UHGV virus genome: UHGV-0420230
Source: a virus
Direction: 5' to 3' (one strand)
Length of the DNA stretch: 42,537 nt
In this document: positions 1 to 42,537 of the stretch, piece after piece
Numbering within the stretch: the stretch's first letter is position 1
Layout of the letters: the number at the start of each line of letters is the position of its first letter
Translations under genes and position numbers: made by a program
Notes under the pieces: model-generated
Seen by the model: only the letters and a program-made list of their open reading frames with translations
What the model was told of the DNA's origin: nothing
The model's database searches: none

Positions 1-54
1 ATGTTTCTGATGCGATGAAAGTGGTGGATTCTGCCGTATCGGATGCCGCCAGGC
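1..54. repeat. 54-bp exact copy of 13173-13226 (internal to the DNA circulation gene)
   Basis: Base-by-base comparison: window 1-54 equals 13173-13226, diverging at 55 versus 13227. Confidence 0.9.
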
Positions 55-139
55 ACCATACGCCAGCAAAAGCACCCCCAGCCCGCCCCATCGTTTTTTT
101 ATACCCGCGAAAAATGAAATTTAACCAGGAGTGCCGCAT

Positions 140-634
140 ATGGCTGGAACGGCGGGGCGTTCCGGGCGTCGCCCCAAGCCAACGGCGCGCAAGGCGCTGG
201 CCGGAAACCCCGGCAAGCGAGCCCTGAATAAAGATGAACCTGTTTTTACGCCCATCAAAGGTGTTGAGCCACCGGAGTGGTTCGCTGAAGAAGATCTCCC
301 TCTCGCCACGATCATGTGGCAACTGACAACTAAAGAACTTTGCGGTCAGGGCCTGCTGTGCGTGACTGACCTCGCGGTGCTTGAGCGGTGGTGTGTGGCC
401 TATGAGTTCTGGCGACGTGCCGTGAAAAATATTGCCAGACAGGGCAACACCATCACCGGTGCAATGGGCGGTATGGTCAAAAATCCTGAGCTGACCGCCA
501 AAAAAGAACAGGAGTCCGAGATGAGCAGCACGGGGGCAATGCTCGGACTCGACCCCAGCAGCCGCCAGCGTCTGATTGGCCTGGCGGGGCAGAAGAAAGC
601 TACTAACCCGTTTCTGAAAATCATCGAATCATGA
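140..634 (+). CDS. terminase small subunit (P27-family-like)
   Basis: N-terminus [34 protein letters not shown] matches the P27-type small terminase signature; AGGAG at 127-131 precedes ATG at 140; stop overlaps the large subunit start (ATGA). The track start at 131 is a GTG overlapping the RBS. Confidence 0.8.
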
Positions 635-2364
635 GCCGGAAATCTTACCCCAACGTAAATGCTGCCAATCAGTATGCCCGGGATGTCGTTCGCGGAAAGA
701 TTGTGGCCTGCCAGTTTGTGATTCAGGCCTGCCAGCGCCATCTTGATGACCTGATGGCGGAAAAAAGTAAGTCGTTTCGTTACCGCTTCGACAAGGACCT
801 GGCTGAACGGGCCGCCAAATTTATTCAGCTGTTGCCGCACACCAAGGGTGAGTGGGCATTCAAGAGGATGCCCATCACGCTGGAGCCGTGGCAGCTCTTT
901 GTGATCTGCTGTGCGTTTGGCTGGGTCAATAAAGGCTCCCGGCTGCGCCGCTTCCGGGAGGTGTATACCGAAATCCCCCGTAAGAACGGCAAATCGGCAA
1001 TCTCTGCCGGTGTCGCCCTGTATTGTTTTGCCTGTGATAACGAGTTCGGCGCGGAAGTGTATTCCGGTGCCACGACGGAGAAACAGGCATGGGAAGTCTT
1101 TCGTCCGGCACGACTGATGTGTAAACGCACACCCATGCTGACGGAAGCGTTCGGGATTGAGGTTAACGCCTCAAACATGAACCGTCCGGAGGATGGTGCG
1201 CGTTTTGAACCGCTGATCGGTAACCCTGGTGATGGTTCATCACCCCACTGTGCGGTGGTGGATGAATATCACGAGCACGCCACCGATGCGCTTTATACCA
1301 CGATGCTTACCGGGATGGGGGCGCGACGTCAGCCACTGATGTGGGCCATCACCACCGCCGGGTACAACATTGAGGGGCCGTGCTACGACAAGCGGCGGGA
1401 AGTTATCGAGATGCTCAACGGTTCGGTACCCAACGATGAACTGTTCGGGATCATCTATACCGTTGATGAAGGTGACGACTGGACCGACCCGCAGGTGCTG
1501 GAAAAAGCCAATCCAAATATTGGCGTGTCGGTTTATCGCGAATTTTTGTTAAGTCAGCAGCAGCGTGCGAAAAATAACGCCCGTCTGGCAAACGTCTTTA
1601 AAACAAAACACCTCAATATCTGGGTGTCGGCACGTTCGGCGTATTTCAACCTGGTGAGCTGGCAGAGCTGCGAGGATAAATCACTGACCCTTGAGCAGTT
1701 CGAGGGGCAGCCGTGCATTCTGGCCTTTGACCTGGCGCGTAAGCTGGATATGAACAGCATGGCGCGACTTTATACCCGCGAGATTGACGGTAAAACGCAT
1801 TACTACAGTGTAGCCCCGCGTTTCTGGGTACCGTATGACACGGTGTACAGCGTCGAGAAAAATGAAGATCGCCGGACAGCCGAACGCTTTCAGAAATGGG
1901 TGGAAATGGGCGTCCTGACCGTTACCGATGGTGCAGAGGTGGATTATCGCTACATCCTCGAAGAGGCCAAAGCAGCGAACAAAATCAGCCCGGTCAGCGA
2001 GTCACCCATCGACCCCTTCGGGGCGACCGGGCTGTCACATGACCTTGCTGATGAAGACCTGAATCCCATCACCATCATTCAGAACTACACCAACATGTCC
2101 GACCCGATGAAAGAGCTGGAAGCGGCAATTGAATCGGGGCGCTTTCATCATGACGGCAATCCCATCATGACCTGGTGTATCGGCAACGTGGTCGGCAAAA
2201 CCATTCCGGGTAACGATGATGTGGTGAAGCCCGTCAAAGAGCAGGCGGAAAACAAAATCGATGGTGCAGTTGCGCTGATTATGGCGGTTGGCAGAGCCAT
2301 GCTGTATGAGAAAGAAGACACGCTGTCCGACCACATTGAGTCCTACGGGATCCGCTCGCTTTAA
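631..2364 (+). CDS. terminase large subunit
   Basis: 577 aa, immediately follows the small subunit, precedes portal; ATPase-like and nuclease-like regions consistent with a large terminase. Confidence 0.85.
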
Positions 2365-2375
2365 CTGAGGTAATT

Positions 2376-2558
2376 ATGATCATGCTGATTCTCGCGCCTC
2401 TGGTGGGCGTGCTGGGGGTGCTTTTGCTGGCGTATGGTGCCTGGCTGATTTATCCCCCGGCGGGGTTTGTTGTTGCCGGGGCGTTGTGCCTGTTCTGGTC
2501 GTGGCTGGTGGCGCGATATCTCGACCGTACACAGATGTCTGTTGGTGGAGGTAAATAG
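2376..2558 (+). CDS. small hydrophobic protein (hypothetical)
   Basis: 60-aa ORF, largely hydrophobic ([23 protein letters not shown]), packed between terminase and portal. Confidence 0.4.
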
Positions 2559-3799
2559 TGTTCTTTTCGGGATTATTTCAACGAAAAAGTGACGCACCGG
2601 TGACCACGCCAGCAGAGCTGGTGGATGCTATCGGGCTGTCATACGACACCTATACCGGAAAGCAGATCAGCAGCCAGAGGGCCATGCGACTGACGGCGGT
2701 TTTTTCCTGCGTCAGGGTGCTGGCGGAGTCGGTCGGGATGTTGCCCTGCAACCTGTATCACCTGAACGGCAGCCTGAAGCAGAGAGCCACTGGCGAACGT
2801 CTGCATAAGCTGATCTCCACGCATCCCAATGGCTATATGACGCCGCAGGAGTTCTGGGAGCTGGTGGTCACCTGTCTGTGCCTGCGGGGAAACTTTTACG
2901 CCTACAAAGTGAAAGCATTTGGCGAAGTGGCTGAACTGCTGCCCGTCGATCCCGGCTGTGTGGTACCGAAGCTTAACAGTAGCTGGGAGCCGGTCTATCA
3001 GGTCACATTCCCGGATGGCTCCACGGATGTACTGAGCCAGGAGGATATCTGGCATGTGCGCACGCTGACGCTGGACGGACTGGTGGGGCTGAATCCCGTC
3101 GCCTATGCCCGCGAGGCAATATCGCTGGCGGCAGCGACCGAAGAGCACGGGGCCAGACTGTTCAGCAATGGCGCGGTGACGTCGGGTGTGTTGCGTACAG
3201 AGCAGACGCTGTCAGATCAGGCTTATGAGCGCCTGAAGAAAGATTTTGAGGAGCGTCACACCGGGCTTGGCAATGCTCACCGCCCGATGATCCTTGAGAT
3301 GGGGCTGGACTGGAAGTCGATGGCGCTGAACGCCGAGGACAGCCAGTTCCTGGAAACCCGCAAGTTTCAGCTTGAAGAAATCTGTCGTCTGTTCCGTGTG
3401 CCATTGCACATGGTGCAGAACACCGATCGCGCCACCTTCAACAATATCGAAGAGCTGGGGCTGGGATTTATCAACTATTCACTGGTGCCGTATCTGACCC
3501 GCATTGAGCAGCGGATCAACACCGGACTGGTACGAAAAAGTAAGCAGGGCGTTTATTACGCCAAATTTAACGCCGGGGCGTTACTGCGCGGGGATATGAA
3601 GTCCCGTTTTGAAGCCTACGCCACCGGGATTAACTGGGGAATTTACTCTCCCAATGACTGCCGCGACCTGGAAGATATGAATCCGCGTCCCGGTGGGGAT
3701 GTCTATCTCACACCGATGAACATGACCACGAAACCCTCCGATGGCAGTAAAGCCGGTAAGCAGAAGGATAACGCCAATGCAGACGAAACAACGTCTTGA
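2558..3799 (+). CDS. portal protein (HK97 family)
   Basis: 413 aa in the canonical position after the large terminase; GTG start with GGAGG upstream; portal-like sequence. Confidence 0.8.
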   Translation: MFFSGLFQRKSDAPVTTPAELVDAIGLSYDTYTGKQISSQRAMRLTAVFSCVRVLAESVGMLPCNLYHLNGSLKQRATGERLHKLISTHPNGYMTPQEFWELVVTCLCLRGNFYAYKVKAFGEVAELLPVDPGCVVPKLNSSWEPVYQVTFPDGSTDVLSQEDIWHVRTLTLDGLVGLNPVAYAREAISLAAATEEHGARLFSNGAVTSGVLRTEQTLSDQAYERLKKDFEERHTGLGNAHRPMILEMGLDWKSMALNAEDSQFLETRKFQLEEICRLFRVPLHMVQNTDRATFNNIEELGLGFINYSLVPYLTRIEQRINTGLVRKSKQGVYYAKFNAGALLRGDMKSRFEAYATGINWGIYSPNDCRDLEDMNPRPGGDVYLTPMNMTTKPSDGSKAGKQKDNANADETTS

Positions 3800-4427
3800 T
3801 GTACCGCTGAGTCTGAAATCTGTCAGTGACTCCGGTGAGTTTGAAGGGTATGGCTCCGTCTTTGGTGTAAAGGACAGCCACGATGATGTGGTGATGTCCG
3901 GGGCATTTGCTGCTTCCCTGCGGGCGTGGAGTGACAGAAAAGCGTTACCTGCGCTGCTCTGGCAGCACCGCATGGATGAGCCCATCGGAGTTTACACCGA
4001 AATGAAGGAAGACGATGTCGGGCTTTACGTCAGGGGGCGGTTGCTCATTGATGATGATCCCCTGGCAAAACGCGCACATGCACACATGAAGGCCGGTTCG
4101 TTAACCGGCCTTTCTATTGGGTACGTCCTGAAAGACTGGGAATACGACCGGACGAAAGAAGCCTTTTTGCTGAAAGAAATCGACCTCTGGGAAGTCAGTC
4201 TGGTGACGTTTCCGTCTAACGACGAGGCGCGGATCAGCGACGTCAAGAACGCGCTGGCCCGCGGGGAAATCCCTGAACAGAAAAAAATCGAAAGAGTCCT
4301 GCGTGATGTCGGACTCTCCCGTACCCAGGCCAAAGCATTCATGGCCGGGGGCTATGGCGCACTGTCCCTGCGCGACGCTGAGGATGTGGGCTCTGCACTG
4401 AATGCACTGAAAAATCTGAACTTCTAA
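3777..4427 (+). CDS. prohead protease (HK97 family)
   Basis: Follows portal and precedes capsid; AAGGA RBS before ATG 3777 (the track start 3741 overlaps portal more deeply). Confidence 0.75.
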   Translation: MQTKQRLDVPLSLKSVSDSGEFEGYGSVFGVKDSHDDVVMSGAFAASLRAWSDRKALPALLWQHRMDEPIGVYTEMKEDDVGLYVRGRLLIDDDPLAKRAHAHMKAGSLTGLSIGYVLKDWEYDRTKEAFLLKEIDLWEVSLVTFPSNDEARISDVKNALARGEIPEQKKIERVLRDVGLSRTQAKAFMAGGYGALSLRDAEDVGSALNALKNLNF

Positions 4428-4441
4428 TCAGGAGAAATACG

Positions 4442-5647
4442 ATGGCGGTTGATATTAAAGATGTGGAACAGGTCGCGCAGGAGCTGCAGCAGAAGTTTGA
4501 CGACTTCAAGGCAAAGAACGACAAGCGCGTGGATGCGATTGAGCAGGAAAAAGGCAAACTTGCCGGGCAGGTGGAAACCCTGAACGGGAAACTCAGCGAG
4601 CTGGAAAATCTCAAAAGCGATCTTGAAAAAGAGCTGCTTGAGCTGAAACGTCCGGCAGGTGGTGTGCAAAATAAACTGGCCACCGAGCATAAAGAAGCGT
4701 TTGTGGGCTTTCTGCGTAAAGGCCGTGAAGACGGTCTGCGCGATCTGGAGCGCAAGGCATTACAGGTGGGCACCGATGAAGACGGTGGCTATGCCGTGCC
4801 GGAAGCACTGGATCGCAACATTCTCACCCTGCTGAAAGATGAAGTGGTGATGCGCCAGGAAGCTACGGTGATCACTGTTGGCGGTTCCGACTACAAAAAA
4901 CTGGTGAATCTGGGCGGTACGGCTTCCGGATGGGTGGGGGAAACGGATACGCGATCCCAGACTGCCACCTCCAGACTGGAGCTGATTGAACCTCTCATGG
5001 GGGAAATTTACGGCAACCCGCAGGCTACCCAGAAAATGCTGGACGATGCCTTCTTCAACGTGGAGGCCTGGATCAACAGCGAGCTGGCAACTGAATTTGC
5101 CGAACAGGAAGAAATTGCCTTTACCTCAGGCGATGGTACCAAGAAGCCGAAAGGGTTCCTGGCGTATGAATCCACCGATGAAACCGATAAGGTCCGGGCG
5201 TTCGGCAAACTTCAGCATATTGTATCCGGCGAAGCGACGGGGGTGACCGCAGACGCCATTATCAAACTGATTTACACGCTGCGTAAGGCACACCGCACTG
5301 GCGCGAAGTTCATGATGAACAACAACAGCCTGTTTGCCATCCGTCTGCTGAAAGACAGCGAGGGTAACTATCTGTGGCGTCCGGGGCTGGAGCTGGGGCA
5401 GCCGTCCTCTCTGGCGGGTTACGGTATCGCTGAAAACGAACAGATGCCGGATATCGCCGCTGATGCGAAAGCCATTGCATTTGGTAACTTCAAACGGGGT
5501 TACACCATCGTTGACCGTATCGGCACCCGCATTCTGCGTGACCCGTACACCAATAAACCGTTTGTCGGTTTTTATACCACCAAGCGCACCGGCGGGATGC
5601 TGGTCGATTCGCAGGCCATCAAACTGCTGAAGATTGCAGCGGCGTAA
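4442..5647 (+). CDS. major capsid protein (HK97 family)
   Basis: 401 aa with N-terminal coiled-coil delta-domain-like region (EKGKLAGQVETLNGKLSELENLKSDLEKELLELKRP); AGGAG RBS. Confidence 0.85.
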   Translation: MAVDIKDVEQVAQELQQKFDDFKAKNDKRVDAIEQEKGKLAGQVETLNGKLSELENLKSDLEKELLELKRPAGGVQNKLATEHKEAFVGFLRKGREDGLRDLERKALQVGTDEDGGYAVPEALDRNILTLLKDEVVMRQEATVITVGGSDYKKLVNLGGTASGWVGETDTRSQTATSRLELIEPLMGEIYGNPQATQKMLDDAFFNVEAWINSELATEFAEQEEIAFTSGDGTKKPKGFLAYESTDETDKVRAFGKLQHIVSGEATGVTADAIIKLIYTLRKAHRTGAKFMMNNNSLFAIRLLKDSEGNYLWRPGLELGQPSSLAGYGIAENEQMPDIAADAKAIAFGNFKRGYTIVDRIGTRILRDPYTNKPFVGFYTTKRTGGMLVDSQAIKLLKIAAA

Positions 5648-5654
5648 TCACTCA

Positions 5655-5675
5655 GGGGCGCGGAACCGCGCCCCC
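5655..5675 (+). other. GC-rich stem-loop after the capsid gene (possible attenuator or RNA stability element)
   Basis: Perfect inverted repeat GGGGCGCGG-AA-CCGCGCCCC at 5655-5675; no T-run follows. Confidence 0.4.
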
Positions 5676-5696
5676 TGTTCTGACGGGTGAAGAATC

Positions 5697-5897
5697 ATGA
5701 TCCTGAAACAAGATCTGAAATGGTCACCGGACGGTATGCGTGTTGAGGTCATTCGGGCCGGTGAGTATGACGACGGGGCACTTCCTGCCCGGGTGCAGGA
5801 GATTGCACTTCAGGCCGGGTTAGCAGAGCGCGGAATCAGTGCAAAAAGCAGTAAAGCGGCAAAAGAGAAAAAAGCCACGACCAGTAAAGAGGGCTGA
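5697..5897 (+). CDS. hypothetical protein
   Basis: 66-aa ORF filling the gap between capsid and connector genes. Confidence 0.4.
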   Translation: MILKQDLKWSPDGMRVEVIRAGEYDDGALPARVQEIALQAGLAERGISAKSSKAAKEKKATTSKEG

Positions 5898-5899
5898 GT

Positions 5900-6223
5900 A
5901 TGCTTCTGACAATGGAAGAGATTAAAGCCCAACTCCGGCTGGATGAGGATTTCGATGCTGATGACCGCCATCTGCAACTGCTGGCCTGTGCGGCACAAAA
6001 GCGGACGGAAACGTATCTGAACCGGAAGCTCTATGCACCGGATGAAACCATTCCGGACAGCGATCCGGACGGGCTGCACCTGCCGGATGATATTCGTCTG
6101 GGGATGCTGATGCTTATCAGCCATTTTTACGAAAACCGCTCGTCGGTTACGGAAGTGGAGAAACTCGACATGCCGCAGAGTTTTGGCTGGCTTGTCGGCC
6201 CGTACAGGTACTTTCCGCAATGA
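5900..6223 (+). CDS. head-tail connector (gp6-like)
   Basis: 107 aa, position and size typical of a head-tail connector after the capsid. Confidence 0.65.
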   Translation: MLLTMEEIKAQLRLDEDFDADDRHLQLLACAAQKRTETYLNRKLYAPDETIPDSDPDGLHLPDDIRLGMLMLISHFYENRSSVTEVEKLDMPQSFGWLVGPYRYFPQ

Positions 6224-6630
6224 AAATTCGTCAGGCGCAGACCAGCGCAACCTACATTCTGCCGGACCCCGGTGAACTGAATAAACGCGTCCTGATCCGC
6301 CAGCGGGTGGATATGCCCGCGGATAACTTTGGCGTGGATCCTCAATACCCGGTTGCGTTCCGGACATGGGCGAAGGTTGTCCAGACCAGTGCCACCACCT
6401 GGCAGGAAACCGCGCAGACCGGGGACGCCATCACCCATTACATCACCATTCGTTACCGCCGGGGGATCACCGCTGATTATGAGGTGGTCTGCGGTGACAG
6501 TGTGTACCGGGTGAAACGTCAGCGCGATCTGAACGGGGCGCGGCGCTTTCTGCTGCTGGAGTGTACGGAACTGGGCGAATTTACGCAGAGTCACGGAGGC
6601 AGCAATGGCGACTCCCTTTTTTCACGTTGA
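6220..6630 (+). CDS. head closure / head-tail adaptor protein
   Basis: 136 aa, overlapping start; position within the head-tail joining module. Confidence 0.65.
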   Translation: MKIRQAQTSATYILPDPGELNKRVLIRQRVDMPADNFGVDPQYPVAFRTWAKVVQTSATTWQETAQTGDAITHYITIRYRRGITADYEVVCGDSVYRVKRQRDLNGARRFLLLECTELGEFTQSHGGSNGDSLFSR

Positions 6631-7111
6631 TGTTCAGCAGCCCGCGGAGATGCGCTTTAACCGTGCCCGTGTCCGGCGGGCGTTTGTCACGATTGGGCAG
6701 CGTCATATGCGTGATGCCCGTCGGCTGGTGATGCGCCGTGCGCGGTCGGCACCGGGTGAAAACCCCGGTTATCAGACCGGACGCCTGGCTCGTTCGATTG
6801 GTTACATGGTGCCGAGAGCCAGTAAAAAGCGAGCCGGTTTTATGACACGCATTGCCCCTAACCAGCGCAACGGGAAGGGGAACCGGATGATCTCTGGTGA
6901 CTTCTATCCGGCGTTTCTGTTTTTTGGTGTCCGGGGAGGAGCAAAGCGTCGTCGCAGCCATCATCGTGGTGCATCCGGTGGCAGCGGCTGGCGACTGGCT
7001 CCACGTAATAACTTTATGGTGGAAACGCTTGAAAAGAACCGCAGCTGGACACGCTATTTTCTGGCGCGGGAATTACGTAAATCACTGAAGCCGGAGCGAC
7101 GACACAGATGA
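6605..7111 (+). CDS. HK97 gp10-like tail component
   Basis: 168 aa basic protein in the head-tail joining module. Confidence 0.55.
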   Translation: MATPFFHVDVQQPAEMRFNRARVRRAFVTIGQRHMRDARRLVMRRARSAPGENPGYQTGRLARSIGYMVPRASKKRAGFMTRIAPNQRNGKGNRMISGDFYPAFLFFGVRGGAKRRRSHHRGASGGSGWRLAPRNNFMVETLEKNRSWTRYFLARELRKSLKPERRHR

Positions 7112-7668
7112 AACTGACGCCTGTTATTGCTGCGCTGCGTGCCCGCTGCCCGTATTTTGAAAACCGGGTGGCAGGCGCGGCACAGTTCAAAAATCTGCCG
7201 GAGGTCGGAAAGTTGAGACTCCCGGCGGCGTATGTGGTACCGGGTGATGACTCTCCGGGAGAAAACAAAAGCCAGACCGACTACTGGCAGGAGCTGAAAG
7301 AGGGCTTCTCCGTGGTTGTCATACTGAGTAACGGGCGTGATGAGCGCGGTCAGTTTGCCTCGTATGATGTGGTGGACGATGTCCGGCAGATGCTCTTTAA
7401 GGCCCTGCTGGGCTGGAACCCGGAAGCGTGCGGTAACCCGATTACCTATGACGGCGGCACGCTGCTGGATCTGAATCGTCATGAGCTGATTTATCAGTTC
7501 GATTTTTCGGTCATCAGCGAGCTGACCGAAGACGATACCCGCCAGCAGGATGAGCTGAACAGTCTGGATGAACTGCGAACGCTGGCGATTGATGTTGATT
7601 ATCTCGATCCCGGTAACGGGCCTGACGGCGATATCGAACATCACACCGAAATAACCCTTCCTTCCTGA
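7108..7668 (+). CDS. tail terminator-like protein (Mu gp37-like)
   Basis: 186 aa immediately upstream of the sheath gene; overlapping start. Confidence 0.5.
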   Translation: MKLTPVIAALRARCPYFENRVAGAAQFKNLPEVGKLRLPAAYVVPGDDSPGENKSQTDYWQELKEGFSVVVILSNGRDERGQFASYDVVDDVRQMLFKALLGWNPEACGNPITYDGGTLLDLNRHELIYQFDFSVISELTEDDTRQQDELNSLDELRTLAIDVDYLDPGNGPDGDIEHHTEITLPS

Positions 7669-7676
7669 GAATCTTC

Positions 7677-7847
7677 ATGTTTGTGAAACCTGTTAAAGGG
7701 CGGTCAGTGCCTGACCCTGCCCGCGGTGACCTTTTGCCCGCCGAAGGGCGAAATGTTGACGAGAACAACTACTGGCTGCGCCGTGAAGCAGCGGGTGATA
7801 TCCGGCGCGTGAATAAAAAGGTGAACACCGATGACGATAATCTTTAA
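7677..7847 (+). CDS. small protein, DUF2635-like (Mu-type tail region)
   Basis: 56-aa ORF not in the supplied track (MFVKPVKGRSVPDPARGDLLPAEGRNVDENNYWLRREAAGDIRRV), overlaps the sheath start by 17 nt; resembles small proteins found before sheath genes in Mu-like phages (from memory). Confidence 0.4.
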   Translation: MFVKPVKGRSVPDPARGDLLPAEGRNVDENNYWLRREAAGDIRRVNKKVNTDDDNL

Positions 7848-9327
7848 CACCATTCCGTCGAATACGCTGGTTCCGCTGTTTTATGCGGAAATGGATAACT
7901 CGGCGGCGAATACTGCACAGGACAGCGGGGCATCGTTGCTGATTGGTCACGCCAATAACGGTGCAGAGATTGTTGCCAACAGTCTGGTGCTGATGCCGTC
8001 GGCAGACTATGCACGCCAGATTTGTGGTGCGGGAAGTCAGCTGGCGCGTATGGTCGAGGCTTATCGCCAGACCGACCCGTTTGGCGAGCTGTATGTGATT
8101 GCCGTTCCGGAAGCCACAGGCGCGGCGGCAACGGTTACGCTGACGGTGACCGGAGCAGCAACCGAAACCGGCACGGTGAATGTGTATGTGGGACGTACCC
8201 GCGTGCAGGCACCGGTGACCAACGGCGATAACGTCACGACGATTGCCAGCAGTATCAAAGATGCCATCAATGCCGTTCCGGCCCTGCCGTTTACGGCCTC
8301 ATCTTCGGCAGGCGTGGTCACACTGACCGCGCGTCATAAGGGGCTTTGCGGGAATGAAATTCCTGTCAGCCTCAATTACTACGGCTTTGGTGGGGGCGAA
8401 GTGCTGCCAGCGGGTGTACAGATTGCCGTGGCGACGGGGACCGCCGGAACGGGCGCTCCGGTTCTCACCGGTGCGGTGGCTGCAATGGCGGATGAGCCGT
8501 TTGATTATATCGGTCTGCCGTTCAACGACACGGCCTCCGTTAACACGCTGGTGACCGAGATGAACGATACCAGCGGTCGCTGGAGCTATGCGCGTCAGCT
8601 GTATGGTCATGTGTATACGGCAAAGATCGGCACGCTGTCAGAACTGGTGACCGCAGGTGACCAGTTTAACCAGCAGCACATCACCCTGGCGGGGTACGAA
8701 AAAGAGACCCAGACGCCTGCCGACGAGCTGGCGGCAAGCCGTACCGCCCGCGCAGCGGTGTTTATCCGCAACGATCCGGCACGTCCCACGCAGACCGGTG
8801 AGCTGGTGGGTATGCTGCCTGCGCCGAAGGGGAAACGGTTCACGATGACCGAGCAGCAGACCCTGCTGTCTCATGGCGTGGCAACGGCGTATGTCGAAAG
8901 CGGGGTGCTGCGCATTCAACGTGATGTCACCACGTACAGGAAAAATGCTTACGGGGTTGCGGATAACAGCTACCTCGACAGCGAGACGCTGCATACCAGT
9001 GCGTATGTACTGCGCAAACTGAAATCCGTCATTACCAGTAAGTACGGGCGTCACAAGCTTGCCTGTGACGGTACCCGCTTTGGTCCCGGTCAGGCGATTG
9101 TCACCCCGGCGGTGATCAAAGGGGAACTGCTGGCAACCTACCGTCAGCTCGAGCGTGCGGGGATCGTGGAAAACTACGAACTGTTCAAGCAGTACCTGGT
9201 TGTGGAGCGTGATGCCAGCGATCCGAACCGCCTGAACACGCTGTTCCCGCCTGACTATGTTAACCAGTTGCGTGTCTTTGCCGTGGTTAACCAGTTCCGT
9301 CTTCAGTATTCAGAGGAGTCTGCATAA
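7831..9327 (+). CDS. contractile tail sheath protein
   Basis: 498 aa, sheath-like, followed directly by a tube protein. Confidence 0.85.
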   Translation: MTIIFNTIPSNTLVPLFYAEMDNSAANTAQDSGASLLIGHANNGAEIVANSLVLMPSADYARQICGAGSQLARMVEAYRQTDPFGELYVIAVPEATGAAATVTLTVTGAATETGTVNVYVGRTRVQAPVTNGDNVTTIASSIKDAINAVPALPFTASSSAGVVTLTARHKGLCGNEIPVSLNYYGFGGGEVLPAGVQIAVATGTAGTGAPVLTGAVAAMADEPFDYIGLPFNDTASVNTLVTEMNDTSGRWSYARQLYGHVYTAKIGTLSELVTAGDQFNQQHITLAGYEKETQTPADELAASRTARAAVFIRNDPARPTQTGELVGMLPAPKGKRFTMTEQQTLLSHGVATAYVESGVLRIQRDVTTYRKNAYGVADNSYLDSETLHTSAYVLRKLKSVITSKYGRHKLACDGTRFGPGQAIVTPAVIKGELLATYRQLERAGIVENYELFKQYLVVERDASDPNRLNTLFPPDYVNQLRVFAVVNQFRLQYSEESA

Positions 9328-9683
9328 TGGCCCGTATCGGGGGAACCTGTTATTTCAAAATTGACGGTCAGCAGCTATCGCTGACCGGCGGCATTGAGGT
9401 GCCCATGAACAGGACGGTCAATGATGACATCATCGGCCTGGACGGTTCAGTGGACCGCAAGGAAACTCACCGTGCGCCTTATGTCAAAGGGACCTTCAAG
9501 GTGCCGAAGAATTTTCCGGTGAGCAAAATCACCTCGTCTGATGAGATGACCATCACTGCCGAGCTGGCGAACGGTCAGGTCTATGTACTGTCGTCTGCCT
9601 GGCTGCACGGCGAAGCGAACCATAATGCCGAAGAAGGCACGGTTGATCTTGAGTTCCACGGTGAAGAAGGGGATTACCAGTGA
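9327..9683 (+). CDS. tail tube protein
   Basis: 118 aa immediately after the sheath; ATG overlaps the sheath stop. Confidence 0.8.
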   Translation: MARIGGTCYFKIDGQQLSLTGGIEVPMNRTVNDDIIGLDGSVDRKETHRAPYVKGTFKVPKNFPVSKITSSDEMTITAELANGQVYVLSSAWLHGEANHNAEEGTVDLEFHGEEGDYQ

Positions 9684-10003
9684 TTGAGCTTGTACTTAAA
9701 AAACCGATCATCGCCCACAAAGAAACACTGCATGTGCTGGAAATACGTGAGCCTACGTATGACGAGATTGAGGCGCTGGGGTTCCCTTTCTCTGTTTCGC
9801 CTGATGGTGGTATGAAAATGGACAGTCAGGTAGCGCTGAAATATATCCCGCTTCTGGCCGGGATCCCGCGCTCGTCTGCAGCGCAGATGACGAAGCTGGA
9901 TATTTTCAAGGCAGGCATGATTGTAATGCGTTTTTTTACCGGCTTGGAGACGGAAGAGACCTCCGGAAGCGATTCTACAATGTCGCGTGGTTCTGGAAAT
10001 TAA
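9680..10003 (+). CDS. tail assembly chaperone
   Basis: 107 aa between tube and tape measure; GTG start. Confidence 0.65.
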   Translation: MIELVLKKPIIAHKETLHVLEIREPTYDEIEALGFPFSVSPDGGMKMDSQVALKYIPLLAGIPRSSAAQMTKLDIFKAGMIVMRFFTGLETEETSGSDSTMSRGSGN

Positions 10004-10095
10004 ACCCCCTTGAACTTCGCCGGACGGCTATTTCCCACTTTGCTGATCTGGAGGCAGAGGCCGTCCGTATAAATGAGGAGATGAAGCATGGCTGA
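9680..10095 (+). CDS. predicted -1 frameshift-extended chaperone (G-T-like fusion product)
   Basis: T7 run 9931-9937 forms a T_TTT_TTT heptamer in the chaperone zero frame; the -1 frame is open from 9805 to TGA 10093-10095, overlapping the tape measure start. Confidence 0.45.
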
Positions 10096-11989
10096 TAATT
10101 TTCAGCTGAAAGCCATCATCACCGCCGTTGACAGGCTATCCGGCCCGCTTAAAGGTATGCAGCGTCAGCTTAAGGGGTTTCAGAAAGAAGTCTCCAGCCT
10201 TGCTCTGGGCGCTGCCGGGGCGGGTACTGCAATAATGGGGGCACTGGCACTCCCTGTAAAATCAGCCATCACCCTTGAATCGAAGATGGCTGATGTCCGC
10301 AAAGTGGTGGACGGTCTGGATACGCCGGATGCGTTTAAGGCCATGACGGAGCAGGTACGCGCTTTGTCTACTGAGCTTCCCATGTCTGCAGACGGGATCG
10401 CGGAAATTGTGGCGGCTGGCGGTCAGGCCGGGATTGCACGTGATGAACTGATGCAGTTTGCCACTGATGCGGTGAAGATGGGCGTGGCCTTTGATACCAC
10501 GGCTGAAGAGTCCGGGCAGATGATGGCCCAGTGGCGTACTGCGTTTAATATGACGCAGGATGAAGTGGCCGGGCTGGCTGACAAAATCAACTACCTTGGT
10601 AATACCGGCCCGGCGAATGCGAAGAAAATCTCCGATATTGTTACGCGTATTGGTCCTTTAGGTGGTGTTGCAGGTGTGGCTTCCGGCGAAATCGCGGCAA
10701 TGGGGGCAACCATTGCCGGGATGGGCGTGGAGTCAGAAATTGCCGCCACAGGGATCAAGAACTTCATGCTTTCCCTGACCGCGGGAAATTCCGCGACAAA
10801 ATCGCAGAAACAGGCATTACGTTTTCTGCGGATCAATCCGAAGAAATTAGCTGCTGATATGCAGAAAGATGCCCGGGGAACCATGCTGTCTGTACTGGAT
10901 GCGATGGCTAAAGTGCCTAAAGAAAAACAGGCAGCTGTGCTGAATGCCCTGTTCGGGAAAGAGTCTCTGGGCGCGATAGCTCCTCTGCTGACTAACCTTG
11001 ATTTGTTGCGTACCAACTTCAGGCGGGTTGCGGATTCCCAGCAGTATGGCAGTTCGATGCAGAAGGAATATGCTTCGAGGGCAGCGACGACGGAAAACCA
11101 GCTTTTACTTCTGCAAAATCAACTTGATGCCATTTCTTCCACTCTGGGGGAAACGTTTCTTCCTGAGGTTAATGATGGTCTTGAAGCGGTAAAACCGCTC
11201 CTTGAGGAAGTGAGAACGTTTGTCCGTGAAAACCCGGAGCTCGTTAAGACCATTGCTAAAATCGGTCTGGCTTTACTGACAGTGGGGGCCGCTGCAGGCT
11301 CTTTGTCCAGAATCATGAAAGTTCTCGGCGGTGTGATGAATATGACGCCTGCTAAGGGGCTGATTGCTCTTCTGGTTGGTGGCGCTTACCTCATTATTGA
11401 TAATTGGGAAACCGTAGGTCCTGTCATAAAAAAAGTCTGGCACGTGGTGGATGAAACGGCGCAGATGATGGGGGGATGGGAAACTGTTCTGAAAGCGATT
11501 GCCCTGTTTATGGCAACCAAATGGGTTGCTGACGTTACCAAATCCATTACCGCAGTGACCAGAGAGATGCGTACGCTGGGGAAGGTATCGGCAGAAACGG
11601 GATTGATGGGGAAAGGCCGCGGCTTTATCGGGAAGGCCGGGGTATATGGTTTTCTGGGAACCCTGATGTATGAGCCGGTTAAAGATACTCTGGAAAGTGT
11701 TGTTCCTGAAGATACGGTTAACTGGCTGGATAATAAAGGGCTGTTTCTGGCTTCAGACTGGACGCCTTTTTTTGATCGTAAAGAGTACGAGCAGTATCAG
11801 GCCAGCCTGAGTCAGTACAAACCCAATGTTCCGCTGTTGAATCCATCTTCTTCCATGACACAGCACAGCGAGCTGAAAGTCACGTTCGAGAATGCTCCGC
11901 CAGGTATGAAGATAATTGATGTACCGGGCAAAGCCGATCCCCTGATGAAAATCACGCACGATGTGGGGTATTCTCCATTCAGACGATAA
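10088..11989 (+). CDS. tail tape measure protein
   Basis: 633 aa, alpha-helical Ala/Gly-rich protein after the chaperone; GAGGAG RBS. Confidence 0.85.
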   Translation: MADNFQLKAIITAVDRLSGPLKGMQRQLKGFQKEVSSLALGAAGAGTAIMGALALPVKSAITLESKMADVRKVVDGLDTPDAFKAMTEQVRALSTELPMSADGIAEIVAAGGQAGIARDELMQFATDAVKMGVAFDTTAEESGQMMAQWRTAFNMTQDEVAGLADKINYLGNTGPANAKKISDIVTRIGPLGGVAGVASGEIAAMGATIAGMGVESEIAATGIKNFMLSLTAGNSATKSQKQALRFLRINPKKLAADMQKDARGTMLSVLDAMAKVPKEKQAAVLNALFGKESLGAIAPLLTNLDLLRTNFRRVADSQQYGSSMQKEYASRAATTENQLLLLQNQLDAISSTLGETFLPEVNDGLEAVKPLLEEVRTFVRENPELVKTIAKIGLALLTVGAAAGSLSRIMKVLGGVMNMTPAKGLIALLVGGAYLIIDNWETVGPVIKKVWHVVDETAQMMGGWETVLKAIALFMATKWVADVTKSITAVTREMRTLGKVSAETGLMGKGRGFIGKAGVYGFLGTLMYEPVKDTLESVVPEDTVNWLDNKGLFLASDWTPFFDRKEYEQYQASLSQYKPNVPLLNPSSSMTQHSELKVTFENAPPGMKIIDVPGKADPLMKITHDVGYSPFRR

Positions 11990-12053
11990 TATAACTACTT
12001 TAATCAAGTAGGGTTATTGAGTGGTAAAGTTTGTGCTGAATGTAGGAGAGAAT

Positions 12054-12542
12054 ATGAAGAAAATGTTTATATTGTTGTTGGCTGTAGGACTGCCATTAAA
12101 CTCCTTTGCGAAGCCAGTAACGGAAAAGCAGCTTGCTACATACTTTATAGATAACGTTAAAACTTCAGCGGATAAGAATATAGATCTAGATGTAGAGGGA
12201 ATAAATAGACTGTCTGTAATATGCCCAGCAAAGTCGGCAAGTGGAACTCTTTTAATAAAAAAAGCATCCTACGAGTTTAATAAAAGCATTGGTGCTTTTG
12301 ATTTTGAAAATAACTCACAATCTGCACCATTGACTTTTATTGTACCAATTAGTGAGGATGAAAATAACTTTGACTCGGAAATTATTGGTTTCTCTTTTGC
12401 ATTTAAAATGCCAAGAGGGCAATTCTTTGTTGATGTTACGAAAACAGGGAAGGTAAAGGCTGGCGTAAATATTAGTGGTGAAAGCGGAATTACTTATTCA
12501 TCATGTAGAATAGATACTCATAATGTTGATTATGATCGTTAA
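12054..12542 (+). CDS. secreted hypothetical protein (moron with Sec-type signal peptide)
   Basis: AGGAG 12044-12048 then ATG 12054; N-terminus MKKMFILLLAVGLPLNSFA-KP is a typical signal peptide; strongly AT-rich versus flanking tail genes; own terminator. Confidence 0.7.
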   Translation: MKKMFILLLAVGLPLNSFAKPVTEKQLATYFIDNVKTSADKNIDLDVEGINRLSVICPAKSASGTLLIKKASYEFNKSIGAFDFENNSQSAPLTFIVPISEDENNFDSEIIGFSFAFKMPRGQFFVDVTKTGKVKAGVNISGESGITYSSCRIDTHNVDYDR

Positions 12543-12556
12543 TTTTATTACCTAAT

Positions 12557-12586
12557 AAAAAACCGCGTTTACACGCGGTTTTTATT
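12557..12586 (+). terminator. rho-independent terminator
   Basis: Hairpin AACCGCG-TTTACA-CGCGGTT at 12561-12580 followed by a T-run. Confidence 0.7.
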
Positions 12587-12598
12587 TGAGGTGACGCC

Positions 12599-13972
12599 AT
12601 GGATTTTTCTCATATTTCTTCGTACCTATCCTCTGATTCTCGAAGTGGCTGGCGTGAAAAGCTACTTGAAGCATCATTTCGAGGTGTGCCGTTTAAGGTT
12701 GAAGAAGAAAGTGCGGGAACCGGTCGCCGTGTGGAAACACATGAATACCCGAACCGCGACAAGCCCTATACCGAAGATCTGGGAAAAGTCACTTTCCGCC
12801 CGTCCATCACAGCTTATGTGGTGGGAGATGACTGCTTTGACCAGCGCGATCGCCTGATTGAAGCGCTGAATAAACCCGGTCCCGGCACGCTTGTCCACCC
12901 GACATATGGTGAGCTGAAAGTCTGTGTTGACGGGGAAGTTCGGGTCAGCACATCGAAAAGTGAAGGGCGTATTGTCCGCTTTGACCTGAAGTTTGTCGAA
13001 GCAGGAGAACTCTCTTACCCCACATCAGGTGCGGCGACGGCGCAGACGCTGATGTCATCCTGTTCTGCACTGGATGACTGCATCAGTGACAGCTTCAGCG
13101 GTTTCAGTATCGATGGTGTGGCGGATTTCGTGCAGAACGACGTTATCGGTAATGCCAGCATAATGCTGGGGTATGTTTCTGATGCGATGAAAGTGGTGGA
13201 TTCTGCCGTATCGGATGCCGCCAGGCTGTTGCAGGGGGATATCTCGGTACTTCTGCAGCCGCCATCGTCAGGCAAAAATTTCGTTGAGCAGGTGCAGAAA
13301 ATGTGGCGTACCGGGAAACGCCTTTATGGTAACGCCAGCGACCTGGTCACCATGATCAAAACGCTTTCCGGTGTCAGCCTCGGCAGCGATCTGCAACCGC
13401 GCGGCGTCTGGAAAACGGACAGTAAAACCACCGCCACGGCGACGCAGCAGCGTAACGTGGTTGCCAGCACCCTTCGTACGACCGCAATCAGCGAAGCGGC
13501 GTATGCCGTCACCCGATTGCCTGCGCCAACAACTTCCGCGGTGATGCAGAATTCCGCAGTGGGGCAGGCAACAACACCTGCGCAGAGCACTGGCTGGCCT
13601 TCCGTCACGCATCCGGCACTGAACAATGCACCGGCGGTGAAAAACACGGTTGACCTGCCGACGTGGGAAGAACTGACTGACATTCGCGACACACTGAATA
13701 CGGCAATTGATAAGGAGTTGTCCCGTACAACCAGTGATGCGCTGTTTCTGGCGCTGCGCCGGGTGAAAGCAGATCTGAATGCGGATATCAACACGCGCCT
13801 TGAACAGTCTGCACGGATCATTCAGCGCACGCCGGATGAGGTTTTACCCGCGCTGGTGCTGGCGGCGACCTGGTTTGATAACGCGGCGCGTGACGCGGAC
13901 ATTATCCGGCGTAATGCCATTACGCATCCCGGCTTTGTGCCGGTGATCCCTCTGAAGGTGCCAGTGCAATGA
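12599..13972 (+). CDS. DNA circulation protein (Mu gp43-like)
   Basis: 457 aa in the conserved position after the tape measure in Mu-type tails. Confidence 0.75.
   Translation: MDFSHISSYLSSDSRSGWREKLLEASFRGVPFKVEEESAGTGRRVETHEYPNRDKPYTEDLGKVTFRPSITAYVVGDDCFDQRDRLIEALNKPGPGTLVHPTYGELKVCVDGEVRVSTSKSEGRIVRFDLKFVEAGELSYPTSGAATAQTLMSSCSALDDCISDSFSGFSIDGVADFVQNDVIGNASIMLGYVSDAMKVVDSAVSDAARLLQGDISVLLQPPSSGKNFVEQVQKMWRTGKRLYGNASDLVTMIKTLSGVSLGSDLQPRGVWKTDSKTTATATQQRNVVASTLRTTAISEAAYAVTRLPAPTTSAVMQNSAVGQATTPAQSTGWPSVTHPALNNAPAVKNTVDLPTWEELTDIRDTLNTAIDKELSRTTSDALFLALRRVKADLNADINTRLEQSARIIQRTPDEVLPALVLAATWFDNAARDADIIRRNAITHPGFVPVIPLKVPVQ
13173..13226. repeat. internal copy of the 54-bp sequence also found at 1-54
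   Basis: Exact identity to window 1-54. Confidence 0.9.
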
Positions 13973-15048
13973 ACGATAACGTCACGCTACGGGTAAATGG
14001 CCGGGAGTGGAATGGCTGGACATCGGTGCGCATCGGTGCCGGTGTTGAACGACTGGCGCGGGATTTCAGTGTGGAGATCACCCGCCAGTGGCCGGGAGAT
14101 GAGGGTATCACCACGCTTCAGCCGCGCATTAAAAACGGTTCAAAAGTGGAAGTGCTGATTGGTGATGAGCTGGTGATCACCGGCTGGGTGGAGGCGACGC
14201 CCGTTCGTTACGATGCCCGTTCGGTCAGCACCGGTATTGCCGGACGCAGTCTGACCGCTGATCTGATTGACTGTGCAGCCGAACCGACACAGTTTAACGG
14301 ACGATCGCTGGTACAGATTGCGCAGGCGCTTGCTGCGCCCTTCGGCATTGAGGTGGTGAACAACGGTGCGCCGTCGGGTGTTATTCCTGACGTCCAGCCT
14401 GATCACGGTGAAACGGTGATTGAGGTAATCAACAAAATACTCGGTCAGCAGCAGGCACTGGCTTACGACGACCCGCACGGCAGGCTGGTGATTGGCGGTA
14501 TTGGCTCAACGCGGGCACATACCGCGCTGGTACTTGGGGAAAACATCCTTTCCTGTGATACGGAGAAGAGTATCCGGGAGCGGTTTTCAGTTTACCAGGT
14601 GGCGGGGCAGCGTGCCGGAAACGACGATGATTTCGGTGAGGCCACCACCACCGCGCTGCGGGCCCGCACAGAGGACGCATTTATTGCCCGTTACCGTCCG
14701 ATGTATATCAGGCAGACAGGGCAGGCCACGGGGGCAGGCTGTATTGCGCGTGCTGACTTTGAAGCCCGACAACGGGCGGCGCGGACGGATGAAACCACCT
14801 ATGTGGTGCAGGGCTGGCGACAGGGTAACGGTACGCTGTGGCAGCCCAACCAGCGGGTGATTGTCTTTGATCCGGTCTGTGGTTTCGACAATACCGAACT
14901 GCTTGTTTCGGAAGTCACGTTTACTCAGGACCAGAACGGCACCCTGACGGAAATCCGTGTCGGCCCGCCTGATGCTTATCTGCCTGAACCCGAAGATCCA
15001 GGCGCGCGGAAAAAGAAAAAAGCCAGAGTACAGGAGGACCCGTTCTGA
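13969..15048 (+). CDS. baseplate hub protein (gpD / Mu gp44-like)
   Basis: 359 aa; position after the DNA circulation gene; overlapping start. Confidence 0.7.
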   Translation: MNDNVTLRVNGREWNGWTSVRIGAGVERLARDFSVEITRQWPGDEGITTLQPRIKNGSKVEVLIGDELVITGWVEATPVRYDARSVSTGIAGRSLTADLIDCAAEPTQFNGRSLVQIAQALAAPFGIEVVNNGAPSGVIPDVQPDHGETVIEVINKILGQQQALAYDDPHGRLVIGGIGSTRAHTALVLGENILSCDTEKSIRERFSVYQVAGQRAGNDDDFGEATTTALRARTEDAFIARYRPMYIRQTGQATGAGCIARADFEARQRAARTDETTYVVQGWRQGNGTLWQPNQRVIVFDPVCGFDNTELLVSEVTFTQDQNGTLTEIRVGPPDAYLPEPEDPGARKKKKARVQEDPF

Positions 15049-15596
15049 TGAGGGCGATTGAAACCATACAGCGACAACTCCTCGGGCTGATTGGGCGGGC
15101 CGTGGTGAAAAGCATCAGTGCCGCAACGAAATGTCAGACCGTGGATGTGTCCCTGATTGCCGGTGAACCCAAAGCCGGGGTTGAACATCTTGAACCTTAC
15201 GGTTTTACCGCAAGGGCAAACAGCGGTGCGGAAGCGGTGGTGTTGTTTCCGGATGGCGACCGTTCTCATGCGGTGGTTGTTACGGTGTCGGATCGGCGTT
15301 ACCGCCTGAAAGGGCTGCAGACGGGTGAGGTGGCTGTCTATGACGATCAGGGGCAGTCCGTGACGCTGACCCGGGAGGGGATCGTGGTGGACGGTGCAGG
15401 TAAAACGATCACGTTTCGCAATTCACCTAAAGCACGTTTTGAAATGGACCTGGAAGTGACAGGACAGGTGAAAGACCTGTGCGACTCCAGCGGCACCACC
15501 ATGTCAGCGATGCGGCTTGCCTATAACGGGCATCGTCACAGAGAGAACGGTCAGGGCAGTAACACCGACAAACCTGATAAAGCGATGGAGGCATGA
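15048..15596 (+). CDS. baseplate assembly/spike protein (gpV / Mu gp45-like)
   Basis: 182 aa; AGGAGG RBS; baseplate module order. Confidence 0.65.
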   Translation: MRAIETIQRQLLGLIGRAVVKSISAATKCQTVDVSLIAGEPKAGVEHLEPYGFTARANSGAEAVVLFPDGDRSHAVVVTVSDRRYRLKGLQTGEVAVYDDQGQSVTLTREGIVVDGAGKTITFRNSPKARFEMDLEVTGQVKDLCDSSGTTMSAMRLAYNGHRHRENGQGSNTDKPDKAMEA

Positions 15597-16021
15597 TGGA
15601 ACTGTGGCTGACGGTGAACGGTAAACGCACCTGCGCCAGCGCACCGCTGGATCCGCTGACCCGCGCCGTGGTGATTTCCCTGTTTACCTGGCGGCGGGCG
15701 GAGCCTGATGACAACGCCGACGTCCCGATGGGATGGTGGGGGGATACCTGGCCTGCGGTACAGAATGACCGTTACGGCTCCCGACTGTGGCTGCTTCAGC
15801 GCAGCAAACTGACCAATCAGCTGGTGCAGACGGTAAGGGGGTATATCCGCGAATGCCTGCAATGGATGATTGATGATGGCGTGGTGTCCCGTATTGATCT
15901 GGATATCCGCCGCACCGGGATTAATGAACTGGGTAACAGTATCACTCTCTGGCGTCGTGACGGACCGGTAATGATTTCTTTTGATGATCTGTGGAGTGCG
16001 ATAACGCATGGCGGACAGTGA
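15593..16021 (+). CDS. baseplate protein, GP46 family (gpW/gp25-like)
   Basis: 142 aa; overlapping start; order within the baseplate module. Confidence 0.65.
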   Translation: MMELWLTVNGKRTCASAPLDPLTRAVVISLFTWRRAEPDDNADVPMGWWGDTWPAVQNDRYGSRLWLLQRSKLTNQLVQTVRGYIRECLQWMIDDGVVSRIDLDIRRTGINELGNSITLWRRDGPVMISFDDLWSAITHGGQ

Positions 16022-17066
16022 ATTTCAGCGCCCGACGCTGGCAGAAAATATCAGTATGCTCCGTAACGATTTATTCGCCAGGCTGGACGTCAGCGACACG
16101 CTCCGGCGCATGGATGAAGACGTGCGGGCAAAGGTGTATGCGGCGGCGCTGCATACGGTTTACGGTTACATCGATTATCTGGCAATGAACATGCTGCCTG
16201 ATCTGTGCGATGAGTCCTGGCTGGCGCGACATGCTGAGATGAAACGGTGTCCGCGCAAGGGGGCCACGGCTGCCAGCGGGTATATGCGCTGGGAAGGTGT
16301 CAGCGATGGCCTGAAGGTGACCGCCGGGAGTGTTATTCAGCGCGATGACCTGGTTCAGTACACGGCAACTGCCGATGCAACCAGCACTGGTGGTGTCCTG
16401 CGTGTGCCGATCACTTGCTCAACTACAGGCGCGGTCGGTAACGCTGACGACGGTACGGCATTAATCCTGGTCACGCCGGTGAATGGTCTGCCGTCTTCCG
16501 GTGTGGCTGACACCCTGACAGGCGGATTTGATACTGAAGAGCTGGAAACGTGGCGCGCCCGCGTCATTGAGCGGTATTACTGGACGCCTCAGGGCGGGGC
16601 TGACGTGGACTATGTCGTCTGGGCTAAAGAAGTGCCCGGCATTACCCGCGCATGGACATACCGACACTGGATGGGAACGGGGACTGTCGGTGTGATGATT
16701 GCCAGCAGTGACCTGATTAATCCCATTCCGGAAGAGTCAACGGAAACGGCGGCAAGACAACATATCGGGCCACTGGCCCCGGTGGCAGGCTCTGATTTGT
16801 ATGTATTCAGGCCGGTGGCGCATAAAGTGGATTTTCATATCCGCGTGACGCCGGACACACCGGAAATACGGGCTGCCATCACCGCCGAGTTGCGTTCGTT
16901 CCTGCTGCGTGATGGTTATCCGCAGGGAGAACTGAAGGTGTCACGTATCAGTGAAGCGATTTCCGGTGCGAACGGGGAATACAGCCATCAGTTGCTTGCC
17001 CCGGCGGACAATATCTCCATTGCAAAAAATGAGCTGGCGGTTCTGGGGACGATTTCATGGACGTGA
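16008..17066 (+). CDS. baseplate J-like protein (Mu gp47-like)
   Basis: 352 aa; conserved order. Confidence 0.75.
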
Positions 17067-17641
17067 CAAACGATGATTATATCCGTCTGTTGTCGGCACT
17101 GTTGCCGCCCGGTCCGGCGTGGTCAGTCAGCGATCCGGCGATTGCCGGTGCGGCACCGTCATTAACCCGCGTTCATCAGCGTGCGGATGCCCTGATGCGG
17201 GAGCTGGATCCGCGCACCACCACTGAACTGATAAATCGCTGGGAGCGTCTGTGCGGTCTGCCGGATGAATGTATTCCCGCAGGGACACAGACCCTTCGCC
17301 AGCGTCAGCAACGGCTGGATGCGAAGGTTAATCTGGCGGGCGGCATCAATGAGGATTTTTACCTTGCACAGCTTGCAGCCCTGGGCAGACCAGACGCCAC
17401 TATCACGCGATACGATAAAAGCACGTTCACCTGCTCATCGGCCTGTACTGACGCAGTGAATGCGCCGGAATGGCGGTATTACTGGCAGGTCAACATGCCA
17501 GCCGCCACCAACACCACCTGGATGACATGTGGCGATCCCTGTGATTCCGCACTGCGTATCTGGGGCGACACCGTTGTCGAGTGCGTGCTTAACAAACTCT
17601 GCCCTTCGCATACCTACGTAATTTTTAAATATCCGGAGTAA
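17057..17641 (+). CDS. tail protein, YmfQ/DUF2313-like (Mu gp48-like)
   Basis: 194 aa, same size and position as e14 YmfQ, immediately before the tail fibre gene. Confidence 0.65.
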
Positions 17642-17644
17642 TCC

Positions 17645-18382
17645 ATGCATCGTATAGACACGAAAACCGCGCAGAAGGATAAGTTCGGCGCGGGTAAGAA
17701 CGGTTTTACCCGTGGTAACCCCCAGACCGGCACGCCTGCCACCGATCTGGATGATGACTACTTTGACATGTTGCAGGAGGAGCTTTGCAGCGTTGTGGAG
17801 GCGTCCGGTGCCAGCCTGGATAAGGGGCGGCACGACCAGCTACTTACCGCGCTTCGCGCGCTGCTGTTAAGCCGCAAGAATCCGTTTGGCGATATCAAAT
17901 CGGATGGCACGGTGAAAACGGCTCTCGAAAACCTTGGATTAACCAACGCGATAATTGGTGATACCTGTAAAGAAGCAGGGTTCTACTTAGGAAGTGAACT
18001 TGCCCCTTATCTTATGCATGAGGACACTCACACAGCCATCCGCCTGGTAACGTTGGATAGCGTCCGTCGAGTAACAACCACTACTTACACTATTAATTAT
18101 TACGCGAATGGCTTAATTCAGATTTTAGGTATGACCCCAACAGTAAGCTCTTTTACTCCCCAGACCATGACATTCCCAGTGGCGTTCCCAAATGCTTGTG
18201 TTCGGTTTGCATTGCACAACCAAGAAAGTGGCGTCCCATCCTACAACATGGCGATGTATTCTAATTTAAGCAGAACGGGCGTGAAGATATGGGGAGTGGC
18301 GAACATTCTTGGCAACGGTGGAAGCCCGTCGCTGGGCGCGCTACCGAACGCTGAAATCTCTTATGAAGCATGGGGTTACTGA
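17645..18382 (+). CDS. tail fibre protein (constant N-terminus fused to variable C-terminus, current orientation)
   Basis: 245 aa; a recombination crossover site lies inside the gene at codon ~97. Confidence 0.8.
   Translation: MHRIDTKTAQKDKFGAGKNGFTRGNPQTGTPATDLDDDYFDMLQEELCSVVEASGASLDKGRHDQLLTALRALLLSRKNPFGDIKSDGTVKTALENLGLTNAIIGDTCKEAGFYLGSELAPYLMHEDTHTAIRLVTLDSVRRVTTTTYTINYYANGLIQILGMTPTVSSFTPQTMTFPVAFPNACVRFALHNQESGVPSYNMAMYSNLSRTGVKIWGVANILGNGGSPSLGALPNAEISYEAWGY
17922..17947. other. invertase crossover site (gix/pix-like), left
   Basis: CTCTCGAAAACC-TT-GGATTAACCAAC; left half matches the gix-type half-site (memory) at 8/12 and matches the right-hand site in inverted orientation. Confidence 0.6.
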
Positions 18383-18383
18383 T

Positions 18384-18821
18384 ATGACATTTTTCTACAG
18401 TGCAGCACATAATATTTTTGTTTCAGATATTAACAAAGAGAGCTATGAGGATGCTGGATCGTGGCCAGCAGATGCAAAAGAAGTTTCAGATGAATTATTT
18501 TATCAATATTCGCAAAATCCACCGAAAGGCAAAATTCGCTCCCATGCAGATGGCCTGCCCATCTGGGAAGATGCCCCGCCTATGACTGAAGAAGAACTTA
18601 TTCTGAAAAATAAGAATGAAAAACAAATTCGTATCGATGAAGCCAATAATTATATGCACGGTAAGCAATGGCCAGGTAAAGCGGCTATTGGTCGTCTGAA
18701 AGGTGAGGAACTGGCGCAATATAATTTGTGGCTGGATTATCTGGACGCACTGGAGCTGGTCGATACTTCCGGTGCGCCAGATATTGAATGGCCTACGCCT
18801 CCGGCAGTTCAGGCCAGATGA
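18384..18821 (+). CDS. tail fibre assembly protein (orientation A)
   Basis: Starts 1 nt after the tail fibre stop; C-terminus ...DTSGAPDIEWPTPPA matches the conserved C-terminal motif shared with the convergent partner. Confidence 0.7.
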   Translation: MTFFYSAAHNIFVSDINKESYEDAGSWPADAKEVSDELFYQYSQNPPKGKIRSHADGLPIWEDAPPMTEEELILKNKNEKQIRIDEANNYMHGKQWPGKAAIGRLKGEELAQYNLWLDYLDALELVDTSGAPDIEWPTPPAVQAR

Positions 18822-19386
18822 CATCCGGCGCGGTGCTGGTATCTGTTACCGTCACCGCGTCAATGTAATCCAGCACGGCGTTAAGTCGGGTTGTTTCTGC
18901 CTGAGTCAGCTTCCGTCCGGCCTGTAATTTCAGTTGAATCAGACTGATGGAAGCCATTGCAGCATCAATCAGCGACTGGCGCTGTGCTTCTGCCGCGTCT
19001 AGTGCGGCACTATGCTGTGCCTCAGTATCTGTCACCCATTTCTCACCATCCCATTTATCGTATGGCGTTAACGGTGAAAGCGTGACATAACCGTCTTTGA
19101 TGGCACCGATATAATCCACTGTAACAGCTGCGCCATTTTCGATTGAGTAAACAGTCTCATTGCGGTGGTCTTCTTCATGGCTCCATCCCTTACCCGTAAA
19201 TACTGCCACTTTCCCCGGAATGTATTCGCCCGGGTCAATACCAGTGGAACAGGCGGGCATACTTACGCCAGTATTAATATATTCATCAGACCAGCCCGTA
19301 TATTCAGACGTTACTGCATCATAATAAAAACAACGCATATCACCCGGCACTGTAGCCAGCCCATTTTCATCAAAAACAGGTTTCAT
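18793..19386 (-). CDS. tail fibre assembly protein (orientation B)
   Basis: 197 aa; C-terminus ...DTSTAPDVIWPELPEA; convergent with and overlapping the orientation-A gene. Confidence 0.7.
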   Translation of the reverse strand: MKPVFDENGLATVPGDMRCFYYDAVTSEYTGWSDEYINTGVSMPACSTGIDPGEYIPGKVAVFTGKGWSHEEDHRNETVYSIENGAAVTVDYIGAIKDGYVTLSPLTPYDKWDGEKWVTDTEAQHSAALDAAEAQRQSLIDAAMASISLIQLKLQAGRKLTQAETTRLNAVLDYIDAVTVTDTSTAPDVIWPELPEA

Positions 19387-19853
19387 TATGCAGCCCTCAC
19401 AATATAATTAAAGGCGATGTTACGTGGACGGTTTTCATTAGCTGTTGGCACGACACGAGAGGCGTCGAATCCAAGGTCATCGGTTTTGTCTATAGTAGTT
19501 GTGCTATTCGGCATTCTCGCTGATCGTGTTCCTGCATCGTAAAAAGCCCCTCTGATTGCATCAAAAGACATACCGATCCCGCCATCTGCGAATCCCTCAA
19601 TATTTCTTATTGCATCCCCCTGTGAAGATAATAATTGTCGCCCGGCATCCACTCCACGTCCGTCATCCCAGCCACGAATAAATTCACCGCGTAAATCAGG
19701 CAATTTATTTGTCGGATAAACCTTTGCCAGTTCCGGGTATTCTTCAGCAGAAAAAGCCGCACCATTGCATTTTAGCCAGCCTGTTGGCGGAGTGGCGGAA
19801 GGCCACGGGACAGGCACACCAACGGGTAATGCCGAACCTTCTCCCAAACCAAC
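19386..19853 (-). CDS. alternative tail fibre C-terminal segment (expressed only after inversion)
   Basis: Tail-collar-like sequence (LKCNGAAFSAEEYPELAKVYPTNKLPDLRGEFIRGWDDGRGVDAGRQ); reading frame runs into the right crossover site; NVGL aligns to NLGL at the left site. Confidence 0.6.
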   Translation of the reverse strand, partial: VGLGEGSALPVGVPVPWPSATPPTGWLKCNGAAFSAEEYPELAKVYPTNKLPDLRGEFIRGWDDGRGVDAGRQLLSSQGDAIRNIEGFADGGIGMSFDAIRGAFYDAGTRSARMPNSTTTIDKTDDLGFDASRVVPTANENRPRNIAFNYIVRAA

Positions 19854-19864
19854 GTTTAAGAAAA
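19839..19864. other. invertase crossover site (gix/pix-like), right
   Basis: TTCTCCCAAACC-AA-CGTTTAAGAAAA, an imperfect palindrome with 8/12 matches to a gix-type half on each side; central dinucleotide AA versus TT at the left site, i.e. inverted. Confidence 0.6.
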
Positions 19865-19919
19865 TGCAGAGATTATGGCTAACTGGCATCATCCCCGGTT
19901 TTTACTCATGGGAATGCTC

Positions 19920-20477
19920 ATGCTTATTGGCTATGTCCGCGTATCAACAAATGACCAGAATACGGAATTGCAGCGTAATGCGCTGGAGTGTGCAGGATGT
20001 GAGCTGATTTTTGAAGATAAGATCAGCGGCACTAAGTCCGACCGACCGGGACCGAAAAAACTGCTCAGAACATTATCAGCAGGTGACACTCTGGTAGTCT
20101 GGAAACTGGACCGACTGGGGCGCAGTATGCGGCATCTTGTCGTGCTGGTGGAGGAGTTGCGCGAACGTGGCGTTAATTTTCGCAGCCTGACGGATGCTAT
20201 TGATACCAGCACACCAATGGGGCGCTTTTTCTTTCATGTGATGGGTGCCCTGGCTGAAATGGAGCGAGAGCTTATTGTCGAACGTACTAGGGCGGGCTTT
20301 GCCGCAGCACGACAAGAAGGGAGGAATGGTGGGCGAAAGCCAAAGCTGACAGTAGAACAATGGGAGCAGGCTGGCAGGTTGATTGAATCGGGAATATATC
20401 AGCAGCAAGTCGCACTGATTTATGATCTGGGTATTTCAACGGTGTATAAAAAATTCCCTGTAGCAAGTAAACCATAA
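19920..20477 (+). CDS. serine DNA invertase (Gin/Pin/Hin family)
   Basis: MLIGYVRVSTNDQNTELQRNAL... and C-terminal HTH closely resemble Gin/Pin; start taken at the MLIGY methionine rather than the track start 19875. Confidence 0.85.
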   Translation: MLIGYVRVSTNDQNTELQRNALECAGCELIFEDKISGTKSDRPGPKKLLRTLSAGDTLVVWKLDRLGRSMRHLVVLVEELRERGVNFRSLTDAIDTSTPMGRFFFHVMGALAEMERELIVERTRAGFAAARQEGRNGGRKPKLTVEQWEQAGRLIESGIYQQQVALIYDLGISTVYKKFPVASKP

Positions 20478-20503
20478 CCTTACGCCACATTGATGATCGC
20501 GGA

Positions 20504-21199
20504 TTATGCACTATTTTTAGGTCTTGTAACCCGAGGTGGGAGTTGTTTGGTTATATGTTCAAGTGATTTTTTGCCCAAGATAGTTCTTTGGACAAAACTT
20601 TCTATAGCTTCTAGCATTTGTTCGAACTCACTTTTATTCGGGCTCCAACTGCGATGTGCGGCGGCGTTTCCTGCATCAATTACAGAAGATATAACGCATG
20701 CCTCAGTGTCGCCTATGACTCCATCTTGTTTTAATTTTTCAACTTTTTCACCAAGCGGCAAACCGGGGTGAATTTGTAACAGTTCAGCAGTTCGATCAAA
20801 AATCGTCCGTAAACCGATGGACGAAAGAATGAAATGGTCAGAAGTATATGAAGAATACATTTCATTAAATATTTGAAAGAGCTGACGATCAACTGATTCA
20901 AGCTTGGATAACCATATCGGAGCTTGAAATGTTTCAGCGGCAGGATAGGTAGTGATCATATCTATAGGCGTTTCTACAAATTCACCATCACGATATTCGT
21001 GGGTAGTATGCTCACTGAAGTGTTCGTTGTGGTGATAGAAGACAGTATCACAGCCATTGCATTGGAGTAGGTGATGGTAATGGTACCCATAAACTGGATA
21101 TTGGGAATCCTCCCAGCTAGTGGTTAGCTTCCCATGCACAGTGCAGTTACGTAACCCACCGCATGTAGGGCAAAGAGCCTTGAGTATTTCCTTTTTCAT
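20504..21199 (-). CDS. zinc-ribbon protein with C-terminal DUF4145-like helical domain (candidate defence/accessory gene)
   Basis: 231 aa; N-terminal CPTCGG...C-x16-CNGC; C-terminal ...GNAAAH...EFEQMLEAIESFV resembles the DUF4145 signature (memory); AT-rich; sits where e14 carries mcrA. Confidence 0.65.
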   Translation of the reverse strand: MKKEILKALCPTCGGLRNCTVHGKLTTSWEDSQYPVYGYHYHHLLQCNGCDTVFYHHNEHFSEHTTHEYRDGEFVETPIDMITTYPAAETFQAPIWLSKLESVDRQLFQIFNEMYSSYTSDHFILSSIGLRTIFDRTAELLQIHPGLPLGEKVEKLKQDGVIGDTEACVISSVIDAGNAAAHRSWSPNKSEFEQMLEAIESFVQRTILGKKSLEHITKQLPPRVTRPKNSA

Positions 21200-21547
21200 A
21201 AAGTCTCTGATTCTATATGTAGGTTAAGACCACTATTAGCTATACGGACCTAATAATCAATCGTGTGCAGATACAAAAAAGCCCGTATAGCGGGATTTCA
21301 TGTCACTAAGGGCCGCGGCTACTTTGCGTATCTTTTTTGTCTTCTCACCGTCTGGCCGGTATTTTGCTGAGACTGCTTATTTCCAGTTTTTACTAGTGCT
21401 GTACTGGTACTGCCCAATCATGATTGGTGGGGGACGGAGTTGAAACCGCAGCCACGTCGTATGCAAGAACGCGCTGCGGTTGGCTGGTGAACTTTCGATA
21501 GTGCGAGTATTGAATGATTTCCAGCCGTTACAGATTTTACGTGTTTA

Positions 21548-21796
21548 TTAGTGAACAAACCACTCGTCAGCAGATTCCCAGGTATCTTTCAGAGTCTCCT
21601 GAACAAAAGTTTTTGCAGAATCCTTATCTGCGGTGCGTGTAACAGAAAGGCCATCATTGCTGGTGGCTTTTACTAACACCTCAACATCGTCATAACGCTT
21701 ACTGATGCGTCGGGTTAATTCTTCCTTTAACGCATCCACAGCACCGGTTGGCATTTTAGTCATTTTTTCTTTGGCTATGCAGATTTCAATACGCAT
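21548..21796 (-). CDS. dinI: DinI-like protein
   Basis: 82 aa, [11 protein letters not shown]...[11 protein letters not shown] strongly resembles E. coli DinI; GGAGG RBS. Confidence 0.85.
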
Positions 21797-21811
21797 AAAA
21801 GTCCCTCCATG

Positions 21812-21855
21812 CTGTGTTTGTATACAGTATTATTTTTAACTGTATGGATAAACAG
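21812..21855 (-). promoter_or_regulatory. two LexA (SOS) boxes overlapping the DinI-like promoter
   Basis: CTGT-N8-ACAG at 21812-21827 and 21840-21855; minus-strand TTGACA (plus 21857-21862), 17-bp spacer containing box 2, TAAAAA -10, box 1 over the start region. Confidence 0.7.
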
Positions 21856-21857
21856 TG

Positions 21858-22955
21858 TCAAGAGGTCTTATTTCTGCTCCTTTGGAGCTCTTCAAAACGA
21901 TTATGTAAAGATTTCGGATACAGTTCGGTATATACCTGCCATAGCACGTTTAATGAACGATGCCCTGTAACCTGGGCGACTTCCTCAATACTAAAACCAG
22001 CCTCAAATAAGCGACTTGCCCCTTCTCTACGCAAATCATGGTATCGCAGATCCTTAATACCTAATTTGCTTCTTACTCTCTGAAATCCCGCAGTAACAGA
22101 AGTGCTGTTATATGGAAAAATGAATTCCGATTTTTGGGGCTGTCGTTGGACGATATCCCAGGCTTCCCCAAGCAAGGCTACTTTCATGTGGTTGCCTTCC
22201 TTTTTGCGTGGATCTTTCCTGTCTCTTACGAGTATAGATTTTTGTTCCTGGTCGAGATCTTCCCATCGTAACCGGCATACTTCTCCGATTCGCATACAGG
22301 ACCATACAGAAAATTTGAGGATATCAACGAACGGAATTTTTGAGCATTTATGAGTAGATCGTTGTTGAAGGCCTGCAATGAGCATGTCCAGTTCATCAGA
22401 TGCTGGTCTACGATTACGACGGTTTGATTTACCAATCAAACCAAGTTTAAGTAGATATGGGCGAGCGCTTTTCGCCGGGTTTGATGTGTAATTAATTCCG
22501 TATACAGGTTTGGCCGCATCCAGAACACTGCCAAGATAACTAACATCGTGGCTGACTGTTGCTGGACCTGCACCAGCGTTGTTTCTTAGCCTGCAATGTT
22601 CAATTACGTCATTTTCTGTCAGTTCAGATAGTTTGATCGCGGAGATGTCACTATCCATAAGCAGTTCCAGCACATATCTTTTAGTACGGCCTGCTTTACC
22701 TCCGGCATTTGGGTCATTTAAATATTTGTGTAGTAAGTCACGGACTGTAAGTCCGTCAACTGCATTTGATGATGGAATGCCATATAGATCTAATTCCATC
22801 ACTTTCTGTGTGCCCCATGTTTTGGCATGAGCATGTTTAGGGAATGTTTTGCTTTCCCTGTAAGTGATAACACCTTTTTCTTTGATAATCACATTACAGC
22901 GATAGCGTGGTGTGCCATCGGATTTTAGTCGTTTCTCTATGTTATAGTACGCCAT
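21858..22955 (-). CDS. int: tyrosine integrase
   Basis: 365 aa; C-terminal catalytic region with R, H and Y (...YHDLRREGASRL...GHRSLNVLWQVYTEL); GAGGT RBS. Confidence 0.85.
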   Translation of the reverse strand: MAYYNIEKRLKSDGTPRYRCNVIIKEKGVITYRESKTFPKHAHAKTWGTQKVMELDLYGIPSSNAVDGLTVRDLLHKYLNDPNAGGKAGRTKRYVLELLMDSDISAIKLSELTENDVIEHCRLRNNAGAGPATVSHDVSYLGSVLDAAKPVYGINYTSNPAKSARPYLLKLGLIGKSNRRNRRPASDELDMLIAGLQQRSTHKCSKIPFVDILKFSVWSCMRIGEVCRLRWEDLDQEQKSILVRDRKDPRKKEGNHMKVALLGEAWDIVQRQPQKSEFIFPYNSTSVTAGFQRVRSKLGIKDLRYHDLRREGASRLFEAGFSIEEVAQVTGHRSLNVLWQVYTELYPKSLHNRFEELQRSRNKTS

Positions 22956-22959
22956 TACA

Positions 22960-23216
22960 CGACCTCGTTATTTCGGGTTCCCATAAAACGTGGGAACCTG
23001 AGCGGGAACCTAACGCGAGAAAAATAGCCTGAAATGTTCAAAAATGCACGATAATCATGAAACACAAAAAATTAATCAAACCAGCGTGATGCCTGAAAAA
23101 ACTGGTGTTTACTGGAATTCTCGGTTTAGCATTGCTCCTATGCTCGATAGGATGTACCGTTTTTGAAAAACAACTAGTTATACACTTTGTGGGAGCCTAT
23201 TGGGAACCTGTTATTC
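22960..23216. other. integrase-proximal non-coding region with GGGAACCT repeats (candidate arm-type sites / attP region)
   Basis: GGGTTCCC at 22968, GGGAACCT at 22987 and 22998, GGGAGCCT/GGGAACCT at 23190-23212; about 445 bp without a convincing ORF. Confidence 0.3.
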
Positions 23217-23401
23217 TTAGAAAGCATCATTTGCTCATCACTTCAATTGACCATGGTTAAAGCCAGCTATAAACTTGACAAACGAGGTAACTGGTTGCTT
23301 AGGCCCAAGTGGGCACACCATAAGAAGCTCGTGTTGGTGATGAAGCAACCCATGAAGTATCGAGAATAATTATAAAGTTCACTATCTTTGAGGTTTCTTA
23401 T

Positions 23402-23974
23402 ATGTTTTGCGAAGAAAAAGTAGCTCAAATGGCTGCATACCTACTTCTTAAGCGAGGTGGGCGCATGGCATATCTGAAATTGATGAAGTTGCTCTATCTG
23501 TCTAACCGCCAGTCGATTTTGAAGCATGGCAGGATGATCGGCGAAGATAGCCTTTACTCTATGAAATTTGGACCAGTCATGTCGAATACGCTGAACTTGA
23601 TTCGCGGTAAGGCTGAAGGCATTGGTGACTACTGGTACAACTTGATAGAGACGAACGGGCATAATGTATCGTTGCGTTCAGATCCGAGGGAAATGGATGC
23701 AGACGAGGTCTTTGATGAATTGAGTCGTGCAGATATCCGGATTTTAGATGAAATCTATTCTCGGTATGGGCATATGAACCGATTTGATCTCGCAAATATG
23801 ACGCATTTAGAAAGCGTTTGTCCAGAGTGGCACGATCCTGGCAATTCTCGTAAGCCTATAGACCTGAAAGAAATGCTGATCAGTGAGGGTAAAAGCGAGG
23901 ATGAGGCTAATCGCATAATTGGCAAAATGGAAGAATCTCAGAAACTTAAGGAATTTTCTTTGCAATTATCATGA
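23402..23974 (+). CDS. Panacea (DUF4065)-like domain protein, candidate antitoxin
   Basis: 190 aa; ...YLKLMKLLYLSNRQSILKHGRMIGEDSLYSMKFGPVMSNTLNLI fits the Panacea pattern (LKLQKLLYY...GPV) from memory; GAGG RBS; AT-rich. Confidence 0.6.
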   Translation: MFCEEKVAQMAAYLLLKRGGRMAYLKLMKLLYLSNRQSILKHGRMIGEDSLYSMKFGPVMSNTLNLIRGKAEGIGDYWYNLIETNGHNVSLRSDPREMDADEVFDELSRADIRILDEIYSRYGHMNRFDLANMTHLESVCPEWHDPGNSRKPIDLKEMLISEGKSEDEANRIIGKMEESQKLKEFSLQLS

Positions 23975-24390
23975 CGGATTATCAGCCATACAGGAAAGGA
24001 ACTGTGCTTGCCCCAACTGGGCCATGCAATCATCTTCATGTGATTTGTAATGATCCTGTTTATTACCCCGTTAACGATTGTTATTGTGTTTTAGTTGTTA
24101 ATATTTCTAGTATCAAGGATGGTGTCCCCCACGATCCGTCTTGCGTCTTGAATTCTGGTGATCATCGCTTTATCAAGCATCCAAGTTATGTTGTTTACGC
24201 TGAAGCTATAATTTGGCGAGTGGATAACATGGTTAGAAAGCAGCGATCGGGTGAGATTTCTGTTCATGATGATATGCCAGAAGCTACATTCAATAGAATT
24301 CTGGACGGTTTTGATATCTCTGATGAAGTTACGCCAAAGAACCTTAAATTTAAAAATAAATATTGCGTATCATCTATTGATGATGAGTAA
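23971..24390 (+). CDS. hypothetical protein, candidate toxin/effector partner
   Basis: 139 aa; start overlaps the upstream stop (ATGA at 23971-23974), implying translational coupling; no recognised family. Confidence 0.55.
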   Translation: MTDYQPYRKGTVLAPTGPCNHLHVICNDPVYYPVNDCYCVLVVNISSIKDGVPHDPSCVLNSGDHRFIKHPSYVVYAEAIIWRVDNMVRKQRSGEISVHDDMPEATFNRILDGFDISDEVTPKNLKFKNKYCVSSIDDE

Positions 24391-24429
24391 ACAACAGGAA
24401 TTGTTTCGGTATAACTTCAGGAGTTTTCT

Positions 24430-24603
24430 ATGGAAGATCAAAAAGCAACCAAGCCACAGGTTAAGTTCGACACAATGAAAGCATTCGCAGGTATGGGTGC
24501 TGCTGTTGAAGTTCTGATGAAGGCTGCTCCTAATGCGTTCACTCACGCTACTGTCTCTGGTAAAGAGCAGCAGGGTAAGCTTCGTCGTCGCAAAGCAGCA
24601 TGA
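24430..24603 (+). CDS. small hypothetical protein (57 aa)
   Basis: Not in the supplied track (below 60 aa); AGGAG at 24419-24423, ATG 24430, basic C-terminus (GKLRRRKAA); terminator directly downstream. Confidence 0.45.
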   Translation: MEDQKATKPQVKFDTMKAFAGMGAAVEVLMKAAPNAFTHATVSGKEQQGKLRRRKAA

Positions 24604-24619
24604 TCATAGCTGGTGCTTT

Positions 24620-24650
24620 TTGAAAACCCGCCTTTAGGCGGGTTTTTTCT
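24620..24650. terminator. bidirectional rho-independent terminator
   Basis: Hairpin AAAACCCGCC-TTTA-GGCGGGTTTT flanked by an A-run and a T-run; terminates both the plus-strand cassette and the leftward early operon. Confidence 0.7.
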
Positions 24651-24932
24651 TTAGTGATGTTCTTTGCCCTTCTGTTTGCTTGTTCTGACCTGTTCCCACT
24701 CGATACGTCCTTCTTCTCGTCTTTTGTCTATGTATTCCGCAAGATCCTGAATATTGATGCAACGTTTTGCTTTTTGTGATGTGCCGATGCGATATGTTGG
24801 AACGGGCAACTTACAAGCGTTTGCTTTTGCTTCTGCCGTGGCTGGACTCATGCCAAAGTACTTTTGGCTAACTGCTGAGAGTTCAATGTTAGGGGTATTG
24901 AATTCAGCCATCAGTAAAAACAAGGTGTTCAT
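24651..24932 (-). CDS. PrtN-family / excisionase-like DNA-binding protein
   Basis: MNTLFLLMAEFNTPNIEL...INIQDLAEYIDKRREE resembles the PrtN/Xis-like family; last gene of the leftward operon. Confidence 0.65.
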   Translation of the reverse strand: MNTLFLLMAEFNTPNIELSAVSQKYFGMSPATAEAKANACKLPVPTYRIGTSQKAKRCINIQDLAEYIDKRREEGRIEWEQVRTSKQKGKEHH

Positions 24933-24968
24933 AATTTTCTCCATCAAAACCGGCTGCACCCGGGAAAA

Positions 24969-25544
24969 TCATAATTCTGTGCTGGTGGCAGGAATTAATT
25001 TCTGCCAGATAGCGGAAACATATTTTTCCTGATGACGAGCATCAGCCAGGGCGTTGTGCCGTTCGCCATCGAAAGGCATGTCCATTTTGGGGGCGAATCC
25101 GATGGAACGCCCAAGCGTAACGATCGTGCGTACATCGTGGTCATTCCAGTATGCCCACGGGCAGATTTGTCCTGCTCGCTCATAAGCTCCACGTAAAATT
25201 ACGTTGTCGAAGGTGGCCCCGTTACCCCAGACTTTTAAATATTTTGTATTGTCTGCATGCTGATTAATGAAATGGCTCAGTTCAGAGAGTGCATCGCTGA
25301 TCGACAAAGTATCATCAATACAGATTGCAGCTCGTGCTTCAGGGCTCTGTTTCAACCACCACAGGATGGTATCGCCGTCAGGTGTGGCCCCTTGCTCCAT
25401 AGCACTTTCCAGGCTGACAACCGTATAGAATTCTTGTCCGATGTCTCCGGTTTCTGGGGTGAAGAACACCGCGCCAATGGAAACGATTGGTGCATCCTTA
25501 TTTTTCCCCATCGTCTCAAGGTCGATCATTAAGTTGTTCATCAC
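24969..25544 (-). CDS. 3'-5' exonuclease (DnaQ-like fold)
   Basis: N-terminal MIDLETMG acidic motif and later H...D residues typical of DEDD exonucleases. Confidence 0.7.
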   Translation of the reverse strand: MMNNLMIDLETMGKNKDAPIVSIGAVFFTPETGDIGQEFYTVVSLESAMEQGATPDGDTILWWLKQSPEARAAICIDDTLSISDALSELSHFINQHADNTKYLKVWGNGATFDNVILRGAYERAGQICPWAYWNDHDVRTIVTLGRSIGFAPKMDMPFDGERHNALADARHQEKYVSAIWQKLIPATSTEL

Positions 25545-26023
25545 TTCACCTCCTGCTGTGGTGCTGCTGCAATCATCGCGCGGTATGCAGCCTGCATGTC
25601 GTTGTCATCATCGTCTGTGTACGGAGCCGAATCCCATGCTGCACGCATATCCGGAGTAAGCTCAACCGGCACCATCACCCAACCATCCGGAATCACCGGA
25701 CAGTTGCCGCTCACAGCCTCCTGAAAGCGTCCAAGCTCCACGTACTCCTGACATGACCACCCGCCATCAATAAAATCGCGAGCTTCAACAGCGTCGAAAG
25801 TGAACGATGTTACACCTCCAGTTGGTGAGGTTAAGCCGTACAGGTCTGCTACCAGCTTAAACTGTGTGGCTGTTATGGTGCCCTCATTGGCGAGGGTACC
25901 ATCCGCTTCGAGTGATGCCAGCGCGATACGCGCCAGTGCAGAAGCCTCACCACATTGAACGTGGTCAGTTTCGATAATTTGCTGTAACTGCTCTTTGGTG
26001 AATTCTTTGGTGATAGTGCTCAT
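25541..26023 (-). CDS. hypothetical protein
   Basis: 160-aa ORF translationally coupled within the leftward early operon. Confidence 0.55.
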   Translation of the reverse strand: MSTITKEFTKEQLQQIIETDHVQCGEASALARIALASLEADGTLANEGTITATQFKLVADLYGLTSPTGGVTSFTFDAVEARDFIDGGWSCQEYVELGRFQEAVSGNCPVIPDGWVMVPVELTPDMRAAWDSAPYTDDDDNDMQAAYRAMIAAAPQQEVK

Positions 26024-26024
26024 A

Positions 26025-26570
26025 TCACTCCCCCTTCACGCCAATGCCAGCGGCGCGGTCAATACGTTCAATTTCTGCCAGAATAAGAGCGCCAGCTTTT
26101 ACTAAGTCGCGGCGTGCTCCTGATTGCTTCCACCAGTCAGGAGACCACGGCCAATGTGCTGGAGTGGAGAAACCTTGGTTGTGCGCATGAATTGCGTAAC
26201 AAGCCGCTGCATCTGCTAATTCGCTATTTTGATATGCGTTGTCATGTTCAGGAGTCCATCCTTCAACCGACTGTTGCCGCTGGCGTTCTGCTACCACATC
26301 AAGAATTGCGGGATTGAATGCGTCCCCCTCCAGTTCTGCTATGCGCTTCTCTGCGGTTTCCAACTCATCCAGCAGCGCCAGCACGGTGGCGGGGTTGGCT
26401 GCGGCGATAAATGCAGCATCACGCGCTTCGTTTTCACTGAATACCATGGCTATTTGCTCATGGTTCACGCCGTCAGTGGAGTAAATCTCATCGTCGAACT
26501 CAACAGCCCACCGGCCTTTCGTCGCCTTCTCCGCCGCTTCACGCAGAGCCTGGTAATTAATCTCGCTCAC
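26025..26570 (-). CDS. Ead/Ea22-like protein
   Basis: EAAEKATKGRWAVEF...TVLALLDELETAEKRIAELE resembles lambdoid Ea22-like proteins. Confidence 0.6.
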   Translation of the reverse strand: MSEINYQALREAAEKATKGRWAVEFDDEIYSTDGVNHEQIAMVFSENEARDAAFIAAANPATVLALLDELETAEKRIAELEGDAFNPAILDVVAERQRQQSVEGWTPEHDNAYQNSELADAAACYAIHAHNQGFSTPAHWPWSPDWWKQSGARRDLVKAGALILAEIERIDRAAGIGVKGE

Positions 26571-27166
26571 TGGTTGCCTCCTTTGCGAAGCTGGGCGGCG
26601 ATATCTTCGAGAACGCCATCAGAGAATGAGCGGTCAAAATCGCCTTCCGGCGCATTAGCCATAAACTCAGTAGAGGTAAGAATCATCCTGGCAATATCCG
26701 CGGCGTTCTTTGCAGTATCATCAATAAAACCAGCTTCCCAGGCTGCCAACATTCTGTTCGCCACAAAATAAGCGCCTTCCTTGCGTGCTTCAGTCTTCCC
26801 TTCAGCCAGAAAAGCATCGGTGGCTGGGGTTTTGATTTCGTTAAGCGCATCACTGAATCCACCACGCTCCATACCTAGCTCTGCTTCGTAATCGGCATCG
26901 AATGCAGCGTCTTTGCAGAACTTCTTCAGCTTTGCATTCTCCGCAGCCAGCGCTGAAAACTTCTCGTGTGCCAACTTAACAGCTGCATCAGCCTGCTTAA
27001 TTGACTCAATCGCTTTCTGGTGGTCTTCGTACAGAGCCGAAATCTTGGCCTCCGCTTCAGCAAATTTACGCACCAGATATTCAGCGTTTGTTTCGTTCAC
27101 TTTCAGATCTCGCGGTACACATTTCCCGCGAAGAAACCCTTCCATTTCGAAAACATTCATGCGCAT
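26567..27166 (-). CDS. hypothetical protein
   Basis: 199-aa ORF in the early operon, overlapping start and stop. Confidence 0.55.
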   Translation of the reverse strand: MRMNVFEMEGFLRGKCVPRDLKVNETNAEYLVRKFAEAEAKISALYEDHQKAIESIKQADAAVKLAHEKFSALAAENAKLKKFCKDAAFDADYEAELGMERGGFSDALNEIKTPATDAFLAEGKTEARKEGAYFVANRMLAAWEAGFIDDTAKNAADIARMILTSTEFMANAPEGDFDRSFSDGVLEDIAAQLRKGGNQ

Positions 27167-27693
27167 TTGCGTAACTCCGATAACTCGTTAAAACGTTCCA
27201 TAAACATCCCATAGGCATGGCCTGGCGACAGTGGAATAACTTTGAACATCTCTGTTGCCGGGATACCTTCCAGTACAGGCCAGAAAGAGCCATCATCAAG
27301 CCCGAGATCGCGGCGTTCGGTTGCCAGCATGATGAGATCGGCATATTTCACGGGCGTACTCATAACCGGGGGTAACCCGTATTTCTCACGGATTACGGCG
27401 TCTATTTTTTCTTCCATCCGTTTATAGTCAGGAAGAAGGCGTTTCAGTGGTGCGGGAATGTCCTGGCAATACGCTTCTGTTGCATCATGCATTAACGCTT
27501 CAAAAGCAAATTCCTGCGGCACCAGCTGGCTGCAAAGAACCGCATGTTGGGCGACGCTGTAGAAGTGCGAAAGATGACCGGCAAAGCGACAGATATTTGA
27601 AAGGGAAACCGCGATATCGTTAATATCGATGTCGTCTTTATTTATCCTGTCATAATAAAAATGCTTCCCGGAAAAAGTTTTAATAAATGACAT
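27157..27693 (-). CDS. HD-domain protein, YfdR-like
   Basis: 178 aa from MSFIKTF; H..H..D-type motifs; same size as E. coli prophage YfdR. Confidence 0.65.
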   Translation of the reverse strand: MSFIKTFSGKHFYYDRINKDDIDINDIAVSLSNICRFAGHLSHFYSVAQHAVLCSQLVPQEFAFEALMHDATEAYCQDIPAPLKRLLPDYKRMEEKIDAVIREKYGLPPVMSTPVKYADLIMLATERRDLGLDDGSFWPVLEGIPATEMFKVIPLSPGHAYGMFMERFNELSELRKCA

Positions 27694-27788
27694 TTTGTTC
27701 TCCACGTATATGCGCTGCACCGCGCTGAATTCTGCTAAAAAGAATCCCTCACCATCCGGTGATTATTGAGTTAATTACGTTTCCATAA

Positions 27789-27812
27789 ATGCCCCCGCAG
27801 GGGCATTTGCAG
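27789..27812 (-). other. perfect stem-loop between early-operon genes
   Basis: AAATGCCCC-CGCA-GGGGCATTT inverted repeat; no T-run. Confidence 0.4.
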
Positions 27813-27820
27813 TAATGAAA

Positions 27821-28645
27821 TCAGGCGGTGAAAGTACCAATAAAGGTTTCTACTTTGCTGTCTTTGAATTTCTCAACAAGCAGATCACGAAATTCGTTAG
27901 CCATTTCTTCCTGCACCGCTTCCAGCTGAATAATGCGCAGAACCAGTACAGGACGATCGCCAGTGATAATGCTGAGGCGTAATTTAAACGGACGTTCTTT
28001 CAGACCTTCAAACGGAACGCATTTAAATTCAAATGCCACTGGCATAATGTCTTTGGTCTTCGCTTCGACAGACTCCATCAGGGAGCGTTTGCCGCTGAAG
28101 TCATTGTCTTCAAAATCAGCGGTCTGGTTCGCTTCAATTGTGATTTTACGGATCGCCGCAGCCGCTTTGGTTGCCTGAATGGCGTCACCATTAGCATCAA
28201 AGCCCACAAGGTAGTCGGCCCAGTCTTCAATCCATTCTGCCAGTGACTTCTGGGAGTTACGCTCGCCATTAACAGACAACAGAGCAGAGAACGGTGCTGT
28301 CTTTTTCAGTTTGAGAGTGGCGGTGTTATCTGCGTGACCTGGTTCATCAATAGTACCCAGGTTAAGCACACTGACGGCTCGCATATTATCGGCATCGATA
28401 AAGCAGCGGGTGCCTTCATCTGCAAGATCTTTAGAATAACGGGTAAAGTCATCGATGCTGGCAGTGGAAAGTGAACCACGGAAACGGAAACGATTTAAAT
28501 TAAATTTTTCCAGATCATGAATGCGGAAATTATCAGGCAATGCCACAGCATCGGCACCAATCTTACTGATAATTTCATTAACACCCTGAGCAGAAATAAG
28601 GGCATGGATTTGATTAATTGCGGTTGCGTCTAAGTACTGAGACAT
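27821..28645 (-). CDS. DUF2303 protein, YfdQ-like
   Basis: 274 aa, same size as E. coli prophage YfdQ; GAGGA RBS. Confidence 0.65.
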
Positions 28646-28710
28646 AATAAGTCCTCACTATATTAAGATATTCAGTGATGAGATAAATAATCAGTTAATT
28701 AAGAACGATA

Positions 28711-29073
28711 TTAATGACCTGCTGCGCGGAGTTTTCCGTCAGGTTCACCGGCAAGAGTCAGTAATTGTCCCTGGTCTTCCTGCAGAATAGTCAGGCGACC
28801 ACCGCGATTGACATACATCGGCGTTTCGGTGGTGTCTTCTTCGGAAATTTTCCCGCGGTTAGTCGGGCGAACATATGAGAGTTTGTGTTTGATTTTCACA
28901 CGGTTCTCATCAAATGGTTCGATTTCCAGGTTGAGTGAGACCTTCCCTTTGGTTTTCGTGTTCATCACACCGGAAGCGACTTCACTGAGAACTGCGCCGA
29001 TTTTGGTTTCAAATACGCCGCCGTCCAGCTCCCCGATAAATGCCTGCACATCAGTACTGCGTTCGCTAGCCAT
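28711..29073 (-). CDS. hypothetical protein, YfdP-like
   Basis: GAGGAG sits 7 nt before the internal ATG (MASERS...), giving a 120-aa product; the track start at 29091 would place the RBS inside the coding sequence. Confidence 0.55.
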   Translation of the reverse strand: MASERSTDVQAFIGELDGGVFETKIGAVLSEVASGVMNTKTKGKVSLNLEIEPFDENRVKIKHKLSYVRPTNRGKISEEDTTETPMYVNRGGRLTILQEDQGQLLTLAGEPDGKLRAAGH

Positions 29074-29091
29074 TTTGCTGCTCCTCATCAT

Positions 29092-29510
29092 ATCGACCCT
29101 GCAAGGTCGGTTGGTTTATCCACAAAACAGAGAAGAACACCTGCGGTGGCTGCCGCCCGGATGGATTGGGTTATGAGCCCGTCGTCCGGTGATGCTCTTC
29201 TCTGTTTTGTAAAAAGGACGGTACCAGCCGGAAGCAATGGTACAAGCTGGTACCGCCAGGACTACACACAGCATAAAGTTGTGGTGCCGGGTGCCTCCCG
29301 GTGCCTGGCGAAGGTTGCACACCAGGCGGGTGGGTATCCACAGAAGGTCGACTGTCAGCCTCAACCTTAACCCGCGTGCGCTGAGCCGCATTCACCACAA
29401 CGCTAAGGATTCTCTCTGGTTGAAAATACTTAGCTGTTATGTGCCTGTCTTTTCACCACTTCAGGCTCGGTGGTATCCTTTTAAGTCCGTATACATAAAA
29501 GGAAAATCAA
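29092..29510. other. GC-rich structured non-coding region
   Basis: About 420 bp without an RBS-led ORF, short ORFs overlapping in several frames; 14-bp perfect inverted repeat 29122-29135 / 29187-29200 and 9-bp perfect inverted repeat 29220-29228 / 29246-29254. Confidence 0.4.
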
Positions 29511-29756
29511 ATGACTTTTGATGAAAAAGAACTTGATAATGCAATTAATAAAATCATCGTAACGTCGCTCTTTTCCTGTCTCAGCGACACTCAGCAGAAA
29601 CAGTTCTACGAATCGGCTTTCAACATGATCGAGCGTTGTTGTTTCTGCGATGCCGACGAGCTACCTGAAAAAATCAGGAAACAGTTGGCTGATGCTCTTC
29701 GAGTGCGACTTTCTGACCAATTTTCTGAAATGTACTCTCCGAATTTGGACAAATAG
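29511..29756 (+). CDS. hypothetical protein (plus-strand gene embedded in the leftward operon)
   Basis: 81 aa; AAGGA RBS 8 nt upstream; hairpin just after the stop. Confidence 0.45.
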   Translation: MTFDEKELDNAINKIIVTSLFSCLSDTQQKQFYESAFNMIERCCFCDADELPEKIRKQLADALRVRLSDQFSEMYSPNLDK

Positions 29757-29949
29757 AAAAAGGCCATTTCCATTCAGGGTCTGATGGAAATACTTCAGCC
29801 TGTTCCAAAGCACGGCGTAAAGAGAATACAACTCCAGCCATAATCTGATGTTTCCCATTGGTCCAGCTATCGCCGCTCTGATCTACAGGAGCGGCTATGT
29901 CGTATGACCAAACGACTTCACCACTATTGTTTAAAATCTGGACTTTCAT
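29674..29949 (-). pseudogene. duplicated 5' copy (first 59 codons) of the downstream zinc-finger gene with a different, possibly non-functional C-terminus
   Basis: Start, RBS and 59 codons lie within the 198-bp perfect repeat; the divergent C-terminal 32 codons overlap the convergent plus-strand ORF. Confidence 0.35.
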
Positions 29950-29970
29950 TTTGTTCTTTAACCTCCAGAT
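29773..29970. repeat. 198-bp perfect direct repeat, copy 1
   Basis: Identical to 30162-30359 (offset 389 bp), verified base by base. Confidence 0.9.
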
Positions 29971-30338
29971 TTCCGCGCATCTAAAGGCGCATTCTCATTT
30001 GGTGTGAACTGAATAGTTGTGCTGATATTGATTAATGCCTCGACACTCAAGACTACGCACTCAGAGCAGATAGCAACTTCATCTTTTCCGCCTTTGGCGA
30101 TGATTTTTTTTGCCTGCAGCTCGTTTGCGCCACAAAACGAGCATGTGAAATAACGGTTCATTTCAGGGTCTGATGGAAATACTTCAGCCTGTTCCAAAGC
30201 ACGGCGTAAAGAGAATACAACTCCAGCCATAATCTGATGTTTCCCATTGGTCCAGCTATCGCCGCTCTGATCTACAGGAGCGGCTATGTCGTATGACCAA
30301 ACGACTTCACCACTATTGTTTAAAATCTGGACTTTCAT
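29958..30338 (-). CDS. protein with C-terminal ClpX-type C4 zinc finger
   Basis: FTCSFCGANELQAKKIIAKGGKDEVAICSECV resembles the ClpX N-terminal zinc-binding domain; GGAGG RBS; first gene after pL. Confidence 0.65.
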   Translation of the reverse strand: MKVQILNNSGEVVWSYDIAAPVDQSGDSWTNGKHQIMAGVVFSLRRALEQAEVFPSDPEMNRYFTCSFCGANELQAKKIIAKGGKDEVAICSECVVLSVEALINISTTIQFTPNENAPLDARKSGG

Positions 30339-30359
30339 TTTGTTCTTTAACCTCCAGAT
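30162..30359. repeat. 198-bp perfect direct repeat, copy 2
   Basis: Identical to 29773-29970. Confidence 0.9.
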
Positions 30360-30456
30360 ACGGGCGTTTAATGGCCCCGCCGAACAGCTCTTTTCCGCAA
30401 TAGCTGCAATGTCTTTCGCGCATCAGCCTGCGCATTCACCACAACTCTAAAAACAA

Positions 30457-30509
30457 ATGTAGGATATCCAACATGTGAGTGTCAAGAGTTTATGTTGGTT
30501 ATCATACAT
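30457..30509 (-). promoter_or_regulatory. OL-type operator sites and leftward early promoter (pL-like)
   Basis: 18-bp palindromes ATGTAGGATATCCAACAT (30457-30474) and ATGTTGGTTATCATACAT (30492-30509); minus-strand TTGACA (plus 30480-30485) with 17-bp spacer. Confidence 0.55.
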
Positions 30510-30523
30510 AAAAAGATAGGCTC

Positions 30524-30551
30524 ATAAAAAAACCGGGGATACCCCGGTTTT
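30524..30551 (-). terminator. rho-independent terminator downstream of the repressor gene
   Basis: Hairpin AACCGGGG-ATA-CCCCGGTT with a 7-T run on the minus strand. Confidence 0.7.
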
Positions 30552-30571
30552 GCGATAGTGAGGAAGATGTG

Positions 30572-31225
30572 TCAAAAATCCATTATTACTTGTTTGACAA
30601 GACCAACTATTCTGCAGTTCTCACCGCATTCAATAGTTTTATAGTTAGGATTTAGTGGGACGAGATACCTGTTCGGCCAGTCCTCAACAAATTTTTTGAG
30701 TGTCGCTTCTTGCCCACCATTGATATGGGCAACAACGATTTTTCCGTTAATACACTCTGTATCAATAATATCTGGCTCTACGATAACGATAGAACCTTCT
30801 GGTATCGATGGTGAGCCGAGGGGATTGGTCATTGAATCACCACGGACCCGTAGTGCAAATGCCATTTCTGATACAAGGGCGGTAGTATAAACCCACTCTT
30901 CAGCATCTTCTTTCCTGACACCAGGCTCCGTCATTGTCCATGAACCCGCCTGAACCCACGAGATGAGGGGGACTTTTTTAACTGCGAATATTTCAGGTTT
31001 TAGATTTATCTTTGGTTCAGGCGAGCCTTTTCCGCTAACAAGCCACAGAGGATCGCATTTAAGTGCGTTGGCTAGGGCTTGAAGGTTGGCTCCATTTGGT
31101 TGGTAGTCGTCCTTTTCCCATCCAGTAACCGTGACACGGTTCACACCAGTCAAATCAGCCAGTGCTTGTTGTGTCAGGTTCAGTTCTTTTCGCCTTTGGC
31201 GAATACGATCACTCATGTTCATCAT
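30572..31225 (-). CDS. CI-like repressor (HTH plus S24 LexA-like peptidase domain)
   Basis: N-terminal HTH (LTQQALADLTGVNRVTVTGWE); C-terminal RGDSM...K motif of self-cleaving repressors; divergent from the Cro-like gene. Confidence 0.85.
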   Translation of the reverse strand: MMNMSDRIRQRRKELNLTQQALADLTGVNRVTVTGWEKDDYQPNGANLQALANALKCDPLWLVSGKGSPEPKINLKPEIFAVKKVPLISWVQAGSWTMTEPGVRKEDAEEWVYTTALVSEMAFALRVRGDSMTNPLGSPSIPEGSIVIVEPDIIDTECINGKIVVAHINGGQEATLKKFVEDWPNRYLVPLNPNYKTIECGENCRIVGLVKQVIMDF

Positions 31226-31288
31226 GTAGGCAATCCTACCACATGCCCATGTAGGATTCTTGACATTGGTATGTTGGATATCCTACAT
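31224..31288 (+). promoter_or_regulatory. OR-type tripartite operator with rightward early promoter (pR-like)
   Basis: Three related palindromes at 31224-31241, 31248-31265 and 31271-31288 (the last exactly the reverse complement of OL1), spaced 23-24 bp; TTGACA 31260-31265. Confidence 0.6.
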
Positions 31289-31320
31289 TTCTGCTTAACG
31301 TAATTTAACGGGAGACAGAA

Positions 31321-31518
31321 ATGCGGAAATCCGACGTGATTAATTATTTCGGCGGAGTTTGTAAAACCGCCGAAGCCCTAGGTATTAAGCATCCGTCTGT
31401 TTCAGAGTGGCCTGAGATTATTCCTGAAGGCCGAGCGTACCAGTTAGAAAAAATTACTAACGGGAAACTGAAAGTTGACGTGTCTTTATATCAAAAGACT
31501 AACAGTGCTGCGGCATAA
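31321..31518 (+). CDS. Cro-like regulator
   Basis: 65 aa small HTH protein divergent from the repressor; GGGAGA RBS. Confidence 0.7.
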   Translation: MRKSDVINYFGGVCKTAEALGIKHPSVSEWPEIIPEGRAYQLEKITNGKLKVDVSLYQKTNSAAA

Positions 31519-31545
31519 AAACACCACAGAAATGAGGAATTAACC

Positions 31546-32130
31546 GTGGGTAAAGAACCTGAATGGAAAGTTGATAAACAACCAGCATGGCTGGTGGCAG
31601 CAATACGAAGAACGATTGCTGATTTACCTCATGGCTATGAGGAAGCAGCAGAAATTCTTGGTTTGTATAAATCTGATGATATCACCCCAGCAAAAGATCA
31701 ATTGCATAACAGACTGCGTAGCGGTGGGGATCAAATTTTTCCACTTGAGTGGGCCATGGTTTTACAGGATGCCAGTGGTACCAGGCATGTAACAGATGCA
31801 ATAGCCCGTCGTAGTAATGGGGTGTTTGTGCCGCTGGTGGTCATTGATGACATTGACAATGGTGACATTAATCAGCGGCTGATGGAGTCAATAGAATGGA
31901 TTGGCAAGCATTCCCGGTACTTACGCAAGGCAACTGCTGATGGAGTTATTGACCAAGCTGAGCGTGAGCAAATCGAAGAGAACAGCTACCAAGTAATGGC
32001 GAAGTGGCAGGAGCATTTAACACTGTTATTTCGTGTTTTTTGTGCGCCGGAAAAGAGTAACGCCCGCGAGTGTGCAGCTCCGGGCGTCGTGGCGTCGATT
32101 GCTTCTGGTTGTGGAGAAACTAACGCATGA
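31546..32130 (+). CDS. YmfL/CII-like early regulatory protein (hypothetical)
   Basis: 194 aa following Cro; GTG start with GAGGAA RBS; assignment by position and size only. Confidence 0.5.
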
Positions 32131-32465
32131 ACAGTTTAACAACACACTACCGTCGCTCGCAACTGATTGCGCTTCCTGTACCGGGTGGAAAAGCGAAGGT
32201 GGAGTATTGCTATGCAGTGAATGTACCAGGTGACAGGGAAATTGTAACCCACAGCTTTGCAGAGTGGGCTGTGGGTGATTTCAACCGGCAGAAGGAGACA
32301 GTCCTTTGCAACAAGTTAACCGCTGGTTCAAAGATCACTACGGAGTGCCCGTCAGAGTCATTCGTTGGGAGCCGGAAACACAACGGGTTATCTACCTCCG
32401 TGAAGGCTATGAACATGAATGCTTCAGTCCGCTCGAACAGTTTCGTCGTAAATTCAGGGAAATAG
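32127..32465 (+). CDS. hypothetical protein (YmfM-like by size and position)
   Basis: 112 aa; ATGA overlap with upstream gene; 3' half overlaps an alternative frame. Confidence 0.4.
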
Positions 32466-32497
32466 AGGTCGGTCATGAGCAAACCAGTAATGATTGA
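32306..32497 (+). CDS. hypothetical protein, TTG start (alternative overlapping frame)
   Basis: AGGAG at 32293-32297 precedes TTG 32306; product more protein-like than the overlapping frame; stop overlaps the Rha start. Confidence 0.4.
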
Positions 32498-33317
32498 TTC
32501 TGATAATTCTGAGCGTTATATTGTTCTGGCAGCGGCAAAATCCGTTGCCGGGATTGGCGTCCCGGAATTTTCCACAGCGCACAACCGCGCTAAAGCGGTT
32601 TTTTTGTGTGCAATGCACGGCTACATCCAGATTATGGTGGGCCGGGCAGGGGCATCGAAAGATGCGCCGGTATCTGTGGAAGCCGGTTACGCCAACCCTG
32701 TTCGGTTCACCACCAGTCAGATTGGCGTCTGTGGTGGTGATTGTCCAAATCATTCCACAGGGGCTGTCGTGATGACTACTATCCCAACCCTCGCACAACC
32801 TGAAATTACGGTTATCAACGGCCTGGCCGTTACTTCTTCCCTAGCTATTGCCGACTACTTCGCCAAGCGTCATGACGATGTACTGAAAAAGATCCGCACG
32901 CTTGAATGCTCAGCATCATTCACTGCCCGCAATTTTTCGGTGAGTGATTACACTGATTGCACAGGTCGCAAACTTCCTTGCTACCAAATCACACGCGACG
33001 GTTTTGCGTTTCTTGCTATGGGTTTCACGGGTAAACGTGCTGCCCAGTTCAAAGAGGCATACATCAATGCCTTTAACCAGATGGAGAAACAGCTTTCAAA
33101 GCCCTCTGTACCGAGCGACGTTGCACATAACGCCAGCGTTCTCTGTTCCTACATTTCATCAATTCATCAGGTCTGGTTGCAGCAGCTTTATCCCATGCTG
33201 GAAAAAGCTGAATCACCGCTGGCTGTAAGTCTGTATGACCGAATTAACGATGCGGCATTTCTTGCCCGTCTTATTCATTCGTCGCTGAACTCTTCAGAGG
33301 TAAGGGGGCGCAAATGA
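32475..33317 (+). CDS. Rha-family phage regulatory protein
   Basis: ITVINGLAVTSSLAIADYFAKRHDDVLKKIRTL...ITRDGFAFLAMGFTGKRAAQFKEAYINAFNQME resembles the Rha domain. Confidence 0.7.
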   Translation: MSKPVMIDSDNSERYIVLAAAKSVAGIGVPEFSTAHNRAKAVFLCAMHGYIQIMVGRAGASKDAPVSVEAGYANPVRFTTSQIGVCGGDCPNHSTGAVVMTTIPTLAQPEITVINGLAVTSSLAIADYFAKRHDDVLKKIRTLECSASFTARNFSVSDYTDCTGRKLPCYQITRDGFAFLAMGFTGKRAAQFKEAYINAFNQMEKQLSKPSVPSDVAHNASVLCSYISSIHQVWLQQLYPMLEKAESPLAVSLYDRINDAAFLARLIHSSLNSSEVRGRK

Positions 33318-33538
33318 TCCGGAATATTTTCAAACGATTTACCAATCAGACTTTCCGTTGTCCTCGCCCCGGTCAGTGGTACACCACGCCTGCAGGGCAT
33401 GTTCTACGTGTTAGCCTGGTTGACCGTGAATGCCAGAAGGTGATTTGTGAACCGCTGGGCCGTAATTACCGCGTCAGTATGCCGCTTATAGCCTTTCGCT
33501 CCGGAAAAAACATGAAGCATCTCGGAGGTGCGGCATGA
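33314..33538 (+). CDS. hypothetical protein
   Basis: 74-aa ORF with overlapping start and stop codons in the early-right operon. Confidence 0.45.
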   Translation: MIRNIFKRFTNQTFRCPRPGQWYTTPAGHVLRVSLVDRECQKVICEPLGRNYRVSMPLIAFRSGKNMKHLGGAA

Positions 33539-34527
33539 GCCTGTTAATGACATCCCAGCCCATTGTGATAAATCGTGATCTTGCATGCCGTATTGGTCTG
33601 AATGAGGCAATTGTGTTGCAGCAGCTTCATTACTGGCTGAATGAAACGAATTCAGGCACTGAGCATGGCGGAATTCGCTGGGTTTATAACACGACAGAAC
33701 AGTGGCTGGAGCAGTTTCCGTTCTGGTCAGAGTCCACTCTGAAACGCACATTTGCAAGCCTGAAATCACTTGGGGTTTTGCGTCGCGAGAAACTCAATAA
33801 ATCGAAGCGTGACATGACCAACTTCTACACGATCAACTATGAAAGTGAGCTTTTAGAAGAGGTCAAAGTGAACGAATCCATCAGGTCAAAATGCACCTCT
33901 CCATCGGGTCAAAGTGACCTGATGGATGAGCGCAAAATGACACGATCCATTGGTTCAAAACGACACGCTGTCATCGGGTCAAAATGGCCCAATGATCTTA
34001 CAGAGAATACAACAGAGATTACTACAGAGAATAAAACCTCTTCTCGTCCGGACGCTTCGCAACCGGACACGCAGATGGCTGAACAGGATTTTTTAACTCG
34101 CCATCCTGATGCGGTTGTATTCAGCCCTAAAAAGCGCCAGTGGGGAACGCAGGATGATTTGACCTGCGCACAGTGGCTCTGGAAAAAAATCATCGCTCTG
34201 TACGAGCAGGCCGCCGAATGTGACGGCGAAGTGGTACGTCCTAAAGAACCGAACTGGACAGCCTGGGCAAACGAAATTCGCCTGATGTGTGTACAGGATG
34301 GGCGTACTCACAAACAAATCTGCGAGATGTACAGCCGCGTCAGCCGCGATCCGTTCTGGTGCCGTAACGTGCTCAGCCCGTCGAAGCTGCGGGAAAAATG
34401 GGATGAGCTTTCCCTGCGCTTATCGCCGTCCGTCAGCACGTACACAGAAAAACGCGAAGACCCGTACTTCAAAGCCAGTTACGACAATGTGGACTACAGC
34501 CAGATCCCGGCAGGATTCAGGGGGTGA
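33535..34527 (+). CDS. replication initiation protein (O-like, with DnaT-like C-terminal domain)
   Basis: 330 aa; N-terminal winged-helix-like region, C-terminal ...NWTAWANEIRLMCVQDGRTHKQICEMYSRVSRDPFW...; iterons embedded in the gene. Confidence 0.7.
   Translation: MSLLMTSQPIVINRDLACRIGLNEAIVLQQLHYWLNETNSGTEHGGIRWVYNTTEQWLEQFPFWSESTLKRTFASLKSLGVLRREKLNKSKRDMTNFYTINYESELLEEVKVNESIRSKCTSPSGQSDLMDERKMTRSIGSKRHAVIGSKWPNDLTENTTEITTENKTSSRPDASQPDTQMAEQDFLTRHPDAVVFSPKKRQWGTQDDLTCAQWLWKKIIALYEQAAECDGEVVRPKEPNWTAWANEIRLMCVQDGRTHKQICEMYSRVSRDPFWCRNVLSPSKLREKWDELSLRLSPSVSTYTEKREDPYFKASYDNVDYSQIPAGFRG
33855..33990. repeat. origin iterons inside the replication initiator gene
   Basis: Five copies of GGTCAAA(A/G)TG-like core (33861, 33884, 33907, 33952, 33977) spaced about 23 bp, several preceded by TCCATC. 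Confidence 0.6.
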
Positions 34528-34529
34528 TC

Positions 34530-35018
34530 ATGAGTCTTTTGAATGACGTTCAGAAATTCATTGAAGCCCATCCGGGCTGTACTTCCGGAGACATTGCGGA
34601 TGCTTTTGCAGGTTACTCACGGCAGCGCGTTCTGCAGTCAGCAAGCAAGTTACGTCAGAGTGGGCGTGTGGCTCACCGTTGTGAAGGAGATACACACAGA
34701 CATTTCCAGCGCCTGACTGAGAGAGCGCAGGATCCGGAACCACAACCAGTTCGTGAAACCAGACCTGTGCGCAATTTCTATGTCGGCACTAACGACCCGC
34801 GGGTGATTTTGTGCCTGACCCGCCAGGCGGAAGAACTGGAGTCCAGGGGCTTATACCGTCGTGCTGCAACGGTGTGGATGGCGGCATTCCGTGAAAGCCA
34901 CTCCCAGCCAGAACGAAACAATTTTCTGGCGCGTCGTGAGCGGTGCTTACGGAAAAGCAGCAAGCGCGCTGCATCGGGTGAAGAGTGGTATCTGTCAGGG
35001 AATTACGTGGGGGCTTAA
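34530..35018 (+). CDS. PerC-family-like transcriptional regulator
   Basis: ...AEELESRGLYRRAATVWMAAF...RRERC resembles PerC-type regulators; ATG 34530 follows GGGGGTGA. Confidence 0.55.
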   Translation: MSLLNDVQKFIEAHPGCTSGDIADAFAGYSRQRVLQSASKLRQSGRVAHRCEGDTHRHFQRLTERAQDPEPQPVRETRPVRNFYVGTNDPRVILCLTRQAEELESRGLYRRAATVWMAAFRESHSQPERNNFLARRERCLRKSSKRAASGEEWYLSGNYVGA

Positions 35019-35671
35019 TGAGTAATAAATATTGCCAGGCGCTGGTGGAACTGCGGAACAAACCAGCCCATGAACTGAAGGACGTGGGCGATCAGTGGCG
35101 CACGCCGGACAACATTTTCTGGGGAATTAACACCCTGTTTGGCCCGTTTGTTCTGGATCTGTTCACTGACGGTGATAACGCCAAATGTGCTGCGTATTAC
35201 ACGGCGGAAGACAACGCGCTGGCGCATGACTGGTCAGAACGTCTTGCGGAGCTTAAAGGTGCTGCCTTTGGTAATCCCCCATACAGCCGCGCCAGTCAGC
35301 ATGAGGGGCAATACATCACCGGCATGCGTTACATCATGAAGCATGCCAGTGCCATGCGTGATAAGGGCGGGCGCTATGTTTTCCTGATCAAAGCTGCCAC
35401 CAGCGAAGTGTGGTGGCCGGAAGATGCAGATCATATTGCTTTTATTCGCGGGCGTATTGGTTTTGAACTGCCTGTCTGGTTTATCCCGAAAGACGAGAAG
35501 CAGGTACCGACAGGCGCTTTCTTCGCTGGTGCTATTGCTGTTTTCGACAAGACCTGGAAGGGACCGGCAATCAGCTACATCGGGCGCGATGAACTTGAGG
35601 CATGTGGTGAGGCCTTTCTGGCGCAGGTTCGCCAGCAGGCGGAAAAACTGGTCAGGGAGATGGCGGCATGA
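35018..35671 (+). CDS. DNA N6-adenine methyltransferase (phage Dam-like)
   Basis: ...GAAFGNPPYSRA... motif; start overlaps the upstream stop (TAATG). Confidence 0.8.
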   Translation: MSNKYCQALVELRNKPAHELKDVGDQWRTPDNIFWGINTLFGPFVLDLFTDGDNAKCAAYYTAEDNALAHDWSERLAELKGAAFGNPPYSRASQHEGQYITGMRYIMKHASAMRDKGGRYVFLIKAATSEVWWPEDADHIAFIRGRIGFELPVWFIPKDEKQVPTGAFFAGAIAVFDKTWKGPAISYIGRDELEACGEAFLAQVRQQAEKLVREMAA

Positions 35672-35994
35672 CGACGTTAACTCAATGCCAGCAGCAGGTG
35701 CTGGATATGCTGATTTCTTACCAGAAAGAACGTGGCTTCCCGCCAACCAATCAGGAGGTGGCAACCATGCTGGGATACCGTTCGGTGAATGCAGCGGTGG
35801 AGCATCTTCGCGCACTGGAGAAAAAAGGCGTCATCACGATAAAGCGTGGCGTGGCCCGGGGGATAACGCTTCATACCGCGATGAAGGACGACGACAGCGA
35901 GGCGGTCGGGATTATCCGCTCACTGCTTGCCGGTGAGGAAAACGCCAGGCTGCGTGCAGCCCACTGGTTACATGAGAGGGGCCTGAAAGTATGA
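35668..35994 (+). CDS. LexA-like DNA-binding domain protein (no peptidase domain)
   Basis: LTQCQQQVLDMLISYQKERGFPPTNQEVATMLGYRSVNAAVEHLRALEKKGVITIKRGVARGITL aligns closely with the E. coli LexA N-terminal domain; ends at 108 aa. Confidence 0.75.
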   Translation: MTTLTQCQQQVLDMLISYQKERGFPPTNQEVATMLGYRSVNAAVEHLRALEKKGVITIKRGVARGITLHTAMKDDDSEAVGIIRSLLAGEENARLRAAHWLHERGLKV

Positions 35995-36380
35995 AGCTGA
36001 TCCTGCCTTTTCCGCCCAGCGTGAACACGTACTGGCGACACCCCAACAAAGGGGCGTTTGCTGGTAAGAGCCTGATAAGCGCGGCGGGGCGAAAATTCCA
36101 GAGCGCGGCGTGCGCTGCAATAGTTGAGCAGTTACGTCGTCTGCCGAAACCAACGTCGGCACCTGCTTCAGTGGAGATCGTGTTGTTTCCTCCGGATAAC
36201 CGGATCCGCGATCTGGACAACTATAACAAGGCGCTGTTTGACGCCCTGACCCACGCGGGGGTGTGGGAAGACGACAGTCAGGTGAAAAGAATGCTGGTGG
36301 AGTGGGGACCGGTTATCCCGGAAGGGAAGGTCGAGATCACTATCAGTAAGTACGAGAAAACGGCGGGTGCAGCTGCCTGA
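35991..36380 (+). CDS. rusA: RusA-family Holliday junction resolvase
   Basis: 129 aa, ...DLDNYNKALFDALTHAGVWEDDSQV... typical RusA motif. Confidence 0.85.
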   Translation: MKLILPFPPSVNTYWRHPNKGAFAGKSLISAAGRKFQSAACAAIVEQLRRLPKPTSAPASVEIVLFPPDNRIRDLDNYNKALFDALTHAGVWEDDSQVKRMLVEWGPVIPEGKVEITISKYEKTAGAAA

Positions 36381-36399
36381 TTAAGAGGAGAAACGAAGT

Positions 36400-37209
36400 A
36401 TGAATAATCTGATGGTCATTGATGGTATTGAAGTTCGTCGTGATGCTTATGGGCGTTACAGCCTGAACGATCTGCATCGCGCAGCAGTAGCATCTGGTGC
36501 AAATGCCAGAACCAAGGAGCCAGGAAAGTTTCTTTCCAGCCAACAAACTGTTGAGCTTGTTCATGAATTAACCAACACCCAGAATTTGGGTGTTGACCCG
36601 GTGAGTGTGATTCATGGGGGAAATGAACGGGGAACGTATGTCTGTAAGGAACTGGTGTATGCCTATGCAATGTGGATCAGCCCGTCATTCCATCTGAAGG
36701 TGATCCGTACTTTCGATATGGTAACCAGCGCGCCGGAAAAGTTATCCGGACAGGCTGCTGACAAGATGCAGGCTGGCGTGATTCTGCTGGACTTTATGCG
36801 CCGGGAGTTAAATCTGTCTAACTCATCTGTGCTTGGGGCCTGTCAGAAACTCCAGGAGGCTGTTGGCTTACCGAATCTGGCACCGCGCTATGCCATTGAT
36901 GCTCCTGCTGACGCGCCTGATGGCTCAAGTCGCCCGACACTGTCGCTGAGTGCACTGCTGAAACAGTATGGTATCCGCCTTACGGCTAATCAGGCATATC
37001 ACCAGATGGTGAAGCTGGGGATCGTCGAGCAGCGCGAACGATACAGCCGTACCGCGATTAACAACATCAAAAAATTCTGGTCGCTGACAGCGAAAGGCTG
37101 CATGTTCGGCAAGAACATCACCAGTCCCGCAAATCCGCGCGAGATGCAGCCGCATTTCTTCGAATCCCGATTCCCTGAGCTGTTAAAGCTGCTCGATACC
37201 GTTCATTGA
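36400..37209 (+). CDS. KilA-N domain protein (antirepressor-like)
   Basis: N-terminal KilA-N-like region (VIDGIEVRRDAYGRYSLNDLHRA...YAYAMWISPSFHLKVIRTF); AGAGGAG RBS. Confidence 0.7.
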   Translation: MNNLMVIDGIEVRRDAYGRYSLNDLHRAAVASGANARTKEPGKFLSSQQTVELVHELTNTQNLGVDPVSVIHGGNERGTYVCKELVYAYAMWISPSFHLKVIRTFDMVTSAPEKLSGQAADKMQAGVILLDFMRRELNLSNSSVLGACQKLQEAVGLPNLAPRYAIDAPADAPDGSSRPTLSLSALLKQYGIRLTANQAYHQMVKLGIVEQRERYSRTAINNIKKFWSLTAKGCMFGKNITSPANPREMQPHFFESRFPELLKLLDTVH

Positions 37210-37210
37210 G

Positions 37211-38206
37211 GTGACCGTGAGAGCACTACTGACCCCTGAAATAGCCCCGCGTATGGGGATTGTATTGTTCAGACCAGGTTCAGAGCTGATGCCCCTGTTT
37301 ATGCAGGGGCGTGTCCTGCTGGAGCCTGAGCCGGAACGTTATTCATCTTTCGCCAGTGGTGCCGTTCCGGCGGCATCACAACCGCTGGCGGATGATCCTG
37401 CCGTTAGGGCCGTGTTCCGCAATGAGGCAGTGATCCGTCGTGCTGGTGGCGTGGAATGTCTTGAAAGCTGGTTACTTCGTGAAAAAGGCTGCCAGTGGCC
37501 TCATTCCGACTGGCACAGCGAGAACATGACCACAATGCGACACGCGCCGGGCGCGATCCGTCTGTGCTGGCACTGCGATAACCAGCTGCGCGATCAGTTC
37601 ACGGAACGGCTGGAATCAATGGCAACGGATAACTGTGCCCGCTGGGTGTTGTCTGTAGTCCGTCTGGATCTCGGTTTTGATGATAACCATGCCGTGACAA
37701 TGCCGGAACTGTGCTGGTGGCTGATTCGTAATGACCTGGCGGATGCCTTACCGGAAAGTGCAGCCCGTAAGGCACTGAGATTACCGAAGCCTGTTGTGCC
37801 GTCTGTCACCCGGGAAAGTGACCTTGTGCCTTCGGTTCCTGCCACCAGCATCATCCAGGATAAGGCGAAAAAGGTGCTGGCGCTGAAAGTGGATCCGGAG
37901 TCGCCGGAGTCTTTTATGTTACGCCCAAAACGCCGCCGCTGGGTTAATGAAAAGTACACGCGCTGGGTTAAGACACAGCCGTGTGCATGTTGTGGAAAGC
38001 CTGCTGATGATCCCCACCACCTGATAGGCCACGGTCAGGGTGGAATGGGTACAAAAGCGCATGACCTCTTTGTGTTGCCTTTGTGCAGAAAGCATCACGA
38101 CGAGCTGCATGCGGATACCGTGGCATTTGAAGAGAAGTATGGCTCTCAGCTGGAGCTGATATTTCGTTTTATCGATCGTGCGCTGGCAATTGGCGTATTG
38201 GCGTAA
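37211..38206 (+). CDS. DUF968-domain protein (HNH-like C-terminus)
   Basis: C-terminal ...QPCACCGKPADDPHHLIGHGQGGMGTKAHDLFVLPLCRKHHDELH; GTG start. Confidence 0.6.
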   Translation: MTVRALLTPEIAPRMGIVLFRPGSELMPLFMQGRVLLEPEPERYSSFASGAVPAASQPLADDPAVRAVFRNEAVIRRAGGVECLESWLLREKGCQWPHSDWHSENMTTMRHAPGAIRLCWHCDNQLRDQFTERLESMATDNCARWVLSVVRLDLGFDDNHAVTMPELCWWLIRNDLADALPESAARKALRLPKPVVPSVTRESDLVPSVPATSIIQDKAKKVLALKVDPESPESFMLRPKRRRWVNEKYTRWVKTQPCACCGKPADDPHHLIGHGQGGMGTKAHDLFVLPLCRKHHDELHADTVAFEEKYGSQLELIFRFIDRALAIGVLA

Positions 38207-38219
38207 GTGGAGAACGAGC

Positions 38220-38972
38220 ATGAACCTTGAAGCCTTACCAAAATATTACTCCCCAAAATCTCCAAAATTGAGCGATGACGCACCGGCGACAGGCTCAGGT
38301 GGTTTAACGATTACGGATGTGATGGCTGCGCAGGGGATGGTGCAGTCGAAAGCACCGCTTGGGTTTGCCTTATTCCTGGCAAAAGTTGGTGTTCAGGATC
38401 CTCAATTTGCGATTGAAGGTCTGCTCAATTACGCGATGGCACTGGATAACCCGACATTGAACAAATTGAGTGAAGAAACCCGGTTACAGATCATCCCTTA
38501 CCTTGTGAATTTTGCCTTTGCTGATTATTCCAGGTCTGCGGCAAGTAAGGCTCGCTGTGAGCATTGTGCTGGTACTGGATTTCATAATGTATTGCGCGAA
38601 GTGGTGAAACACTCCAGAAGCGGGGAATCTGTTATCAAGGAAGAGTGGGTGAAGGAACTATGTCAGCATTGTCATGGTAAGGGAGAAGTCAGCACAGCGT
38701 GCAGAGGGTGTAAGGGTAAAGGTATTGTCCTGGATGAAAAAAGGACCCGGCTTCATGGCACGCCTGTTTATAAGATTTGTGGGCGTTGCAATGGAAACCG
38801 GTTTAGCCGTTTACCAACCACACTGGCGCGGCATCATGTCCAGAAGCTGGTACCAGACCTGACGGATTATCAGTGGTACAAAGGATATGCAGATGTCATT
38901 GATAAACTGGTTACAAAGTGCTGGCAGGAAGAAGCATATGCAGAGATACAATTGAGAAAGGTGACAAGATAA
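38220..38972 (+). CDS. Q-like late antiterminator
   Basis: Zinc-binding CEHCAGTG...CQHCHGKGE...CRGCKGKG; immediately upstream of a late promoter plus terminator; ATG 38220 preferred over the GTG at 38178. Confidence 0.7.
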   Translation: MNLEALPKYYSPKSPKLSDDAPATGSGGLTITDVMAAQGMVQSKAPLGFALFLAKVGVQDPQFAIEGLLNYAMALDNPTLNKLSEETRLQIIPYLVNFAFADYSRSAASKARCEHCAGTGFHNVLREVVKHSRSGESVIKEEWVKELCQHCHGKGEVSTACRGCKGKGIVLDEKRTRLHGTPVYKICGRCNGNRFSRLPTTLARHHVQKLVPDLTDYQWYKGYADVIDKLVTKCWQEEAYAEIQLRKVTR

Positions 38973-39003
38973 ATGGTTTTCGCCGAAGATGACGACATGA
39001 TGC

Positions 39004-39032
39004 TTGCATTTTTCAAAAAATATGGATAAGAT
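39004..39032 (+). promoter_or_regulatory. late promoter (pR'-like)
   Basis: TTGCAT 39004-39009, 17-bp spacer, TAAGAT 39027-39032, directly after the Q-like gene. Confidence 0.5.
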
Positions 39033-39078
39033 TTTCCCAACGATGGGCTTTGTATGTCTACCGTTGATAAGATTTAGG

Positions 39079-39102
39079 AACCCGCCACTGAGCGGGTTTT
39101 TT
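39079..39102 (+). terminator. tR'-like terminator (Q-dependent read-through expected)
   Basis: Hairpin CCCGC-CACTGA-GCGGG followed by a T-run, about 50 nt after the promoter -10. Confidence 0.7.
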
Positions 39103-39200
39103 GTACCTGTAAACTTGGTGCAGTACAGTAAACACGCTGGTGGTCGTGAATACTGACTTTTTATCTTGCTGGATTTTTAGACAAGAGTTATTGGTATGTC

Positions 39201-39428
39201 ATGTTAACCAGAAGGGAAAAAGACATGCTAAAACAGCAAGATATGACAGAAACCGCCGCCGCAGTCCTTCATTTCTTACCTGCTGACAAGTGGGTAACGC
39301 CACGCATGATGACGAGAACTACCGGAGTAAGCGAAGCCCGGTGCCAGTTAATACTGACTCAGTTAGTTCTGGCGGGTCTGGCGAAGGATAACGGCGGGTA
39401 CGGGAATAAATTCAGACGCTGCCAGTAA
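39201..39428 (+). CDS. small winged-helix-like protein (hypothetical)
   Basis: 75-aa ORF downstream of the late terminator. Confidence 0.4.
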   Translation: MLTRREKDMLKQQDMTETAAAVLHFLPADKWVTPRMMTRTTGVSEARCQLILTQLVLAGLAKDNGGYGNKFRRCQ

Positions 39429-39578
39429 TGGCGGTTTCCTGCTGTGAAAATGGGCGGCTGGTGGGTGTTGGTAGCACCTGCCAGCCATTCGCTCATGCTT
39501 ACTGGTCACAAGCGAACCACGGCCCACTGCTTTAGCGCAAAAGCAGAGTGAGCCTACCAGAGTTACGCTTACTGATCC

Positions 39579-40631
39579 ATGAAAAATACTGTAAAAATAA
39601 ACAGTGTTGATTTAATCAACGCTGATTGCCTGCATTTTATTCAGTCCCTGCCTGATGATTCCATTGACCTGATTGTTACCGATCCGCCTTACTTCAAGGT
39701 GAAACCTAACGGTTGGGACAATCAGTGGAAAGGGGATGAAGATTACCTTAAGTGGCTGGACCACTGTCTGGCCCAGTTCTGGCGGGTGTTGAAACCTGCC
39801 GGAAGCCTTTACCTGTTCTGTGGGCATCGCCTAGCATCTGATATTGAGATCATGATGCGTGAACGTTTCAACGTGCTTAACCATATCATCTGGGCGAAGC
39901 CGTCCGGACGTTGGAATGGGTGTAATAAAGAAAGTCTGCGCGCATATTTTCCTGCCACAGAGCGCGTTCTGTTTGCTGAACATTACCAGGGGCCATATCG
40001 CGGCAAAAGTGACGGCTATGCGGCAAAAGAAAGGGAACTCAAACAGCACATAATGGCACCGCTGATATCGTATTTCAGGGATGCTCGTGCCGAACTGGGT
40101 ATAACGGCAAAACAAATTGCCGAAGCCACAGGTAAGAAAAATATGGTTTCCCACTGGTTTGGTGCCAGTCAGTGGCAGTTGCCGAATGAGGCTGACTATC
40201 GGAAGTTACAGGCACTGTTTTCCCGTATAGCGGCAGAGAAGTTTCAGGAACAACAACTGGAACAACCACACCACCAGCTGGTGGCATCTTATGATTCACT
40301 GAATCGTAAATATTCTGAATTGCTGGATGAGTTTAAATCTCTCCGGCGCTATTTCTCCGTATCAGTCTCCGTGCCTTATACCGATGTCTGGATGCATAAA
40401 CCCGTTCAGTTCTACCCGGGGAAACATCCGTGTGAGAAACCGGCGGATATGCTCAGGCAAATAATCAATGCCAGTAGTCGACCAGGTGATCTGGTTGCTG
40501 ATTTTTTTATGGGATCCGGTTCCACAATAAAAGCAGCAATGGCGCTGGGGCGTCGGGCCTTAGGTGTTGAGCTTGAGTCAGAGCGGTTTAATCAGACAGT
40601 GAAAGAGATAAACGAGCTGGTGGGGAAATAA
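39579..40631 (+). CDS. DNA methyltransferase (N6/N4 type, DPPY motif), late-expressed orphan
   Basis: IVTDPPYF motif near the N-terminus and C-terminal AdoMet-binding region (DFFMGSGST); no adjacent restriction gene. Confidence 0.8.
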   Translation: MKNTVKINSVDLINADCLHFIQSLPDDSIDLIVTDPPYFKVKPNGWDNQWKGDEDYLKWLDHCLAQFWRVLKPAGSLYLFCGHRLASDIEIMMRERFNVLNHIIWAKPSGRWNGCNKESLRAYFPATERVLFAEHYQGPYRGKSDGYAAKERELKQHIMAPLISYFRDARAELGITAKQIAEATGKKNMVSHWFGASQWQLPNEADYRKLQALFSRIAAEKFQEQQLEQPHHQLVASYDSLNRKYSELLDEFKSLRRYFSVSVSVPYTDVWMHKPVQFYPGKHPCEKPADMLRQIINASSRPGDLVADFFMGSGSTIKAAMALGRRALGVELESERFNQTVKEINELVGK

Positions 40632-40635
40632 TCTG

Positions 40636-40662
40636 GTGGCCACGTTGCGTGGCCTTTTTATT
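40636..40662 (+). terminator. rho-independent terminator
   Basis: Hairpin GGCCACG-TTG-CGTGGCC followed by a T-run. Confidence 0.65.
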
Positions 40663-40691
40663 TCCAACACAGCACCCGCAAATATCGCGAG

Positions 40692-41033
40692 GTGAGAGAT
40701 GACGAAATGCCTCATAACCCAAATACCTGGCTGGACTTGGTCCAGAGCTGGTGGCGTGGAGACACACCGCTGGGTGCAGTGATTATGTCGATCGTTATGG
40801 CTGGTTTGCGCATCGCCTATTTTGGCGGTGGTGGTGGCTGGAAGCGAAAAACGCTCGAGATTTTGCTATGTGGCGCTCTGACGCTGACCTTTGCATCCGC
40901 TCTTGAATATGTCGGATGGCCTAAATCGCTTTCTGTTGCCATTGGTGGTGGCGTGGGGCTGATCGGTGTCGATGCTATTCGTGGGGCTGCAATGCGAGTA
41001 ATCGGTAACAAATTTGGTAGCTCGAAGGAGTAA
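40692..41033 (+). CDS. holin (lambda S-like family)
   Basis: Pattern LRIAYFGGGG...LLCGALTLTFASALEYVG and basic C-terminus resemble lambda S; GTG at 40692 and ATG at 40707 give possible dual starts. Confidence 0.7.
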   Translation: MRDDEMPHNPNTWLDLVQSWWRGDTPLGAVIMSIVMAGLRIAYFGGGGGWKRKTLEILLCGALTLTFASALEYVGWPKSLSVAIGGGVGLIGVDAIRGAAMRVIGNKFGSSKE

Positions 41034-41036
41034 TTT

Positions 41037-41513
41037 ATGCAGGCACTAAATTCCCAGCGTAAAGCTTTCCTGGATATGGTGGCATGGTCAGAAGGAACGG
41101 ATAACGGGCGACAACCGACACGTAACCACGGTTATGATGTTATTGTTGGTGGCGAACTGTTCACTGATTACTCCGATCACCCTCGCAAACTTGTCACGCT
41201 AAACCCCAAACTCAAATCAACAGCCGCCGGACGTTACCAGCTTCTTTCACGCTGGTGGGATGCTTACCGTAAACAGCTTGGCCTGAAAGATTTTTCTCCA
41301 GAAAGCCAGGACGCTGTAGCTCTGCAGCAGATTAAAGAGCGTGGTGCTTTACCGATGATTGATCGCGGTGATATCCGTCAGGCTATCGATCGTTGCAGCA
41401 ATCTCTGGGCTTCACTGCCGGGCGCAGGTTACGGTCAGTATGAACATAAAATCGGTGACCTGATTGCCCGATTTAAAGAGGCTGGTGGGGTGGTAAATGA
41501 AGTTGAGTTATAA
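41037..41513 (+). CDS. R: endolysin, lambda R-like lytic transglycosylase
   Basis: 158 aa, near-identical over most of its length to lambda R as recalled (QRKAFLDMVAWSEGTDNGRQ...); AAGGAG RBS. Confidence 0.9.
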   Translation: MQALNSQRKAFLDMVAWSEGTDNGRQPTRNHGYDVIVGGELFTDYSDHPRKLVTLNPKLKSTAAGRYQLLSRWWDAYRKQLGLKDFSPESQDAVALQQIKERGALPMIDRGDIRQAIDRCSNLWASLPGAGYGQYEHKIGDLIARFKEAGGVVNEVEL

Positions 41514-41889
41514 GCTGATTATCGCTGCTTTTTTCGTTACTGCCATTGGTTCTTTCATCTGGTCAGCCAACTACTACTACAGCAAATATCAGTACGAAAA
41601 GAAACGTGCTGATGAGGCTGTACAAAATGCTGAATCAGCAACTGCCATTACCCGTAATGTTCTGCAATCACTGCAAATCATCAATACAGTTATAGAGGCT
41701 AACCAGCATGCAAAACAGCAGATCGCACTGGAGTCACAGAGAACCGAGGAAGATATCAAAGTGGCTGTTGCGGATGATGATTGTGCTTCACGTCATGTGC
41801 CTGCTGCCGCTGCTGACCGGTTGCGGAAGTACGCGAACAGTTTACGTACCGATTCCGGCGGTACCGTTGCCAGCAAGCCTGACTACTGA
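41497..41889 (+). CDS. i-spanin (Rz-like)
   Basis: N-terminal transmembrane helix (LIIAAFFVTAIGSFIWS), coiled-coil body; overlaps the endolysin stop. Confidence 0.7.
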   Translation: MKLSYKLIIAAFFVTAIGSFIWSANYYYSKYQYEKKRADEAVQNAESATAITRNVLQSLQIINTVIEANQHAKQQIALESQRTEEDIKVAVADDDCASRHVPAAAADRLRKYANSLRTDSGGTVASKPDY

Positions 41890-42046
41890 AACTCCCCAGC
41901 CAGTCATTCCCGAGCCGCTGACCTATGGGGCCAGTCTGGATCTGAATGTGAGCCTGCTTTCGGCGTTGGGACAATGCAATATTGACAAAGCGGGGATTCG
42001 AAGTATCGAGATGCGCCGTAACGCTTTGTTGGCAGCAGGCAAATAG
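41774..42046 (+). CDS. o-spanin (Rz1-like lipoprotein)
   Basis: +1 frame relative to Rz; lipobox LLTGC after a hydrophobic leader; proline-rich mature part; extends beyond the Rz stop. Confidence 0.55.
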   Translation: MMIVLHVMCLLPLLTGCGSTRTVYVPIPAVPLPASLTTETPQPVIPEPLTYGASLDLNVSLLSALGQCNIDKAGIRSIEMRRNALLAAGK

Positions 42047-42072
42047 TCCGGACAAAGAACAGGAATATATTT

Positions 42073-42423
42073 ATGCCCCCACGAACCCCAAAAGCCTGCC
42101 GCGTTCGCGGCTGCCGCCATACCACCACTGACTCGTCAGGCTATTGTGAAAGCCACAAAAGCGAAGGCTGGACGCAATATAAGCCAGGTCAGTCCCGTCA
42201 CCAGCGCGGTTATGGTTCGAAGTGGGACGTTATCCGCGCGCGTGTGCTGAAGCGTGACAAAGGCCTGTGCCAGTTGTGCCTGCGTGCCGGTGTGGTACGT
42301 GAGGCGAAAACCGTTGACCACATCATCCCTAAAGCGCATGGCGGCACAGATGCCGACAGCAATCTGCAGAGCCTGTGCTGGCCGTGCCATAAGGCGAAGA
42401 CGGCCCGTGAACGGCTAAAGTGA
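42073..42423 (+). CDS. HNH endonuclease
   Basis: CxxC ... DHIIPKAHGG ... CWPCHKAK HNH motifs; at the genome right end, where HNH genes partner with terminases in cos phages. Confidence 0.85.
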   Translation: MPPRTPKACRVRGCRHTTTDSSGYCESHKSEGWTQYKPGQSRHQRGYGSKWDVIRARVLKRDKGLCQLCLRAGVVREAKTVDHIIPKAHGGTDADSNLQSLCWPCHKAKTARERLK

Positions 42424-42537
42424 TAATAATTCTCAACTGTCTGAGGGGAGGGGCGGGTCAAATCCCTGTGACCTGACGTCTTCCGGAGAAATAGCGCCGG
42501 AGAGATTTAAACTCATCCAGCAATTCAGAATATTTAC

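Follow-up and report, generated by a model that had tools for sequence, protein, structure and literature searches.

The DNA that we analyzed, referred to below as the window, is a stretch of 42,537 nucleotides from UHGV virus genome UHGV-0420230. It represents a complete linear contig from an SfV/SfI-like cos phage, and both of its ends lie at the cohesive-end site. The window is as long as a complete genome of the SfV/SfI-like group, and its gene order runs from the small terminase, which comes first, to an HNH endonuclease, which comes last, as in linear records of the same cos-packaging group. The window ends share 97-98% DNA identity with the Shigella and E. coli phages SfV, SfII, SfIV, and SfI, with ST64B being more distant, and the best match for the first 1,200 bases among public phage records was 98.5% identical and covered positions 135-1200. 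As in a phage of the SfV/SfI type, the site is flanked by a P27-family small terminase and a large terminase on one side and by an HNH gene on the other. According to PMC3592412, an HNH gene normally adjoins cos and the terminase genes in many phages. Pfam matches uphold the calls of a tail-module gene, an HNH gene, and a small terminase that an earlier note on this DNA had made, and its assignment of the region to cos agrees with the HNH and terminase flanks, with the presence of GCCCGCCCC at positions 81-89, and with the match to the cos site of SfI. The features of the two ends, and the internal loci from which parts of them are copied, are listed in Table 1.

Table 1. Features at the two ends of the window and the internal loci copied there; positions are those of the window.
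Feature	Position	Strand	Basis
DNA circularization gene piece, left-end terminal copy	1..54	+	Self-comparison; end of k=55 unitig in simulation
Second misplaced fragment	48..88	-	Self-comparison of window ends
GCCCGCCCC, 9/10 bases of the cohesive end TGCCCGCCCC; true left arm start	81..89	+	Alignments of relatives; SfI cos; SfI/SfV record ends
Small terminase	131-634	+	Pfam Terminase_4, TerL_ATPase, and TerL_nuclease matches, listed jointly for 131..2364
Large terminase	631-2364	+	Pfam Terminase_4, TerL_ATPase, and TerL_nuclease matches, listed jointly for 131..2364
Native source of the second fragment, in small ORF 2376-2558, located between the genes for the large terminase and the portal	2405..2445	+	Orthologue annotated ymfR in E. 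coli prophages
Native source of the left-end copy, in DNA circularization protein ORF 12599-13972	13173..13226	+	Pfam DNA_circ_N, E=1e-33
Native source of the right-end copy, in DNA methyltransferase ORF 39579-40631	40306..40359	+	Pfam N6_N4_Mtase, E=2e-42
HNH endonuclease beside cos	42073..42423	+	Pfam HNH, E=2e-16; same annotation in relatives
True right arm, last bases ...GACCTGACGTCTTCCGGA; in relatives followed by C and TGCCCGCCCC	42470..42487	+	Alignments to relatives
Methyltransferase piece, right-end terminal copy	42484..42537	-	Self-comparison; end of k=55 unitig in simulation

The cohesive-end site of SfI is known from experiment: run-off sequencing of its virion DNA revealed a 10-nt gap relative to the prophage, TGCCCGCCCC (PMC3636060). 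The SfI record ends in ...TTCCGGACTGCCCGCCCC, and the SfV record starts with TCCGGACTGCCCGCCCCATCG and ends in ...GACGTCT. In relatives of the window, only two bases lie between the equivalents of positions 42487 and 81, and the junction reads ...GACGTCTTCCGGAC, followed by TGCCCGCCCC, followed by ATCG.... We found this joint, ...GACGTCTTCCGGA-CT-GCCCGCCCCATCG..., in ON470603, in ON470584, and in the prophages of E. coli APEC37 and 730V1. Relative to these sequences, the window carries 130 extra bases (42488-42537 plus 1-80), and two bases are missing between ...TTCCGGA and GCCCGCCCC, namely the C of the final base pair in the right duplex end and the T with which the overhang begins. Base 80 is an A here and a T in the relatives. 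Since the relatives join 42487 to 81 by two bases and TGCCCGCCCC is the cohesive end of SfI, the extra 130 bases sit exactly on the cos cut. The 10-nt cohesive end itself is still recognizable from GCCCGCCCC and its conserved flanks, with its first base and the preceding C replaced by chimeric sequence.

As the query for a search of 5,426 complete E. coli genomes, we joined the last 400 bases of the window to its first 400 (800 bp). A place covering at least 80% of this query was present in 1,049 genomes, the maximum coverage was 84%, and the best places listed all spanned 672 bp (= 800-128). Given these 672-bp spans and the CT joint of the relatives, 42488-42537 and 1-80 are extra and two genuine bases have been lost. 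The 130 extra bases were found in 0 of the 5,426 complete E. coli genomes. Searches with one chimeric junction string per collection likewise returned zero matches in viral, genome, and metagenome contig collections.

Comparison of the window with itself traced the extra bases to other parts of the same genome. Positions 1-54 (ATGTTTCTGATGCGATGAAAGTGGTGGATTCTGCCGTATCGGATGCCGCCAGGC) are identical to 13173-13226 in the same orientation (54/54), and the identity ends where base 55 is an A and base 13227 is a T; the left copy is thus exactly 54 bp long and flush with base 1. In 42.5 kb, about 6e-24 exact 54-mer pairs would be expected by chance. The exact match to an internal segment of the DNA circulation gene that the earlier note reported, and its length of 54, are therefore confirmed. 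The note had the sequence pass after position 54 into the region upstream of the small terminase; the divergence between positions 54 and 55 is real, but the entry is not direct, as 48-88 is a second misplaced fragment and genuine sequence begins at 81. This second fragment is the reverse complement of 2405-2445 (41 bp) with one mismatch, at base 83, and positions 48-82 are exact (35/35). At the other end, the last 54 bases, 42484-42537, are the exact reverse complement of 40306-40359 (54/54). The misplaced pieces total three, one of which had been seen before. The block 39400-42487 is collinear and in one piece in many E. coli prophages.

One predicted gene is affected by this leader. A 70-aa ORF with an ATG start (15-227, plus strand) begins in the misplaced 54-bp fragment and crosses both chimeric junctions into the small-terminase region, and it had no Pfam match. 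This ORF is spurious, a product of the chimeric leader; automatic annotation is likely to label it a hypothetical protein, and it should be disregarded.

The length of the terminal copies is informative in itself. In a de Bruijn graph with k=55, the edges are 55 bases and the vertices 54 bases long. Counted from its divergence point to the end of the contig, each terminal copy is exactly 54 bp long. As in a contig-end artifact of such a graph, the copies lie flush with the contig ends, have the same length, k-1, at each end, and are 100% identical as 54-mers to other loci of the same assembly; the segment is absent at the same position in relatives, and the junction strings are absent in the three collections. 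The terminal copies share no 55-mers with the internal loci, and the first and last 54-mers are the only repeated ones in the window besides those of an unrelated 198-bp repeat at 29773/30162. We then performed a k=55 simulation on the genome implied by the relatives (81-42487) together with two hypothetical chimeric molecules, which reach 526 bp (left) and 459 bp (right) into the internal loci. The unitigs that contained the genome arms stopped exactly at positions 1 and 42537, and within this model a single parameter, k=55, accounts for both ends.

The same length bears on the type of assembler. SPAdes, the most common assembler for phages, overlaps contigs by k, and Velvet- or ABySS-type assemblers overlap them by k-1. 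We rejected SPAdes at k=55 as the source, given that its usual convention leads to an overlap of 55 (k) and we observed 54. The length of 54 suggests an assembler with the k-1 convention (Velvet or ABySS type) at k=55. The contig also traverses the 198-bp exact repeat, so the assembly involved some form of repeat resolution that a plain k=55 graph does not provide. It is known that assemblers can leave artificial overlaps one k-mer long at the ends of phage genomes, for example 127 bp with SPAdes (PMC5923482). When we searched the literature for a terminal chimera of precisely this type, what we found was limited to general remarks about assembly artifacts.

All three junctions display short stretches of shared sequence. 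The first and second fragments overlap by GCCAGGC (48-54), the second fragment and the true left arm by GC (81-82) or, imperfectly, by GCCCGCCC (81-88), and the true right arm and the methylase fragment by CGGA (42484-42487). Exact microhomology therefore amounts to 2-7 bp per junction, where a random blunt join would share at least 4 bases with a chance of 0.016 and at least 7 bases with a chance of 0.0004. Junctions of this kind are commonly left by polymerase template switching or by microhomology-mediated joining, and template-switch chimeras at microhomology are known from both amplification-based and ligation-based libraries. At base 83, the sole mismatch between the ymfR fragment and cos, the window has the cos base, which fits a cos terminus acting as primer and an internal locus acting as template. 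The two ends are asymmetric: the left arm retains 9 of the 10 overhang bases, and the right arm is without the overhang and one further base. A single simple mechanism in library preparation does not obviously explain this asymmetry.

We conclude that the extra DNA is very probably an artifact, produced by chimeric reads and the assembler at the physical ends of the genome, and not part of the phage genome. A chimeric join or assembly artifact was one of the options in the earlier note, and it is the option that the evidence favors: we directly observe misplaced copies at defined coordinates, two of them 54-bp copies of internal sequence, their position on the cos cut, their absence in relatives and collections, and the fit of the k=55 model. 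The existence of chimeric reads, the way in which they formed, and the type of assembler involved are our inferences from these observations. A few chimeric library molecules would have tied the physical genome ends to internal phage DNA. On the left, the 3' cohesive end would have annealed imperfectly to 2405-2412, been extended along the ymfR-like locus to 2445, and undergone a second template switch via GCCTGGC onto 13226 to 13173. Because the middle fragment is shorter than k, both left-end junctions would have been carried on single molecules. On the right, a trimmed or run-off 3' end, ...TTCCGGA, one base short of the duplex end, would have switched via CGGA and been extended along the bottom strand from 40359 to 40306. 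A k=55 assembler would then have followed the chimeric k-mers outward from the genome ends, where a competing path was absent, and halted at the first vertex common to the main genome path, leaving k-1 = 54 internal bases at each contig end. If this is correct, read depth should be low across 40-95 and 42480-42500.

It is also conceivable that the chimeras were real products of infected cells, in which microhomology-mediated template switching or alternative end joining extended the ends of linear phage DNA or joined them to sister genomes, and that they were co-purified and then cut at 54 bp by the assembler. Microhomology at three of three junctions and two successive switches within 35 bp are consistent with such an origin, and the left junction retains 3' overhang sequence, as would fit a free cohesive end acting as primer. 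We nevertheless consider this unlikely, as chimeras that form in vitro are frequent and require no further assumption, and as molecules with a disrupted cos site are not expected to be packaged and would be rare in virion DNA. Whether the chimeras formed in the cell or in the library, the extra DNA is outside the packaged genome. Very unlikely, in our view, is the proposal that the terminal chimeras record in-vivo events in which microhomologies of 2-8 nt allow free 3' cohesive ends to invade sister genomes and to be extended there through a series of template switches; if it were true, short-read assemblies of cos phages would hold a footprint of microhomology-mediated, replication-based end repair.

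When the window end and start are joined, they form a continuous 130-bp block with collinear flanks, which is what would be seen if a mosaic insertion made of the phage's own methylase, DNA circularization, and ymfR pieces lay between the HNH and small terminase genes and the circle had been opened mid-insertion. For this to hold, the point at which the circle was opened would have to lie, by chance, exactly 54 bp away from each of the two divergence points. Such an insertion would moreover replace the CT across the duplex/overhang boundary (GGAC followed by TGCCCGCCCC), deleting the initial base of the overhang together with the one that precedes it, and its 130 bp would part the right arm from the remaining overhang sequence. 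The search of the 5,426 E. coli genomes yielded no such insertion, the junction strings were absent from the three contig collections, and an insertion or moron at cos is also absent from the phage relatives; we regard a genuine insertion as highly improbable.

The earlier note also raised a longer repeat extending beyond the edge of the window. The match does begin at base 1, with its outer limit out of view, and 1-54 might be taken for the part in view of a longer repeat, such as a terminal redundancy or a tail-gene segment that has been duplicated. This is hardly credible given that the window starts on one side of a cos site and ends on its other side, and that it has whole-genome length for its phage group. 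The left end copies 13173-13226, and the other end holds a different 54-bp fragment, inverted (the reverse complement of 40306-40359), so a direct terminal repeat is absent, and the self-comparison gave no repeat connecting the two ends; the relatives, for their part, have a 10-nt cohesive end and not terminal redundancy. Finally, there is next to no chance that the 54 bp are a recombination scar or a remnant from a related phage, as the note had also suggested: the DNA circularization genes of relatives do hold the same 54 bp (with one occurrence in the orthologous gene of prophages L005 and L006), but all three fragments are identical to the window's own loci (54/54, 54/54, and 35/35 exact), the 730V1 prophage fits two of them less well (92.7% for ymfR and exact over only 52/54 bases for the methylase), and none is present at cos in any relative.

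Other repeats were found inside the window. The early region contains a 198-bp exact direct repeat (203 bp at 99%) at 29773-29970 and 30162-30359, with a spacing of 389 bp, which overlaps small minus-strand ORFs at 29674-29949 and 29958-30338. The region of this repeat is present in 30 complete E. coli genomes, in the best-matching of which the 851 query bases align in 3-4 pieces over an even longer span, 1,192 bp, and in the APEC37 prophage the two repeat copies are collapsed into one. We rejected the possibility that this repeat is a like artifact, as the same repeated arrangement occurs in natural E. coli prophages, and it looks like a genuine repeat of variable copy number. A 40-bp inverted repeat (30448-30487 and 31258-31297, 83% complementary) flanks a minus-strand ORF at 30572-31225, and in related prophages the gene at this position is a repressor-like gene of the LexA/XRE family. 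The two arms of this repeat could be operator or promoter regions on either side of the immunity gene.

Two public records of relatives are also of note. ON470584.1, a partial-genome record, has a run of approximately 30 N between cos, which it directly follows, and the small terminase, which is a further sign that the cos region is hard to assemble from virion DNA. The record of Salmonella phage 118970_sal3 (KU927493.2 / NC_031940.1) is 77,375 bp long, approximately twice the length of its relatives, with terminase genes at approximately 37.9 kb and an HNH gene at the far end; it may consist of two genomes joined.

The extra DNA at the window ends is a feature of the record and not of the phage, and the concern that it raises is one of data quality and not of biology. 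The record can be corrected by trimming 1-80 and 42488-42537 and restoring the cos junction, ...TTCCGGACTGCCCGCCCCATCG.... If they are left uncorrected, these ends would mislead on packaging type, on terminal repeats, on recombination between tail and packaging regions, and on inverted repeats near the lysis genes. At the same time, the points at which the artifact starts locate the cohesive-end site with a precision of a few bases and agree with the experimental SfI site. The test applied here, a search for internal loci that match the first and the last k-1 bases of a contig exactly, can be reused on other records.

Among known systems, the site itself most resembles the cohesive-end site of SfI and SfV, with near-identical flanks (right arm ...GACGTCTTCCGGA, left arm GCCCGCCCCATCGTTTTTTT) and the order of HNH, cos, small terminase, and large terminase common to both; this record differs in that its duplex/overhang boundary is without the C and T and 130 extra bases are divided between its two ends. 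Direct terminal repeats and the variable host-DNA ends of Mu-type phages are similar in that extra sequence lies at the ends of a linear phage record, but here the two ends differ from each other, the extra DNA is phage-internal and not host DNA, and the packaging genes and site are of the cos type. The terminal copies are akin to the k-mer overlap artifact in being exact copies of other contig sequence, at a contig end and of a length set by k, that need trimming prior to submission. In circular or terminally redundant genomes, that artifact makes the ends copy each other, whereas here each end copies a different internal locus; one copy is direct and one inverted, both are reached via chimeric junctions, and their length is k-1 = 54 and not k. 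The junctions, in turn, resemble those of library chimeras, which connect unrelated parts of one genome, in either orientation, at 2-7 bp of exact shared sequence, with multiple switches per molecule. Unlike library chimeras in general, those that survived here are anchored at the physical cos ends, where the graph is without a competing path.

Follow-up and report, generated by a model that had tools for sequence, protein, structure and literature searches.

The stretch of DNA analysed here, which we call the window, is 42,537 nucleotides long and is an SfIV-like prophage, with 99.3% identity to Shigella phage SfIV over the region of its tail assembly chaperone gene. That region is 99.6-99.7% identical to prophages of many E. 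coli genomes, and 1082 of 5426 complete E. coli genomes, roughly a fifth, have a match to this chaperone region of 1 kb. The genes around it form a block for a contractile tail on the plus strand. The tail sheath gene (7831-9327; PF04984, PF17482 and PF17481), which carries the same annotation in the SfIV and PGAP records, is followed by a tail tube gene (9327-9683; PF10618 Tail_tube, E 2.4e-33) whose TGA stop at 9681-9683 overlaps a GTG at 9680, the start of the next open reading frame. This third frame, 9680-10003, encodes a product of 107 aa (11.7 kDa, pI 5.3) and has the same start and stop in the RefSeq SfIV and PGAP E. coli records. The tape measure protein gene lies downstream at 10088-11989 (PF10145, E 2.2e-42), and a reading of the sequence places its Shine-Dalgarno element, GAGGAG, at 10075-10080, 7 nt 5' of the ATG. 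Mu N-like and Mu P-like baseplate genes also belong to the tail block.

The 107-aa product matches PF10109 (Phage_TAC_7, E 1.2e-7) with 32.1 bits, the gathering cutoff being 25, and it also matches phrog_166, a family labelled ‘tail protein’, with E 1.3e-25. A score above the cutoff, together with the PF10618 tube gene on one side and the PF10145 tape measure gene on the other, supports the assignment of this T7-bearing gene as a tail assembly chaperone, which is what a preliminary description made from the sequence had called it. We refer to its zero-frame product as G. In Shigella phages SfV, SfI and SfII, 96-97% identity to the window persists through the tube gene and is lost a short way into the chaperone gene (see also PMC3851460), so that the chaperone and tape measure genes travel as a mosaic unit. 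Beyond the tape measure gene, at about 12000-12600, there is a 0.6-kb insert of low GC content (34-35%) that encodes a signal-peptide ORF with no family match.

Within the chaperone ORF, a run of seven T residues at 9931-9937 forms the slippery heptamer T_TTT_TTT in X_XXY_YYZ phase. The zero-frame codons here are cgT (9929-9931), TTT (9932-9934), TTT (9935-9937) and acc (9938-9940), read as R-F-F-T, and the two TTT codons would occupy the ribosomal P site and A site, respectively. The −1 frame has its nearest upstream stop at 9802-9804 and is open over 97 codons, from 9805 to the TGA at 10093-10095, with 9805-10003 shared with the zero-frame chaperone ORF. The preliminary description had given the heptamer and its codons, the limits of the open −1 frame and the overlap of that frame with the tape measure start, and these are exact in every coordinate; the overlap with the tape measure ATG (10088-10090) amounts to 8 nt (ATGGCTGA). 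Past the slip, the −1 frame would supply an extension, T, of 52 codons plus the TGA (9937-10095), and the predicted fusion CDS, join(9680..9937,9937..10095), would encode a protein of 138 aa (15.9 kDa, pI 8.9). What looks like an intergenic gap of 84 nt, at 10004-10087, is coding sequence for the C-terminal portion of T, and the GAGGAG of the tape measure gene sits within the final codons of T. The zero-frame tail past the slip, by comparison, consists of 21 residues and is acidic and Ser-rich. The two products should differ at the junction, where the predicted fusion would read ...MIVMRFFYRLGDGR...; Lys-C or chymotrypsin is predicted to release AGMIVMRFFYRLGDGRDLRK from the −1 product versus AGMIVMRFFTGLETEE… from the zero-frame product, and the predicted tryptic junction peptide, FFYR, is very short.

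The slip site is conserved well beyond the close relatives of the window. We compared phiP27 (78% nucleotide identity), ST64B (74%) and a set of relatives with 28-42% protein identity, namely SfV, Pantoea AH07, Yersinia YeP1, Edwardsiella EPP-1, Pseudomonas DVM-2008 and PG1, and Burkholderia BgVeeders33, and added 24 prophages from Mixta, Erwinia, Pantoea, Mangrovibacter, Symbiopectobacterium, Arsenophonus, Serratia and Yersinia. At the homologous codon pair, every one of these relatives has T_TTT_TTT, T_TTT_TTC or T_TTT_TTG in phase, and its −1 extension, 52-63 codons long, stops at the tape measure start or within about 10 nt of it. In-phase T_TTT_TT[T/C/G] occupies the same alignment column in 27 distinct relatives, P2 included, and the phages or prophages that bear the run come from Escherichia, Shigella, Salmonella, Yersinia, Pantoea, Erwinia, Edwardsiella, Pseudomonas and Burkholderia. 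The wobble base before the run is T in 100% of the 27 sequences while the residue encoded there varies (R, N, G, S, P or V), and the first Phe codon is TTT in every one; other third positions nearby reach a majority of only 41-74% in the same set. A search of genome loci seeded with four closer sequences found T7 and the extension in 24 of 28 loci. Some homologous sites have six T residues (TTTTTTC/G in SfV-type, Pseudomonas, Burkholderia and P2 relatives) and keep the X_XXY_YYZ phase exactly, and one relative (L038) has a T8 run. Paraburkholderia phage IPK has GGC TTC TTC at the homologous site and a −1 frame that does not open until 9 nt before the G stop; any recoding site it has is elsewhere than at the homologous position. 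As for the length of the run in the window, it is exactly T7 in 73 of 73 IMG/VR contigs with the window's flanking sequence and recurs in many finished genomes, so a homopolymer sequencing error is ruled out.

The preliminary description had also proposed looking for a downstream stimulatory structure, and here the search came up empty. Eight folds of downstream sequence, covering the window at two lengths and six relatives, were no stabler than shuffled sequences (MFE z −0.35 to +1.29), RNAalifold on 15 aligned homologues gave essentially no consensus structure (−0.55 kcal/mol), and Rfam had no hit in 9600-10300. Nor did the homologue alignment contain a conserved Shine-Dalgarno-like stimulator in the 20 nt before the run. 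A −1 frameshift with an RNA stimulator, of the dnaX or IS911/IS3 type, was accordingly rejected as a model, as no hairpin, pseudoknot or upstream Shine-Dalgarno-like element was found, and the slippery run appears to act without one. Work in E. coli indicates that U_UU.U_UU.U and U_UU.U_UU.C direct more than 0.1% −1 frameshifting without stimulators, and that H_HH.U_UU.Y is among the most efficient heptamer classes when a stimulator is present (PMC4066793). Because no stimulator was found on either side of the run, the efficiency of the site is not predictable; it could be low.

The alternative that fares best against ribosomal frameshifting is transcriptional slippage, in which RNA polymerase would stutter on the A7 template and yield U8 mRNAs that encode the same GT (…RFFYR…). 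The run is a pure homopolymer, T7 here and T8 in L038, and length variants of it (T5) occur at the DNA level in databases. Runs of 9 A or T make bacterial RNA polymerase slip efficiently (PMC5009743), and UUUUUUU is under-represented in all three frames of E. coli genes, for which the authors suggest transcriptional slippage or indels (PMC4066793). However, the RNA:DNA hybrid spans 9-10 bp, and the documented cases of efficient slippage (PMC5009743) involve runs of 9, longer than the 7 found here. Set against the run of about 9 nt or the nascent-RNA hairpin expected of a slippage site, the run is 7 nt here and 6 nt in homologues, with no adjacent structure. The phase kept by the six-T homologues further disfavors polymerase slippage, because a ribosome, unlike a polymerase, is sensitive to codon phase, and the P2 site is annotated as a translational frameshift. 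Thermus dnaX (T9) and Shigella mxiE resemble the window in that a homopolymeric T run opens an alternative frame, but their runs are about 9 nt, versus 7 in the window and 6 in homologues with conserved codon phase. Low-level slippage at U7 may occur, and as the explanation for the extension, transcriptional slippage seems unlikely to us.

Changes in the run or close to it can also fuse the two frames permanently, and a protein search with the fused product recovered natural in-frame G-T fusions. One is a T5 allele (…MRFYR…, 137 aa) present in at least five assemblies, for example GCA_045584985.1; some of the T5 assemblies carry other indels suggestive of long-read errors, and one has the T5 gap only. 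Another, in S. flexneri prophages, has an extra G 33 nt downstream of an intact T7, which joins the zero frame to the T frame, and this allele is very widespread, being found in 754 blocks of the collection. A separate case of altered frame is the record of Salmonella phage 118970_sal3, which has a 1-nt deletion within T. One reading of the T7 run would have it work at several levels, with polymerase slippage adding to GT and changes in DNA run length giving heritable GT-only variants. We consider this improbable; if true, it would mean that the G:GT ratio could be genetically switched or tuned in prophage populations and not fixed.

Whether the extension is coding at all can be judged from how it has diverged. 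Between the window and phiP27, the 240 nt upstream of the run differ at 13, 4 and 34 sites in the first, second and third positions of zero-frame codons. The 159 nt downstream differ at 6, 3 and 23 sites by −1-frame position, with 23 of 32 differences in third positions, and the 93 nt past the zero-frame stop at 2, 1 and 15 (15 of 18 in third positions). Two further sequence pairs have the same frame-switching pattern, and it is precisely at the run that substitutions cease to favor third positions of the zero frame and begin to favor those of the −1 frame. When the fused product was searched by tblastn against 50,697 phage records, 28 of 30 hits covered at least 80% of it, each in two pieces and two frames.

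These comparisons bear directly on the suggestion that the arrangement is accidental, with T7 merely encoding Phe-Phe, the −1 frame open by chance and the 107-aa protein as the sole product. The 107-aa protein is all that public annotations give, and a mechanical scan of every ORF of at least 80 aa in the window recovered 71 in-phase X_XXY_YYZ heptamers, 10 of them with a −1 extension of at least 40 codons past the zero-frame stop, so this combination is not rare among such ORFs. Most of the heptamers with a long −1 extension lie in shadow ORFs of real genes, and because these swell the count, the within-window scan is not discriminating. There are six T runs of at least 7 in the 42.5 kb, and for the window taken alone the case against chance is weak. 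The comparison with relatives is what we judge decisive in removing the doubt: the synonymous positions that create the run are conserved, the substitution pattern switches frame at the run, and the extension protein is conserved across genera in which identity is only 30-40%. Coincidence is thus very unlikely to explain the site.

The idea that the −1 ORF is a small gene with a start of its own draws on a GTG 21 nt upstream of the slip site in an SfV-type relative, on the annotation of a 60-aa ‘hypothetical protein’ CDS in vB_EcoM-689R6 and on the existence of a PHROGs family of such small ORFs (phrog_32181), but it has a negligible chance of being correct, given that the first ATG, GTG or TTG in the window's −1 ORF is at 10081, four codons before its stop, that four relatives have no start codon in it at all, and that the conserved part of the extension starts directly after the slip site. 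Because the −1 ORF has no usable start, only recoding would be able to express the conserved extension, and the evidence supports a protein-coding −1 extension that is probably reached only through recoding.

Taken with the conserved slip site, the frame-switched constraint and the homology to P2 discussed below, the lack of a start supports what the preliminary description had proposed, and the T7 run is very probably the site of a programmed −1 ribosomal frameshift of the phage G/GT type, specifically that of P2 E/E+E'. Under programmed frameshifting, most ribosomes would stop at the zero-frame end of 9680-10003 and release the 107-aa acidic G, while a minority with two tRNA-Phe on the TTT codons at 9932-9934 and 9935-9937 would slip one base back onto T_TT T_TT. 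The slipped ribosomes would read the −1 frame from 9937 to the TGA at 10093-10095 and produce the 138-aa GT, composed of the 86 N-terminal residues of G and a basic, mostly helical T domain of 52 residues. Perhaps a few percent of ribosomes would reach 10095. By analogy with lambda and P2, G and GT may coat the tape measure protein through their shared G domain, with the rarer T domain recruiting the tube protein. The slip efficiency would on the same analogy set a fixed G:GT ratio that governs assembly of the tail tube, and both proteins would be absent from the virion. Because the GT stop overlaps the tape measure start, G, GT and the tape measure protein are likely linked in translation.

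What is known of the two domains from families and structure prediction is consistent with this division. The extension matches phrog_32181, whose function is not known, with E 4.5e-6, and no model in Pfam or NCBIfam covers it; among solved structures there was no PDB match by sequence profile or by fold. An AF2 model of P0001, a naturally occurring allele with G and T fused in frame, drew on 29 sequences and has a confident α/β G domain at residues 1-87 (pLDDT about 80-92, with 68 at residues 41-50). In the model, the slip falls at the end of the last G helix and is followed by a disordered linker at 89-99 and then by three helices, predicted with low confidence, that make up the T part. The best viral match of the model in BFVD is the ‘Tape measure chaperone’ of Burkholderia phage Mica (E 1.8e-4), and the next viral-model matches are to other tail assembly chaperones.

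The mechanism and the family are well known, and the site in the SfIV lineage is itself unannotated in the records we inspected. No frameshift is annotated in the RefSeq and GenBank records of SfIV, or in those of vB_EcoM-720R4, PGAP E. coli, phiP27, ST64B, SfV, AH07, YeP1, EPP-1, DVM-2008, PG1, BgVeeders33 and F1055. The inspected records give only the 107-aa product (or one of about 90 aa), and leave the 84-140 nt before the tape measure gene non-coding or assign them to a stray ‘hypothetical protein’; the 84-nt gap is unannotated in the SfIV, vB_EcoM-720R4 and PGAP E. coli records. In the SfIV genome paper, ORF-12 is listed as hypothetical and there is no mention of frameshifting (PMC3851460). 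Recognizing join(9680..9937,9937..10095) adds a predicted essential tail assembly protein to the proteome and would account for a conserved ‘intergenic’ region. The concept is unchanged, as the mechanism is the one expected from the P2 and lambda types. SfIV, SfV, phiP27 and ST64B-type phages carry serotype-conversion or Stx genes, as their names and the literature indicate. The occurrence of T_TTT_TTT, T_TTT_TTC and T_TTT_TTG at one homologous position also offers a natural series for −1 efficiencies at what would be stimulator-free sites.

Among known systems, Mu has the closest counterparts of the window's flanking tail genes (sheath L, tube M, DNA circulation protein N and baseplate P), and Mup41 (Mu gp41) occupies the same gene position as the window's chaperone and belongs, by name, to the same Pfam family. 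Mu has been reported to shift −2 (PMC2628397, PMC5009743), and its +1/−2 frame is open to just before the tape measure gene, with no T run. A Mu-type −2 frameshift was considered for the window and ruled out, as the window's +1 frame is interrupted by stops at 9918, 9924 and 10011, and it is the −1 frame that is open.

The lambda gpG/gpGT pair is like the window in that a −1 frameshift relates two products that share an N-terminus and whose coding region immediately precedes the tape measure gene; in lambda their ratio is fixed and low, and virions contain neither of them. Lambda differs in its non-contractile tail, its slippery sequence (G_GGA_AAG) and the tRNAs involved (Gly and Lys), and no sequence similarity was detected between lambda G/GT and the window's proteins. 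The G:GT ratio in lambda is about 30:1, and P2-type frameshift efficiency is reported to be 2-3 times higher than that of lambda (PMC5009743). The G/GT frameshift is described as conserved among phages with long tails (Xu, Hendrix & Duda 2004, summarized in PMC3091744, PMC2628397 and PMC5009743).

The closest counterpart of the recoding site is in P2, whose record annotates E (91 aa), E+E' as a joined CDS and a ‘site of −1 translational frameshift’ at TTTTTTG. Frameshifting at T_TTT_TTG in P2 is credited to Christie et al. 2002 and Xu, Hendrix & Duda 2004, as cited in PMC3091744. The P2 frameshift is verified by experiment, whereas the window's site is known from sequence alone. The two proteins share only about 15% sequence identity, and a pairwise BLASTP of the fusion against P2 E+E' was not significant (E 15). 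An hhalign comparison of a profile of 10 fused products with P2 E+E', however, aligned 120 columns across both halves (probability 81%, E 1.2e-5), with the slip sites in one column and the motif A..F.W.P.E…A.R common to both. On the strength of this profile comparison, there is a moderately strong case that the T part is homologous to P2 E'. At the slip column, P2 GTC GGT TTT TTG TCG (…VGFL…) aligns with ATG CGT TTT TTT ACC (…MRFF…) in the window, and both encode (V/A/M)-x-F-(F/L) by NNT TTT TTN.

The P2 heptamer ends in G and the window's ends in T, and because of that final T, both slipping tRNAs in the window would be tRNA-Phe. The zero-frame tail after the slip is 6 residues in P2 versus 21 in the window, and the window's sheath, tube and baseplate genes are Mu-like, not P2-like. 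The tail module of the window is therefore best read as Mu-like, with a chaperone recoding that is P2-like. In both phages the N-terminal part of the protein falls in PF10109 (‘Phage tail assembly chaperone proteins, E, or 41 or 14’), the gene belongs to a contractile tail and has the tube gene on one side and the tape measure gene on the other, the products are of similar size (91 and 142 aa in P2, 107 and 138 aa in the window), and the fusion stop overlaps the tape measure ATG by 8 nt (in P2, E+E' ends at 19857 and T starts at 19850). Because the slip sites, the fusion profile and the 8-nt overlap agree, we take the site in the window to represent the P2 E/E+E' frameshift in the SfIV/phiP27/ST64B lineage, and thereby one more instance of the G/GT frameshift.

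In a Shigella flexneri prophage allele (protein P0007, in the homologous loci L053:1501-1929 and L055:1501-1929), the T7 run of the tail assembly chaperone gene is intact. This allele carries an additional G 33 nt 3' of the run (CCGGAAAC to CCGGGAAAC), and zero-frame translation therefore enters the frame of the downstream extension (T). The 142-aa product is a constitutive fusion of chaperone, linker and T, made by ordinary zero-frame reading. The allele is very widespread, with listings in 754 of the collection's blocks, and prophages that carry it are probably defective. The ratio of the short chaperone to the fusion protein would be inverted in such a context.

Run length itself also varies. 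Prophages near-identical to the window (loci L048-L052, protein P0001; for example GCA_045584985.1 JBIHAX010000001.1) have T5 in place of T7, which joins chaperone and T in frame (…MRFYR…) as a 137-aa protein. Several of these contigs contain further indels, which probably reflect homopolymer errors in long-read assembly. The T-run gap is the single difference between L048 and the window, and it is therefore possible that T5 in this prophage represents a genuine run-length mutant. In Candidatus Sodalis endolongispinus, the run is T8 (G TTT TTT TT; L038:1452-1458 region) because the codon ahead of the run is GTT, and this site retains both the codon phase and the extension.

In other records, the extension is found in a different guise. 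Escherichia phage vB_EcoM-689R6 is annotated with T as a separate 60-aa ‘hypothetical protein’ (L045:537-719) that begins at an internal GTG; this free-standing ORF is an artefact that arose because annotation missed the frameshift, and the PHROGs family for such ORFs is phrog_32181, ‘unknown function’. The record of Salmonella phage 118970_sal3 (KU927493.2, L047:292-690) has 1 nt deleted within T (CTACAACACC to CTACACACC), yielding an aberrant annotated ORF of 132 aa, and this deletion is either a sequencing error or the mark of a defective copy. The homologous chaperone of Paraburkholderia phage IPK (L010:595-1104) encodes its GFF codons as GGC TTC TTC, without a T run, and the -1 frame stays closed up to 9 nt ahead of the zero-frame stop. 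A conserved T-like extension nonetheless follows this chaperone; either the recoding site must differ in IPK, or the record, which is marked UNVERIFIED, must contain errors.

A ~0.6-kb insert with an ORF on the + strand (12021-12542) and a GC content of 34-35%, against about 50%, separates the tape measure gene from the Mu N-like gene. It encodes a 162-173-aa protein with a signal-peptide-like N-terminal segment and no Pfam family, and resembles a moron, the term for an accessory gene that has been inserted into a phage. Upstream, the window at 9327-9717 is 96-97% identical to SfV, SfI and SfII across the tail tube gene and the chaperone's first 30-60 nt, beyond which their chaperone and tape measure share <50% protein identity with those of the window. 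The drop within the chaperone gene marks a mosaic joint, at which the genes for the chaperone and the tape measure move together as a unit. Both versions across this joint retain the slip site, as T7 or T6C.

Follow-up and report, generated by a model that had tools for sequence, protein, structure and literature searches.

The DNA analyzed here is the 42,537-nucleotide virus genome UHGV-0420230, referred to as a whole as the window. It is an SfI/II/IV- and e14-like myovirus prophage, with a first 19 kb that is 97–98.5% identical to Escherichia phage vB_EcoM-720R4 and Shigella phages SfIV, SfII, and SfI, and with tail-fiber, invertase, and YmfQ genes in the e14-type arrangement. Identical DNA is present as a prophage in E. 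coli strain elppa4, where the integrase adjoins dusA. A preliminary description had placed a single minus-strand gene for a 231-aa product between the invertase and a DinI-like gene, and the open reading frame and its flanks match that account. The gene product appears in RefSeq as WP_001514810.1, "DUF4145 domain-containing protein". The features of the locus, in coordinates of the window, are as follows.

19875–20477, plus strand: Pin/Gin-type tail-fiber invertase, left border of the slot (Pfam Resolvase and HTH_7)
20504–21199, minus strand: coding sequence of the zinc-ribbon and DUF4145/HEPN protein, 231 aa, ATG start (list of open reading frames)
20543–20911, minus strand: C-terminal helical HEPN (DUF4145) domain, residues 97–219, putative RNase effector
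20645–20677, minus strand: signature motif D175-A-G-N-A-A-A-H182-R183-S-W185 (sequence and column counts)
20912–20944, minus strand: inter-domain linker, residues 86–96 (A1 alignment; neither helix nor strand in the model)
20945–21199, minus strand: N-terminal beta-rich zinc-ribbon domain, residues 1–85, putative sensor (AF2 model)
21200–21438, minus strand: cassette-specific upstream DNA, promoter region with hairpin and T-run (sequence; hairpin also found in the scan)
21439–21547, minus strand: conserved 3' element of the dinI module, a GC-rich hairpin of 109 bp, 96.8% identical in the empty-slot prophage
21548–22955, minus strand: dinI-like gene and dusA-targeting tyrosine integrase, right border of the slot (Pfam)
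21548–21796, minus strand: DinI-family gene within this border (Pfam)
21858–22955, minus strand: tyrosine integrase within this border (Pfam), of a type that is integrated next to dusA in related genomes

GC content is 0.40–0.45 around the gene versus 0.50–0.61 in the structural genes. The AT-rich island of the preliminary description therefore exists as a region of low GC but is not confined to the gene, because low GC extends through dinI, int, and beyond.

The cargo slot and the limits of the cassette

Prophages differ in the DNA that they carry at this position, beside the same dinI-int module or after the e14 invertase.

TUM9754, the closest dusA prophage: empty; invertase, 143 bp, then dinI
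RL465: nothing, with a truncated invertase, beside the same dinI-int module
N39 (locus L024, 2495–3163): class I SAM-dependent methyltransferase, beside dinI-int-dusA
C-SRM-3 (locus L025, 1379–3278): reverse transcriptase and SLATT protein, beside dinI-int-dusA
EHEC-type lambdoid prophages: NleG-like, EspW, and EspM2 (T3SS) effectors
e14: mcrA, directly after pinE
SfIV: IS and gtrIV-gtrB-gtrA

The same core genes thus flank unrelated cargo that includes known defense genes, as is characteristic of a prophage cargo hotspot, and the slot is a swap-in position that has repeatedly held defense or lysogenic-conversion genes. Two expectations of the preliminary description, that the slot would vary among related prophages and that the equivalent position in e14 would hold mcrA, agree with these contents. 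P2-like prophages were considered as further instances of the same slot and rejected, as the part in common is only the 5' part of the invertase.

A 1,161-bp stretch containing the gene is present at 99.7–100% identity in 34 of 5,426 complete E. coli genomes, and its flanks are found in about 3,000 genomes. In a tblastn search, none of 50,697 deposited phage genomes yielded a copy, a result that counts against a role in defense. E. coli SX12 carries the region twice, on the chromosome (NZ_CP142783.1) and on a separate 55.6-kb record (NZ_CP142787.1) that may be an excised or replicating form of the phage or an artefact of assembly.

The gap between the gene and dinI (21200–21547) measures 348 bp, close to the 350 bp of upstream non-coding DNA reported initially, but its distal 109 bp is an element of the dinI module. 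Alignment to the empty-slot prophage of TUM9754 picks up again only at 21439, and the inserted unit is therefore approximately 20478–21438; of the upstream gap only 21200–21438 moves together with the gene. The dinI 3' element is present where the gene is absent and belongs to its dinI neighbor rather than to the cassette. This element of ∼110 bp also occurs alone, with no annotated gene, at other prophage ends in many E. coli genomes, for example beside ybhB/bioA in strain w264. An Rfam search with it returned only a chance-level match to CssrB (E = 0.41).

Within the cassette-specific upstream DNA, a hairpin followed by a T-run (CCCGCTATACGGG CTTTTTTG, about 21274–21294) lies 75 nt upstream of the ATG and could insulate the gene from read-through out of the SOS-controlled dinI. 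A weak sigma-70-like promoter, judged by eye, follows the hairpin and T-run, and a LexA-box pattern search finds no box belonging to the gene itself. As far as the sequence can indicate, this layout is the one commonly seen in morons that are expressed autonomously. The gene is accordingly regarded here as "moron" cargo, a self-contained cassette that brings its upstream region along and occupies a lysogenic-conversion slot. A conserved upstream RNA or small-ORF partner was considered and rejected: an Rfam scan of the upstream region gives no credible match, its folding is unremarkable (z = −1.2), homologues of 70% identity do not share this DNA, including the hairpin and T-run, in their cassettes, and upstream of homologous cassettes no recurring small ORF is seen.

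Several other observations concern the surrounding DNA. A 47-residue hydrophobic ORF (MSLRAAATLRIFFVFSPSGRYFAETAYFQFLLVLYWYCPIMIGGGRS; 21300–21443, plus strand), divergent from the gene, takes up the upstream DNA specific to the cassette; RefSeq does not annotate it, and homologous cassettes lack an equivalent ORF in their upstream DNA. Perfect matches to the LexA-box pattern CTGT-N8-ACAG lie at 21812–21827 and 21840–21855, in the interval separating the stop of the integrase gene from the start of the dinI-like gene; the window has three such matches, the third at 39589–39604, versus 0.6 expected. Beyond the integrase and the presumed attP, at 23402–24390 on the plus strand, a gene for a SocA/Panacea-domain protein of 190 aa (Pfam E = 2e-19) is overlapped by 4 bp by a 139-aa ORF lacking a Pfam match. 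These two are a candidate Panacea antitoxin and toxin pair, which would give the prophage a second conflict module at its opposite end. Among the early genes, 24651–24959 on the minus strand encodes a PrtN-like protein of the "pyocin activator" family (Pfam E = 4e-23).

Architecture and conserved residues of the zinc-ribbon-HEPN protein

The 231-residue protein consists of an N-terminal zinc ribbon and a C-terminal HEPN domain. AF2 models have pLDDT values of 95.9 (with the A1 alignment) and 95.5, where A1 denotes an alignment of 72 diverse homologues including the protein itself. Both sequence motifs that first drew attention to the gene are found, the paired CxxC motifs as C10/C13 and C47/C50 and GNAAAH as residues 177–182. 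The N-terminal domain, which carries C10-x2-C13 and C47-x2-C50, has unusually long beta-hairpins in the AF2 model, and Foldseek finds no structural match for it in the PDB (best E = 0.14). An 11-residue linker that keeps P86, P94, and W96 leads into the C-terminal domain, which has the all-alpha fold of the HEPN superfamily. Pfam DUF4145 (PF13643; HEPN clan CL0291) matches residues 115–199 with a score of 39 bits, above the gathering score of 23.1 (E = 8.8e-10), spanning profile positions 4–87 of 88. The proposed DUF4145 similarity is thereby substantiated, but the PADLOC defense models, searched in the same connection, give no match. PHROG 1305 matches over the full length (E = 5e-43); its label, "DNA binding protein", is an annotation only and counts against reading the protein as a defense RNase. 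A search of NCBIfam with the protein returned nothing.

Conservation in A1 identifies the residues under strongest constraint. C10, C47, R131, K152, A180, H182, W185, and P221 are invariant across the 72 sequences, and C13, C50, P86, P94, W96, D135, A176, G177, R183, and E200 are conserved in at least 90% (R183 in 96%). The family signature in these diverse members is [DE]-A-G-[NS]-A-A-A-H-R-[GS]-W. The Rx4–6H catalytic motif of the HEPN superfamily is absent; residues 160–181, the 22 that precede H182, include no Arg or Lys, and position 174 is V, T, I, or A in 72 of 72 sequences. Because the canonical arginine is replaced in every sequence, the HEPN domain could be non-catalytic. Alternatively, the absence of an arginine eight residues before the histidine makes R131, K152, and R183, the last beside H182, candidate catalytic residues.

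The family is large: an exhaustive phmmer search of 1.84 billion representatives places 1,513 clusters (50% identity) at E ≤ 1e-3, of which 546 reach E ≤ 1e-10. Of the 150 best matches, nearly all align end to end, and most are 200–270 aa long. Mean pairwise identity across the family is 28% in the zinc-ribbon half versus 38% in the HEPN half, and members at or below 47% identity show 27–37% in the zinc ribbon versus 44–55% in HEPN. Among relatives of 63–84% identity the zinc ribbon shows no greater variability than HEPN, which counts against the defense reading proposed below. Four longer members of about 400–500 aa (P0065, P0105, P0119, and P0146) have an extra N-terminal CxxC...CxxC ribbon (weakly Lar-like in Pfam) and a domain of ∼150 aa before the usual unit.

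Homologues lie in mobile DNA. Citrobacter and Enterobacter proteins of ∼70% identity are encoded at the very ends of prophages of P2-, lambda-, and P22-like types, with S24/UmuD-like, umuC, dinI, gtr, and tail-fiber genes as neighbors. The cassette is itself mobile: a 1.1-kb Enterobacter version, consisting of ∼330 bp upstream, the gene, and ∼100 bp downstream, is 96–99% identical in three otherwise unrelated prophages with P2-, lambda-, and P22-like tails. All three copies (loci L009, L010, and L011, about 7674–8800) lie downstream of livKHMGF genes. Upstream of the Citrobacter and Enterobacter copies there are tRNA-like translations, in which ARAGORN finds no tRNA; they are not complete tRNAs, but might be remnants of att sites. 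A 40%-identical Burkholderia protein is encoded in an island with Gabija-like genes, a PRTase and reverse-transcriptase pair, and a kinase. Genes in the vicinity of more distant members encode integrases and resolvases, PIN and SymE toxins, an AAA+/S8 protease pair, and an SMC-like ATPase accompanied by a PLD nuclease. Full-length members also occur on Yersinia plasmids, a 41% homologue on pMT1 of Y. pestis Nepal516 (locus L027, 6001–6723) and a 46% homologue on MOBF conjugative plasmids of Y. enterocolitica (locus L028, 5992–6720). On pMT1 the copy is surrounded by IS elements, and the phospholipase D (ymt) gene is a few kb away. The prophage ends and the one defense island support the earlier suggestion of a defense or exclusion gene. 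No partner gene is conserved in the neighborhoods of the homologues, suggesting a stand-alone, single-gene system.

Relation to RAZR and other defense proteins

The preliminary description spoke of an unknown mechanism, a statement now out of date given that a protein of the same architecture, RAZR (ring-activated zinc-finger RNase), has been characterized as a ring-activated HEPN RNase (PMC13017515). RAZR is identical to PD-T7-4, E. coli UMB1727 RRL46918.1 (Vassallo 2022, PMC9519451; Zhang 2026, PMC13017515), and its structures are solved (PDB 9Y9C/9Y6U; PMC13017515). The protein has 219 aa, with a Cys4 zinc ribbon at 9–59 and DUF4145/HEPN at 87–175 (PMC13017515; PMC9519451 supplement), and requires R146 and H154 (PMC13017515). 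It forms a 24-mer around phage rings, namely the Erf-like Gp77 of SECphi27 and the T7 portal, and experiments show that the assembled enzyme cuts RNA nonspecifically, leading to abortive infection (PMC13017515). Variation in RAZR is greatest in the zinc-finger domain, which determines specificity (PMC13017515).

Like RAZR, the protein described here (231 vs 219 aa) joins an N-terminal Cys4 zinc ribbon to a C-terminal DUF4145 domain in one polypeptide, is a single-gene system with a short conserved linker, and keeps a conserved HEPN histidine, H182 corresponding to RAZR H154 when mapped through the DUF4145 coordinates (115–199 vs 87–175). Both are tied to mobile elements and integrases, and in both the zinc-ribbon half is the more variable, here at long range. 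Unlike RAZR, however, the stretch N-terminal to DUF4145 is ∼28 residues longer, and the N-terminal domain has long beta-hairpins in the model and no match in the PDB. In place of the R146/H154 pair, the arginine equivalent is absent family-wide whereas R131, K152, and R183 are kept; as the eighth position ahead of the histidine is not an arginine, the active site must be built differently than in RAZR.

Sequence searches do not connect the two proteins directly. The PADLOC PD-T7-4 model (PDLC04109) misses the 231-aa protein at E ≤ 1, and a PADLOC scan of the 72 A1 sequences gives no match at E ≤ 0.01. The PD-T7-4 model catches two of 119 further relatives, leaving 189 of 191 scanned sequences without any match. 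One of the matching members, P0186, is hit at E = 2.8e-5 over its C-terminal 56 residues only, the histidine included, and may provide a weak transitive link between the family and RAZR. One scanned relative also matches the PADLOC reverse-transcriptase models RT_UG29 and RTasDnaG-like. Neither the protein nor the 72-sequence A1 profile reaches RAZR in a PDB sequence search at E ≤ 10, nor does a search from P0186 find it, although the sequence set contains 9Y9C and 9Y6U, as a Gp77 query confirmed; similarity to the solved RAZR chain was thus not found. At the level of detectable similarity, then, the protein has a RAZR-like layout but is not demonstrably a member of the RAZR family, and it appears to represent a separate one.

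Other known systems share single features with it. DS-38 (DefensePredictor; WP_001313577.1), a validated E. coli defense protein, likewise combines HEPN and zinc fingers, but in the reverse order, with a canonical HEPN (RNRVVH) at the N-terminus and a multi-zinc-finger array at the C-terminus; identity with this unrelated 366-aa protein was rejected. PD-T7-3, the BREX-associated BxaP, which behaves like an abortive-infection protein, and the anti-plasmid Ishtar1 are validated defense proteins with a DUF4145 HEPN as presumed effector, but there the domain is N-terminal and fused to others (HEAT-like, beta/alpha), with no zinc ribbon. McrA of e14 is a defense gene product from the same post-invertase slot of a prophage with a related tail module, but it is an HNH endonuclease against modified DNA with no relation in sequence or fold. 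HepT toxins (HEPN-MNT) differ in having the canonical Rx4HxY motif and in being paired with a cognate MNT antitoxin; the present system has neither.

Proposed function and alternatives

We infer that the gene serves in defense, and the evidence leans modestly toward a trigger-activated, stand-alone HEPN effector that would bring about superinfection exclusion by abortive infection. By analogy with RAZR/PD-T7-4, from which RNase activity, trigger-dependent activation, and an abortive outcome are all extrapolated, the variable N-terminal Cys4 zinc-ribbon beta-domain would detect a sign of infection, probably an assembly of phage proteins. Detection would drive or re-shape oligomerization, and through it the DUF4145/HEPN domains at the C-terminus would become arranged for activity; these would then cut cellular and phage RNA, translation would stop, and the lysogen would be shielded from other phages through abortive infection. 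A more particular proposal is possible but rather doubtful, namely that the proteins constitute a separate, widespread zinc-ribbon-HEPN immune family in which the sensor would have its own cue or geometry and the active site would be a non-canonical one built from H182-R183 and R131/K152, or in which HEPN would otherwise signal by a non-RNase route.

The gene could instead be directed against other mobile elements, in the manner of the anti-plasmid Ishtar, or it could be an addiction or toxin gene that stabilizes the prophage. DUF4145 proteins are able to block conjugative plasmids (Ishtar), members of the family reside on Yersinia pestis pMT1 and conjugative Y. enterocolitica plasmids, and SymE or PIN toxins adjoin some relatives. 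Such a function nevertheless seems unlikely, as Ishtar has the reversed domain order, with HEPN at the N-terminus and a different C-terminal domain, no conserved antitoxin-like neighbor or upstream RNA was found, and most enterobacterial copies occupy prophage cargo positions typical of superinfection exclusion. The missing canonical arginine, which leaves room for a non-catalytic or differently catalytic HEPN, bears on another explanation, that the protein is a HEPN-fold binder of nucleic acid or nucleotides without catalysis and regulates, for example, prophage or host expression. This is distinctly improbable: the PHROG label amounts to annotation, the invariant H182 with adjacent R183 and the invariant R131 and K152 have the appearance of a maintained active site, neither a helix-turn-helix nor operator-like repeats are seen, and the swap-in slot and the Gabija neighborhood are a better fit for defense.

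The position of the gene in a phage genome near the SOS-controlled dinI, together with the conceivable shut-off of host translation by HEPN RNases, could also speak for a part in the lytic program of the phage itself, such as degradation of host RNA after induction, with no bearing on immunity. The gene is dispensable, however, because it is missing from the closest relatives and from SfI/II/IV phages with 97% identical structural genes; it also lacks its own LexA box, is separated from dinI by two hairpins, and occurs as the same cassette in unrelated phage types, so that a lytic role is very unlikely. Hardly any weight can be given to a decaying or functionless hitch-hiker, an interpretation to which the rarity of the gene in E. 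coli (34 of 5,426 genomes) would be congenial; the ORF is intact and 99.7–100% identical across unrelated strains, specific residues are strongly conserved family-wide, and the fold is predicted with very high confidence.

For the reading as a trigger-activated HEPN effector, RAZR provides the precedent of phage ring assemblies whose geometry is sensed by a small zinc-finger-HEPN protein, and since RAZR is already published the zinc-ribbon-HEPN layout as such will not surprise specialists. The present family differs from RAZR in its sensor domain, for which there is no structural match, and in its altered active site, and defense finders of the PADLOC type currently overlook it. The junction from the tail-fiber and invertase genes to dinI-int in SfI/II/IV- and e14-like prophages is a usable hotspot in which to look for new cargo. 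If the family is defensive, it would extend the theme of a zinc-binding sensor joined to a HEPN effector, would offer a second system for asking what zinc-binding sensors recognize, and would fill an annotation gap for prophage cargo slots and for plasmid copies such as that on Y. pestis pMT1.

Follow-up and report, generated by a model that had tools for sequence, protein, structure and literature searches.

In the Gifsy-1, -2 and -3 prophages of Salmonella, a dinI homologue forms an operon with an antirepressor gene (gfoA/gftA/gfhA) and irsA (Lemire et al. 2011, PMC3121763). These dinI homologues were found by experiment to be controlled by LexA and induced by mitomycin C (PMC3121763), and nalidixic acid induces them 4.6- to 23-fold (PMC8072944). 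Deletion of the dinI homologue of Gifsy-1 or Gifsy-3 left the induction of reporter fusions unchanged (PMC3121763). Tum of coliphage 186 and the split tum genes of Fels-2 and PSP3 are also LexA-controlled and contain a DinI-like moiety (PMC3121763). In the GenBank record of VT1-Sakai, H0001 is preceded by an annotated 'putative SOS box' and promoter, the site being named 'promoter of H0001 and H0002', and the mEp460 record annotates a promoter as well. The SOS wiring of phage dinI is thus already annotated (VT1-Sakai) and demonstrated in Salmonella (Gifsy), and the analysis reported here is a confirmation, not a discovery; its value lies in this confirmation and in the clear experimental target that it provides.

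We analysed a dinI-like locus in the virus genome UHGV-0420230 (42,537 nucleotides; this whole stretch is called the window below). We propose, with a probability of about three in four, that the locus is an autonomous SOS-inducible moron, consisting of a promoter, the dinI-like gene and a hairpin, which is controlled by LexA and whose DinI would shift the threshold or timing of prophage induction. The gene (21548-21796, minus strand) encodes a protein of 82 amino acids that, by its sequence, belongs to the DinI family: it matches Pfam PF06183 (DinI; 71 bits against a cut-off of 24.2, 1.1e-19, residues 16-80) and PHROG 189, 'RecA filament binding protein DinI' (E = 1.4e-30), and is 46% identical to E. 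coli K-12 DinI over the full length (E = 2e-21). PDB entries 1GHH and 7YWA were matched as well (E = 3.8e-13). Among the eight RecA-contact residues of DinI (L13, L21, W71, W77, F78; E24, E69, D76; taken from PMC9926225), five are identical in the phage protein and three are replaced conservatively (L13M, E69D, D76E), and binding to the RecA filament is predicted.

The cassette is carried by an mEp460/SfV-like temperate E. coli phage that integrates into dusA, and lies at the integrase end of its genome. The gene for the dusA-specific tyrosine integrase (21858-22955, minus strand; Pfam Phage_integrase) is directly upstream of the cassette on the same strand, and the prophage form adjoins dusA in E. 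coli genomes. The phage also encodes a lambda-CI-like repressor (30572-31225, minus strand) with HTH and Peptidase_S24 domains in Pfam, which is probably a RecA*-dependent substrate. It aligns with the lambda repressor 3BDN (E = 7e-25), including the Ala-Gly site (VQAGSW), the Ser (GDSM) and the Lys (LKKF), and is by its sequence of the cleavable, lambda-like type. Downstream of the cassette lies a DUF4145 gene (20504-21199). Other cargo lies at the prophage end too: DUF4145 and an invertase, and, in Stx phages, NleC. PADLOC defence annotation returned no match for DinI, DUF4145 or the Panacea pair.

The start of the gene is preceded on the minus strand by TTGACA, a distal LexA box, a -10 hexamer, a proximal LexA box and GGAGG, in this order. 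The -35 hexamer TTGACA (21861-21856) shares bases with the stop codon of the integrase gene, TGA at 21858-21860, and homology between phages of differing contexts starts exactly at it. The predicted distal LexA operator, the 20-mer CACTGTTTATCCATACAGTT (21857-21838, with the CTGT-N8-ACAG core at 21855-21840), occupies the spacer between -35 and -10, and the proximal one, TACTGTATACAAACACAGCA (21829-21810, core at 21827-21812), lies over the predicted transcription start. Operators that overlap the core promoter, as both do here, are a mark of the LexA regulon. Between the two 20-mers, the promoter scan placed the -10 hexamer AAAAAT (21837-21832), with a spacer of 18 nt; together with TTGACA it agrees with the consensus at 10 of 12 positions. 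The alternative hexamer TAAAAA (21833-21838), with a spacer of 17 nt, lacks the conserved last T. The Shine-Dalgarno sequence GGAGG (21808-21804) is 7 nt ahead of the ATG at 21796. The earlier note had listed TTGACA, both CTGT-N8-ACAG boxes, GGAGG and the ATG at positions that agree base for base with ours. It had also called the promoter canonical, which stands for the -35 and falls for the -10, where its TAAAAA with a 17-nt spacer gives way to AAAAAT with an 18-nt spacer; the predicted promoter thus combines a canonical -35 with a non-consensus -10.

We scored the boxes with a LexA position matrix compiled by us from 27 operators of E. coli, using the heterology index (HI). Both boxes have an HI of ~6.1, which is in the range of the lexA, uvrA and dinI operators as scored with this matrix. 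As a cross-check, the Gifsy-2 dinI box scored 4.39 with our matrix, compared with the published HI of 3.92 (PMC8072944). CTGT-N8-ACAG is found three times in the whole window against 0.59 occurrences expected, and two of the matches lie 28 bp apart at the dinI promoter. A third strong LexA box (39587-39606) is located inside the first codons of a late-operon DNA methylase gene; it was considered as an operator of a methylase promoter and rejected, as there is no acceptable -35 upstream. After these three boxes, the next-best sequence of the window has an HI of 12.3. The best site in 300 dinucleotide-preserving shuffles had an HI of 8.05, none reaching 8, and a chance origin of the two boxes at the dinI promoter is excluded.

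Full copies of the cassette are present in 1409 of 5426 complete E. coli genomes, with up to eight matching places, full or partial, per genome, and remnants of it persist in defective prophages. We compared 23 promoter variants from 63 loci, which were picked by protein similarity only. Across these 23 variants, 2 of 16 columns of the operator cores are variable, against 29 of 50 in the rest of the promoter (one-sided Fisher p = 0.0014), and both the proximal CTGT/ACAG core and the -10 AAAAAT are invariant (23/23). The distal box is at full strength (HI 4.7-6.1) in copies of the mEp460, Stx2c and PhiR12_5 types, this copy included, and is weakened (CTGG / ACAA, HI ~10) in the lineage of Stx1a, Stx2a and BP-4795; two boxes are therefore not essential to the design. 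A LexA box precedes the DinI homologue at 12 of the 14 phage loci examined (E. coli, Klebsiella, Salmonella, Aeromonas), and also K-12 dinI; the two loci lacking it are in the Yersinia phage YeP1 and in an IS629-flanked copy in Stx2_499. When viral contigs were scanned for the two-box pattern, at least 100 of the 120 loci listed were this dinI cassette, and the other matches listed consist of a handful of recurring chance matches and of a small phage group with a similar two-box promoter before an unrelated ORF of 99 amino acids. By analogy with the Gifsy dinI homologues, the cassette is probably controlled by LexA. The scores of ~6.1 for both boxes, obtained by the matrix scoring that the earlier note had suggested, thus join conservation and the relatives in support of its claim that the DinI-like gene is under a LexA-repressible promoter.

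The cassette begins with the -35 hexamer and ends in a conserved hairpin ~105 nt beyond the stop codon. A first stem-loop in the 3' UTR (GGCUGG...CCAGCC; 21482-21526, minus strand) is near-invariant in sequence among the copies, and a terminator-like hairpin (21444-21481, minus strand; fold energy -19.1 kcal/mol) forms the 3' boundary. The variants were folded one by one, as a one-base bulge and stem replacements break a covariation alignment; all 18 sequence variants retain the terminator-like hairpin, those with replaced stems included, and about half of the 18 have a U-rich tail. In this copy the U-tract is truncated and the tail is U-poor (UUUCAACUCC), and a terminator scan of the window did not call the hairpin. 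Compared with Rfam, the conserved 3' UTR gave nothing at the gathering threshold; the only weak match, to CssrB on the opposite strand, reached 21 bits, the gathering score being 76. The search for a Gifsy-type antirepressor gene after dinI yielded only TTG-start ORFs of 46 and 32 amino acids, which were rejected: they overlap the conserved hairpins and are not conserved as coding sequences. Homology with other phages stops after the terminator-like hairpin. The cassette thus recurs with sharp boundaries, from -35 to hairpin, in the differing contexts of the window, VT1-Sakai, Stx2c and mEp460, and can therefore be described as a moron.

In an undamaged lysogen, the two operators bracketing the -10 would be held by host LexA dimers, and with LexA both in the spacer and over the transcription start, RNA polymerase would be excluded. 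Upon DNA damage, formation of RecA filaments and self-cleavage of LexA would open the promoter, and the 82-amino-acid DinI-like protein would accumulate. It may then dock into the RecA filament groove by means of a hydrophobic pocket and an acidic patch of the host-DinI type. Since LexA, UmuD and lambda-type CI repressors dock in the same groove, extra phage DinI could both stabilize the filament and compete with the slowly cleaved substrates, which would include UmuD and the phage's own lambda-like CI. As a result, prophage induction and SOS mutagenesis would respond to a different level of damage or with different timing. Two features make an effect of the phage DinI on induction plausible: the phage's CI is of the lambda type that cleaves itself, and the DinI residues that touch RecA are conserved. 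How large such an effect would be, and in which direction, is a matter of inference only. The unchanged induction after deletion of dinI in Gifsy-1 and Gifsy-3 (PMC3121763) speaks against an effect. At physiological levels, DinI stabilizes RecA filaments and LexA cleavage still proceeds, and the net effect on CI cleavage could therefore be nil or even positive. If phage DinI does compete with self-cleaving CI on RecA filaments, the number of dinI copies could determine how much damage is needed for induction and, in polylysogens, for Shiga toxin release. For Stx2a phages, such tuning of induction has already been put forward as a speculation (PMC8456039), and in the literature that we searched, neither this cassette nor another dinI copy of an E. 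coli phage is the subject of an experiment.

Several other explanations can be considered. That both palindromes arose by chance or are relics, with constitutive expression of the dinI-like gene, is very improbable: an equally good site appeared in 0 of 300 shuffles, the box cores are kept across variants and genera, and homologous sites have already been tested by experiment in Gifsy (PMC3121763, PMC8072944). It is possible, and we put this forward tentatively, that the gene serves the host as a lysogenic-conversion gene, where SOS-timed DinI would stabilize RecA filaments and restrain UmuD cleavage with no meaningful effect on induction. Such a gene would give better lysogen survival or lower mutagenesis, and this explanation overlaps with the one that we prefer, only the beneficiary being different. 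The moron architecture, the position at the prophage end beside other cargo, the large number of full copies and of matching places in E. coli genomes and the survival of remnants in defective prophages are all consistent with it, as is the lack of effect of the Gifsy dinI deletions on induction (PMC3121763). The Gifsy prophages, however, use antirepressors and not RecA-mediated cleavage, and the deletion result is therefore not directly transferable; moreover, the host has a LexA-controlled dinI of its own, and what would be gained from an extra copy is not obvious. A small ORF after dinI in Gifsy-2, SEN34, pAEv1818 and PHB10, and the finding that GftA and GfoA are antirepressors (PMC3121763), raise the alternative that the LexA promoter mainly drives a downstream gene, for example the DUF4145 gene, by read-through of a weak terminator. 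The inclusion of H0002 in the VT1-Sakai promoter label, the missing U-tract of the hairpin in the window and the failure of the promoter scan to find a sigma-70-like promoter before the DUF4145 gene point the same way. We nevertheless consider this unlikely, given that the conserved cassette stops at the hairpin, that the ORF list holds no conserved ORF in 21199-21548, and that the next gene varies by phage (a tail fibre gene in mEp460, nleC in Stx phages, a restriction enzyme gene in AH02); besides, a self-cleaving CI would need no antirepressor.

The phage also encodes a protein of 108 amino acids (35668-35994) that has a LexA DNA-binding domain (Pfam LexA_DNA_bind, 2.9e-19) and no S24 domain. 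This uncleavable protein might bind the boxes in addition to, or more than, host LexA, and so shut the dinI promoter, along with other SOS boxes, again after the destruction of host LexA, which we regard as rather unlikely. The protein is 43% identical to LexA residues 1-86, and the recognition helix RSxNAAxEHL and the wing RGI, which we take to contain the contact residues, are conserved; the presence of three strong LexA boxes in the window would also fit. The protein and a strong distal box occur together in all 15 Stx2c phages and in mEp460-type phages, and in records named Stx1a or Stx2a the protein is absent and the distal box weak. However, this correlation comprises only about two lineages, and SfV and Ayreon have the protein and lack the dinI cassette. 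The N-terminal domain of LexA binds DNA only weakly on its own, because dimerization sits in the missing C-terminal domain. A literature search found no experimental work on a phage protein consisting of the LexA DNA-binding domain only. It is similarly doubtful that the two-operator dinI promoter, the third box (39587-39606) and the 108-amino-acid LexA mimic make up a circuit run by the phage. In such a circuit the mimic, as a product of the early right operon, would re-occupy the SOS boxes after host LexA has been destroyed; DinI would then be made as a pulse only, and the host SOS response would be shut during lytic growth.

The SOS-inducible moron that we propose is a very common prophage cargo gene wired to the DNA-damage signal of the host; about one in four complete E. 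coli genomes has a full copy, and the copies often lie in Shiga-toxin phages. Its closest relatives are H0001 of VT1-Sakai (AP000400) and mEp460_021 (JQ182728), whose proteins are 94-99% identical to that of the window (94% for the VT1-Sakai homologue) and whose cassettes share the -35, the -10 AAAAAT, a proximal box 13 nt ahead of the ATG, the 3' UTR and the hairpin. The distal box is degraded and unannotated in VT1-Sakai, where the annotated SOS box is the counterpart of the proximal one, whereas the distal box of the window is at full strength, and the window cassette abuts a dusA-type integrase gene, where other Stx/lambdoid copies have an att site or nleC instead. The chromosomal dinI of E. 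coli (b1061) encodes a protein of the same family and length, with 46% identity and conserved RecA contacts, and is controlled by LexA, as the phage gene probably is; it has, however, a single box overlapping the -10 (TATAAA), while the phage copy is a mobile cassette with two boxes. Tum is a 146-amino-acid fusion of antirepressor and DinI found in P2-like phages, and in the PHROG 189 profile, which has 151 positions, DinI aligns to the C-terminal half; the window protein is the DinI domain alone, as its ORF of 82 amino acids begins at the DinI N-terminus, MRIE. The Gifsy operon, whose DinI is only ~42% identical to that of the window, has one LexA box overlapping the -10 instead of two bracketing it, and lies in the early region with an antirepressor that triggers induction. 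A Gifsy-type operon is marked by an antirepressor gene after dinI and a non-cleavable repressor, and the window has neither, its CI being predicted to cleave itself. What Gifsy and the window have in common is a prophage dinI homologue straight behind a promoter repressed by LexA and inducible by SOS, as found in Gifsy and predicted for the window, with a terminator ahead of the module.

We re-read the minus strand around the dinI-like gene, and every coordinate given in the earlier note was correct. The -35 hexamer TTGACA (21861-21856), in which the stop codon TGA of the integrase gene is embedded, stands at the head of the promoter. Downstream lie the distal LexA 20-mer CACTGTTTATCCATACAGTT (21857-21838), the -10 hexamer AAAAAT (21837-21832), the proximal 20-mer TACTGTATACAAACACAGCA (21829-21810) and GGAGG (21808-21804), from which 7 nt lead to the ATG at 21796 of an 82-codon ORF ending at 21548 (all minus strand). 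The promoter had been called canonical, which holds for the -35 element and not for the -10, as the proposed TAAAAA, at a 17-nt spacer, has no T at its last position; a promoter consensus scan chose TTGACA and AAAAAT with an 18-nt spacer, matching at 10 of 12 positions. The -10 hexamer sits between the two operators, whose centres are 28 bp apart, and the predicted transcription start (~21825) falls within the proximal one. This anatomy, the operator scores, their conservation and the tested homologues together give good support for LexA controlling the promoter by occluding it.

The presence of two LexA boxes is real and non-random. The 42.5 kb contain three matches to CTGT-N8-ACAG where 0.59 would be expected, two of them in the dinI promoter. 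We scored sites by heterology index (HI; lower is better), with symmetrised counts from 27 E. coli LexA operators and the formula of Lewis et al. 1994. The matrix appeared reasonably calibrated, since it gave 4.39 for the Gifsy-2 dinI box, published as 3.92. Both boxes scored ~6.1, inside the range spanned by the operators of lexA, uvrA and dinI. Exactly three sites in the window had an HI below 7, the next best being 12.3, and 300 dinucleotide-preserving shuffles yielded no site at HI 8 or better (best 8.05).

We compared 63 loci, picked by protein similarity alone and comprising 23 distinct promoter variants. Only 2 of 16 columns varied in the CTGT/ACAG cores versus 29 of 50 elsewhere in the promoter (one-sided Fisher p = 0.0014, the columns not being phylogenetically independent). 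The two core columns that did vary lie in the distal box of the Stx1a/Stx2a/BP-4795 lineage (CTGG, ACAA; HI ~10); the proximal box was intact, and the -10 AAAAAT invariant, in every variant. Outside the E. coli lambdoid clade, a single strong LexA box, usually overlapping the -10, stands before the dinI homologues of phages from Klebsiella, Salmonella (Gifsy-2, SEN34) and Aeromonas and of E. coli phage PHB10, and before K-12 dinI. The box was absent at 2 of 14 phage dinI loci, those of Yersinia phage YeP1 (dinI behind another ORF) and Stx2_499 (an IS629-flanked copy). LexA control is therefore nearly general among DinI genes, and two operators bracketing the -10 are particular to the E. coli lambdoid cassette. 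An IMG/VR scan for both cores at the exact window spacing returned mostly this cassette. In contigs of other phages (L140, positions 3244-3287, L199, L109 and L146), two LexA boxes whose cores are likewise separated by 12 nt lie behind a terminator and before an unrelated 99-aa ORF (MVTQLQIDVRLQEIP...) of no annotated family, a parallel two-operator SOS promoter design.

The identification of the product as DinI-like stood up to all comparisons. The 82-aa protein scored 71 bits against the Pfam DinI profile (cut-off 24.2) and 1.4e-30 against PHROG 189, "RecA filament binding protein DinI", is 46% identical to E. coli K-12 DinI over its full length, and matched PDB entries 1GHH and 7YWA. In the RecA-DinI cryo-EM structure, RecA is contacted by a hydrophobic pocket (L13, L21, W71, W77, F78) and an acidic patch (E24, E69, D76) (PMC9926225); the corresponding residues of the window protein are M, L, W, W, F and E, D, E. 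By every feature that its sequence allows to be checked, it is a member of the DinI family. RefSeq names the product "DinI-like family protein", and DinI homologues are found in 133 phage records.

The window represents, in circularly permuted form, the genome of a temperate E. coli phage related in type to mEp460, SKA5 and SfV. It encodes an HK97-like head and a contractile tail of Mu-like type (1 to ~19.4 kb). Also present are cargo genes, the gene for a tyrosine integrase, an early region of lambdoid type, Q and genes for lysis. Between 21300 and 23200 it shares 98% identity with phages SKA5 and mEp460 and 99.9% with E. coli chromosomal prophages directly adjoining dusA; a relative at 99% identity is a circular record of 43.7 kb. 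The integrase gene (21858-22955, minus strand) lies beside attP, where a short ORF (23044-23166, plus) mimics the dusA 5' end (…FSIAPMLD…), an arrangement typical of dusA-specific integrases that regenerate the 5' end of the gene. Near attP, a 190-aa SocA/Panacea-domain protein (23402-23974, plus) and an overlapping 139-aa ORF (23971-24390, plus), for which Pfam and PADLOC gave no match, look like a PanA-type toxin-antitoxin pair. A Hin/Gin/Cin-type serine invertase (19875-20477, plus) beside oppositely oriented tail-fibre/assembly ORFs (19386-19892 and 18793-19386, minus) probably forms a host-range inversion switch.

Aligning this region with VT1-Sakai, an Stx2c phage, PhiR12_5, BP-4795 and mEp460 revealed the boundaries of the cassette. 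Similarity starts exactly at the -35 hexamer, regardless of what lies upstream (integrase, att site or other). In the close copies (VT1-Sakai, Stx2c, mEp460) it stops past two 3'-UTR hairpins, at ~21442; PhiR12_5 and BP-4795 diverge shortly 3' of the stop codon, each with a different 3' end. The unit of promoter, dinI and hairpin fits the phage "moron" pattern. Among 5426 complete E. coli genomes, 1409 carry a full copy and 3176 some part, with up to 8 matching places, full or partial, per genome. All 18 sequence variants examined retain the second hairpin (21481-21444, minus; -19 kcal/mol), some with the inner stem wholly replaced, and in about half of them a U-rich tail follows it. In the window copy the homology break removed the U-tract, so termination may be leaky, and transcription may read through from dinI into the DUF4145 gene (20504-21199, minus), 349 nt downstream. 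This gene, for which no promoter of its own was detected, encodes a 231-aa protein (PHROG 1305, 'DNA binding protein') with N-terminal CxxC...CxxC motifs, and could be co-induced with dinI through the U-poor terminator. Roughly 1700 further E. coli genomes carry the two-hairpin 3' UTR (21442-21545, minus; also L219, L220 and L221), which matches no Rfam family, in the absence of dinI. There it terminates Qin-like defective prophages (ydfJ' - element - ynfT - ydfK - pinQ) or lies close to bioA-ybhB. Either it is left over from cassettes that were deleted, or it has an independent function.

LexA is cleaved quickly and CI slowly. The phage repressor (30572-31225), with HTH and Peptidase_S24 domains and an Ala-Gly site, Ser and Lys that align to lambda CI, is lambda-CI-like, and induction should thus depend on RecA-stimulated self-cleavage. 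Given the difference in cleavage rates, a LexA-gated burst of extra DinI would be positioned to compete with CI and UmuD, which would raise the induction threshold or delay induction. The sign of the effect is uncertain, because DinI is also filament-stabilising (PMC9926225 among the sources). We infer that DinI action beyond LexA control, including an effect on induction, is plausible. Elsewhere in the genome, Rfam matches to the isrK Hfq-binding RNA (32529-32605, plus; 78.7 bits) and C4 antisense RNA (32630-32717, plus; 77.8 bits), both above the gathering score, lie towards the 5' end of an ORF with Ash and Rha domains (32475-33317), a locus resembling the c4-ant type antirepressor control module of P1/P7.

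The phage also encodes a 108-aa protein (35668-35994, plus; Pfam 2.9e-19) with the LexA DNA-binding domain only. It shares 43% identity with residues 1-86 of E. coli LexA, keeps the recognition helix and the wing, and lacks the S24 cleavage/dimerisation domain. It is common in SfV-, mEp460- and Stx2c-type phages (61 records, including SfV, SfII, SfIV, mEp460, Ayreon and 15 of 15 Stx2c phages); our literature search found no studies of it. It could act on SOS boxes as a LexA mimic that cannot be cleaved. The third strong LexA box, TACTGTAAAAATAAACAGTG (39587-39606, plus; HI 5.4), covers codons 3-9 of a late-region N6/N4 DNA methyltransferase gene (39579-40631), which is flanked by Q and the holin gene. 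Upstream of the box, no sigma-70 -35 was found. SfV and Ayreon have a LexA box at the equivalent position, and the Stx2_95 allele, divergent in its right half, is still a valid box (HI 4.5). One possibility is a LexA site inside the late operon, which in Stx phages precedes stx2. A phage-run LexA-box circuit of the 108-aa protein and this box is allowed by these findings, not established.

Comparison with known systems places the cassette among described SOS-controlled dinI genes. The Salmonella Gifsy-1, -2 and -3 homologues lie behind LexA boxes, Gifsy-2 DinI accumulates upon mitomycin C treatment, and replacement of the LexA-box region abolished SOS induction of the prophage (PMC3121763); Gifsy dinI transcripts rise 4.6- to 23-fold under nalidixic acid (PMC8072944). 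[quoted passage not shown] Gifsy prophages, however, are induced by antirepressors rather than RecA-mediated cleavage, in contrast to the window phage with its cleavable CI, and this deletion result is therefore not decisive here. The defining features of a Gifsy-type dinI-antirepressor operon are lacking, as no conserved ORF was found 3' of dinI within the cassette and CI is cleavable; so are those of the 186 Tum fusion, the protein being the DinI domain alone (82 aa). The literature searches turned up no experiments on any E. coli phage copy. The GenBank record of VT1-Sakai (AP000400) marks both a "putative promoter of H0001 and H0002" and, where the proximal box lies, a LexA "putative SOS box"; a DinI homologue of 94% identity follows. 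The mEp460 record likewise annotates the cassette promoter. The regulatory logic had thus been annotated before in close homologues, and experiments had shown it in distant ones; the sole, small addition is that the unannotated distal operator is at full strength in the lineage of the window.

Follow-up and report, generated by a model that had tools for sequence, protein, structure and literature searches.

The closest described relatives of the locus considered here are the elements with dusA-associated integrases (DAI), whose target is a semiconserved 21-bp sequence in the 5' part of dusA and which carry a replacement 5' end for the gene (Farrugia 2015, PMC4482086). The Vibrio element IMEVchUSA3 supplies a working dusA promoter together with a 35-residue N-terminus, and its int promoter is constitutively active (Durand 2021, PMC8409611). 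The same study identified RdfN, a PrtN-like protein encoded across attP from int, as a demonstrated excision factor of a dusA-specific element (PMC8409611). Arm sites go unmentioned in both papers (the word "arm" does not occur in either), and no description of arm sites of dusA elements was found in the largely open-access literature searched.

The window analyzed here is a 42,537-nucleotide stretch of viral DNA (UHGV-0420230), and the region of interest is the gap (22956-23401) between its integrase gene, int, and a Panacea-domain gene that starts at 23402. This gap contains the attP of a temperate phage of E. coli whose integrase is of the DAI family, and its GGGAACCT-type repeats probably serve as arm-type sites. 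The attP is that of a known dusA-specific integrase family and not a new kind of system; what is new is small, namely a family-wide arm architecture with lineage-specific motifs, which goes beyond the published 21-bp core.

The int gene lies on the minus strand (21858-22955) and encodes a tyrosine integrase of the DAI family, 365 aa long, with the Pfam domain PF00589 at residues 188-346. The search for homologues of this integrase returned 1530 proteins. Residues R222, H306, R310, H332 and Y342 are invariant in a set of 25 homologues as well as in a set of 101, and would correspond to the RHRH/Y catalytic residues. In most of 79 genomes, the integrase homologue is located about 180 bp from the dusA core.

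Although the preliminary description of this DNA had seen no convincing ORF in 22956-23401, the 40-codon ORF at 23044-23166 (plus strand) is a real dusA gene fragment, and the part of it that carries the core (23044-23147) had been overlooked. The product of the ORF is MHDNHETQKINQTSVMPEKTGVYWNSRFSIAPMLD-RMYRF, the frame in the free phage reaching a stop at 23166. The first 35 residues match the N-terminus of K-12 DusA at 26 of 35 positions, and aligning the sequence with K-12 dusA and the two junctions of lysogens delimits a surrogate dusA 5' end of 35 codons, encoding MHDNHETQKINQTSVMPEKTGVYWNSRFSIAPMLD, at 23044-23147 on the plus strand. The octamer ATGCTCGA (23140-23147) lies at codons 33-35 of this phage-borne 5' end, and the crossover falls within it, inside a core dyad in which TCCTAT and ATAGGA are arranged around GCTCG (23136-23152).

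The crossover was located from lysogens. The preliminary description had suggested alignment with prophage-carrying bacterial genomes, and that alignment finds the junctions within 22956-23401, at 23140-23147. The int-attP region was matched in 905 of 5426 complete E. coli genomes and was split in all but one, the break lying at window 23131-23147 in about 900 genomes. According to the RefSeq annotation, the int side of the match (window 22700-23147, query 1-448) is joined in lysogens to an intact annotated dusA, and the Panacea side (window 23041/23131-23600, query 342/432-901) is joined to a truncated native dusA 5' end. Several phage records that were deposited in prophage form stop at window ~23147. 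The lysogen AVS0196, which has the same DUF4145-dinI-int arrangement as the window, breaks at the same point; its left junction is identical to the window from the core to ~23285 and then enters a different Panacea cassette. The block from 23148 to 23285 is thus a conserved far-arm segment, ending at a mosaic boundary where homology with other dusA prophages also stops.

When attP, attB, attL and attR are aligned, phage-specific bases run up to 23139 and host-specific bases begin at 23148 at one junction, with the reverse order at the other. Since the phage/host differences at 23139 and 23148 are seen at both junctions, the exchange is confined to ATGCTCGA (23140-23147). This octamer is identical in attP and K-12 attB and its flanks imperfectly so (TTTAGCATTGCTCCTATGCTCGATAGGATG versus TTTAGCGTTGCACCAATGCTCGACTGGACG); this pairwise comparison agrees with the imperfect direct repeats of ~21 bp at attL and attR that characterize DAI elements. 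A half-site dyad of the form CCNAT-5 bp-ATNGG is seen again in relatives, as read from their sequences. In the lysogen, DusA takes its first residues from the phage and is read without an internal stop to the K-12 length of 345 aa. Integration severs the host's own first 35 codons and promoter, and the phage copy (23044-23147) keeps dusA intact.

A few bacterial records show less simple arrangements at or around this site. E. coli GPEC1352 (NZ_CM142780.1, 4545104-4552004) has an uninterrupted int-dusA'-Panacea junction in its chromosome, corresponding to window 22700-23600, with three matching places in the record, and two dusA prophages in tandem are the likely cause. In AVS0196 (NZ_CP124442.1), the far junction directly adjoins zur, with yjbL and yjbM missing, and what remains on the left side of the core resembles a dusA 5' end but diverges from the K-12 sequence; this state suggests earlier insertions or deletions at the site. 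E. coli SX12 carries DUF4145-dinI-int at 99.9% identity both on its chromosome and on a 55.6-kb replicon record (NZ_CP142787.1), and the latter may represent either an excised circle or something akin to a plasmid.

The repeats of the gap lie on both sides of this crossover, and their sequence is distinct from that of the core. The preliminary description had listed three GGGAACCT copies, one inverse copy and one variant, and all five were located as it reported. Exact plus-strand copies of GGGAACCT occur at 22992-22999, 23004-23011 and 23202-23209; the sequence at 22975-22982, GGGTTCCC, is the reverse complement of GGGAACCC, and the variant GGGAGCCT occupies 23191-23198. Three of the copies make up the int-proximal arm (22975-23011): the inverted copy at 22975-22982, which reads GGGAACCC on the minus strand, is followed on the plus strand by a tandem pair, GGGAACCT-gagc-GGGAACCT (22992-23011), which has a 12-bp period and lies 37-56 bp from the int ATG. 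A second plus-strand tandem pair, GGGAGCCT-att-GGGAACCT, makes up the far arm (23191-23209); its period is 11 bp, and it starts 44 bp past the core.

The preliminary reading of these repeats as arm-type sites has held up, because they flank the mapped crossover, and because their layout and distances are kept across the integrase family, with a lineage-specific 8-mer that is concordant between the two arms. This comparison drew on 80 integrase relatives, one genome per species, with 52-99% integrase identity; the 400 bp upstream of int could be read in 78 of the 80, which together with the window gave 79 sequences. A profile search of viral contigs returned almost only relatives that were 98-100% identical, which are of no use for covariation, and the diverse attPs were drawn from tblastn of phage records and from genome contigs. 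Nearly all 79 sequences have a tandem pair of 8-9-mers with an 11-12 bp period, placed 15-60 bp from the int ATG, and the mean length of the matched tandem repeat is 8.8, as against 4.9 +/- 1.1 in shuffles. In many relatives an inverted copy of the lineage's own motif is found at the same place, just before the tandem pair. The repeated word itself differs between lineages: the words include GGGAACCT, GGGGTGCT, GGTGTACT, GGTGTCCT, GGGATACC, GGGGCACC, GGGGTACT, GGAGCACC, GGGATCCT and GGGTACCT, among others. Measured to the core ATG, the core-proximal copy lies 136-137 bp away in 37 of 49 loci, and most of the remaining loci have 3-4 or ~10 bp more.

Both sides of the core could be read in nine elements (the window, YeP2, C5a, AS1, Kp4882-1, IME1369_02, M16-3, ACA1 and a tectivirus-like Vibrio element). 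In all nine, the word of the lineage recurs on the far side of the core, in two tandem copies that are separated by ATT or ATA and follow an 11-bp period, and this far pair starts 43-44 bp past the core in six lineages and 64 bp past it in AS1. The int-proximal motif differs from its own far arm by 0-1 mismatch and from the far arms of other lineages by a mean of 2.15; in a matrix of the nine attPs, the diagonal sums to 5 mismatches against that off-diagonal mean of 2.15 (permutation p = 4e-5). If the words were under selection to be recognized by a single co-evolving protein, one would expect this pattern: a word that changes, a layout that does not, and two arms that change together. The five GGGAACCT-type repeats are thus well supported, by comparison of sequences, as putative arm-type sites.

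The protein best placed to read such sites is the integrase itself, through its N-terminal domain. An AlphaFold2 model of the whole integrase has a pLDDT of 87.5, and the N-domain folded alone reaches 92.9. In this model residues 1-58 form a separate unit, with strands predicted at 2-10, 16-26 and 29-38 and a helix at 41-58, and a low-confidence linker (59-69) leads to the domains for core binding and catalysis. Lambda Int aligns end to end when the full-length chains are used (357-372 columns), versus 292-296 columns for lambda Int 75-356. Searches for a link between the N-domain and known arm-binding families gave no significant match. Foldseek of the isolated domain against the PDB gave nothing significant (best E = 0.045, to unrelated folds); Pfam gave no match at E <= 10, with one homologue showing a sub-threshold Arm-DNA-bind_4 hit (E = 0.19); a profile of the domain had no match among PDB sequences; and hhalign against the lambda Int N-domain gave a probability of 1%. 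NCBIfam returned only generic Xer-like sub-threshold matches. Residues 1-58 are best described as a putative arm-binding domain, a label that derives from position, predicted topology and covariation, and not from family membership.

The covariation is with integrase residues 18-36, which the motif class follows. N-domains of the form ...NVIIKEKGVITYRES pair with GGGAACCT, those with ...TVGVK.GGKYIYREN pair with GGGGTGCT, those with ...TVGIK.GGKHLHRET pair with GGTGTAC, and those with ...SVS.K..GKR.YNES pair with GGTGTCC; motif and N-domain classes both track phylogeny, so that common ancestry partly confounds this correlation. As the N-domain matched nothing significantly in Pfam, among PDB sequences or by fold, it is a candidate for an unclassified arm-binding domain, and it may be, though we put this forward tentatively and with somewhat more doubt than confidence, that such a domain reads the 8-bp word through a small number of residues located in beta strands two and three.

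The main competing explanation is that the repeats are directionality or operator sites, bound by the PrtN-like excision factor or by a repressor of divergent int and dusA' promoters. Excision factors co-evolve with integrases and typically bind tandem direct repeats in att arms; a PrtN-like gene is always near, and in YeP2 it immediately adjoins the far arm; the int-proximal copies fall within the 88 bp that separate the start codons of int and dusA'; and the N-domain has no detectable relation to known arm-binding domains. The motif, however, occurs on both sides of the core at fixed distances. In lambda, the arm sites of the integrase flank the core on both sides, and Xis-type factors bind one arm only. 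YeP2 and Kp4882-1 offer a further, weak, separation of integrase from excision factor: both carry GGGGTGCT and their N-domains are the closest pair (65% identical), and yet their excision factors are 51% identical, no closer to each other than either is to that of the window, and their catalytic parts are 58% identical. The excision factors of the window and AVS0196 are 94% identical, and this pair does not discriminate between the two readings. In addition to the link between motif class and residues 18-36, a mini-element with attP and int alone integrates without the excision factor (PMC8409611), so that the integrase alone must assemble on attP. Recognition by an excision factor or repressor is for these reasons unlikely, and recognition by the integrase is preferred.

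A chance or compositional origin, in a functionless intergenic stretch, is very improbable. The motif is admittedly short. Exact GGGAACCT occurs 4 times on both strands of the 42.5-kb window (1.04 expected), a number reached in 1 of 100 shuffles, and three of the four copies are packed into 218 bp of the gap. Copies with one mismatch show no window-wide enrichment (26 versus 28.6 expected), and the signal is therefore one of local clustering. Some 8-mer is present three times in 6 of 189 tiles of 446 bp, and in about 1% of shuffles of 22956-23401 (51 of 5000). What argues against chance is the recurrence of the five-site layout in some 80 relatives, with differing words, concordant arms and fixed distances.

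The idea, raised as a hedge in the preliminary description, that the true core lies instead in the non-coding segment 21200-21547, leaving the int-adjacent region merely regulatory, has a negligible chance of being right: the segment, 350 bp of non-coding DNA that follows int and dinI and has a mosaic boundary near 21440, is of the kind where many phages keep attP, but 30 lysogen genomes carry window 20300-22000 without interruption at 99.9% identity, the prophage-form records end at ~23147 and the lysogen split lies at 23140-23147, ARAGORN found no tRNA or tmRNA gene or fragment in the whole window, and the segment holds a minus-strand hairpin and T-run (21270-21294) consistent with a terminator. 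The same ARAGORN result led to the rejection of a tRNA-like 3' end that had at first been suspected near 21420-21445. The hairpin, downstream of dinI, consists of CCCGC-TAT-ACGGG followed by CTTTTTTG (the same stem also scored on the plus strand), and looks like the terminator of an int-dinI transcript. Homology to other phages and prophages breaks at ~21440 and ~23285, and between these points lies a portable dinI-int-attP module of ~1.85 kb. To the left, opposed tail-fibre and tail-fibre-assembly ORFs stand beside a Hin/Gin-type DNA invertase (PF00239 and PF02796), and the segment (18309-20477) is probably an invertible host-range segment.

In the proposed model of the reaction, with the integrase as reader of the repeats, its N-domain (residues 1-58) would bind the GGGAACCT-type arm sites as its catalytic and core-binding domains engage the TCCTAT/ATAGGA dyad. 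A bivalent integrase tetramer could in this way bridge arms and core, using the three int-proximal sites (22975-23011) and the two sites that lie 44-62 bp past the core (23191-23209). The arms lie at fixed helical distances from the core, and the bridging would take place on bent DNA. A candidate IHF site, AAACAACTAGTTA (23168-23180, plus strand), has one mismatch to WATCAANNNNTTR and lies between the core and the far arm. Among the attPs examined, all four enterobacterial ones, and none of the five marine ones, have a one-mismatch IHF-like site 19 to 21 bp past the core; no IHF-like site was found in the int-proximal arm.

Excision would be the task of the PrtN-family protein encoded on the minus strand at 24651-24959 (Pfam PF11112, E = 4e-23). 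By analogy this RdfN homologue is the likely excision factor, being encoded across attP from int, and a PrtN-type gene also lies across attP from int in YeP2 and Kp4882. As a separate observation, many relatives have 3-4 A/T-rich direct repeats with a 10-11 bp period at the position of 23012-23075, between the arm pair and the dusA' start. The repeat is AAAATAGCCT or AAAATGACCT in enterobacteria and CGAAATTCAA in the Vibrio and Shewanella types, and some of this stretch coincides with sequence conserved upstream of the native host dusA as well; these repeats are candidate excision-factor sites or phased bends.

The 88 bp from the int ATG to the dusA' ATG (22956-23043) plausibly hold divergent int and dusA' promoters, by analogy with a relative in which the equivalent region drives both int and dusA (PMC8409611). 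Divergent promoters had also been proposed in the preliminary description, there for the integrase and the Panacea cassette. A scan of 21150-23450 for consensus promoters and terminators found nothing above chance for int or dusA'. A promoter-like sequence upstream of the Panacea gene, TTGACC-17-TAAACT (23247-23275, plus strand), could serve the Panacea cassette; it is weak, and three sites were found in the scan against 5.2 expected. As the int-proximal sites lie within the 88 bp between the divergent start codons, integrase bound there could damp both transcripts, and we speculate that it reduces its own transcription and that of the restored dusA.

Across the whole window (42.5 kb) there are 23 copies of the Chi sequence GCTGGTGG, where 1.7 would be expected, and 0 of 100 shuffles reach 23. 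The copies are strongly oriented (20 on the plus strand) and spaced at about one per 1.85 kb; examples are at 2504, 2617, 2860, 31590, 37442, 40277, 40616, 40747, 41251 and 41481. The excess may reflect protection of phage DNA from RecBCD.

The analysis provides a base-precise attP (core, both arms and replacement dusA 5' end) for a common group of E. coli prophages. This int-attP type is found in roughly one in six complete E. coli genomes, and the int-attP module of the Stx-converting phage phiSTEC1575-Stx2k is 97% identical to that of the window. It also provides a testable model, in which five putative arm sites keep fixed distances as their motifs change by lineage along with the integrase N-terminus, and a possible guide for minimal-attP integration vectors and for swaps of recognition specificity. 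If the N-domain does represent a new class, there would be at least ten mutually distinct integrase/arm-site pairs on a fixed five-site scaffold, a set common to tailed phages, tectivirus-like Vibrio elements and mobilisable islands. In that event, the level at which the restored tRNA-modification gene of the host is expressed could also depend on integrase occupancy, since the three sites between the int and dusA' start codons stay at attR.

Among phage records, the closest to the window are SKA5 (OR670062), Lys8385Vzw (MT225100) and mEp460 (JQ182728/NC_019716), with 97-99% DNA identity over the int-attP module. SKA5 annotates the 40-codon fragment as "tRNA-dihydrouridine", and the record stretches examined for SKA5 and mEp460 carry no annotation of attP, core or arm sites. 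All three phages differ from the window in the tail-fibre and invertase module to the left of ~21440. The SXT/R391 elements integrate into the 5' end of another gene, prfC (as cited in PMC8409611). Both their integrase lineage and their target are other than those of the window.

The attP of lambda is the classical point of reference, with arm sites P1, P2 and P'1-P'3, IHF sites H1, H2 and H', and Xis sites. The two attPs are alike in having five arm-type sites (putative ones in the window) spread over two arms around a dyad core (here within ~240 bp, 22975-23209), and tandem arm sites about one helical turn apart; the candidate IHF site here lies between the core and the far arm. The integrases are alike in having a small separate N-terminal domain on a flexible linker, although the two N-domains have no detectable relation in sequence or in isolated-domain fold. 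The arms are split 3+2 in the window, with one inverted site, and 2+3 in lambda. Unlike in lambda, the core of the window lies within the 5' part of a protein-coding gene, and the excision factor is of the PrtN type instead of lambda Xis. In the window the start of int adjoins attP and the gene is read away from the site; in lambda it is the end of int that adjoins attP.

The strongest parallels are with the published DAI elements (PMC4482086, PMC8409611). There, as here, int abuts the dusA 5' end, recombination takes place in a ~21-bp semiconserved dusA sequence, a new promoter and 35-residue N-terminus are supplied, a PrtN-like factor is encoded across attP, and the integrase is related to Rci. 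The phage of the window differs from those elements: it is a tailed phage of E. coli, and a Panacea toxin-antitoxin cassette adjoins its attP. The two papers define the core repeat only, and the five-site arm layout with lineage-specific motifs is described here.

What the first reader, a model, noticed from the sequence alone, without database searches (positions are those of the whole stretch)
23402..24650. AT-rich three-gene cassette beside the integrase: Panacea(DUF4065)-like protein, overlapping unrecognised 139-aa partner, 57-aa ORF — candidate toxin-antitoxin or anti-phage module
Seen: three co-directional plus-strand ORFs, opposite in orientation to the integrase, visibly AT-richer than the phage backbone. 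The first two overlap by ATGA (coupled translation), the third has its own AGGAG RBS, and all share a bidirectional terminator at 24620-24650. Established: the Panacea domain is described as a promiscuous antitoxin domain that pairs with many unrelated toxins, and integrase-proximal slots are classic cargo hotspots. Inference: the 139-aa protein, which I cannot place in any family, is a candidate new toxin or effector, with the 57-aa ORF as a possible third component.
Basis: partly seen in the sequence, partly recalled or inferred. Interest (0 to 1): 0.8.

Follow-up and report, generated by a model that had tools for sequence, protein, structure and literature searches.

The report
Prophage-edge PanA–PanT toxin–antitoxin pair
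This is a two-gene toxin–antitoxin module of an already catalogued type (a Panacea antitoxin with a MazF-fold "T6" toxin), carried as swappable cargo at the edge of a lambdoid E. coli prophage that integrates into dusA; it is a new member of a known kind, not a new toxin, and the 57-aa gene is not part of it.

Summary
The ORFs, the ATGA overlap, the ribosome-binding sites and the shared terminator are real. ORF1 is a standalone Panacea (PanA) protein. ORF2 (139 aa) is not unplaceable. Its AlphaFold model (pLDDT 90) has the MazF/Kid/CcdB fold. Three of its homologs are, by accession, members of PanT cluster T6 of Kurata et al. 2022, whose Pseudomonas moraviensis pair was shown there to be a translation-inhibiting type II TA system. 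A Panacea gene sits directly upstream of the ORF2 homolog in 25 of 25 genomic loci tested, plus 2 distant and 15 viral loci.

- The unit is two genes (window 23209–24416). The 57-aa ORF is phage backbone: it is kept in mEp460 with different cargo and is absent from every other PanA–PanT locus.
- The attP core (23140–23147, inside a phage-borne dusA 5′ stub) lies between integrase and cassette. In lysogens they are about 45 kb apart, and the cassette sits just downstream of the orphaned host dusA 5′ end.
- Low GC is shared by the whole int–att–xis region.

One point remains open. The family (2,722 representatives, no Pfam model) has invariant His, Asp, Cys, His and Ser/Thr residues unlike MazF's catalytic set, so its chemistry and any anti-phage role are untested.

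The parts
23209..24416 (+). The swappable cargo unit: private upstream region, panA and panT.
   Evidence: The mEp460 backbone is homologous up to 23208 and again from 24417. L030 diverges at 23252 and resumes at 24682.
23247..23275 (+). Candidate sigma-70 promoter of the cassette (TTGACC-17-TAAACT). Weak.
   Evidence: 9 of 12 matches, but the number of such sites in the region is not above the shuffled expectation. It lies in the cassette-specific sequence. This is a candidate only.
23402..23974 (+). panA: 190-aa standalone Panacea-domain antitoxin. The domain covers residues 27-137, the GPV motif is at 57-59, and a conserved CPEW..P motif and a charged C-terminal tail follow. GAGG lies 8 nt upstream of the ATG.
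   Evidence: Pfam PF13274 at 70.9 bits, E 2.2e-19. RefSeq names it 'Panacea domain-containing protein' WP_000458584.1. G57 is invariant and P58 and V59 are at least 90% conserved in A2. Kurata et al. report that the GPV motif is critical for neutralisation.
23971..24390 (+). panT: 139-aa MazF/Kid/CcdB-fold toxin of PanT cluster T6. Its start overlaps the panA stop (ATGA), and there is no Shine-Dalgarno sequence of its own at a usable distance, so translation is probably coupled.
24430..24603 (+). 57-aa basic ORF (pI 10.2, phrog_2741). A backbone gene of this phage lineage, not a module component; it only shares the terminator.
   Evidence: Full-length PHROG match, E 8e-36. Present at 98% identity in mEp460, which lacks panAT. 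Absent from all other PanA-PanT loci. Lies outside the cargo breakpoint.
24622..24647 (.). Bidirectional intrinsic terminator between the convergent ORF3 and xis.
   Evidence: A CoiA-like gene is inserted exactly here (24626/24630) in L032.
23044..23166 (+). Phage-borne replacement 5′ end of dusA (40 codons) containing the attP core.
   Evidence: Annotated as tRNA-dihydrouridine synthase fragments in SKA5 and RefSeq. Three-way alignment of attP, attL and attR.
23140..23147 (.). attP common core ATGCTCGA (the crossover zone), 255 nt upstream of panA.
   Evidence: attP matches attR up to 23147 and matches attL from 23140.
21858..22955 (-). dusA-associated tyrosine integrase (context). It ends up at the far end of the prophage from panAT after integration.
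   Evidence: Pfam Phage_integrase, 74.9 bits. In NZ_AP027829, int is at 3194774-3195871 next to the restored dusA, and PanA is at 3149624. Farrugia 2015, PMC4482086.
24651..24959 (-). PrtN-type excisionase (context), convergent with the cassette.
   Evidence: Pfam PyocinActivator, 81.8 bits; phrog_1300 excisionase.

Best explanation
Window 23209-24416 is a type II PanA-PanT toxin-antitoxin module of the T6 class, carried as a moron by a lambdoid, dusA-integrating E. coli phage.

panA and panT are transcribed together and translationally coupled (ATGA overlap), so antitoxin is made at least stoichiometrically with toxin. PanT is a MazF-fold protein that, when free, most likely blocks translation, probably by cutting RNA. 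PanA, a standalone Panacea domain with a conserved C-terminal extension, binds it directly and keeps it inactive.

Because the attP core lies between int and the module, integration places the module at the attL end of the prophage. There it is co-oriented with, and about 255 nt downstream of, the orphaned host dusA promoter and 5′ stub. It can therefore be expressed in the lysogen by read-through as well as from its own weak promoter.

The likely benefit to the prophage is abortive-infection-type exclusion of other phages and/or stabilisation of the prophage.

Shown here: gene structure, domain, fold, family membership, conserved pairing, cassette boundaries and att geometry.
Taken from the literature: toxicity, neutralisation, complex formation and translation inhibition, all for the P. 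moraviensis T6 pair.
Inferred: toxicity of this particular protein, an RNA target, expression in lysogens, and the defence or addiction role.

The confidence of 0.8 is for 'PanAT T6-class TA module of two genes'. My confidence in the RNase mechanism is about 0.55, and in a defence role about 0.4.
For: - PanA domain, 70.9 bits, with the GPV motif conserved, which Kurata et al. report as critical for neutralisation.
- Homologs P0151, P0104 and P0250 score E 1.4e-46, 2e-58 and 1.6e-26 against the family profile. They are WP_025672779.1, WP_101821906.1 and WP_002684473.1. [quoted passage not shown]
- The T6 pair of P. moraviensis was toxic, was neutralised, formed a complex and specifically inhibited protein synthesis.
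- A Panacea ORF lies immediately upstream in 25 of 25 genomic loci spanning gamma-, alpha- and betaproteobacteria, in 2 of 2 distant members and in 15 of 15 divergent viral loci that include the upstream region.
- PanA and PanT identities co-vary (Pearson 0.94, n = 24), and PanT is usually the more conserved partner.
- The pair moves as a unit: clean breakpoints against mEp460 and L030, and in other phages it sits inside the tail module.
- No + strand terminator was predicted between the dusA stub and 24622.
- att geometry.
Against: - I could not obtain the sequence of the validated P. moraviensis toxin. Its homology to ORF2 rests on the published cluster assignment, not on my own alignment, and it did not appear among the named hits.
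- There is no sequence-level link to MazF. Pfam PemK_toxin gives no hit, the PDB profile search finds no MazF, and hhalign against MazF/Kid/EndoA/ChpB gives probability 0.1%.
- The family's invariant residues (H21, D55, C58, H65, S/T47, S/T72, Y76, S117) are not MazF's Arg/Thr pair, so 'RNase' is an extrapolation.
- ORF2 is acidic (pI 5.6; family median 7.1; MazF 8.5), which is unusual for an RNA-binding toxin.
- In Kurata et al., 8 of 25 tested PanTs were not toxic in E. coli.
- The promoter call is no better than chance.
- There is no PADLOC match and no published defence phenotype.
Confidence: 0.8

Rival explanations
1. It is the same two-gene PanA-PanT module, but PanT is not a MazF-type metal-independent RNase. 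The family-wide invariant His21, Asp55, Cys58 and His65 (with Ser/Thr47, Ser72, Tyr76 and Ser117) would form a metal site or a Cys/His/Asp catalytic centre grafted onto the MazF barrel, giving a different chemistry or target.
For: - These residues are 97-99% conserved over 127 representatives that share only 24-50% identity, and they survive in alpha- and betaproteobacterial members.
- MazF's conserved set (G22, E24, Q25, R29, P30, T52 in A4) has no detectable counterpart by profile comparison.
- The pI is acidic to neutral.
- Kurata et al. give no catalytic-residue analysis for T6: the words 'catalytic', 'active site' and 'cysteine' do not occur in the main text.
Against: - The validated T6 member specifically inhibits translation, as MazF does.
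- By secondary-structure register, His21 and Ser/Thr47 fall where MazF has Arg29 and Thr52. That would fit a variant of the same acid-base RNase site. This is my inference; no coordinates were available to test it.
- A conserved Cys/His set could equally be a purely structural site.
Confidence: 0.25
2. PanT acts like CcdB, as a gyrase or other DNA-enzyme poison, rather than on translation.
Confidence: 0.07
3. The pair is a three-component system with the 57-aa ORF.
For: ORF3 is co-directional, lies 40 nt downstream of ORF2, and shares the terminator.
Against: - ORF3 lies outside the cargo breakpoint (homology with mEp460 resumes at 24417) and persists at 98% identity with a different upstream gene.
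- It is absent next to PanA-PanT in 25 genomic and 16 viral loci and in L030.
- L098 has panT followed directly by xis.
Confidence: 0.03
4. The phage uses PanA mainly as a counter-defence, an antitoxin decoy against host PanT-type toxins, and ORF2 is a non-toxic passenger.
For: Phage-encoded antitoxin mimics exist; Dmd of T4 is cited in PMC8832971. Some PanTs were non-toxic in E. coli.
Against: The strict co-inheritance, overlap and co-divergence of the two genes, in chromosomal non-phage contexts as well, and ORF2 being more conserved than PanA, argue that ORF2 is the selected effector.
Confidence: 0.05

Closest known systems
PanAT type II toxin-antitoxin systems, PanT cluster T6 (Kurata et al. 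2022, PNAS, PMC8832971); validated example P. moraviensis PanA (WP_083354365.1) / PanT (WP_083201923.1)
   Same: - Standalone ('noNTD') Panacea antitoxin first, and a toxin of about 135 aa second, overlapping by 4 or 1 nt.
- The toxin is predicted to have a MazF/PemK-like fold.
- Three homologs of ORF2 are listed in T6 by accession.
- The PanA N-terminus is similar (MFCEEKVAQ here, MIFSEQKVAQ there).
   Different: This E. coli prophage member has not itself been tested. Its identity to the validated Pseudomonas toxin is unknown to me. It is phage-borne and sits at a dusA att site, whereas the validated pair was scored 'NotPhage'.
MazF/Kid(PemK)/CcdB toxin superfamily
   Different: - No sequence-profile similarity (Pfam, hhalign and a PDB HMM search are all negative).
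- About 25 extra C-terminal residues form additional helices.
- A different invariant residue set (H21, D55, C58, H65 and others).
- The antitoxin is Panacea, not MazE, Kis or CcdA.
- The pI is acidic.
SocAB (Caulobacter), the type VI TA system that names the Pfam domain
   Same: The antitoxin carries the same Panacea/SocA domain.
   Different: NCBIfam SocA_antitoxin scores 14.4 bits against a cutoff of 190, so ORF1 is not a SocA equivalog. SocB is a replication-clamp inhibitor unrelated to ORF2. SocA works as a ClpXP adaptor, whereas PanAs were shown to bind their toxins directly.
dusA-associated integrase (DAI) prophages and islands (Farrugia et al. 2015, PMC4482086); phage mEp460
   Same: A tyrosine integrase targets the 5′ end of dusA and brings a replacement 5′ end. 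A PrtN-like gene accompanies it, and the cargo is mosaic. mEp460 shares int, attP, the 57-aa ORF and xis at 96-98% identity.
   Different: mEp460 carries an unrelated 177-aa gene (no Pfam match) where this phage carries panAT.

Membership tests
PanAT (Panacea-neutralised type II TA) | The antitoxin contains the Panacea/DUF4065 domain (PF13274) above the gathering threshold. | tested here: met
   70.9 bits against a cutoff of 25.7, covering 109 of 113 profile positions.
PanAT (Panacea-neutralised type II TA) | Conserved GPV motif of Panacea, reported as critical for neutralisation. | tested here: met
   G57-P58-V59. G57 is invariant and P58 and V59 are at least 90% conserved in 25 orthologs. 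The motif's role is from PMC8832971.
PanAT (Panacea-neutralised type II TA) | [quoted passage not shown] | tested here: met
   25 of 25 genomic loci across three proteobacterial classes, mostly with a 4-nt or 1-nt overlap, plus 2 of 2 distant members and 15 of 15 viral loci.
PanAT (Panacea-neutralised type II TA) | The toxin arrests growth, and co-expressed PanA rescues it and forms a complex with it. | not testable with these tools
   Shown only for the P. moraviensis T6 pair in PMC8832971.
PanT cluster T6 (Kurata 2022 Dataset S1) | Sequence homology to proteins listed in cluster T6. | tested here: met
   WP_025672779.1 (E 1.4e-46), WP_101821906.1 (E 2e-58) and WP_002684473.1 (E 1.6e-26) hit the ORF2 family profile. 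All three are T6 entries. The Pantoea septica LMG 5345 and Chimaeribacter 2016-Iso4 loci were also recovered.
PanT cluster T6 (Kurata 2022 Dataset S1) | Direct homology to the experimentally validated member WP_083201923.1. | not tested
   The sequence could not be obtained. It is not in the text of the paper's supplements and not among the named hits.
MazF/PemK/Kid toxin family (Pfam PF02452 PemK_toxin) | A match to the family's sequence profile. | tested here: not met
   No PemK_toxin hit at E up to 1. No MazF in a PDB profile search at E up to 10. hhalign probability 0.1%.
MazF/PemK/Kid toxin family (Pfam PF02452 PemK_toxin) | The MazF/CcdB barrel fold. | tested here: met
MazF/PemK/Kid toxin family (Pfam PF02452 PemK_toxin) | The catalytic Arg (MazF R29) and Thr (T52) pair. 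| tested here: inconclusive
By strand register, H21-L22 and S/T47 occupy those places. The Arg is not conserved; the Ser/Thr is (126 of 128).
Known anti-phage defence systems (PADLOC-DB 2.0) | A match to any defence-system protein model. | tested here: not met
   No hit for ORF1, ORF2 or ORF3 at E up to 1.
SocAB type VI TA | SocA equivalog score (NCBIfam NF047745). | tested here: not met
   14.4 bits against a cutoff of 190.

The most novel reading that the evidence does not exclude
The T6 PanT family, at least 2,722 representatives at 50% identity with no Pfam model, is not a disguised MazF RNase. It is a distinct enzyme family that re-uses the MazF barrel with a new invariant His-Asp-Cys-His (+Ser/Thr, Tyr) centre. 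In this phage it would work as a lysogen-expressed abortive-infection effector, switched on when an infecting phage perturbs PanA, the 'sensor' role proposed for Panacea by Ernits et al. 2023.
Probability: 0.15. Interest if true: 0.6.

Novelty: new member of a known kind. Interest (0 to 1): 0.3.

Why it matters
The practical gains are modest:
- It gives a function to a 'hypothetical protein' present in at least 205 of 5,426 complete E. coli genomes. That protein is mis-started in RefSeq (WP_014640052.1 begins 11 codons too late and so hides the ATGA coupling).
- It shows that the att-proximal end of dusA-integrating lambdoid prophages is an exchange slot. Whole PanA-plus-partner modules, an unrelated 177-aa gene and a CoiA-like nuclease gene replace or join one another there.
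- The T6 toxin family is very large, lacks a Pfam model, and carries an invariant residue set unlike MazF's. Its biochemistry is therefore an open and tractable question, and this E. coli prophage copy is a convenient native-host model for it and for testing whether PanAT modules defend against phages.

Tried and rejected
- The sequence of the validated P. moraviensis PanT: not in the stored text of the supplements, and not among the named hits of two profile searches.
A PDB HMM search gave only chance hits with E above 0.3.
- 3D proximity of the invariant residues: model coordinates are not exposed, so this was not done.
- A fold search of AFDB50 was unavailable.
- PADLOC, NCBIfam and Pfam gave nothing for ORF2 or ORF3. 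The weak hits (ICMT at E 0.05, DapC at E 0.002) are far below the cutoffs and were dismissed.
- Operator-like repeats upstream of panA: only short repeats at chance level, and PanA has no DNA-binding domain.
- The promoter scan found one weak site, not above the shuffled expectation.
- The 60-aa ORF at 23187-23369 in the spacer: it is unannotated in the phage and RefSeq records I examined, and I did not test it further.
- mEp460 gp23 and the L030 partner have no Pfam match. The L030 partner is not significantly similar to ORF2 (E 0.012 over 20 residues).
Full report
**1. Observation**

The three + strand ORFs exist exactly as described: ORF1 23402-23974 (190 aa), ORF2 23971-24390 (139 aa) and ORF3 24430-24603 (57 aa). 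ORF1's stop and ORF2's start overlap as ATGA. ORF1 has GAGG 8 nt upstream of its ATG, and ORF3 has AGGAG 6 nt upstream. ORF2 has no Shine-Dalgarno sequence at a usable distance, which fits translational coupling.

A strong hairpin with flanking A- and T-runs lies at 24622-24647, between ORF3 and the convergent xis gene. It has an 11-bp stem, folds at -21.7 kcal/mol and scores z = -3.5.

RefSeq starts ORF2 at GTG 24004, giving 128 aa. In a 42-sequence alignment, residues M1, P6, G10 and T11, upstream of that GTG, are conserved.

GC content is low in the cassette (ORF1 0.431, ORF2 0.386) against 0.510 for the window. But int (0.428), xis (0.434) and the dusA stub (0.382) are just as low. Low GC is a property of the whole att region, not of the cassette.

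**2. What the proteins are**

- **ORF1** matches Pfam SocA_Panacea at 70.9 bits against a cutoff of 25.7. It has no extra N-terminal domain and carries the GPV motif (G57-P58-V59), which Kurata et al. report as critical for neutralisation. It is not a SocA equivalog: NCBIfam gives 14.4 bits against a cutoff of 190.
- **ORF2** has no Pfam, NCBIfam or PADLOC match. It does have a family: 62 clusters by single-sequence search, 198-270 by profile search, and 2,722 representatives at 50% identity in the exhaustive search.
- **The similarity is at fold level only.** A PDB profile search and hhalign against MazF/Kid/EndoA/ChpB were both negative.

**3. Link to the literature**

Kurata et al. 2022 (PMC8832971) catalogued 88 clusters of toxins paired with Panacea antitoxins. 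Their cluster T6 is annotated 'EndoA/PemK/MazF-family RNAses' by HHpred. It has the order antitoxin|toxin, with overlaps of -4 or -1.

Three proteins that hit the ORF2 profile strongly are T6 entries in their Dataset S1, identified by accession:

| Protein | Accession | Organism | E-value to profile |
|---|---|---|---|
| P0151 | WP_025672779.1 | Salinivibrio socompensis | 1.4e-46 |
| P0104 | WP_101821906.1 | Chimaeribacter ('Yersiniaceae bacterium 2016Iso4') | 2e-58 |
| P0250 | WP_002684473.1 | Beggiatoa alba | 1.6e-26 |

The Pantoea septica LMG 5345 locus listed there was also recovered. The T6 pair from Pseudomonas moraviensis was experimentally toxic, was neutralised by its PanA, formed a complex with it and specifically inhibited protein synthesis.

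ORF2 is therefore a member of a catalogued PanT class with one validated example. It is not an unplaceable new toxin. One caveat: I could not obtain the P. moraviensis sequence, so its relation to ORF2 rests on the published clustering.

**4. Is it a unit, and of how many genes?**

A Panacea-domain ORF lies immediately upstream of the ORF2 homolog in 25 of 25 genomic loci from gamma-, alpha- and betaproteobacteria, down to about 30% identity. The same holds in 2 of 2 distant family members looked up and in 15 of 15 divergent viral loci that include the upstream region. The two proteins co-diverge (Pearson 0.94, Spearman 0.86, n = 24), and ORF2 is usually the better conserved partner.

The 57-aa ORF behaves differently:
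- It occurs only in this phage lineage.
- It is retained at 98% identity in mEp460, which has an unrelated 177-aa gene in place of ORF1+ORF2.
- It is missing next to PanA-ORF2 everywhere else, and from a second kind of PanA module at the same slot (L030).

BLAST breakpoints put the exchanged segment at 23209-24416. Homology with mEp460 resumes at 24417, which is 13 nt before ORF3's ATG. The module therefore has two genes plus about 190 nt of private upstream sequence, and ORF3 is backbone.

**5. Where it sits**

Window 23044-23166 is a phage-borne copy of the 5′ end of dusA. A three-way alignment of the window (attP) with the two ends of the same prophage in E. coli NZ_AP027829 shows that attP equals attR up to 23147 and equals attL from 23140. 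That gives an 8-nt common core, ATGCTCGA, at 23140-23147. This is the dusA-associated integrase system of Farrugia et al. 2015 (PMC4482086).

The attachment site thus lies between the integrase and the cassette. In the lysogen the integrase adjoins the restored dusA at one end (3194774-3195871), and PanA (3149624) lies about 45 kb away at the other end. There it is directly downstream of, and co-oriented with, the orphaned host dusA 5′ stub. IMG/VR prophage predictions agree: the gene sits at the first few hundred bases of many contigs.

No + strand terminator is predicted between the stub and 24622. Read-through from a dusA promoter is therefore possible in both the integrated and the circular forms, but this is an inference. 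The one sigma-70-like site in the cassette-specific leader (23247-23275) is weak and not above chance.

**6. The slot is a cargo-exchange site**

Of 5,426 complete E. coli genomes, 742 match part of the region and 205 carry the full locus. Alternatives seen at the same position:
- a divergent PanA (32% identity) with a 153-aa partner showing no significant similarity to ORF2 (L030);
- the mEp460/O157-type 177-aa gene;
- an added CoiA-nuclease-like gene inserted exactly in the terminator (L032);
- a decayed remnant in which PanA is split and ORF2 is truncated (L031).

In other phages the same PanA-PanT pair (about 72-76% identity) sits inside the tail-gene module. It is a mobile moron, not a fixture of int-proximal regions.

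**7. Mechanism**

The best-supported reading is a type II TA pair. In it, coupled translation supplies PanA with PanT, PanA binds and silences PanT, and free PanT blocks translation. The physiological role, abortive-infection defence and/or prophage stabilisation, is inferred. There is no PADLOC match, and I found no defence test of this class in the literature. Ernits et al. [quoted passage not shown]

One feature deserves attention. Across 127 representatives sharing only 24-50% identity, these residues are 91-99% conserved: H21, L22, D55, C58, G63, H65, F67, Y76, G113 and S117. Positions 47 and 72 are always or nearly always Ser or Thr. H23 and C26 of the local 'HLHVICNDP' motif are subfamily-specific.

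MazF's catalytic Arg/Thr pair is not recognisably kept. By strand register, H21-L22 and S/T47 fall where MazF has R29 and T52, but I could not verify this without coordinates. ORF2 is also acidic (pI 5.6; family median 7.1; MazF 8.5). A variant RNase site, a metal site and a Cys/His/Asp centre all remain possible.

**8. Verdict**

The 'new toxin' and 'third component' claims are not supported, and 'beside the integrase' holds only for the circular or virion form. This is a new, untested member of a known and catalogued kind.

Interest is modest (0.3). It comes mainly from the unresolved chemistry of a very large MazF-fold family that has no Pfam model, and from the tidy att-edge cargo slot.

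Noticed in passing
window 12021-12542 (+): A 173-aa ORF in a sharp GC trough (0.35 against about 0.55 on either side). It has a signal-peptide-like N-terminus (MKKMFILLLAVGLPLNSFA) and is wedged between the tape-measure gene (10088-11989) and the next tail gene (12599-13972). It looks like a secreted or lipoprotein moron inside the tail module.
   Followed up: no
window 20504-21199 (-): An AT-rich 231-aa DUF4145 protein (Pfam 39 bits; phrog_1305 'DNA binding protein') with N-terminal Cys-rich motifs. It lies between the tail-fibre genes and dinI, and is another accessory gene near the att region.
   Followed up: partly
window 23971-24390; RefSeq WP_014640052.1: PGAP starts this gene at GTG 24004 (128 aa). 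Family conservation of the 11 upstream residues shows that the ATG at 23971 is the real start. The database start hides the ATGA coupling with panA.
   Followed up: yes
L030 1690-2738 (E. coli CFS3292, same dusA attL slot): A second, divergent Panacea protein (32% identity to ORF1) is paired with a 153-aa protein that has no Pfam match and no significant similarity to ORF2. There is no 57-aa ORF. So there is module-level swapping of PanA-plus-partner at one prophage slot.
   Followed up: partly
L032 2642-3676 (E. coli OkiPb01700); insertion point window 24626/24630: A 344-aa CoiA-nuclease-like gene (Pfam CoiA_nuc, 40 bits) is inserted precisely within the bidirectional terminator between ORF3 and xis. 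This makes the terminator a second cargo insertion point.
   Followed up: partly
L099 and L108 (IMG/VR viral contigs), about 2400-3450: In other phages the same PanA-PanT pair (71-76% identity) is inserted in the tail module. It lies after the tail terminator, a Big_2 tail protein and DUF6246, and before a BamE-like lipoprotein gene.
   Followed up: partly
L031 (E. coli PSJ-23), 2865-3601: A prophage remnant at dusA in which panA is broken into two short ORFs and panT is truncated at the position equivalent to window 24214. Both partners decayed together.
   Followed up: no
L003 3196-3729 (mEp460 gp23; also in O157:H7 and O111 strains): The commonest alternative occupant of the slot is a 177-aa protein with no Pfam match. 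Its function is unknown, and it is widespread in EHEC dusA prophages.
   Followed up: partly

Follow-up and report, generated by a model that had tools for sequence, protein, structure and literature searches.

Positions 29,092 to 29,510 of UHGV virus genome UHGV-0420230 form a block of about 420 bp in which no open reading frame (ORF) is led by a ribosome-binding site. The question raised by this locus is whether the block is the remnant of a decayed gene or specifies a structured RNA, and what such an RNA might do. The whole stretch of 42,537 nucleotides that was analyzed is referred to as the window.

The block and its place in the early-left operon

Over the block region the window is 98% identical to phage SfV, and the genes are arranged in the order repressor, zinc-finger gene, block, yfdP-yfdQ-yfdR, xis and int. 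As far as can be read from sequence, the prophage is SfV-like and lambdoid, and the block makes up the non-coding middle part of its early-left (PL) operon. Its functional strand is the minus strand, which is the sense strand of the PL operon and had gone unnoticed in the initial annotation. The PL-like promoter (Table 1) is located just past the repressor gene and the terminator of that gene, and its hexamers recur at PR on the plus strand (31260-31289). No minus-strand promoters between PL and yfdP were found in pattern and promoter scans. The start of the PL transcript carries a 20-nt direct repeat (95% identity) that covers the first 15 nt of the RNA domain described below and, by comparison with mEp460, runs on as the 5' half of an mEp460-type cassette. 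The small hairpin at the other end of the block is kept in mEp460 and in many loci that contain the three-way-junction RNA.

Of the complete E. coli genomes searched, more than half matched a 511-bp query around the block at least in part, and a quarter contained most of it. In K-12 CPS-53 the whole block is missing, and replication-origin iterons are located upstream of yfdP in its place. The K-12 element pawZ was considered as a possible small RNA close to yfdP and rejected, being a tRNA-fragment pseudogene of 15 bp located where the prophage ends.

The block had been described as conspicuously GC-richer than the flanking genes. This applies to its immediate neighbors (GC of 0.527 in the block and 0.572 in its core, 29116-29405, against 0.451 in 27000-31300), but the block is only a little above the mean of the whole window (0.51). 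Both inverted repeats reported for it exist, with other dimensions. The 14-bp perfect repeat has its arms at 29122-29135 and 29197-29210, so that its right arm ends at 29210 and not at 29200, with 61 nt between the arms and not 51; it is perfect over 15 bp if 29136/29196 is counted and extends to 25-nt arms with 84% complementarity. When the block was shuffled 300 times, the longest perfect inverted repeat had a mean of 7.2 and a maximum of 12, and a length of 14 was reached in 0/300. The second repeat, given as 9 bp, is perfect over 10 bp (29219-29228 and 29246-29255, 17 nt apart) and forms 13 pairs as minus-strand RNA. What had been missed is that the long repeat is the basal stem of a separate RNA and that the shorter one is an intrinsic terminator. 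Minus-strand RNA from 29435 to 29092 folds at -150.7 kcal/mol (z = -6.65), the plus-strand fold of the block gives z = -4.04, and the long hairpin folding alone reaches z = -8.13.

Table 1. Features in and around the block (window coordinates; helices are listed 5' to 3' on the minus strand).
Feature	Position	Strand	Description
Second copy of domain start	30431..30450	-	GUUGUGGUGAAUGCG; very start of PL transcript
PL-like promoter	30456..30485	-	TTGACA-18-TACATT; 10/12 matches; would transcribe the block
P0 hairpin	29402..29434	-	predicted fold; directly 5' of the domain
STnc100-type multi-helix domain	29278..29401	-	124 nt; Rfam STnc100 match, covariation
Helix P1	29401-29393 with 29286-29278	-	closing stem, GUUGUGGUG/CACCACAAC
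Helix P2	29389-29374	-	domain helix
Helix P3	29373-29371 with 29330-29328	-	domain helix, GGG/CCC
Helix P5	29327-29303	-	domain helix
Helix P6	29301-29287	-	domain helix, CCGGG-AGGCA-CCCGG; 5-nt loop
Pseudoknot	29368-29362 with 29317-29311 (P5 loop)	-	AAGGUUG/CAACCUU; pairing test
Single-stranded linker	29258..29277	-	20 nt, UUUAUGCUGUGUGUAGUCCU; candidate seed
Intrinsic terminator	29211..29257	-	13-bp stem (29257-29217) with two G-U pairs; 15-nt loop; C and five U
Three-way-junction RNA	29119..29213	-	95 nt; 23-bp basal stem, hairpins A and B
Hairpin A	29183-29163	-	part of the three-way-junction RNA; conserved GACGGGCUCAUAACCCAAUCC
Small hairpin	29092..29111	-	just upstream of the yfdP ribosome-binding site
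yfdP homologue	28711..29073	-	first gene past the RNA block; matches PHROG 204 (unknown function)

An STnc100-type domain with a pseudoknot

An Rfam search, suggested in the initial annotation, yielded a minus-strand match to STnc100 (RF02076) over the full length of the model (positions 1-206) with 42.4 bits and an E value of 9.8e-8; the gathering score of 47 bits is not reached, and a scan of the window at the gathering threshold reports no STnc100. The subfamily to which the window copy belongs scores 30-42 bits on this model, canonical copies 73-79 bits (72.8, 78.7). The 22-nt STnc100 core CACCGGGAGGCACCCGGCACCA is present exactly at 29303-29282, once in the window and in none of the shuffles, and is common to at least 120 viral contigs, which fall into 36 sequence clusters. 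The string GUGGUGAAU, with the STnc100 5' element GGUGAAU, is found at 29398-29390. Across hosts the 22-nt core is almost completely invariant, which suggests that it has a protein or RNA polymerase as partner. A role as a simple scaffold gives no account of this invariance. From a family member one would expect a discrete, Hfq-associated transcript of about 160-210 nt. Canonical STnc100 copies in EHEC were detected as discrete RNAs on Northern blots (PMC5331693), and such copies overlap the Hfq-bound EcOnc27 (PMC12711010) and are related to the Hfq-bound PasD (bioRxiv 10.64898/2026.05.13.724894).

Covariance analysis across related phages, likewise suggested at the outset, revealed double changes in the domain helices, in the pseudoknot and in the three-way junction. 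In a MAFFT alignment that was not fitted to the structure, 96.6% of the cells in the domain helices are paired, compared to 87.1% in shuffles and 36-51% with slid partners, and 52 cells are changed on both sides where the shuffles predict 14.9. Covariation supports helices P1, P2 and P3, and a compensatory variant of P6 (GGUGG-AGGCA-CCACC) is present in two relatives (L221 and L166). Across the family the pseudoknot keeps a fixed offset while its pairing sequences come in at least 14 versions, for instance AAGGCUG with CAGCCUU in phiES15. Cognate strands form 6.4 bp on average and non-cognate strands 4.8 bp, and 0 of 20000 permutations reach the observed value. In the predicted fold of the window a local hairpin competes for the pseudoknot strand AAGGUUG. 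The literature searched contained no description of this pseudoknot, of the link to RprA or of the second RNA that are presented below.

The P0 hairpin occupies the position at which stand-alone STnc100 genes have their promoter. Its stem differs in sequence between phages (GCUAAG/CUUAGC in the window, GAUAAGAG/CUCUUAUC in ST64B, GAAGCGCAUU/AAUGCGCUUC in phiES15 and GAGCAUUC/GAAUGCUC in phage P1). The domain has no sigma-70 promoter of its own: the best upstream match in the window is 6/12, and the pattern scan finds none. A promoter-like site of at least 8/12 was seen in 0 of 20 unique copies of this operon-embedded subtype, compared to 40 of 81 canonical copies. A terminator follows about 24 nt past the core in 17 of the 20 embedded copies, and all 20 have a same-strand ORF downstream. 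In P1-like phages the domain is found without a terminator, about 30 nt upstream of a start codon; the ORF that follows is tciA in P1 and SJ46 and another one in RCS47. This arrangement fits a role in cis better than that of a trans-acting small RNA.

The slot closed by GUUGUGG/CCACAAC contains other cassettes in related phages, one of which scores as a tRNA (RF00005, 43.9 bits in L207 with a gathering score of 29); at the same locus in L207 and L227, the two strands are the acceptor stem of the tRNA-scoring cassette. The window domain itself gave no RF00005 match at E values up to 10, and ARAGORN reported 0 tRNA or tmRNA genes in the window.

Linker, terminator and a second RNA

RprA is a host small RNA linked to envelope stress, RpoS, biofilm formation and the control of conjugation, and its nucleotides ~33-58 are the rpoS-pairing stretch. 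Between the domain and the terminator we found a stretch, overlooked previously, whose sequence matches the RprA seed: linker positions 29273-29260 are identical to nucleotides 62-75 of E. coli RprA (14/14). By itself this match has an E value of 0.64; it gains its weight from positional homology with relatives that match better, with identities to RprA spanning 16-26 nt (26/26 with RprA nucleotides 60-85 in L221, E value 4e-8; 19/19 in phiES15). The 13-nt core GCUGUGUG(U/A)AGUC is near-invariant, with U in 11 and A in two of the 13 listed phage variants, and it is kept across at least four terminator types while the surrounding cassettes and terminators change. The 3' seed of processed RprA (AAUUGCUGUGUGUAGUCUUU), which directly precedes the terminator, is present at the homologous position in the window. 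On the Rfam RprA model (RF00034, gathering score 70 bits) the L221 region scores 41.2 bits, and positions 28900-29700 of the window gave no match at E values up to 10. Processed RprA consists of the last 47 nt of RprA and is biologically active, nucleotides 30-70 are the narP-pairing region, and RprA is cleaved just 5' of the stretch that is matched by the phage linker (PMC9262595).

Complements of the seed inside the window are at chance level. Searches of the literature for the seed string and for RprA linked with STnc100 or phages returned nothing relevant. A similarity between the 5' half of RprA and the 5' part of STnc100 (GCAUGGAAAUCCCCUGAG vs GCAUGGUGAAUCCCCCUGAG) is striking and was discarded as not significant (42/500 shuffles). 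The idea that rprA-ydiL is a relic of the order small RNA, three-way-junction RNA, yfdP was also dropped, since YdiL and YfdP are unrelated and no three-way-junction RNA follows rprA.

The terminator aligns to the terminator stem of the STnc100 model, and relatives have non-homologous terminators in the same position. The pattern scan missed it because its loop is longer than 8 nt. A loop of 15 nt is atypical, and together with the five-U tract not ideal. By eye, no convincing antiterminator, that is, a riboswitch-like pairing of domain and terminator, was found. Hfq usually binds at a 3' end of this kind, a terminator hairpin followed by a U tail.

Downstream of the terminator the minus strand encodes the three-way-junction RNA, in which hairpin B is variable. 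Its core is present in at least 120 viral contigs with 73 unique variants, the consensus contains 34 pairs (seven with compensatory changes), and no Rfam family matches it. In many lambdoid phages it is conserved, with covariation, ahead of whichever gene is first, here yfdP. The 23-bp stem resembles a processing or stabilizing element of the RNase III type.

Interpretation and comparison with known systems

With the STnc100 homology, the covariation in helices P1, P2 and P3, the pseudoknot and the three-way junction, the block bears out the structured regulatory or processing RNA initially proposed for the early-left operon. We consider it on balance probable that PL transcripts ending at the block give rise to a small RNA of the Hfq type whose seed resembles that of RprA, and that the terminator also gates the downstream early-left genes. 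The RNA would be a composite of P0 and a pseudoknotted five-helix scaffold of the STnc100/PasD kind, the RprA-identical single strand and the terminator; the closing stem of the scaffold takes the position of the tRNA acceptor stem in sister phages. After derepression of PL, transcripts that start ~1.2 kb upstream and stop at the terminator would have the small RNA as their 3'-terminal part. If they are cut on the 3' side of the closing stem or close to it, an RNA of ~60-70 nt would be set free that resembles processed RprA and would pair with host or phage mRNAs via UGCUGUGUGUAGUC. The same terminator would limit the entry of RNA polymerase into yfdP and the remaining early-left genes, and in read-through transcripts the downstream part would open with the three-way-junction RNA.

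A further-reaching reading is put forward tentatively. The locus may be a modular small-RNA cassette in which a swappable scaffold of tRNA topology directs the processing of the PL transcript and frees a mimic of processed RprA that taps the host RprA network at induction. The scaffold, STnc100-like here and tRNA-like or of other folds in sister phages, would be bracketed by the acceptor-like stem, and the pseudoknotted version would be a recognition module for a protein or RNase and not a mere 5' structure. Core-genome RprA could be the descendant of a cassette like this that lost the interior of its scaffold, or a phage could have captured the 3' half of RprA.

The domain could instead control transcription in cis, as an N-independent antitermination device that either works on the elongating polymerase in the manner of HK022 put or recruits a factor in the manner of a nut site, and so makes the next terminator and later ones conditional. 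An N homologue is not recognizable, and the ClpX-type zinc-finger protein encoded by the first PL gene is of unknown function; between PL and yfdP-int there is a strong terminator, and no promoter follows it; P1-like phages have the domain inside the ban operon without a terminator of its own; and an invariant core is expected for a ligand of the host machinery. The copy of the first 15 nt of the domain at the PL start is placed as putL is, directly after PL, but the put RNAs of HK022 occur after both PL and PR and consist of ~70 nt with two stems and a triplex (PMC9378689), which is a different architecture, and a search of the window found no second copy downstream of PR. Moreover, about half of the canonical members show a promoter-like site where one would be expected, a terminator of their own is present in most, and some give a discrete Northern band, which together point to a terminated small RNA and not to a read-through device. 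Antitermination also leaves the conserved RprA-identical linker without a role, and we regard this explanation as unlikely.

We think it quite unlikely that the domain is a tRNA-derived processing cassette without function in trans, that is, a decayed or remodelled tRNA-like gene that is cut by RNase P or RNase E and segments the PL transcript, with the RprA-like stretch as a conserved cleavage or Hfq-loading site. The tRNA-scoring cassettes in the same slot of L207 and L227, a topology like that of class II tRNAs (P1 as acceptor, P2 as D arm, P3 as anticodon arm, P5 as variable arm and P6 as T arm), the location of the phage P1 domain among tRNA genes in one operon and the cleavage of RprA just 5' of the matching stretch (PMC9262595) speak for it. 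They are opposed by the lack of any tRNA score at E values up to 10 or ARAGORN hit, by the pseudoknot and the invariant AGGCA loop, both foreign to tRNA, and by a 13-nt core that, apart from one U/A position, is conserved through at least four terminator types, which is more than a cleavage site usually needs. Very unlikely is a block in which the stems are only terminators or insulators, possibly bidirectional, between mosaic modules, and all other similarity is a recombination scar. Mosaic joints do coincide exactly with block elements, the long hairpin is flanked by an A tract and, on its opposite side, by a U tract, and the SfV record annotates terminators nearby; however, helices that belong to no terminator covary, as does the pseudoknot, a three-way junction with an invariant apical loop is no terminator, and the 22-nt core is kept across genera. 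A decayed protein-coding gene, the other initial suggestion, is highly improbable. The RefSeq record of UPEC 26-1 has a "frameshifted hypothetical protein" at the block position (a PGAP pseudogene call), and the short overlapping ORFs reported on both strands are indeed there, those of 74-94 aa overlapping the block. No block ORF has support, however: none of the four tested matches Pfam, and their products are rich in Arg, Gly and Cys and look out of frame. Variation tracks base pairing and not codons, with indels of homologues following the helices. At the homologous position no ORF is conserved in SfV, ST64B, phiES15 and P1, and the SfV, ST64B and phiES15 records annotate none at this position.

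If, as the small-RNA reading has it, the RNA is made and the seed is used, a prophage of the SfV/e14/KpLE1 type would produce a copy of the active end of RprA upon induction. This would provide a concrete example of phage mimicry directed at a core host small RNA, or of a core small RNA that has a common origin with a phage element. For the STnc100/PasD family, which is poorly understood, the analysis yields a testable architecture with a pseudoknot, a tRNA-like topology and the order scaffold, variable seed, terminator, and the three-way-junction RNA is a second widespread structured RNA that matches no Rfam family. Over the block, ncRNA features on the opposite reading should take the place of the "hypothetical" and "frameshifted" ORF calls.

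The element shares with STnc100/PasD the 22-nt core, the 5' GGUGAAU, the helix order P1-P2-P3-P5-P6, the pseudoknot between the P5 loop and the strand after P3, the linker followed by a terminator and the lambdoid prophage setting. Unlike canonical STnc100 it has the P0 hairpin instead of a promoter, a P2 stem with G-C swapped for C-G at three pairs and an RprA-like linker, and it is located in the early-left operon (in phage P1 in the ban operon), whereas canonical copies are found in the late region near stx, nanS and holin genes. The five-helix topology is shared with phage tRNAs, among whose genes phage P1 carries the domain, while the 5-nt P6 loop, the lack of D-loop and T-loop signatures and the pseudoknot are unlike tRNA. 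In DicF, processing frees a small RNA from an operon transcript, and the block would likewise be an operon-embedded prophage small RNA. Its terminator hairpin GGCGGUACCAG resembles DicF GGCGGUAUCAG, with weak matches (15.8 bits in the window and 25-30 in relatives) below the gathering score of 48, and the RNA from the block contains no DicF seed. Like HK022 put and lambda nutL/N/tL1, the locus has a structured early-left RNA near the first strong terminator and no recognizable N, and it shares with put the element directly after PL, here a partial copy; it is set apart by its architecture, being one pseudoknotted domain of 124 nt and five helices in the left arm only. RprA differs in having AACAACGAAUU where the window has CACAACUUUAU, in its ~33-58 stretch, which is absent from the window, in its terminator, which is a different hairpin, and in its core-genome ydiK-ydiL locus, whose promoter context is missing in the prophage. 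What the two have in common is an identical single-stranded stretch at the same position relative to the terminator hairpin, and in L221 the identity to RprA also takes in the first half of the terminator stem.

The block, its coding capacity and the early-left operon

A yfdP homologue (28711-29073, minus strand) and an 81-aa ORF (orf81; 29511-29756, plus strand) flank the block at 29092-29510. The longest perfect inverted repeat of the block (14 bp) has arms at 29122-29135 and 29197-29210 separated by 61 nt; it reaches 15 bp when 29136/29196 is counted, and the extended 25-nt arms are 84% complementary. The initial annotation had described this repeat as 14 bp, with the right-hand coordinate and the spacer each off by 10, and had given 9 bp for a second repeat, which exists and is 10 bp long (29219-29228 and 29246-29255). 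The longest perfect repeat in 300 shuffles had a mean of 7.2 and a maximum of 12 or below. GC content is 0.527 in the block and 0.572 in its core, compared to 0.451 in the immediate neighbourhood and 0.51 in the window. The ORF scan found short and overlapping ORFs only, and a Pfam search with four of them gave no match; both the GC-richness relative to the flanking genes and the limited coding capacity noted initially were thus confirmed. Several phage records have hypothetical proteins annotated over the RNA block, and UPEC 26-1 has a RefSeq pseudogene, "frameshifted hypothetical protein" (3039-3349, corresponding to ~29088-29398 in the window); these annotations are probably spurious ORF calls over structured RNA.

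Shigella phage SfV shows 98% identity across the region. Of 5426 complete E. coli genomes, 2865 matched a 511-bp query at least in part and 1361 over 80% or more of its length. Since the minus-strand repressor gene is followed by its terminator and by a PL-like (early-left) promoter on the minus strand, this strand is the sense strand of the early-left operon, in which PL is followed by a ClpX-type zinc-finger gene (partly duplicated), orf81 on the opposite strand, the block, yfdP, yfdQ, yfdR and further genes. Minus-strand promoter-like sites were not found between PL and yfdP.

Features of the RNA block and of its operon
Feature	Position	Strand	Basis
LexA-like repressor gene, with own terminator, then PL-like promoter	30572-31225	-	
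PL-like promoter, TTGACA-18-TACATT	30485-30456	-	10 of 12 matches
P0 hairpin	29434-29402	-	predicted fold
Five-helix domain, closed by 9-bp P1 GUUGUGGUG/CACCACAAC	29401-29278	-	predicted fold
Linker, 20 nt	29277-29258	-	
Terminator: 13-bp hairpin with 15-nt loop, then C and five U; contains the second inverted repeat	29257-29211	-	
Module 2: 95-nt three-way junction, 23-bp basal stem, z = -8.13; contains the long inverted repeat	29213-29119	-	
Small hairpin ahead of yfdP ribosome-binding site	29111-29092	-	
Q-like antiterminator	38178-38972		

The first PL gene has a duplicated start, a direct repeat of 203 nt (29768-29970 and 30157-30359; 99% identical, 389 nt apart). Copy one carries a 91-aa ORF (29674-29949) and copy two a 126-aa ORF (29958-30338), in which the same 59 N-terminal residues are fused to a ClpX-type zinc finger; in UPEC 26-1 these two parts are separate genes. 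The product of orf81 has no Pfam match. Since only those relatives that match the full query, among them SfV and UPEC 26-1, have the gene, it looks like an extra gene that was inserted in convergent orientation. In the CPS-53 prophage of E. coli K-12 (7247-7604 of the record), yfdP retains only its ribosome-binding site, and the entire RNA block is replaced by GATTTTGACGGGTCAGA-type repeated iterons beside a remnant replication gene. The sole Rfam matches in the window at gathering thresholds are isrK (32529-32605, plus strand, 78.7 bits) and the adjoining C4 antisense RNA (32630-32717, plus strand, 77.8 bits), which we take to be the P4/P1-like RNA immunity module described for SfV.

A divergent STnc100 domain

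The 344-nt minus-strand RNA (29435-29092) folds at -150.7 kcal/mol (z = -6.65), with nearly coinciding minimum-energy and centroid structures; its plus-strand counterpart has z = -4.04. The block gave no Rfam match at gathering thresholds. In a permissive scan, the minus strand matched the STnc100 model (RF02076) along its full length, with 42.4 bits (E 9.8e-8; gathering score 47). The 22-nt core CACCGGGAGGCACCCGGCACCA is exact in the window; 120 or more viral contigs contain this core, and they group into 36 clusters at 75% identity.

Canonical STnc100 copies score 73-79 bits and are located in late regions, where they are followed by a gene for a nanS-like esterase or for a holin. A TTGACA-17/18-TAAATT promoter stands a few nt before GGUGAAU in about half of them, and most have a terminator ~29 nt past the core. 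One contig (L010) carries two in tandem (1121-1300 and 1609-1794; 72.8 and 78.7 bits), and on several others two cores lie 270-920 nt apart. In published work, STnc100 is a small RNA of prophages that occurs in multiple copies; EDL933 has 11, and northern blotting has confirmed one (PMC5331693). STnc100 shares sequence with the Hfq-bound EcOnc27, which is located downstream of stx2B and overlaps it (PMC12711010), and is related to PasD (bioRxiv 10.64898/2026.05.13.724894). No established mechanism was found in the literature on STnc100.

The subtype present in the window, also found in SfV, ST64B, 118970_sal3, phiES15, P1-like phages and others, scores 30-42 bits. In contrast to canonical STnc100, its P2 has swapped G-C for C-G at three pairs, and a P0 hairpin takes the place of the promoter, with promoter-like sites in 0 of 20 copies (at ≥8/12). 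In all 20 copies, the ORF that follows has the same orientation. The position of the domain is conserved in ST64B, sal3, phiES15 and the related locus L083, with a repressor gene and its presumed PL on one side and the first gene of the early-left operon on the other; in phage P1 it lies within the ban operon, flanked by tRNA genes and tciA. The ban operon copies of P1-like phages (P1 ~2490-2625, RCS47, SJ46) have no terminator. In phage P1, 9 bp can form between the linker AACCUUAUU and the ribosome-binding site of tciA, AAUGAGGUU, a hint that the domain may have a cis-regulatory role in this phage.

Covariation was analyzed in a MAFFT alignment of 29 diverse domains, which was unfitted to any structure. 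Helices P1, P2, P3 and P6 are 96.6% paired, compared to 87.1% in shuffles (none of 500 attained the observed 96.6%) and 36-51% with slid partners, and changes on both sides of a pair were observed in 52 cells versus 14.9 expected. P6 is invariant across this set, which was core-selected; two relatives found via module 2 contain the variant GGUGG-AGGCA-CCACC, with three pairs changed and the loop kept. In addition, the P5 loop pairs as a pseudoknot with a strand ~23-27 nt past the P1 5' strand. The pairing sequences at this position are diverse, with 14 or more different pairs (for example CCAGUC/GACUGG, GCUAGGC/GUCUAGC and AGACUGACAAA/UUUGUCAGUCU; AAGGUUG/CAACCUU in the window). Cognate pairing has a mean of 6.4 bp, which none of 20000 permutations attained; the mean with non-cognate loops is 4.8 bp. 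The structure line printed for the Rfam model does not contain the pseudoknot; an alternative local pairing of AAGGUUG with UCGACCUU is possible in the window. The sub-threshold STnc100 match and the covariation show that the initial reading as a structured RNA, for which Rfam and covariance analyses had been suggested, was right. We consider it very probable that the minus strand of the block encodes a genuine structured RNA, non-coding and belonging to the STnc100 superfamily.

Linker, terminator and module 2

The linker and terminator of locus L221 gave an Rfam match to RprA (RF00034) with 41.2 bits (gathering score 70). Comparison with K-12 rprA from the RefSeq record showed that L221 equals RprA nt 60-85 at 26 of 26 positions (E 4e-8 in 2.2 Mb); identity is 25/26 in L226, 23/24 in L196 and 19/19 in phiES15, and many loci share 16-18 nt. 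In the window, linker positions 29273-29260 are identical to RprA nt 62-75 (14/14). The linker core GCUGUGUG(U/A)AGUC is near-invariant, with U in 11 of 13 listed phage variants and A in ST64B and L196; the cassettes upstream vary, and at least four unrelated terminators occur downstream, a pattern that would be expected of a selected seed. The rpoS-pairing region of RprA, its central stretch (nt ~33-58), is missing from the window; a likeness of this stretch to the STnc100 5' part was rejected for lack of significance (42 of 500 shuffles). Processing of RprA yields an active form of 47 nt, in which the single-stranded part coincides exactly with the stretch matching the linker (PMC9262595). 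Literature linking RprA to STnc100 or to phages was not found. The SfV record annotates a "putative rho-independent terminator" (3442-3474), which maps to an A+T-rich hairpin without U tract near 29476-29503; the much stronger terminator at the end of the linker carries no annotation there.

The window has a single copy of the apical motif of module 2, GACGGGCUCAUAACCCAAUCC, which is also present in 120 or more viral contigs (73 unique variants). Module 2 always comes after a terminator U tract. The gene 3' of it is a yfdP homologue in 44 of 67 loci and otherwise RdgC-like, yfdR-like or another gene, and the sequence before the terminator is variable too. Seven of the 34 consensus pairs show compensatory changes, one basal-stem pair being split into 6 G-C and 6 C-G, and hairpin B varies in length. 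No Rfam family covers this RNA. With its near-perfect stem of 23 bp, which stands where the downstream message begins, module 2 may be an RNase III-type processing or stabilising element.

Possible function and comparison with known RNAs

Upon induction, PL transcripts stopping at 29211-29216 would end in seed, hairpin and U tail, the standard 3' module of Hfq-dependent small RNAs. The scaffold 5' of the seed could stabilise the RNA, direct cleavage at the 3' boundary of P1, or both; such cleavage would release an RNA resembling processed RprA; the same terminator would meter transcription into yfdP-int. We give about an even chance to the RNA acting in trans through the RprA-like seed. A cis-acting control element, put- or nut-like, is the main rival and seems unlikely. 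It would be consistent with the invariant core, with the lack of a recognisable N homologue in the window, and with a terminator that stands, with no promoter after it, ahead of essential early-left genes; moreover, terminator-less copies in P1-like phages have a start codon ~30 nt downstream (that of tciA in P1 and SJ46). However, canonical copies give discrete terminated transcripts, a PR-side (early-right) copy is absent and the seed is conserved, all of which argues against a cis element.

Loci found via module 2 share a common layout: P0, GUUGUGG, variable cassette, CCACAAC, conserved linker, terminator and module 2. The cassette is STnc100-like in the window, has a different fold in mEp460 and is of several other types elsewhere. 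Upstream of P0, a further conserved hairpin, CCACCGAGCCUGANGUGGUGAAAAGACAGGC (29455-29474, minus strand), is common to L231, L139 and L234, relatives with different cassettes, so that the conserved RNA may extend to about 29474. The 5' half of the mEp460 cassette also forms the first 100 nt of the window's PL transcript (30339-30450, minus strand); there it follows a 20-nt repeat of the domain's 5' edge and ends at GCCCGU, the start of the zinc-finger gene ribosome-binding site. This joint looks like recombination at the conserved closing stem.

The cassette of locus L207 matches the tRNA model with 43.9 bits (gathering score 29, 64-nt insert) and that of L227 with 28.7 bits; ARAGORN called no tRNA in either. 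The stem closing the slot is acceptor-like. The window's domain was not detected as a tRNA, and the resemblance is therefore purely topological: the STnc100 helices P1, P2, P3, P5 and P6 follow one another in the same order as the acceptor, D, anticodon, variable and T arms in class II tRNA. Module 2, which follows the seed RNA, is an undescribed conserved RNA. Judged by its sequence, the element itself belongs to a known family of prophage small RNAs, as a new type that is embedded in an operon and joined to an RprA-type seed.
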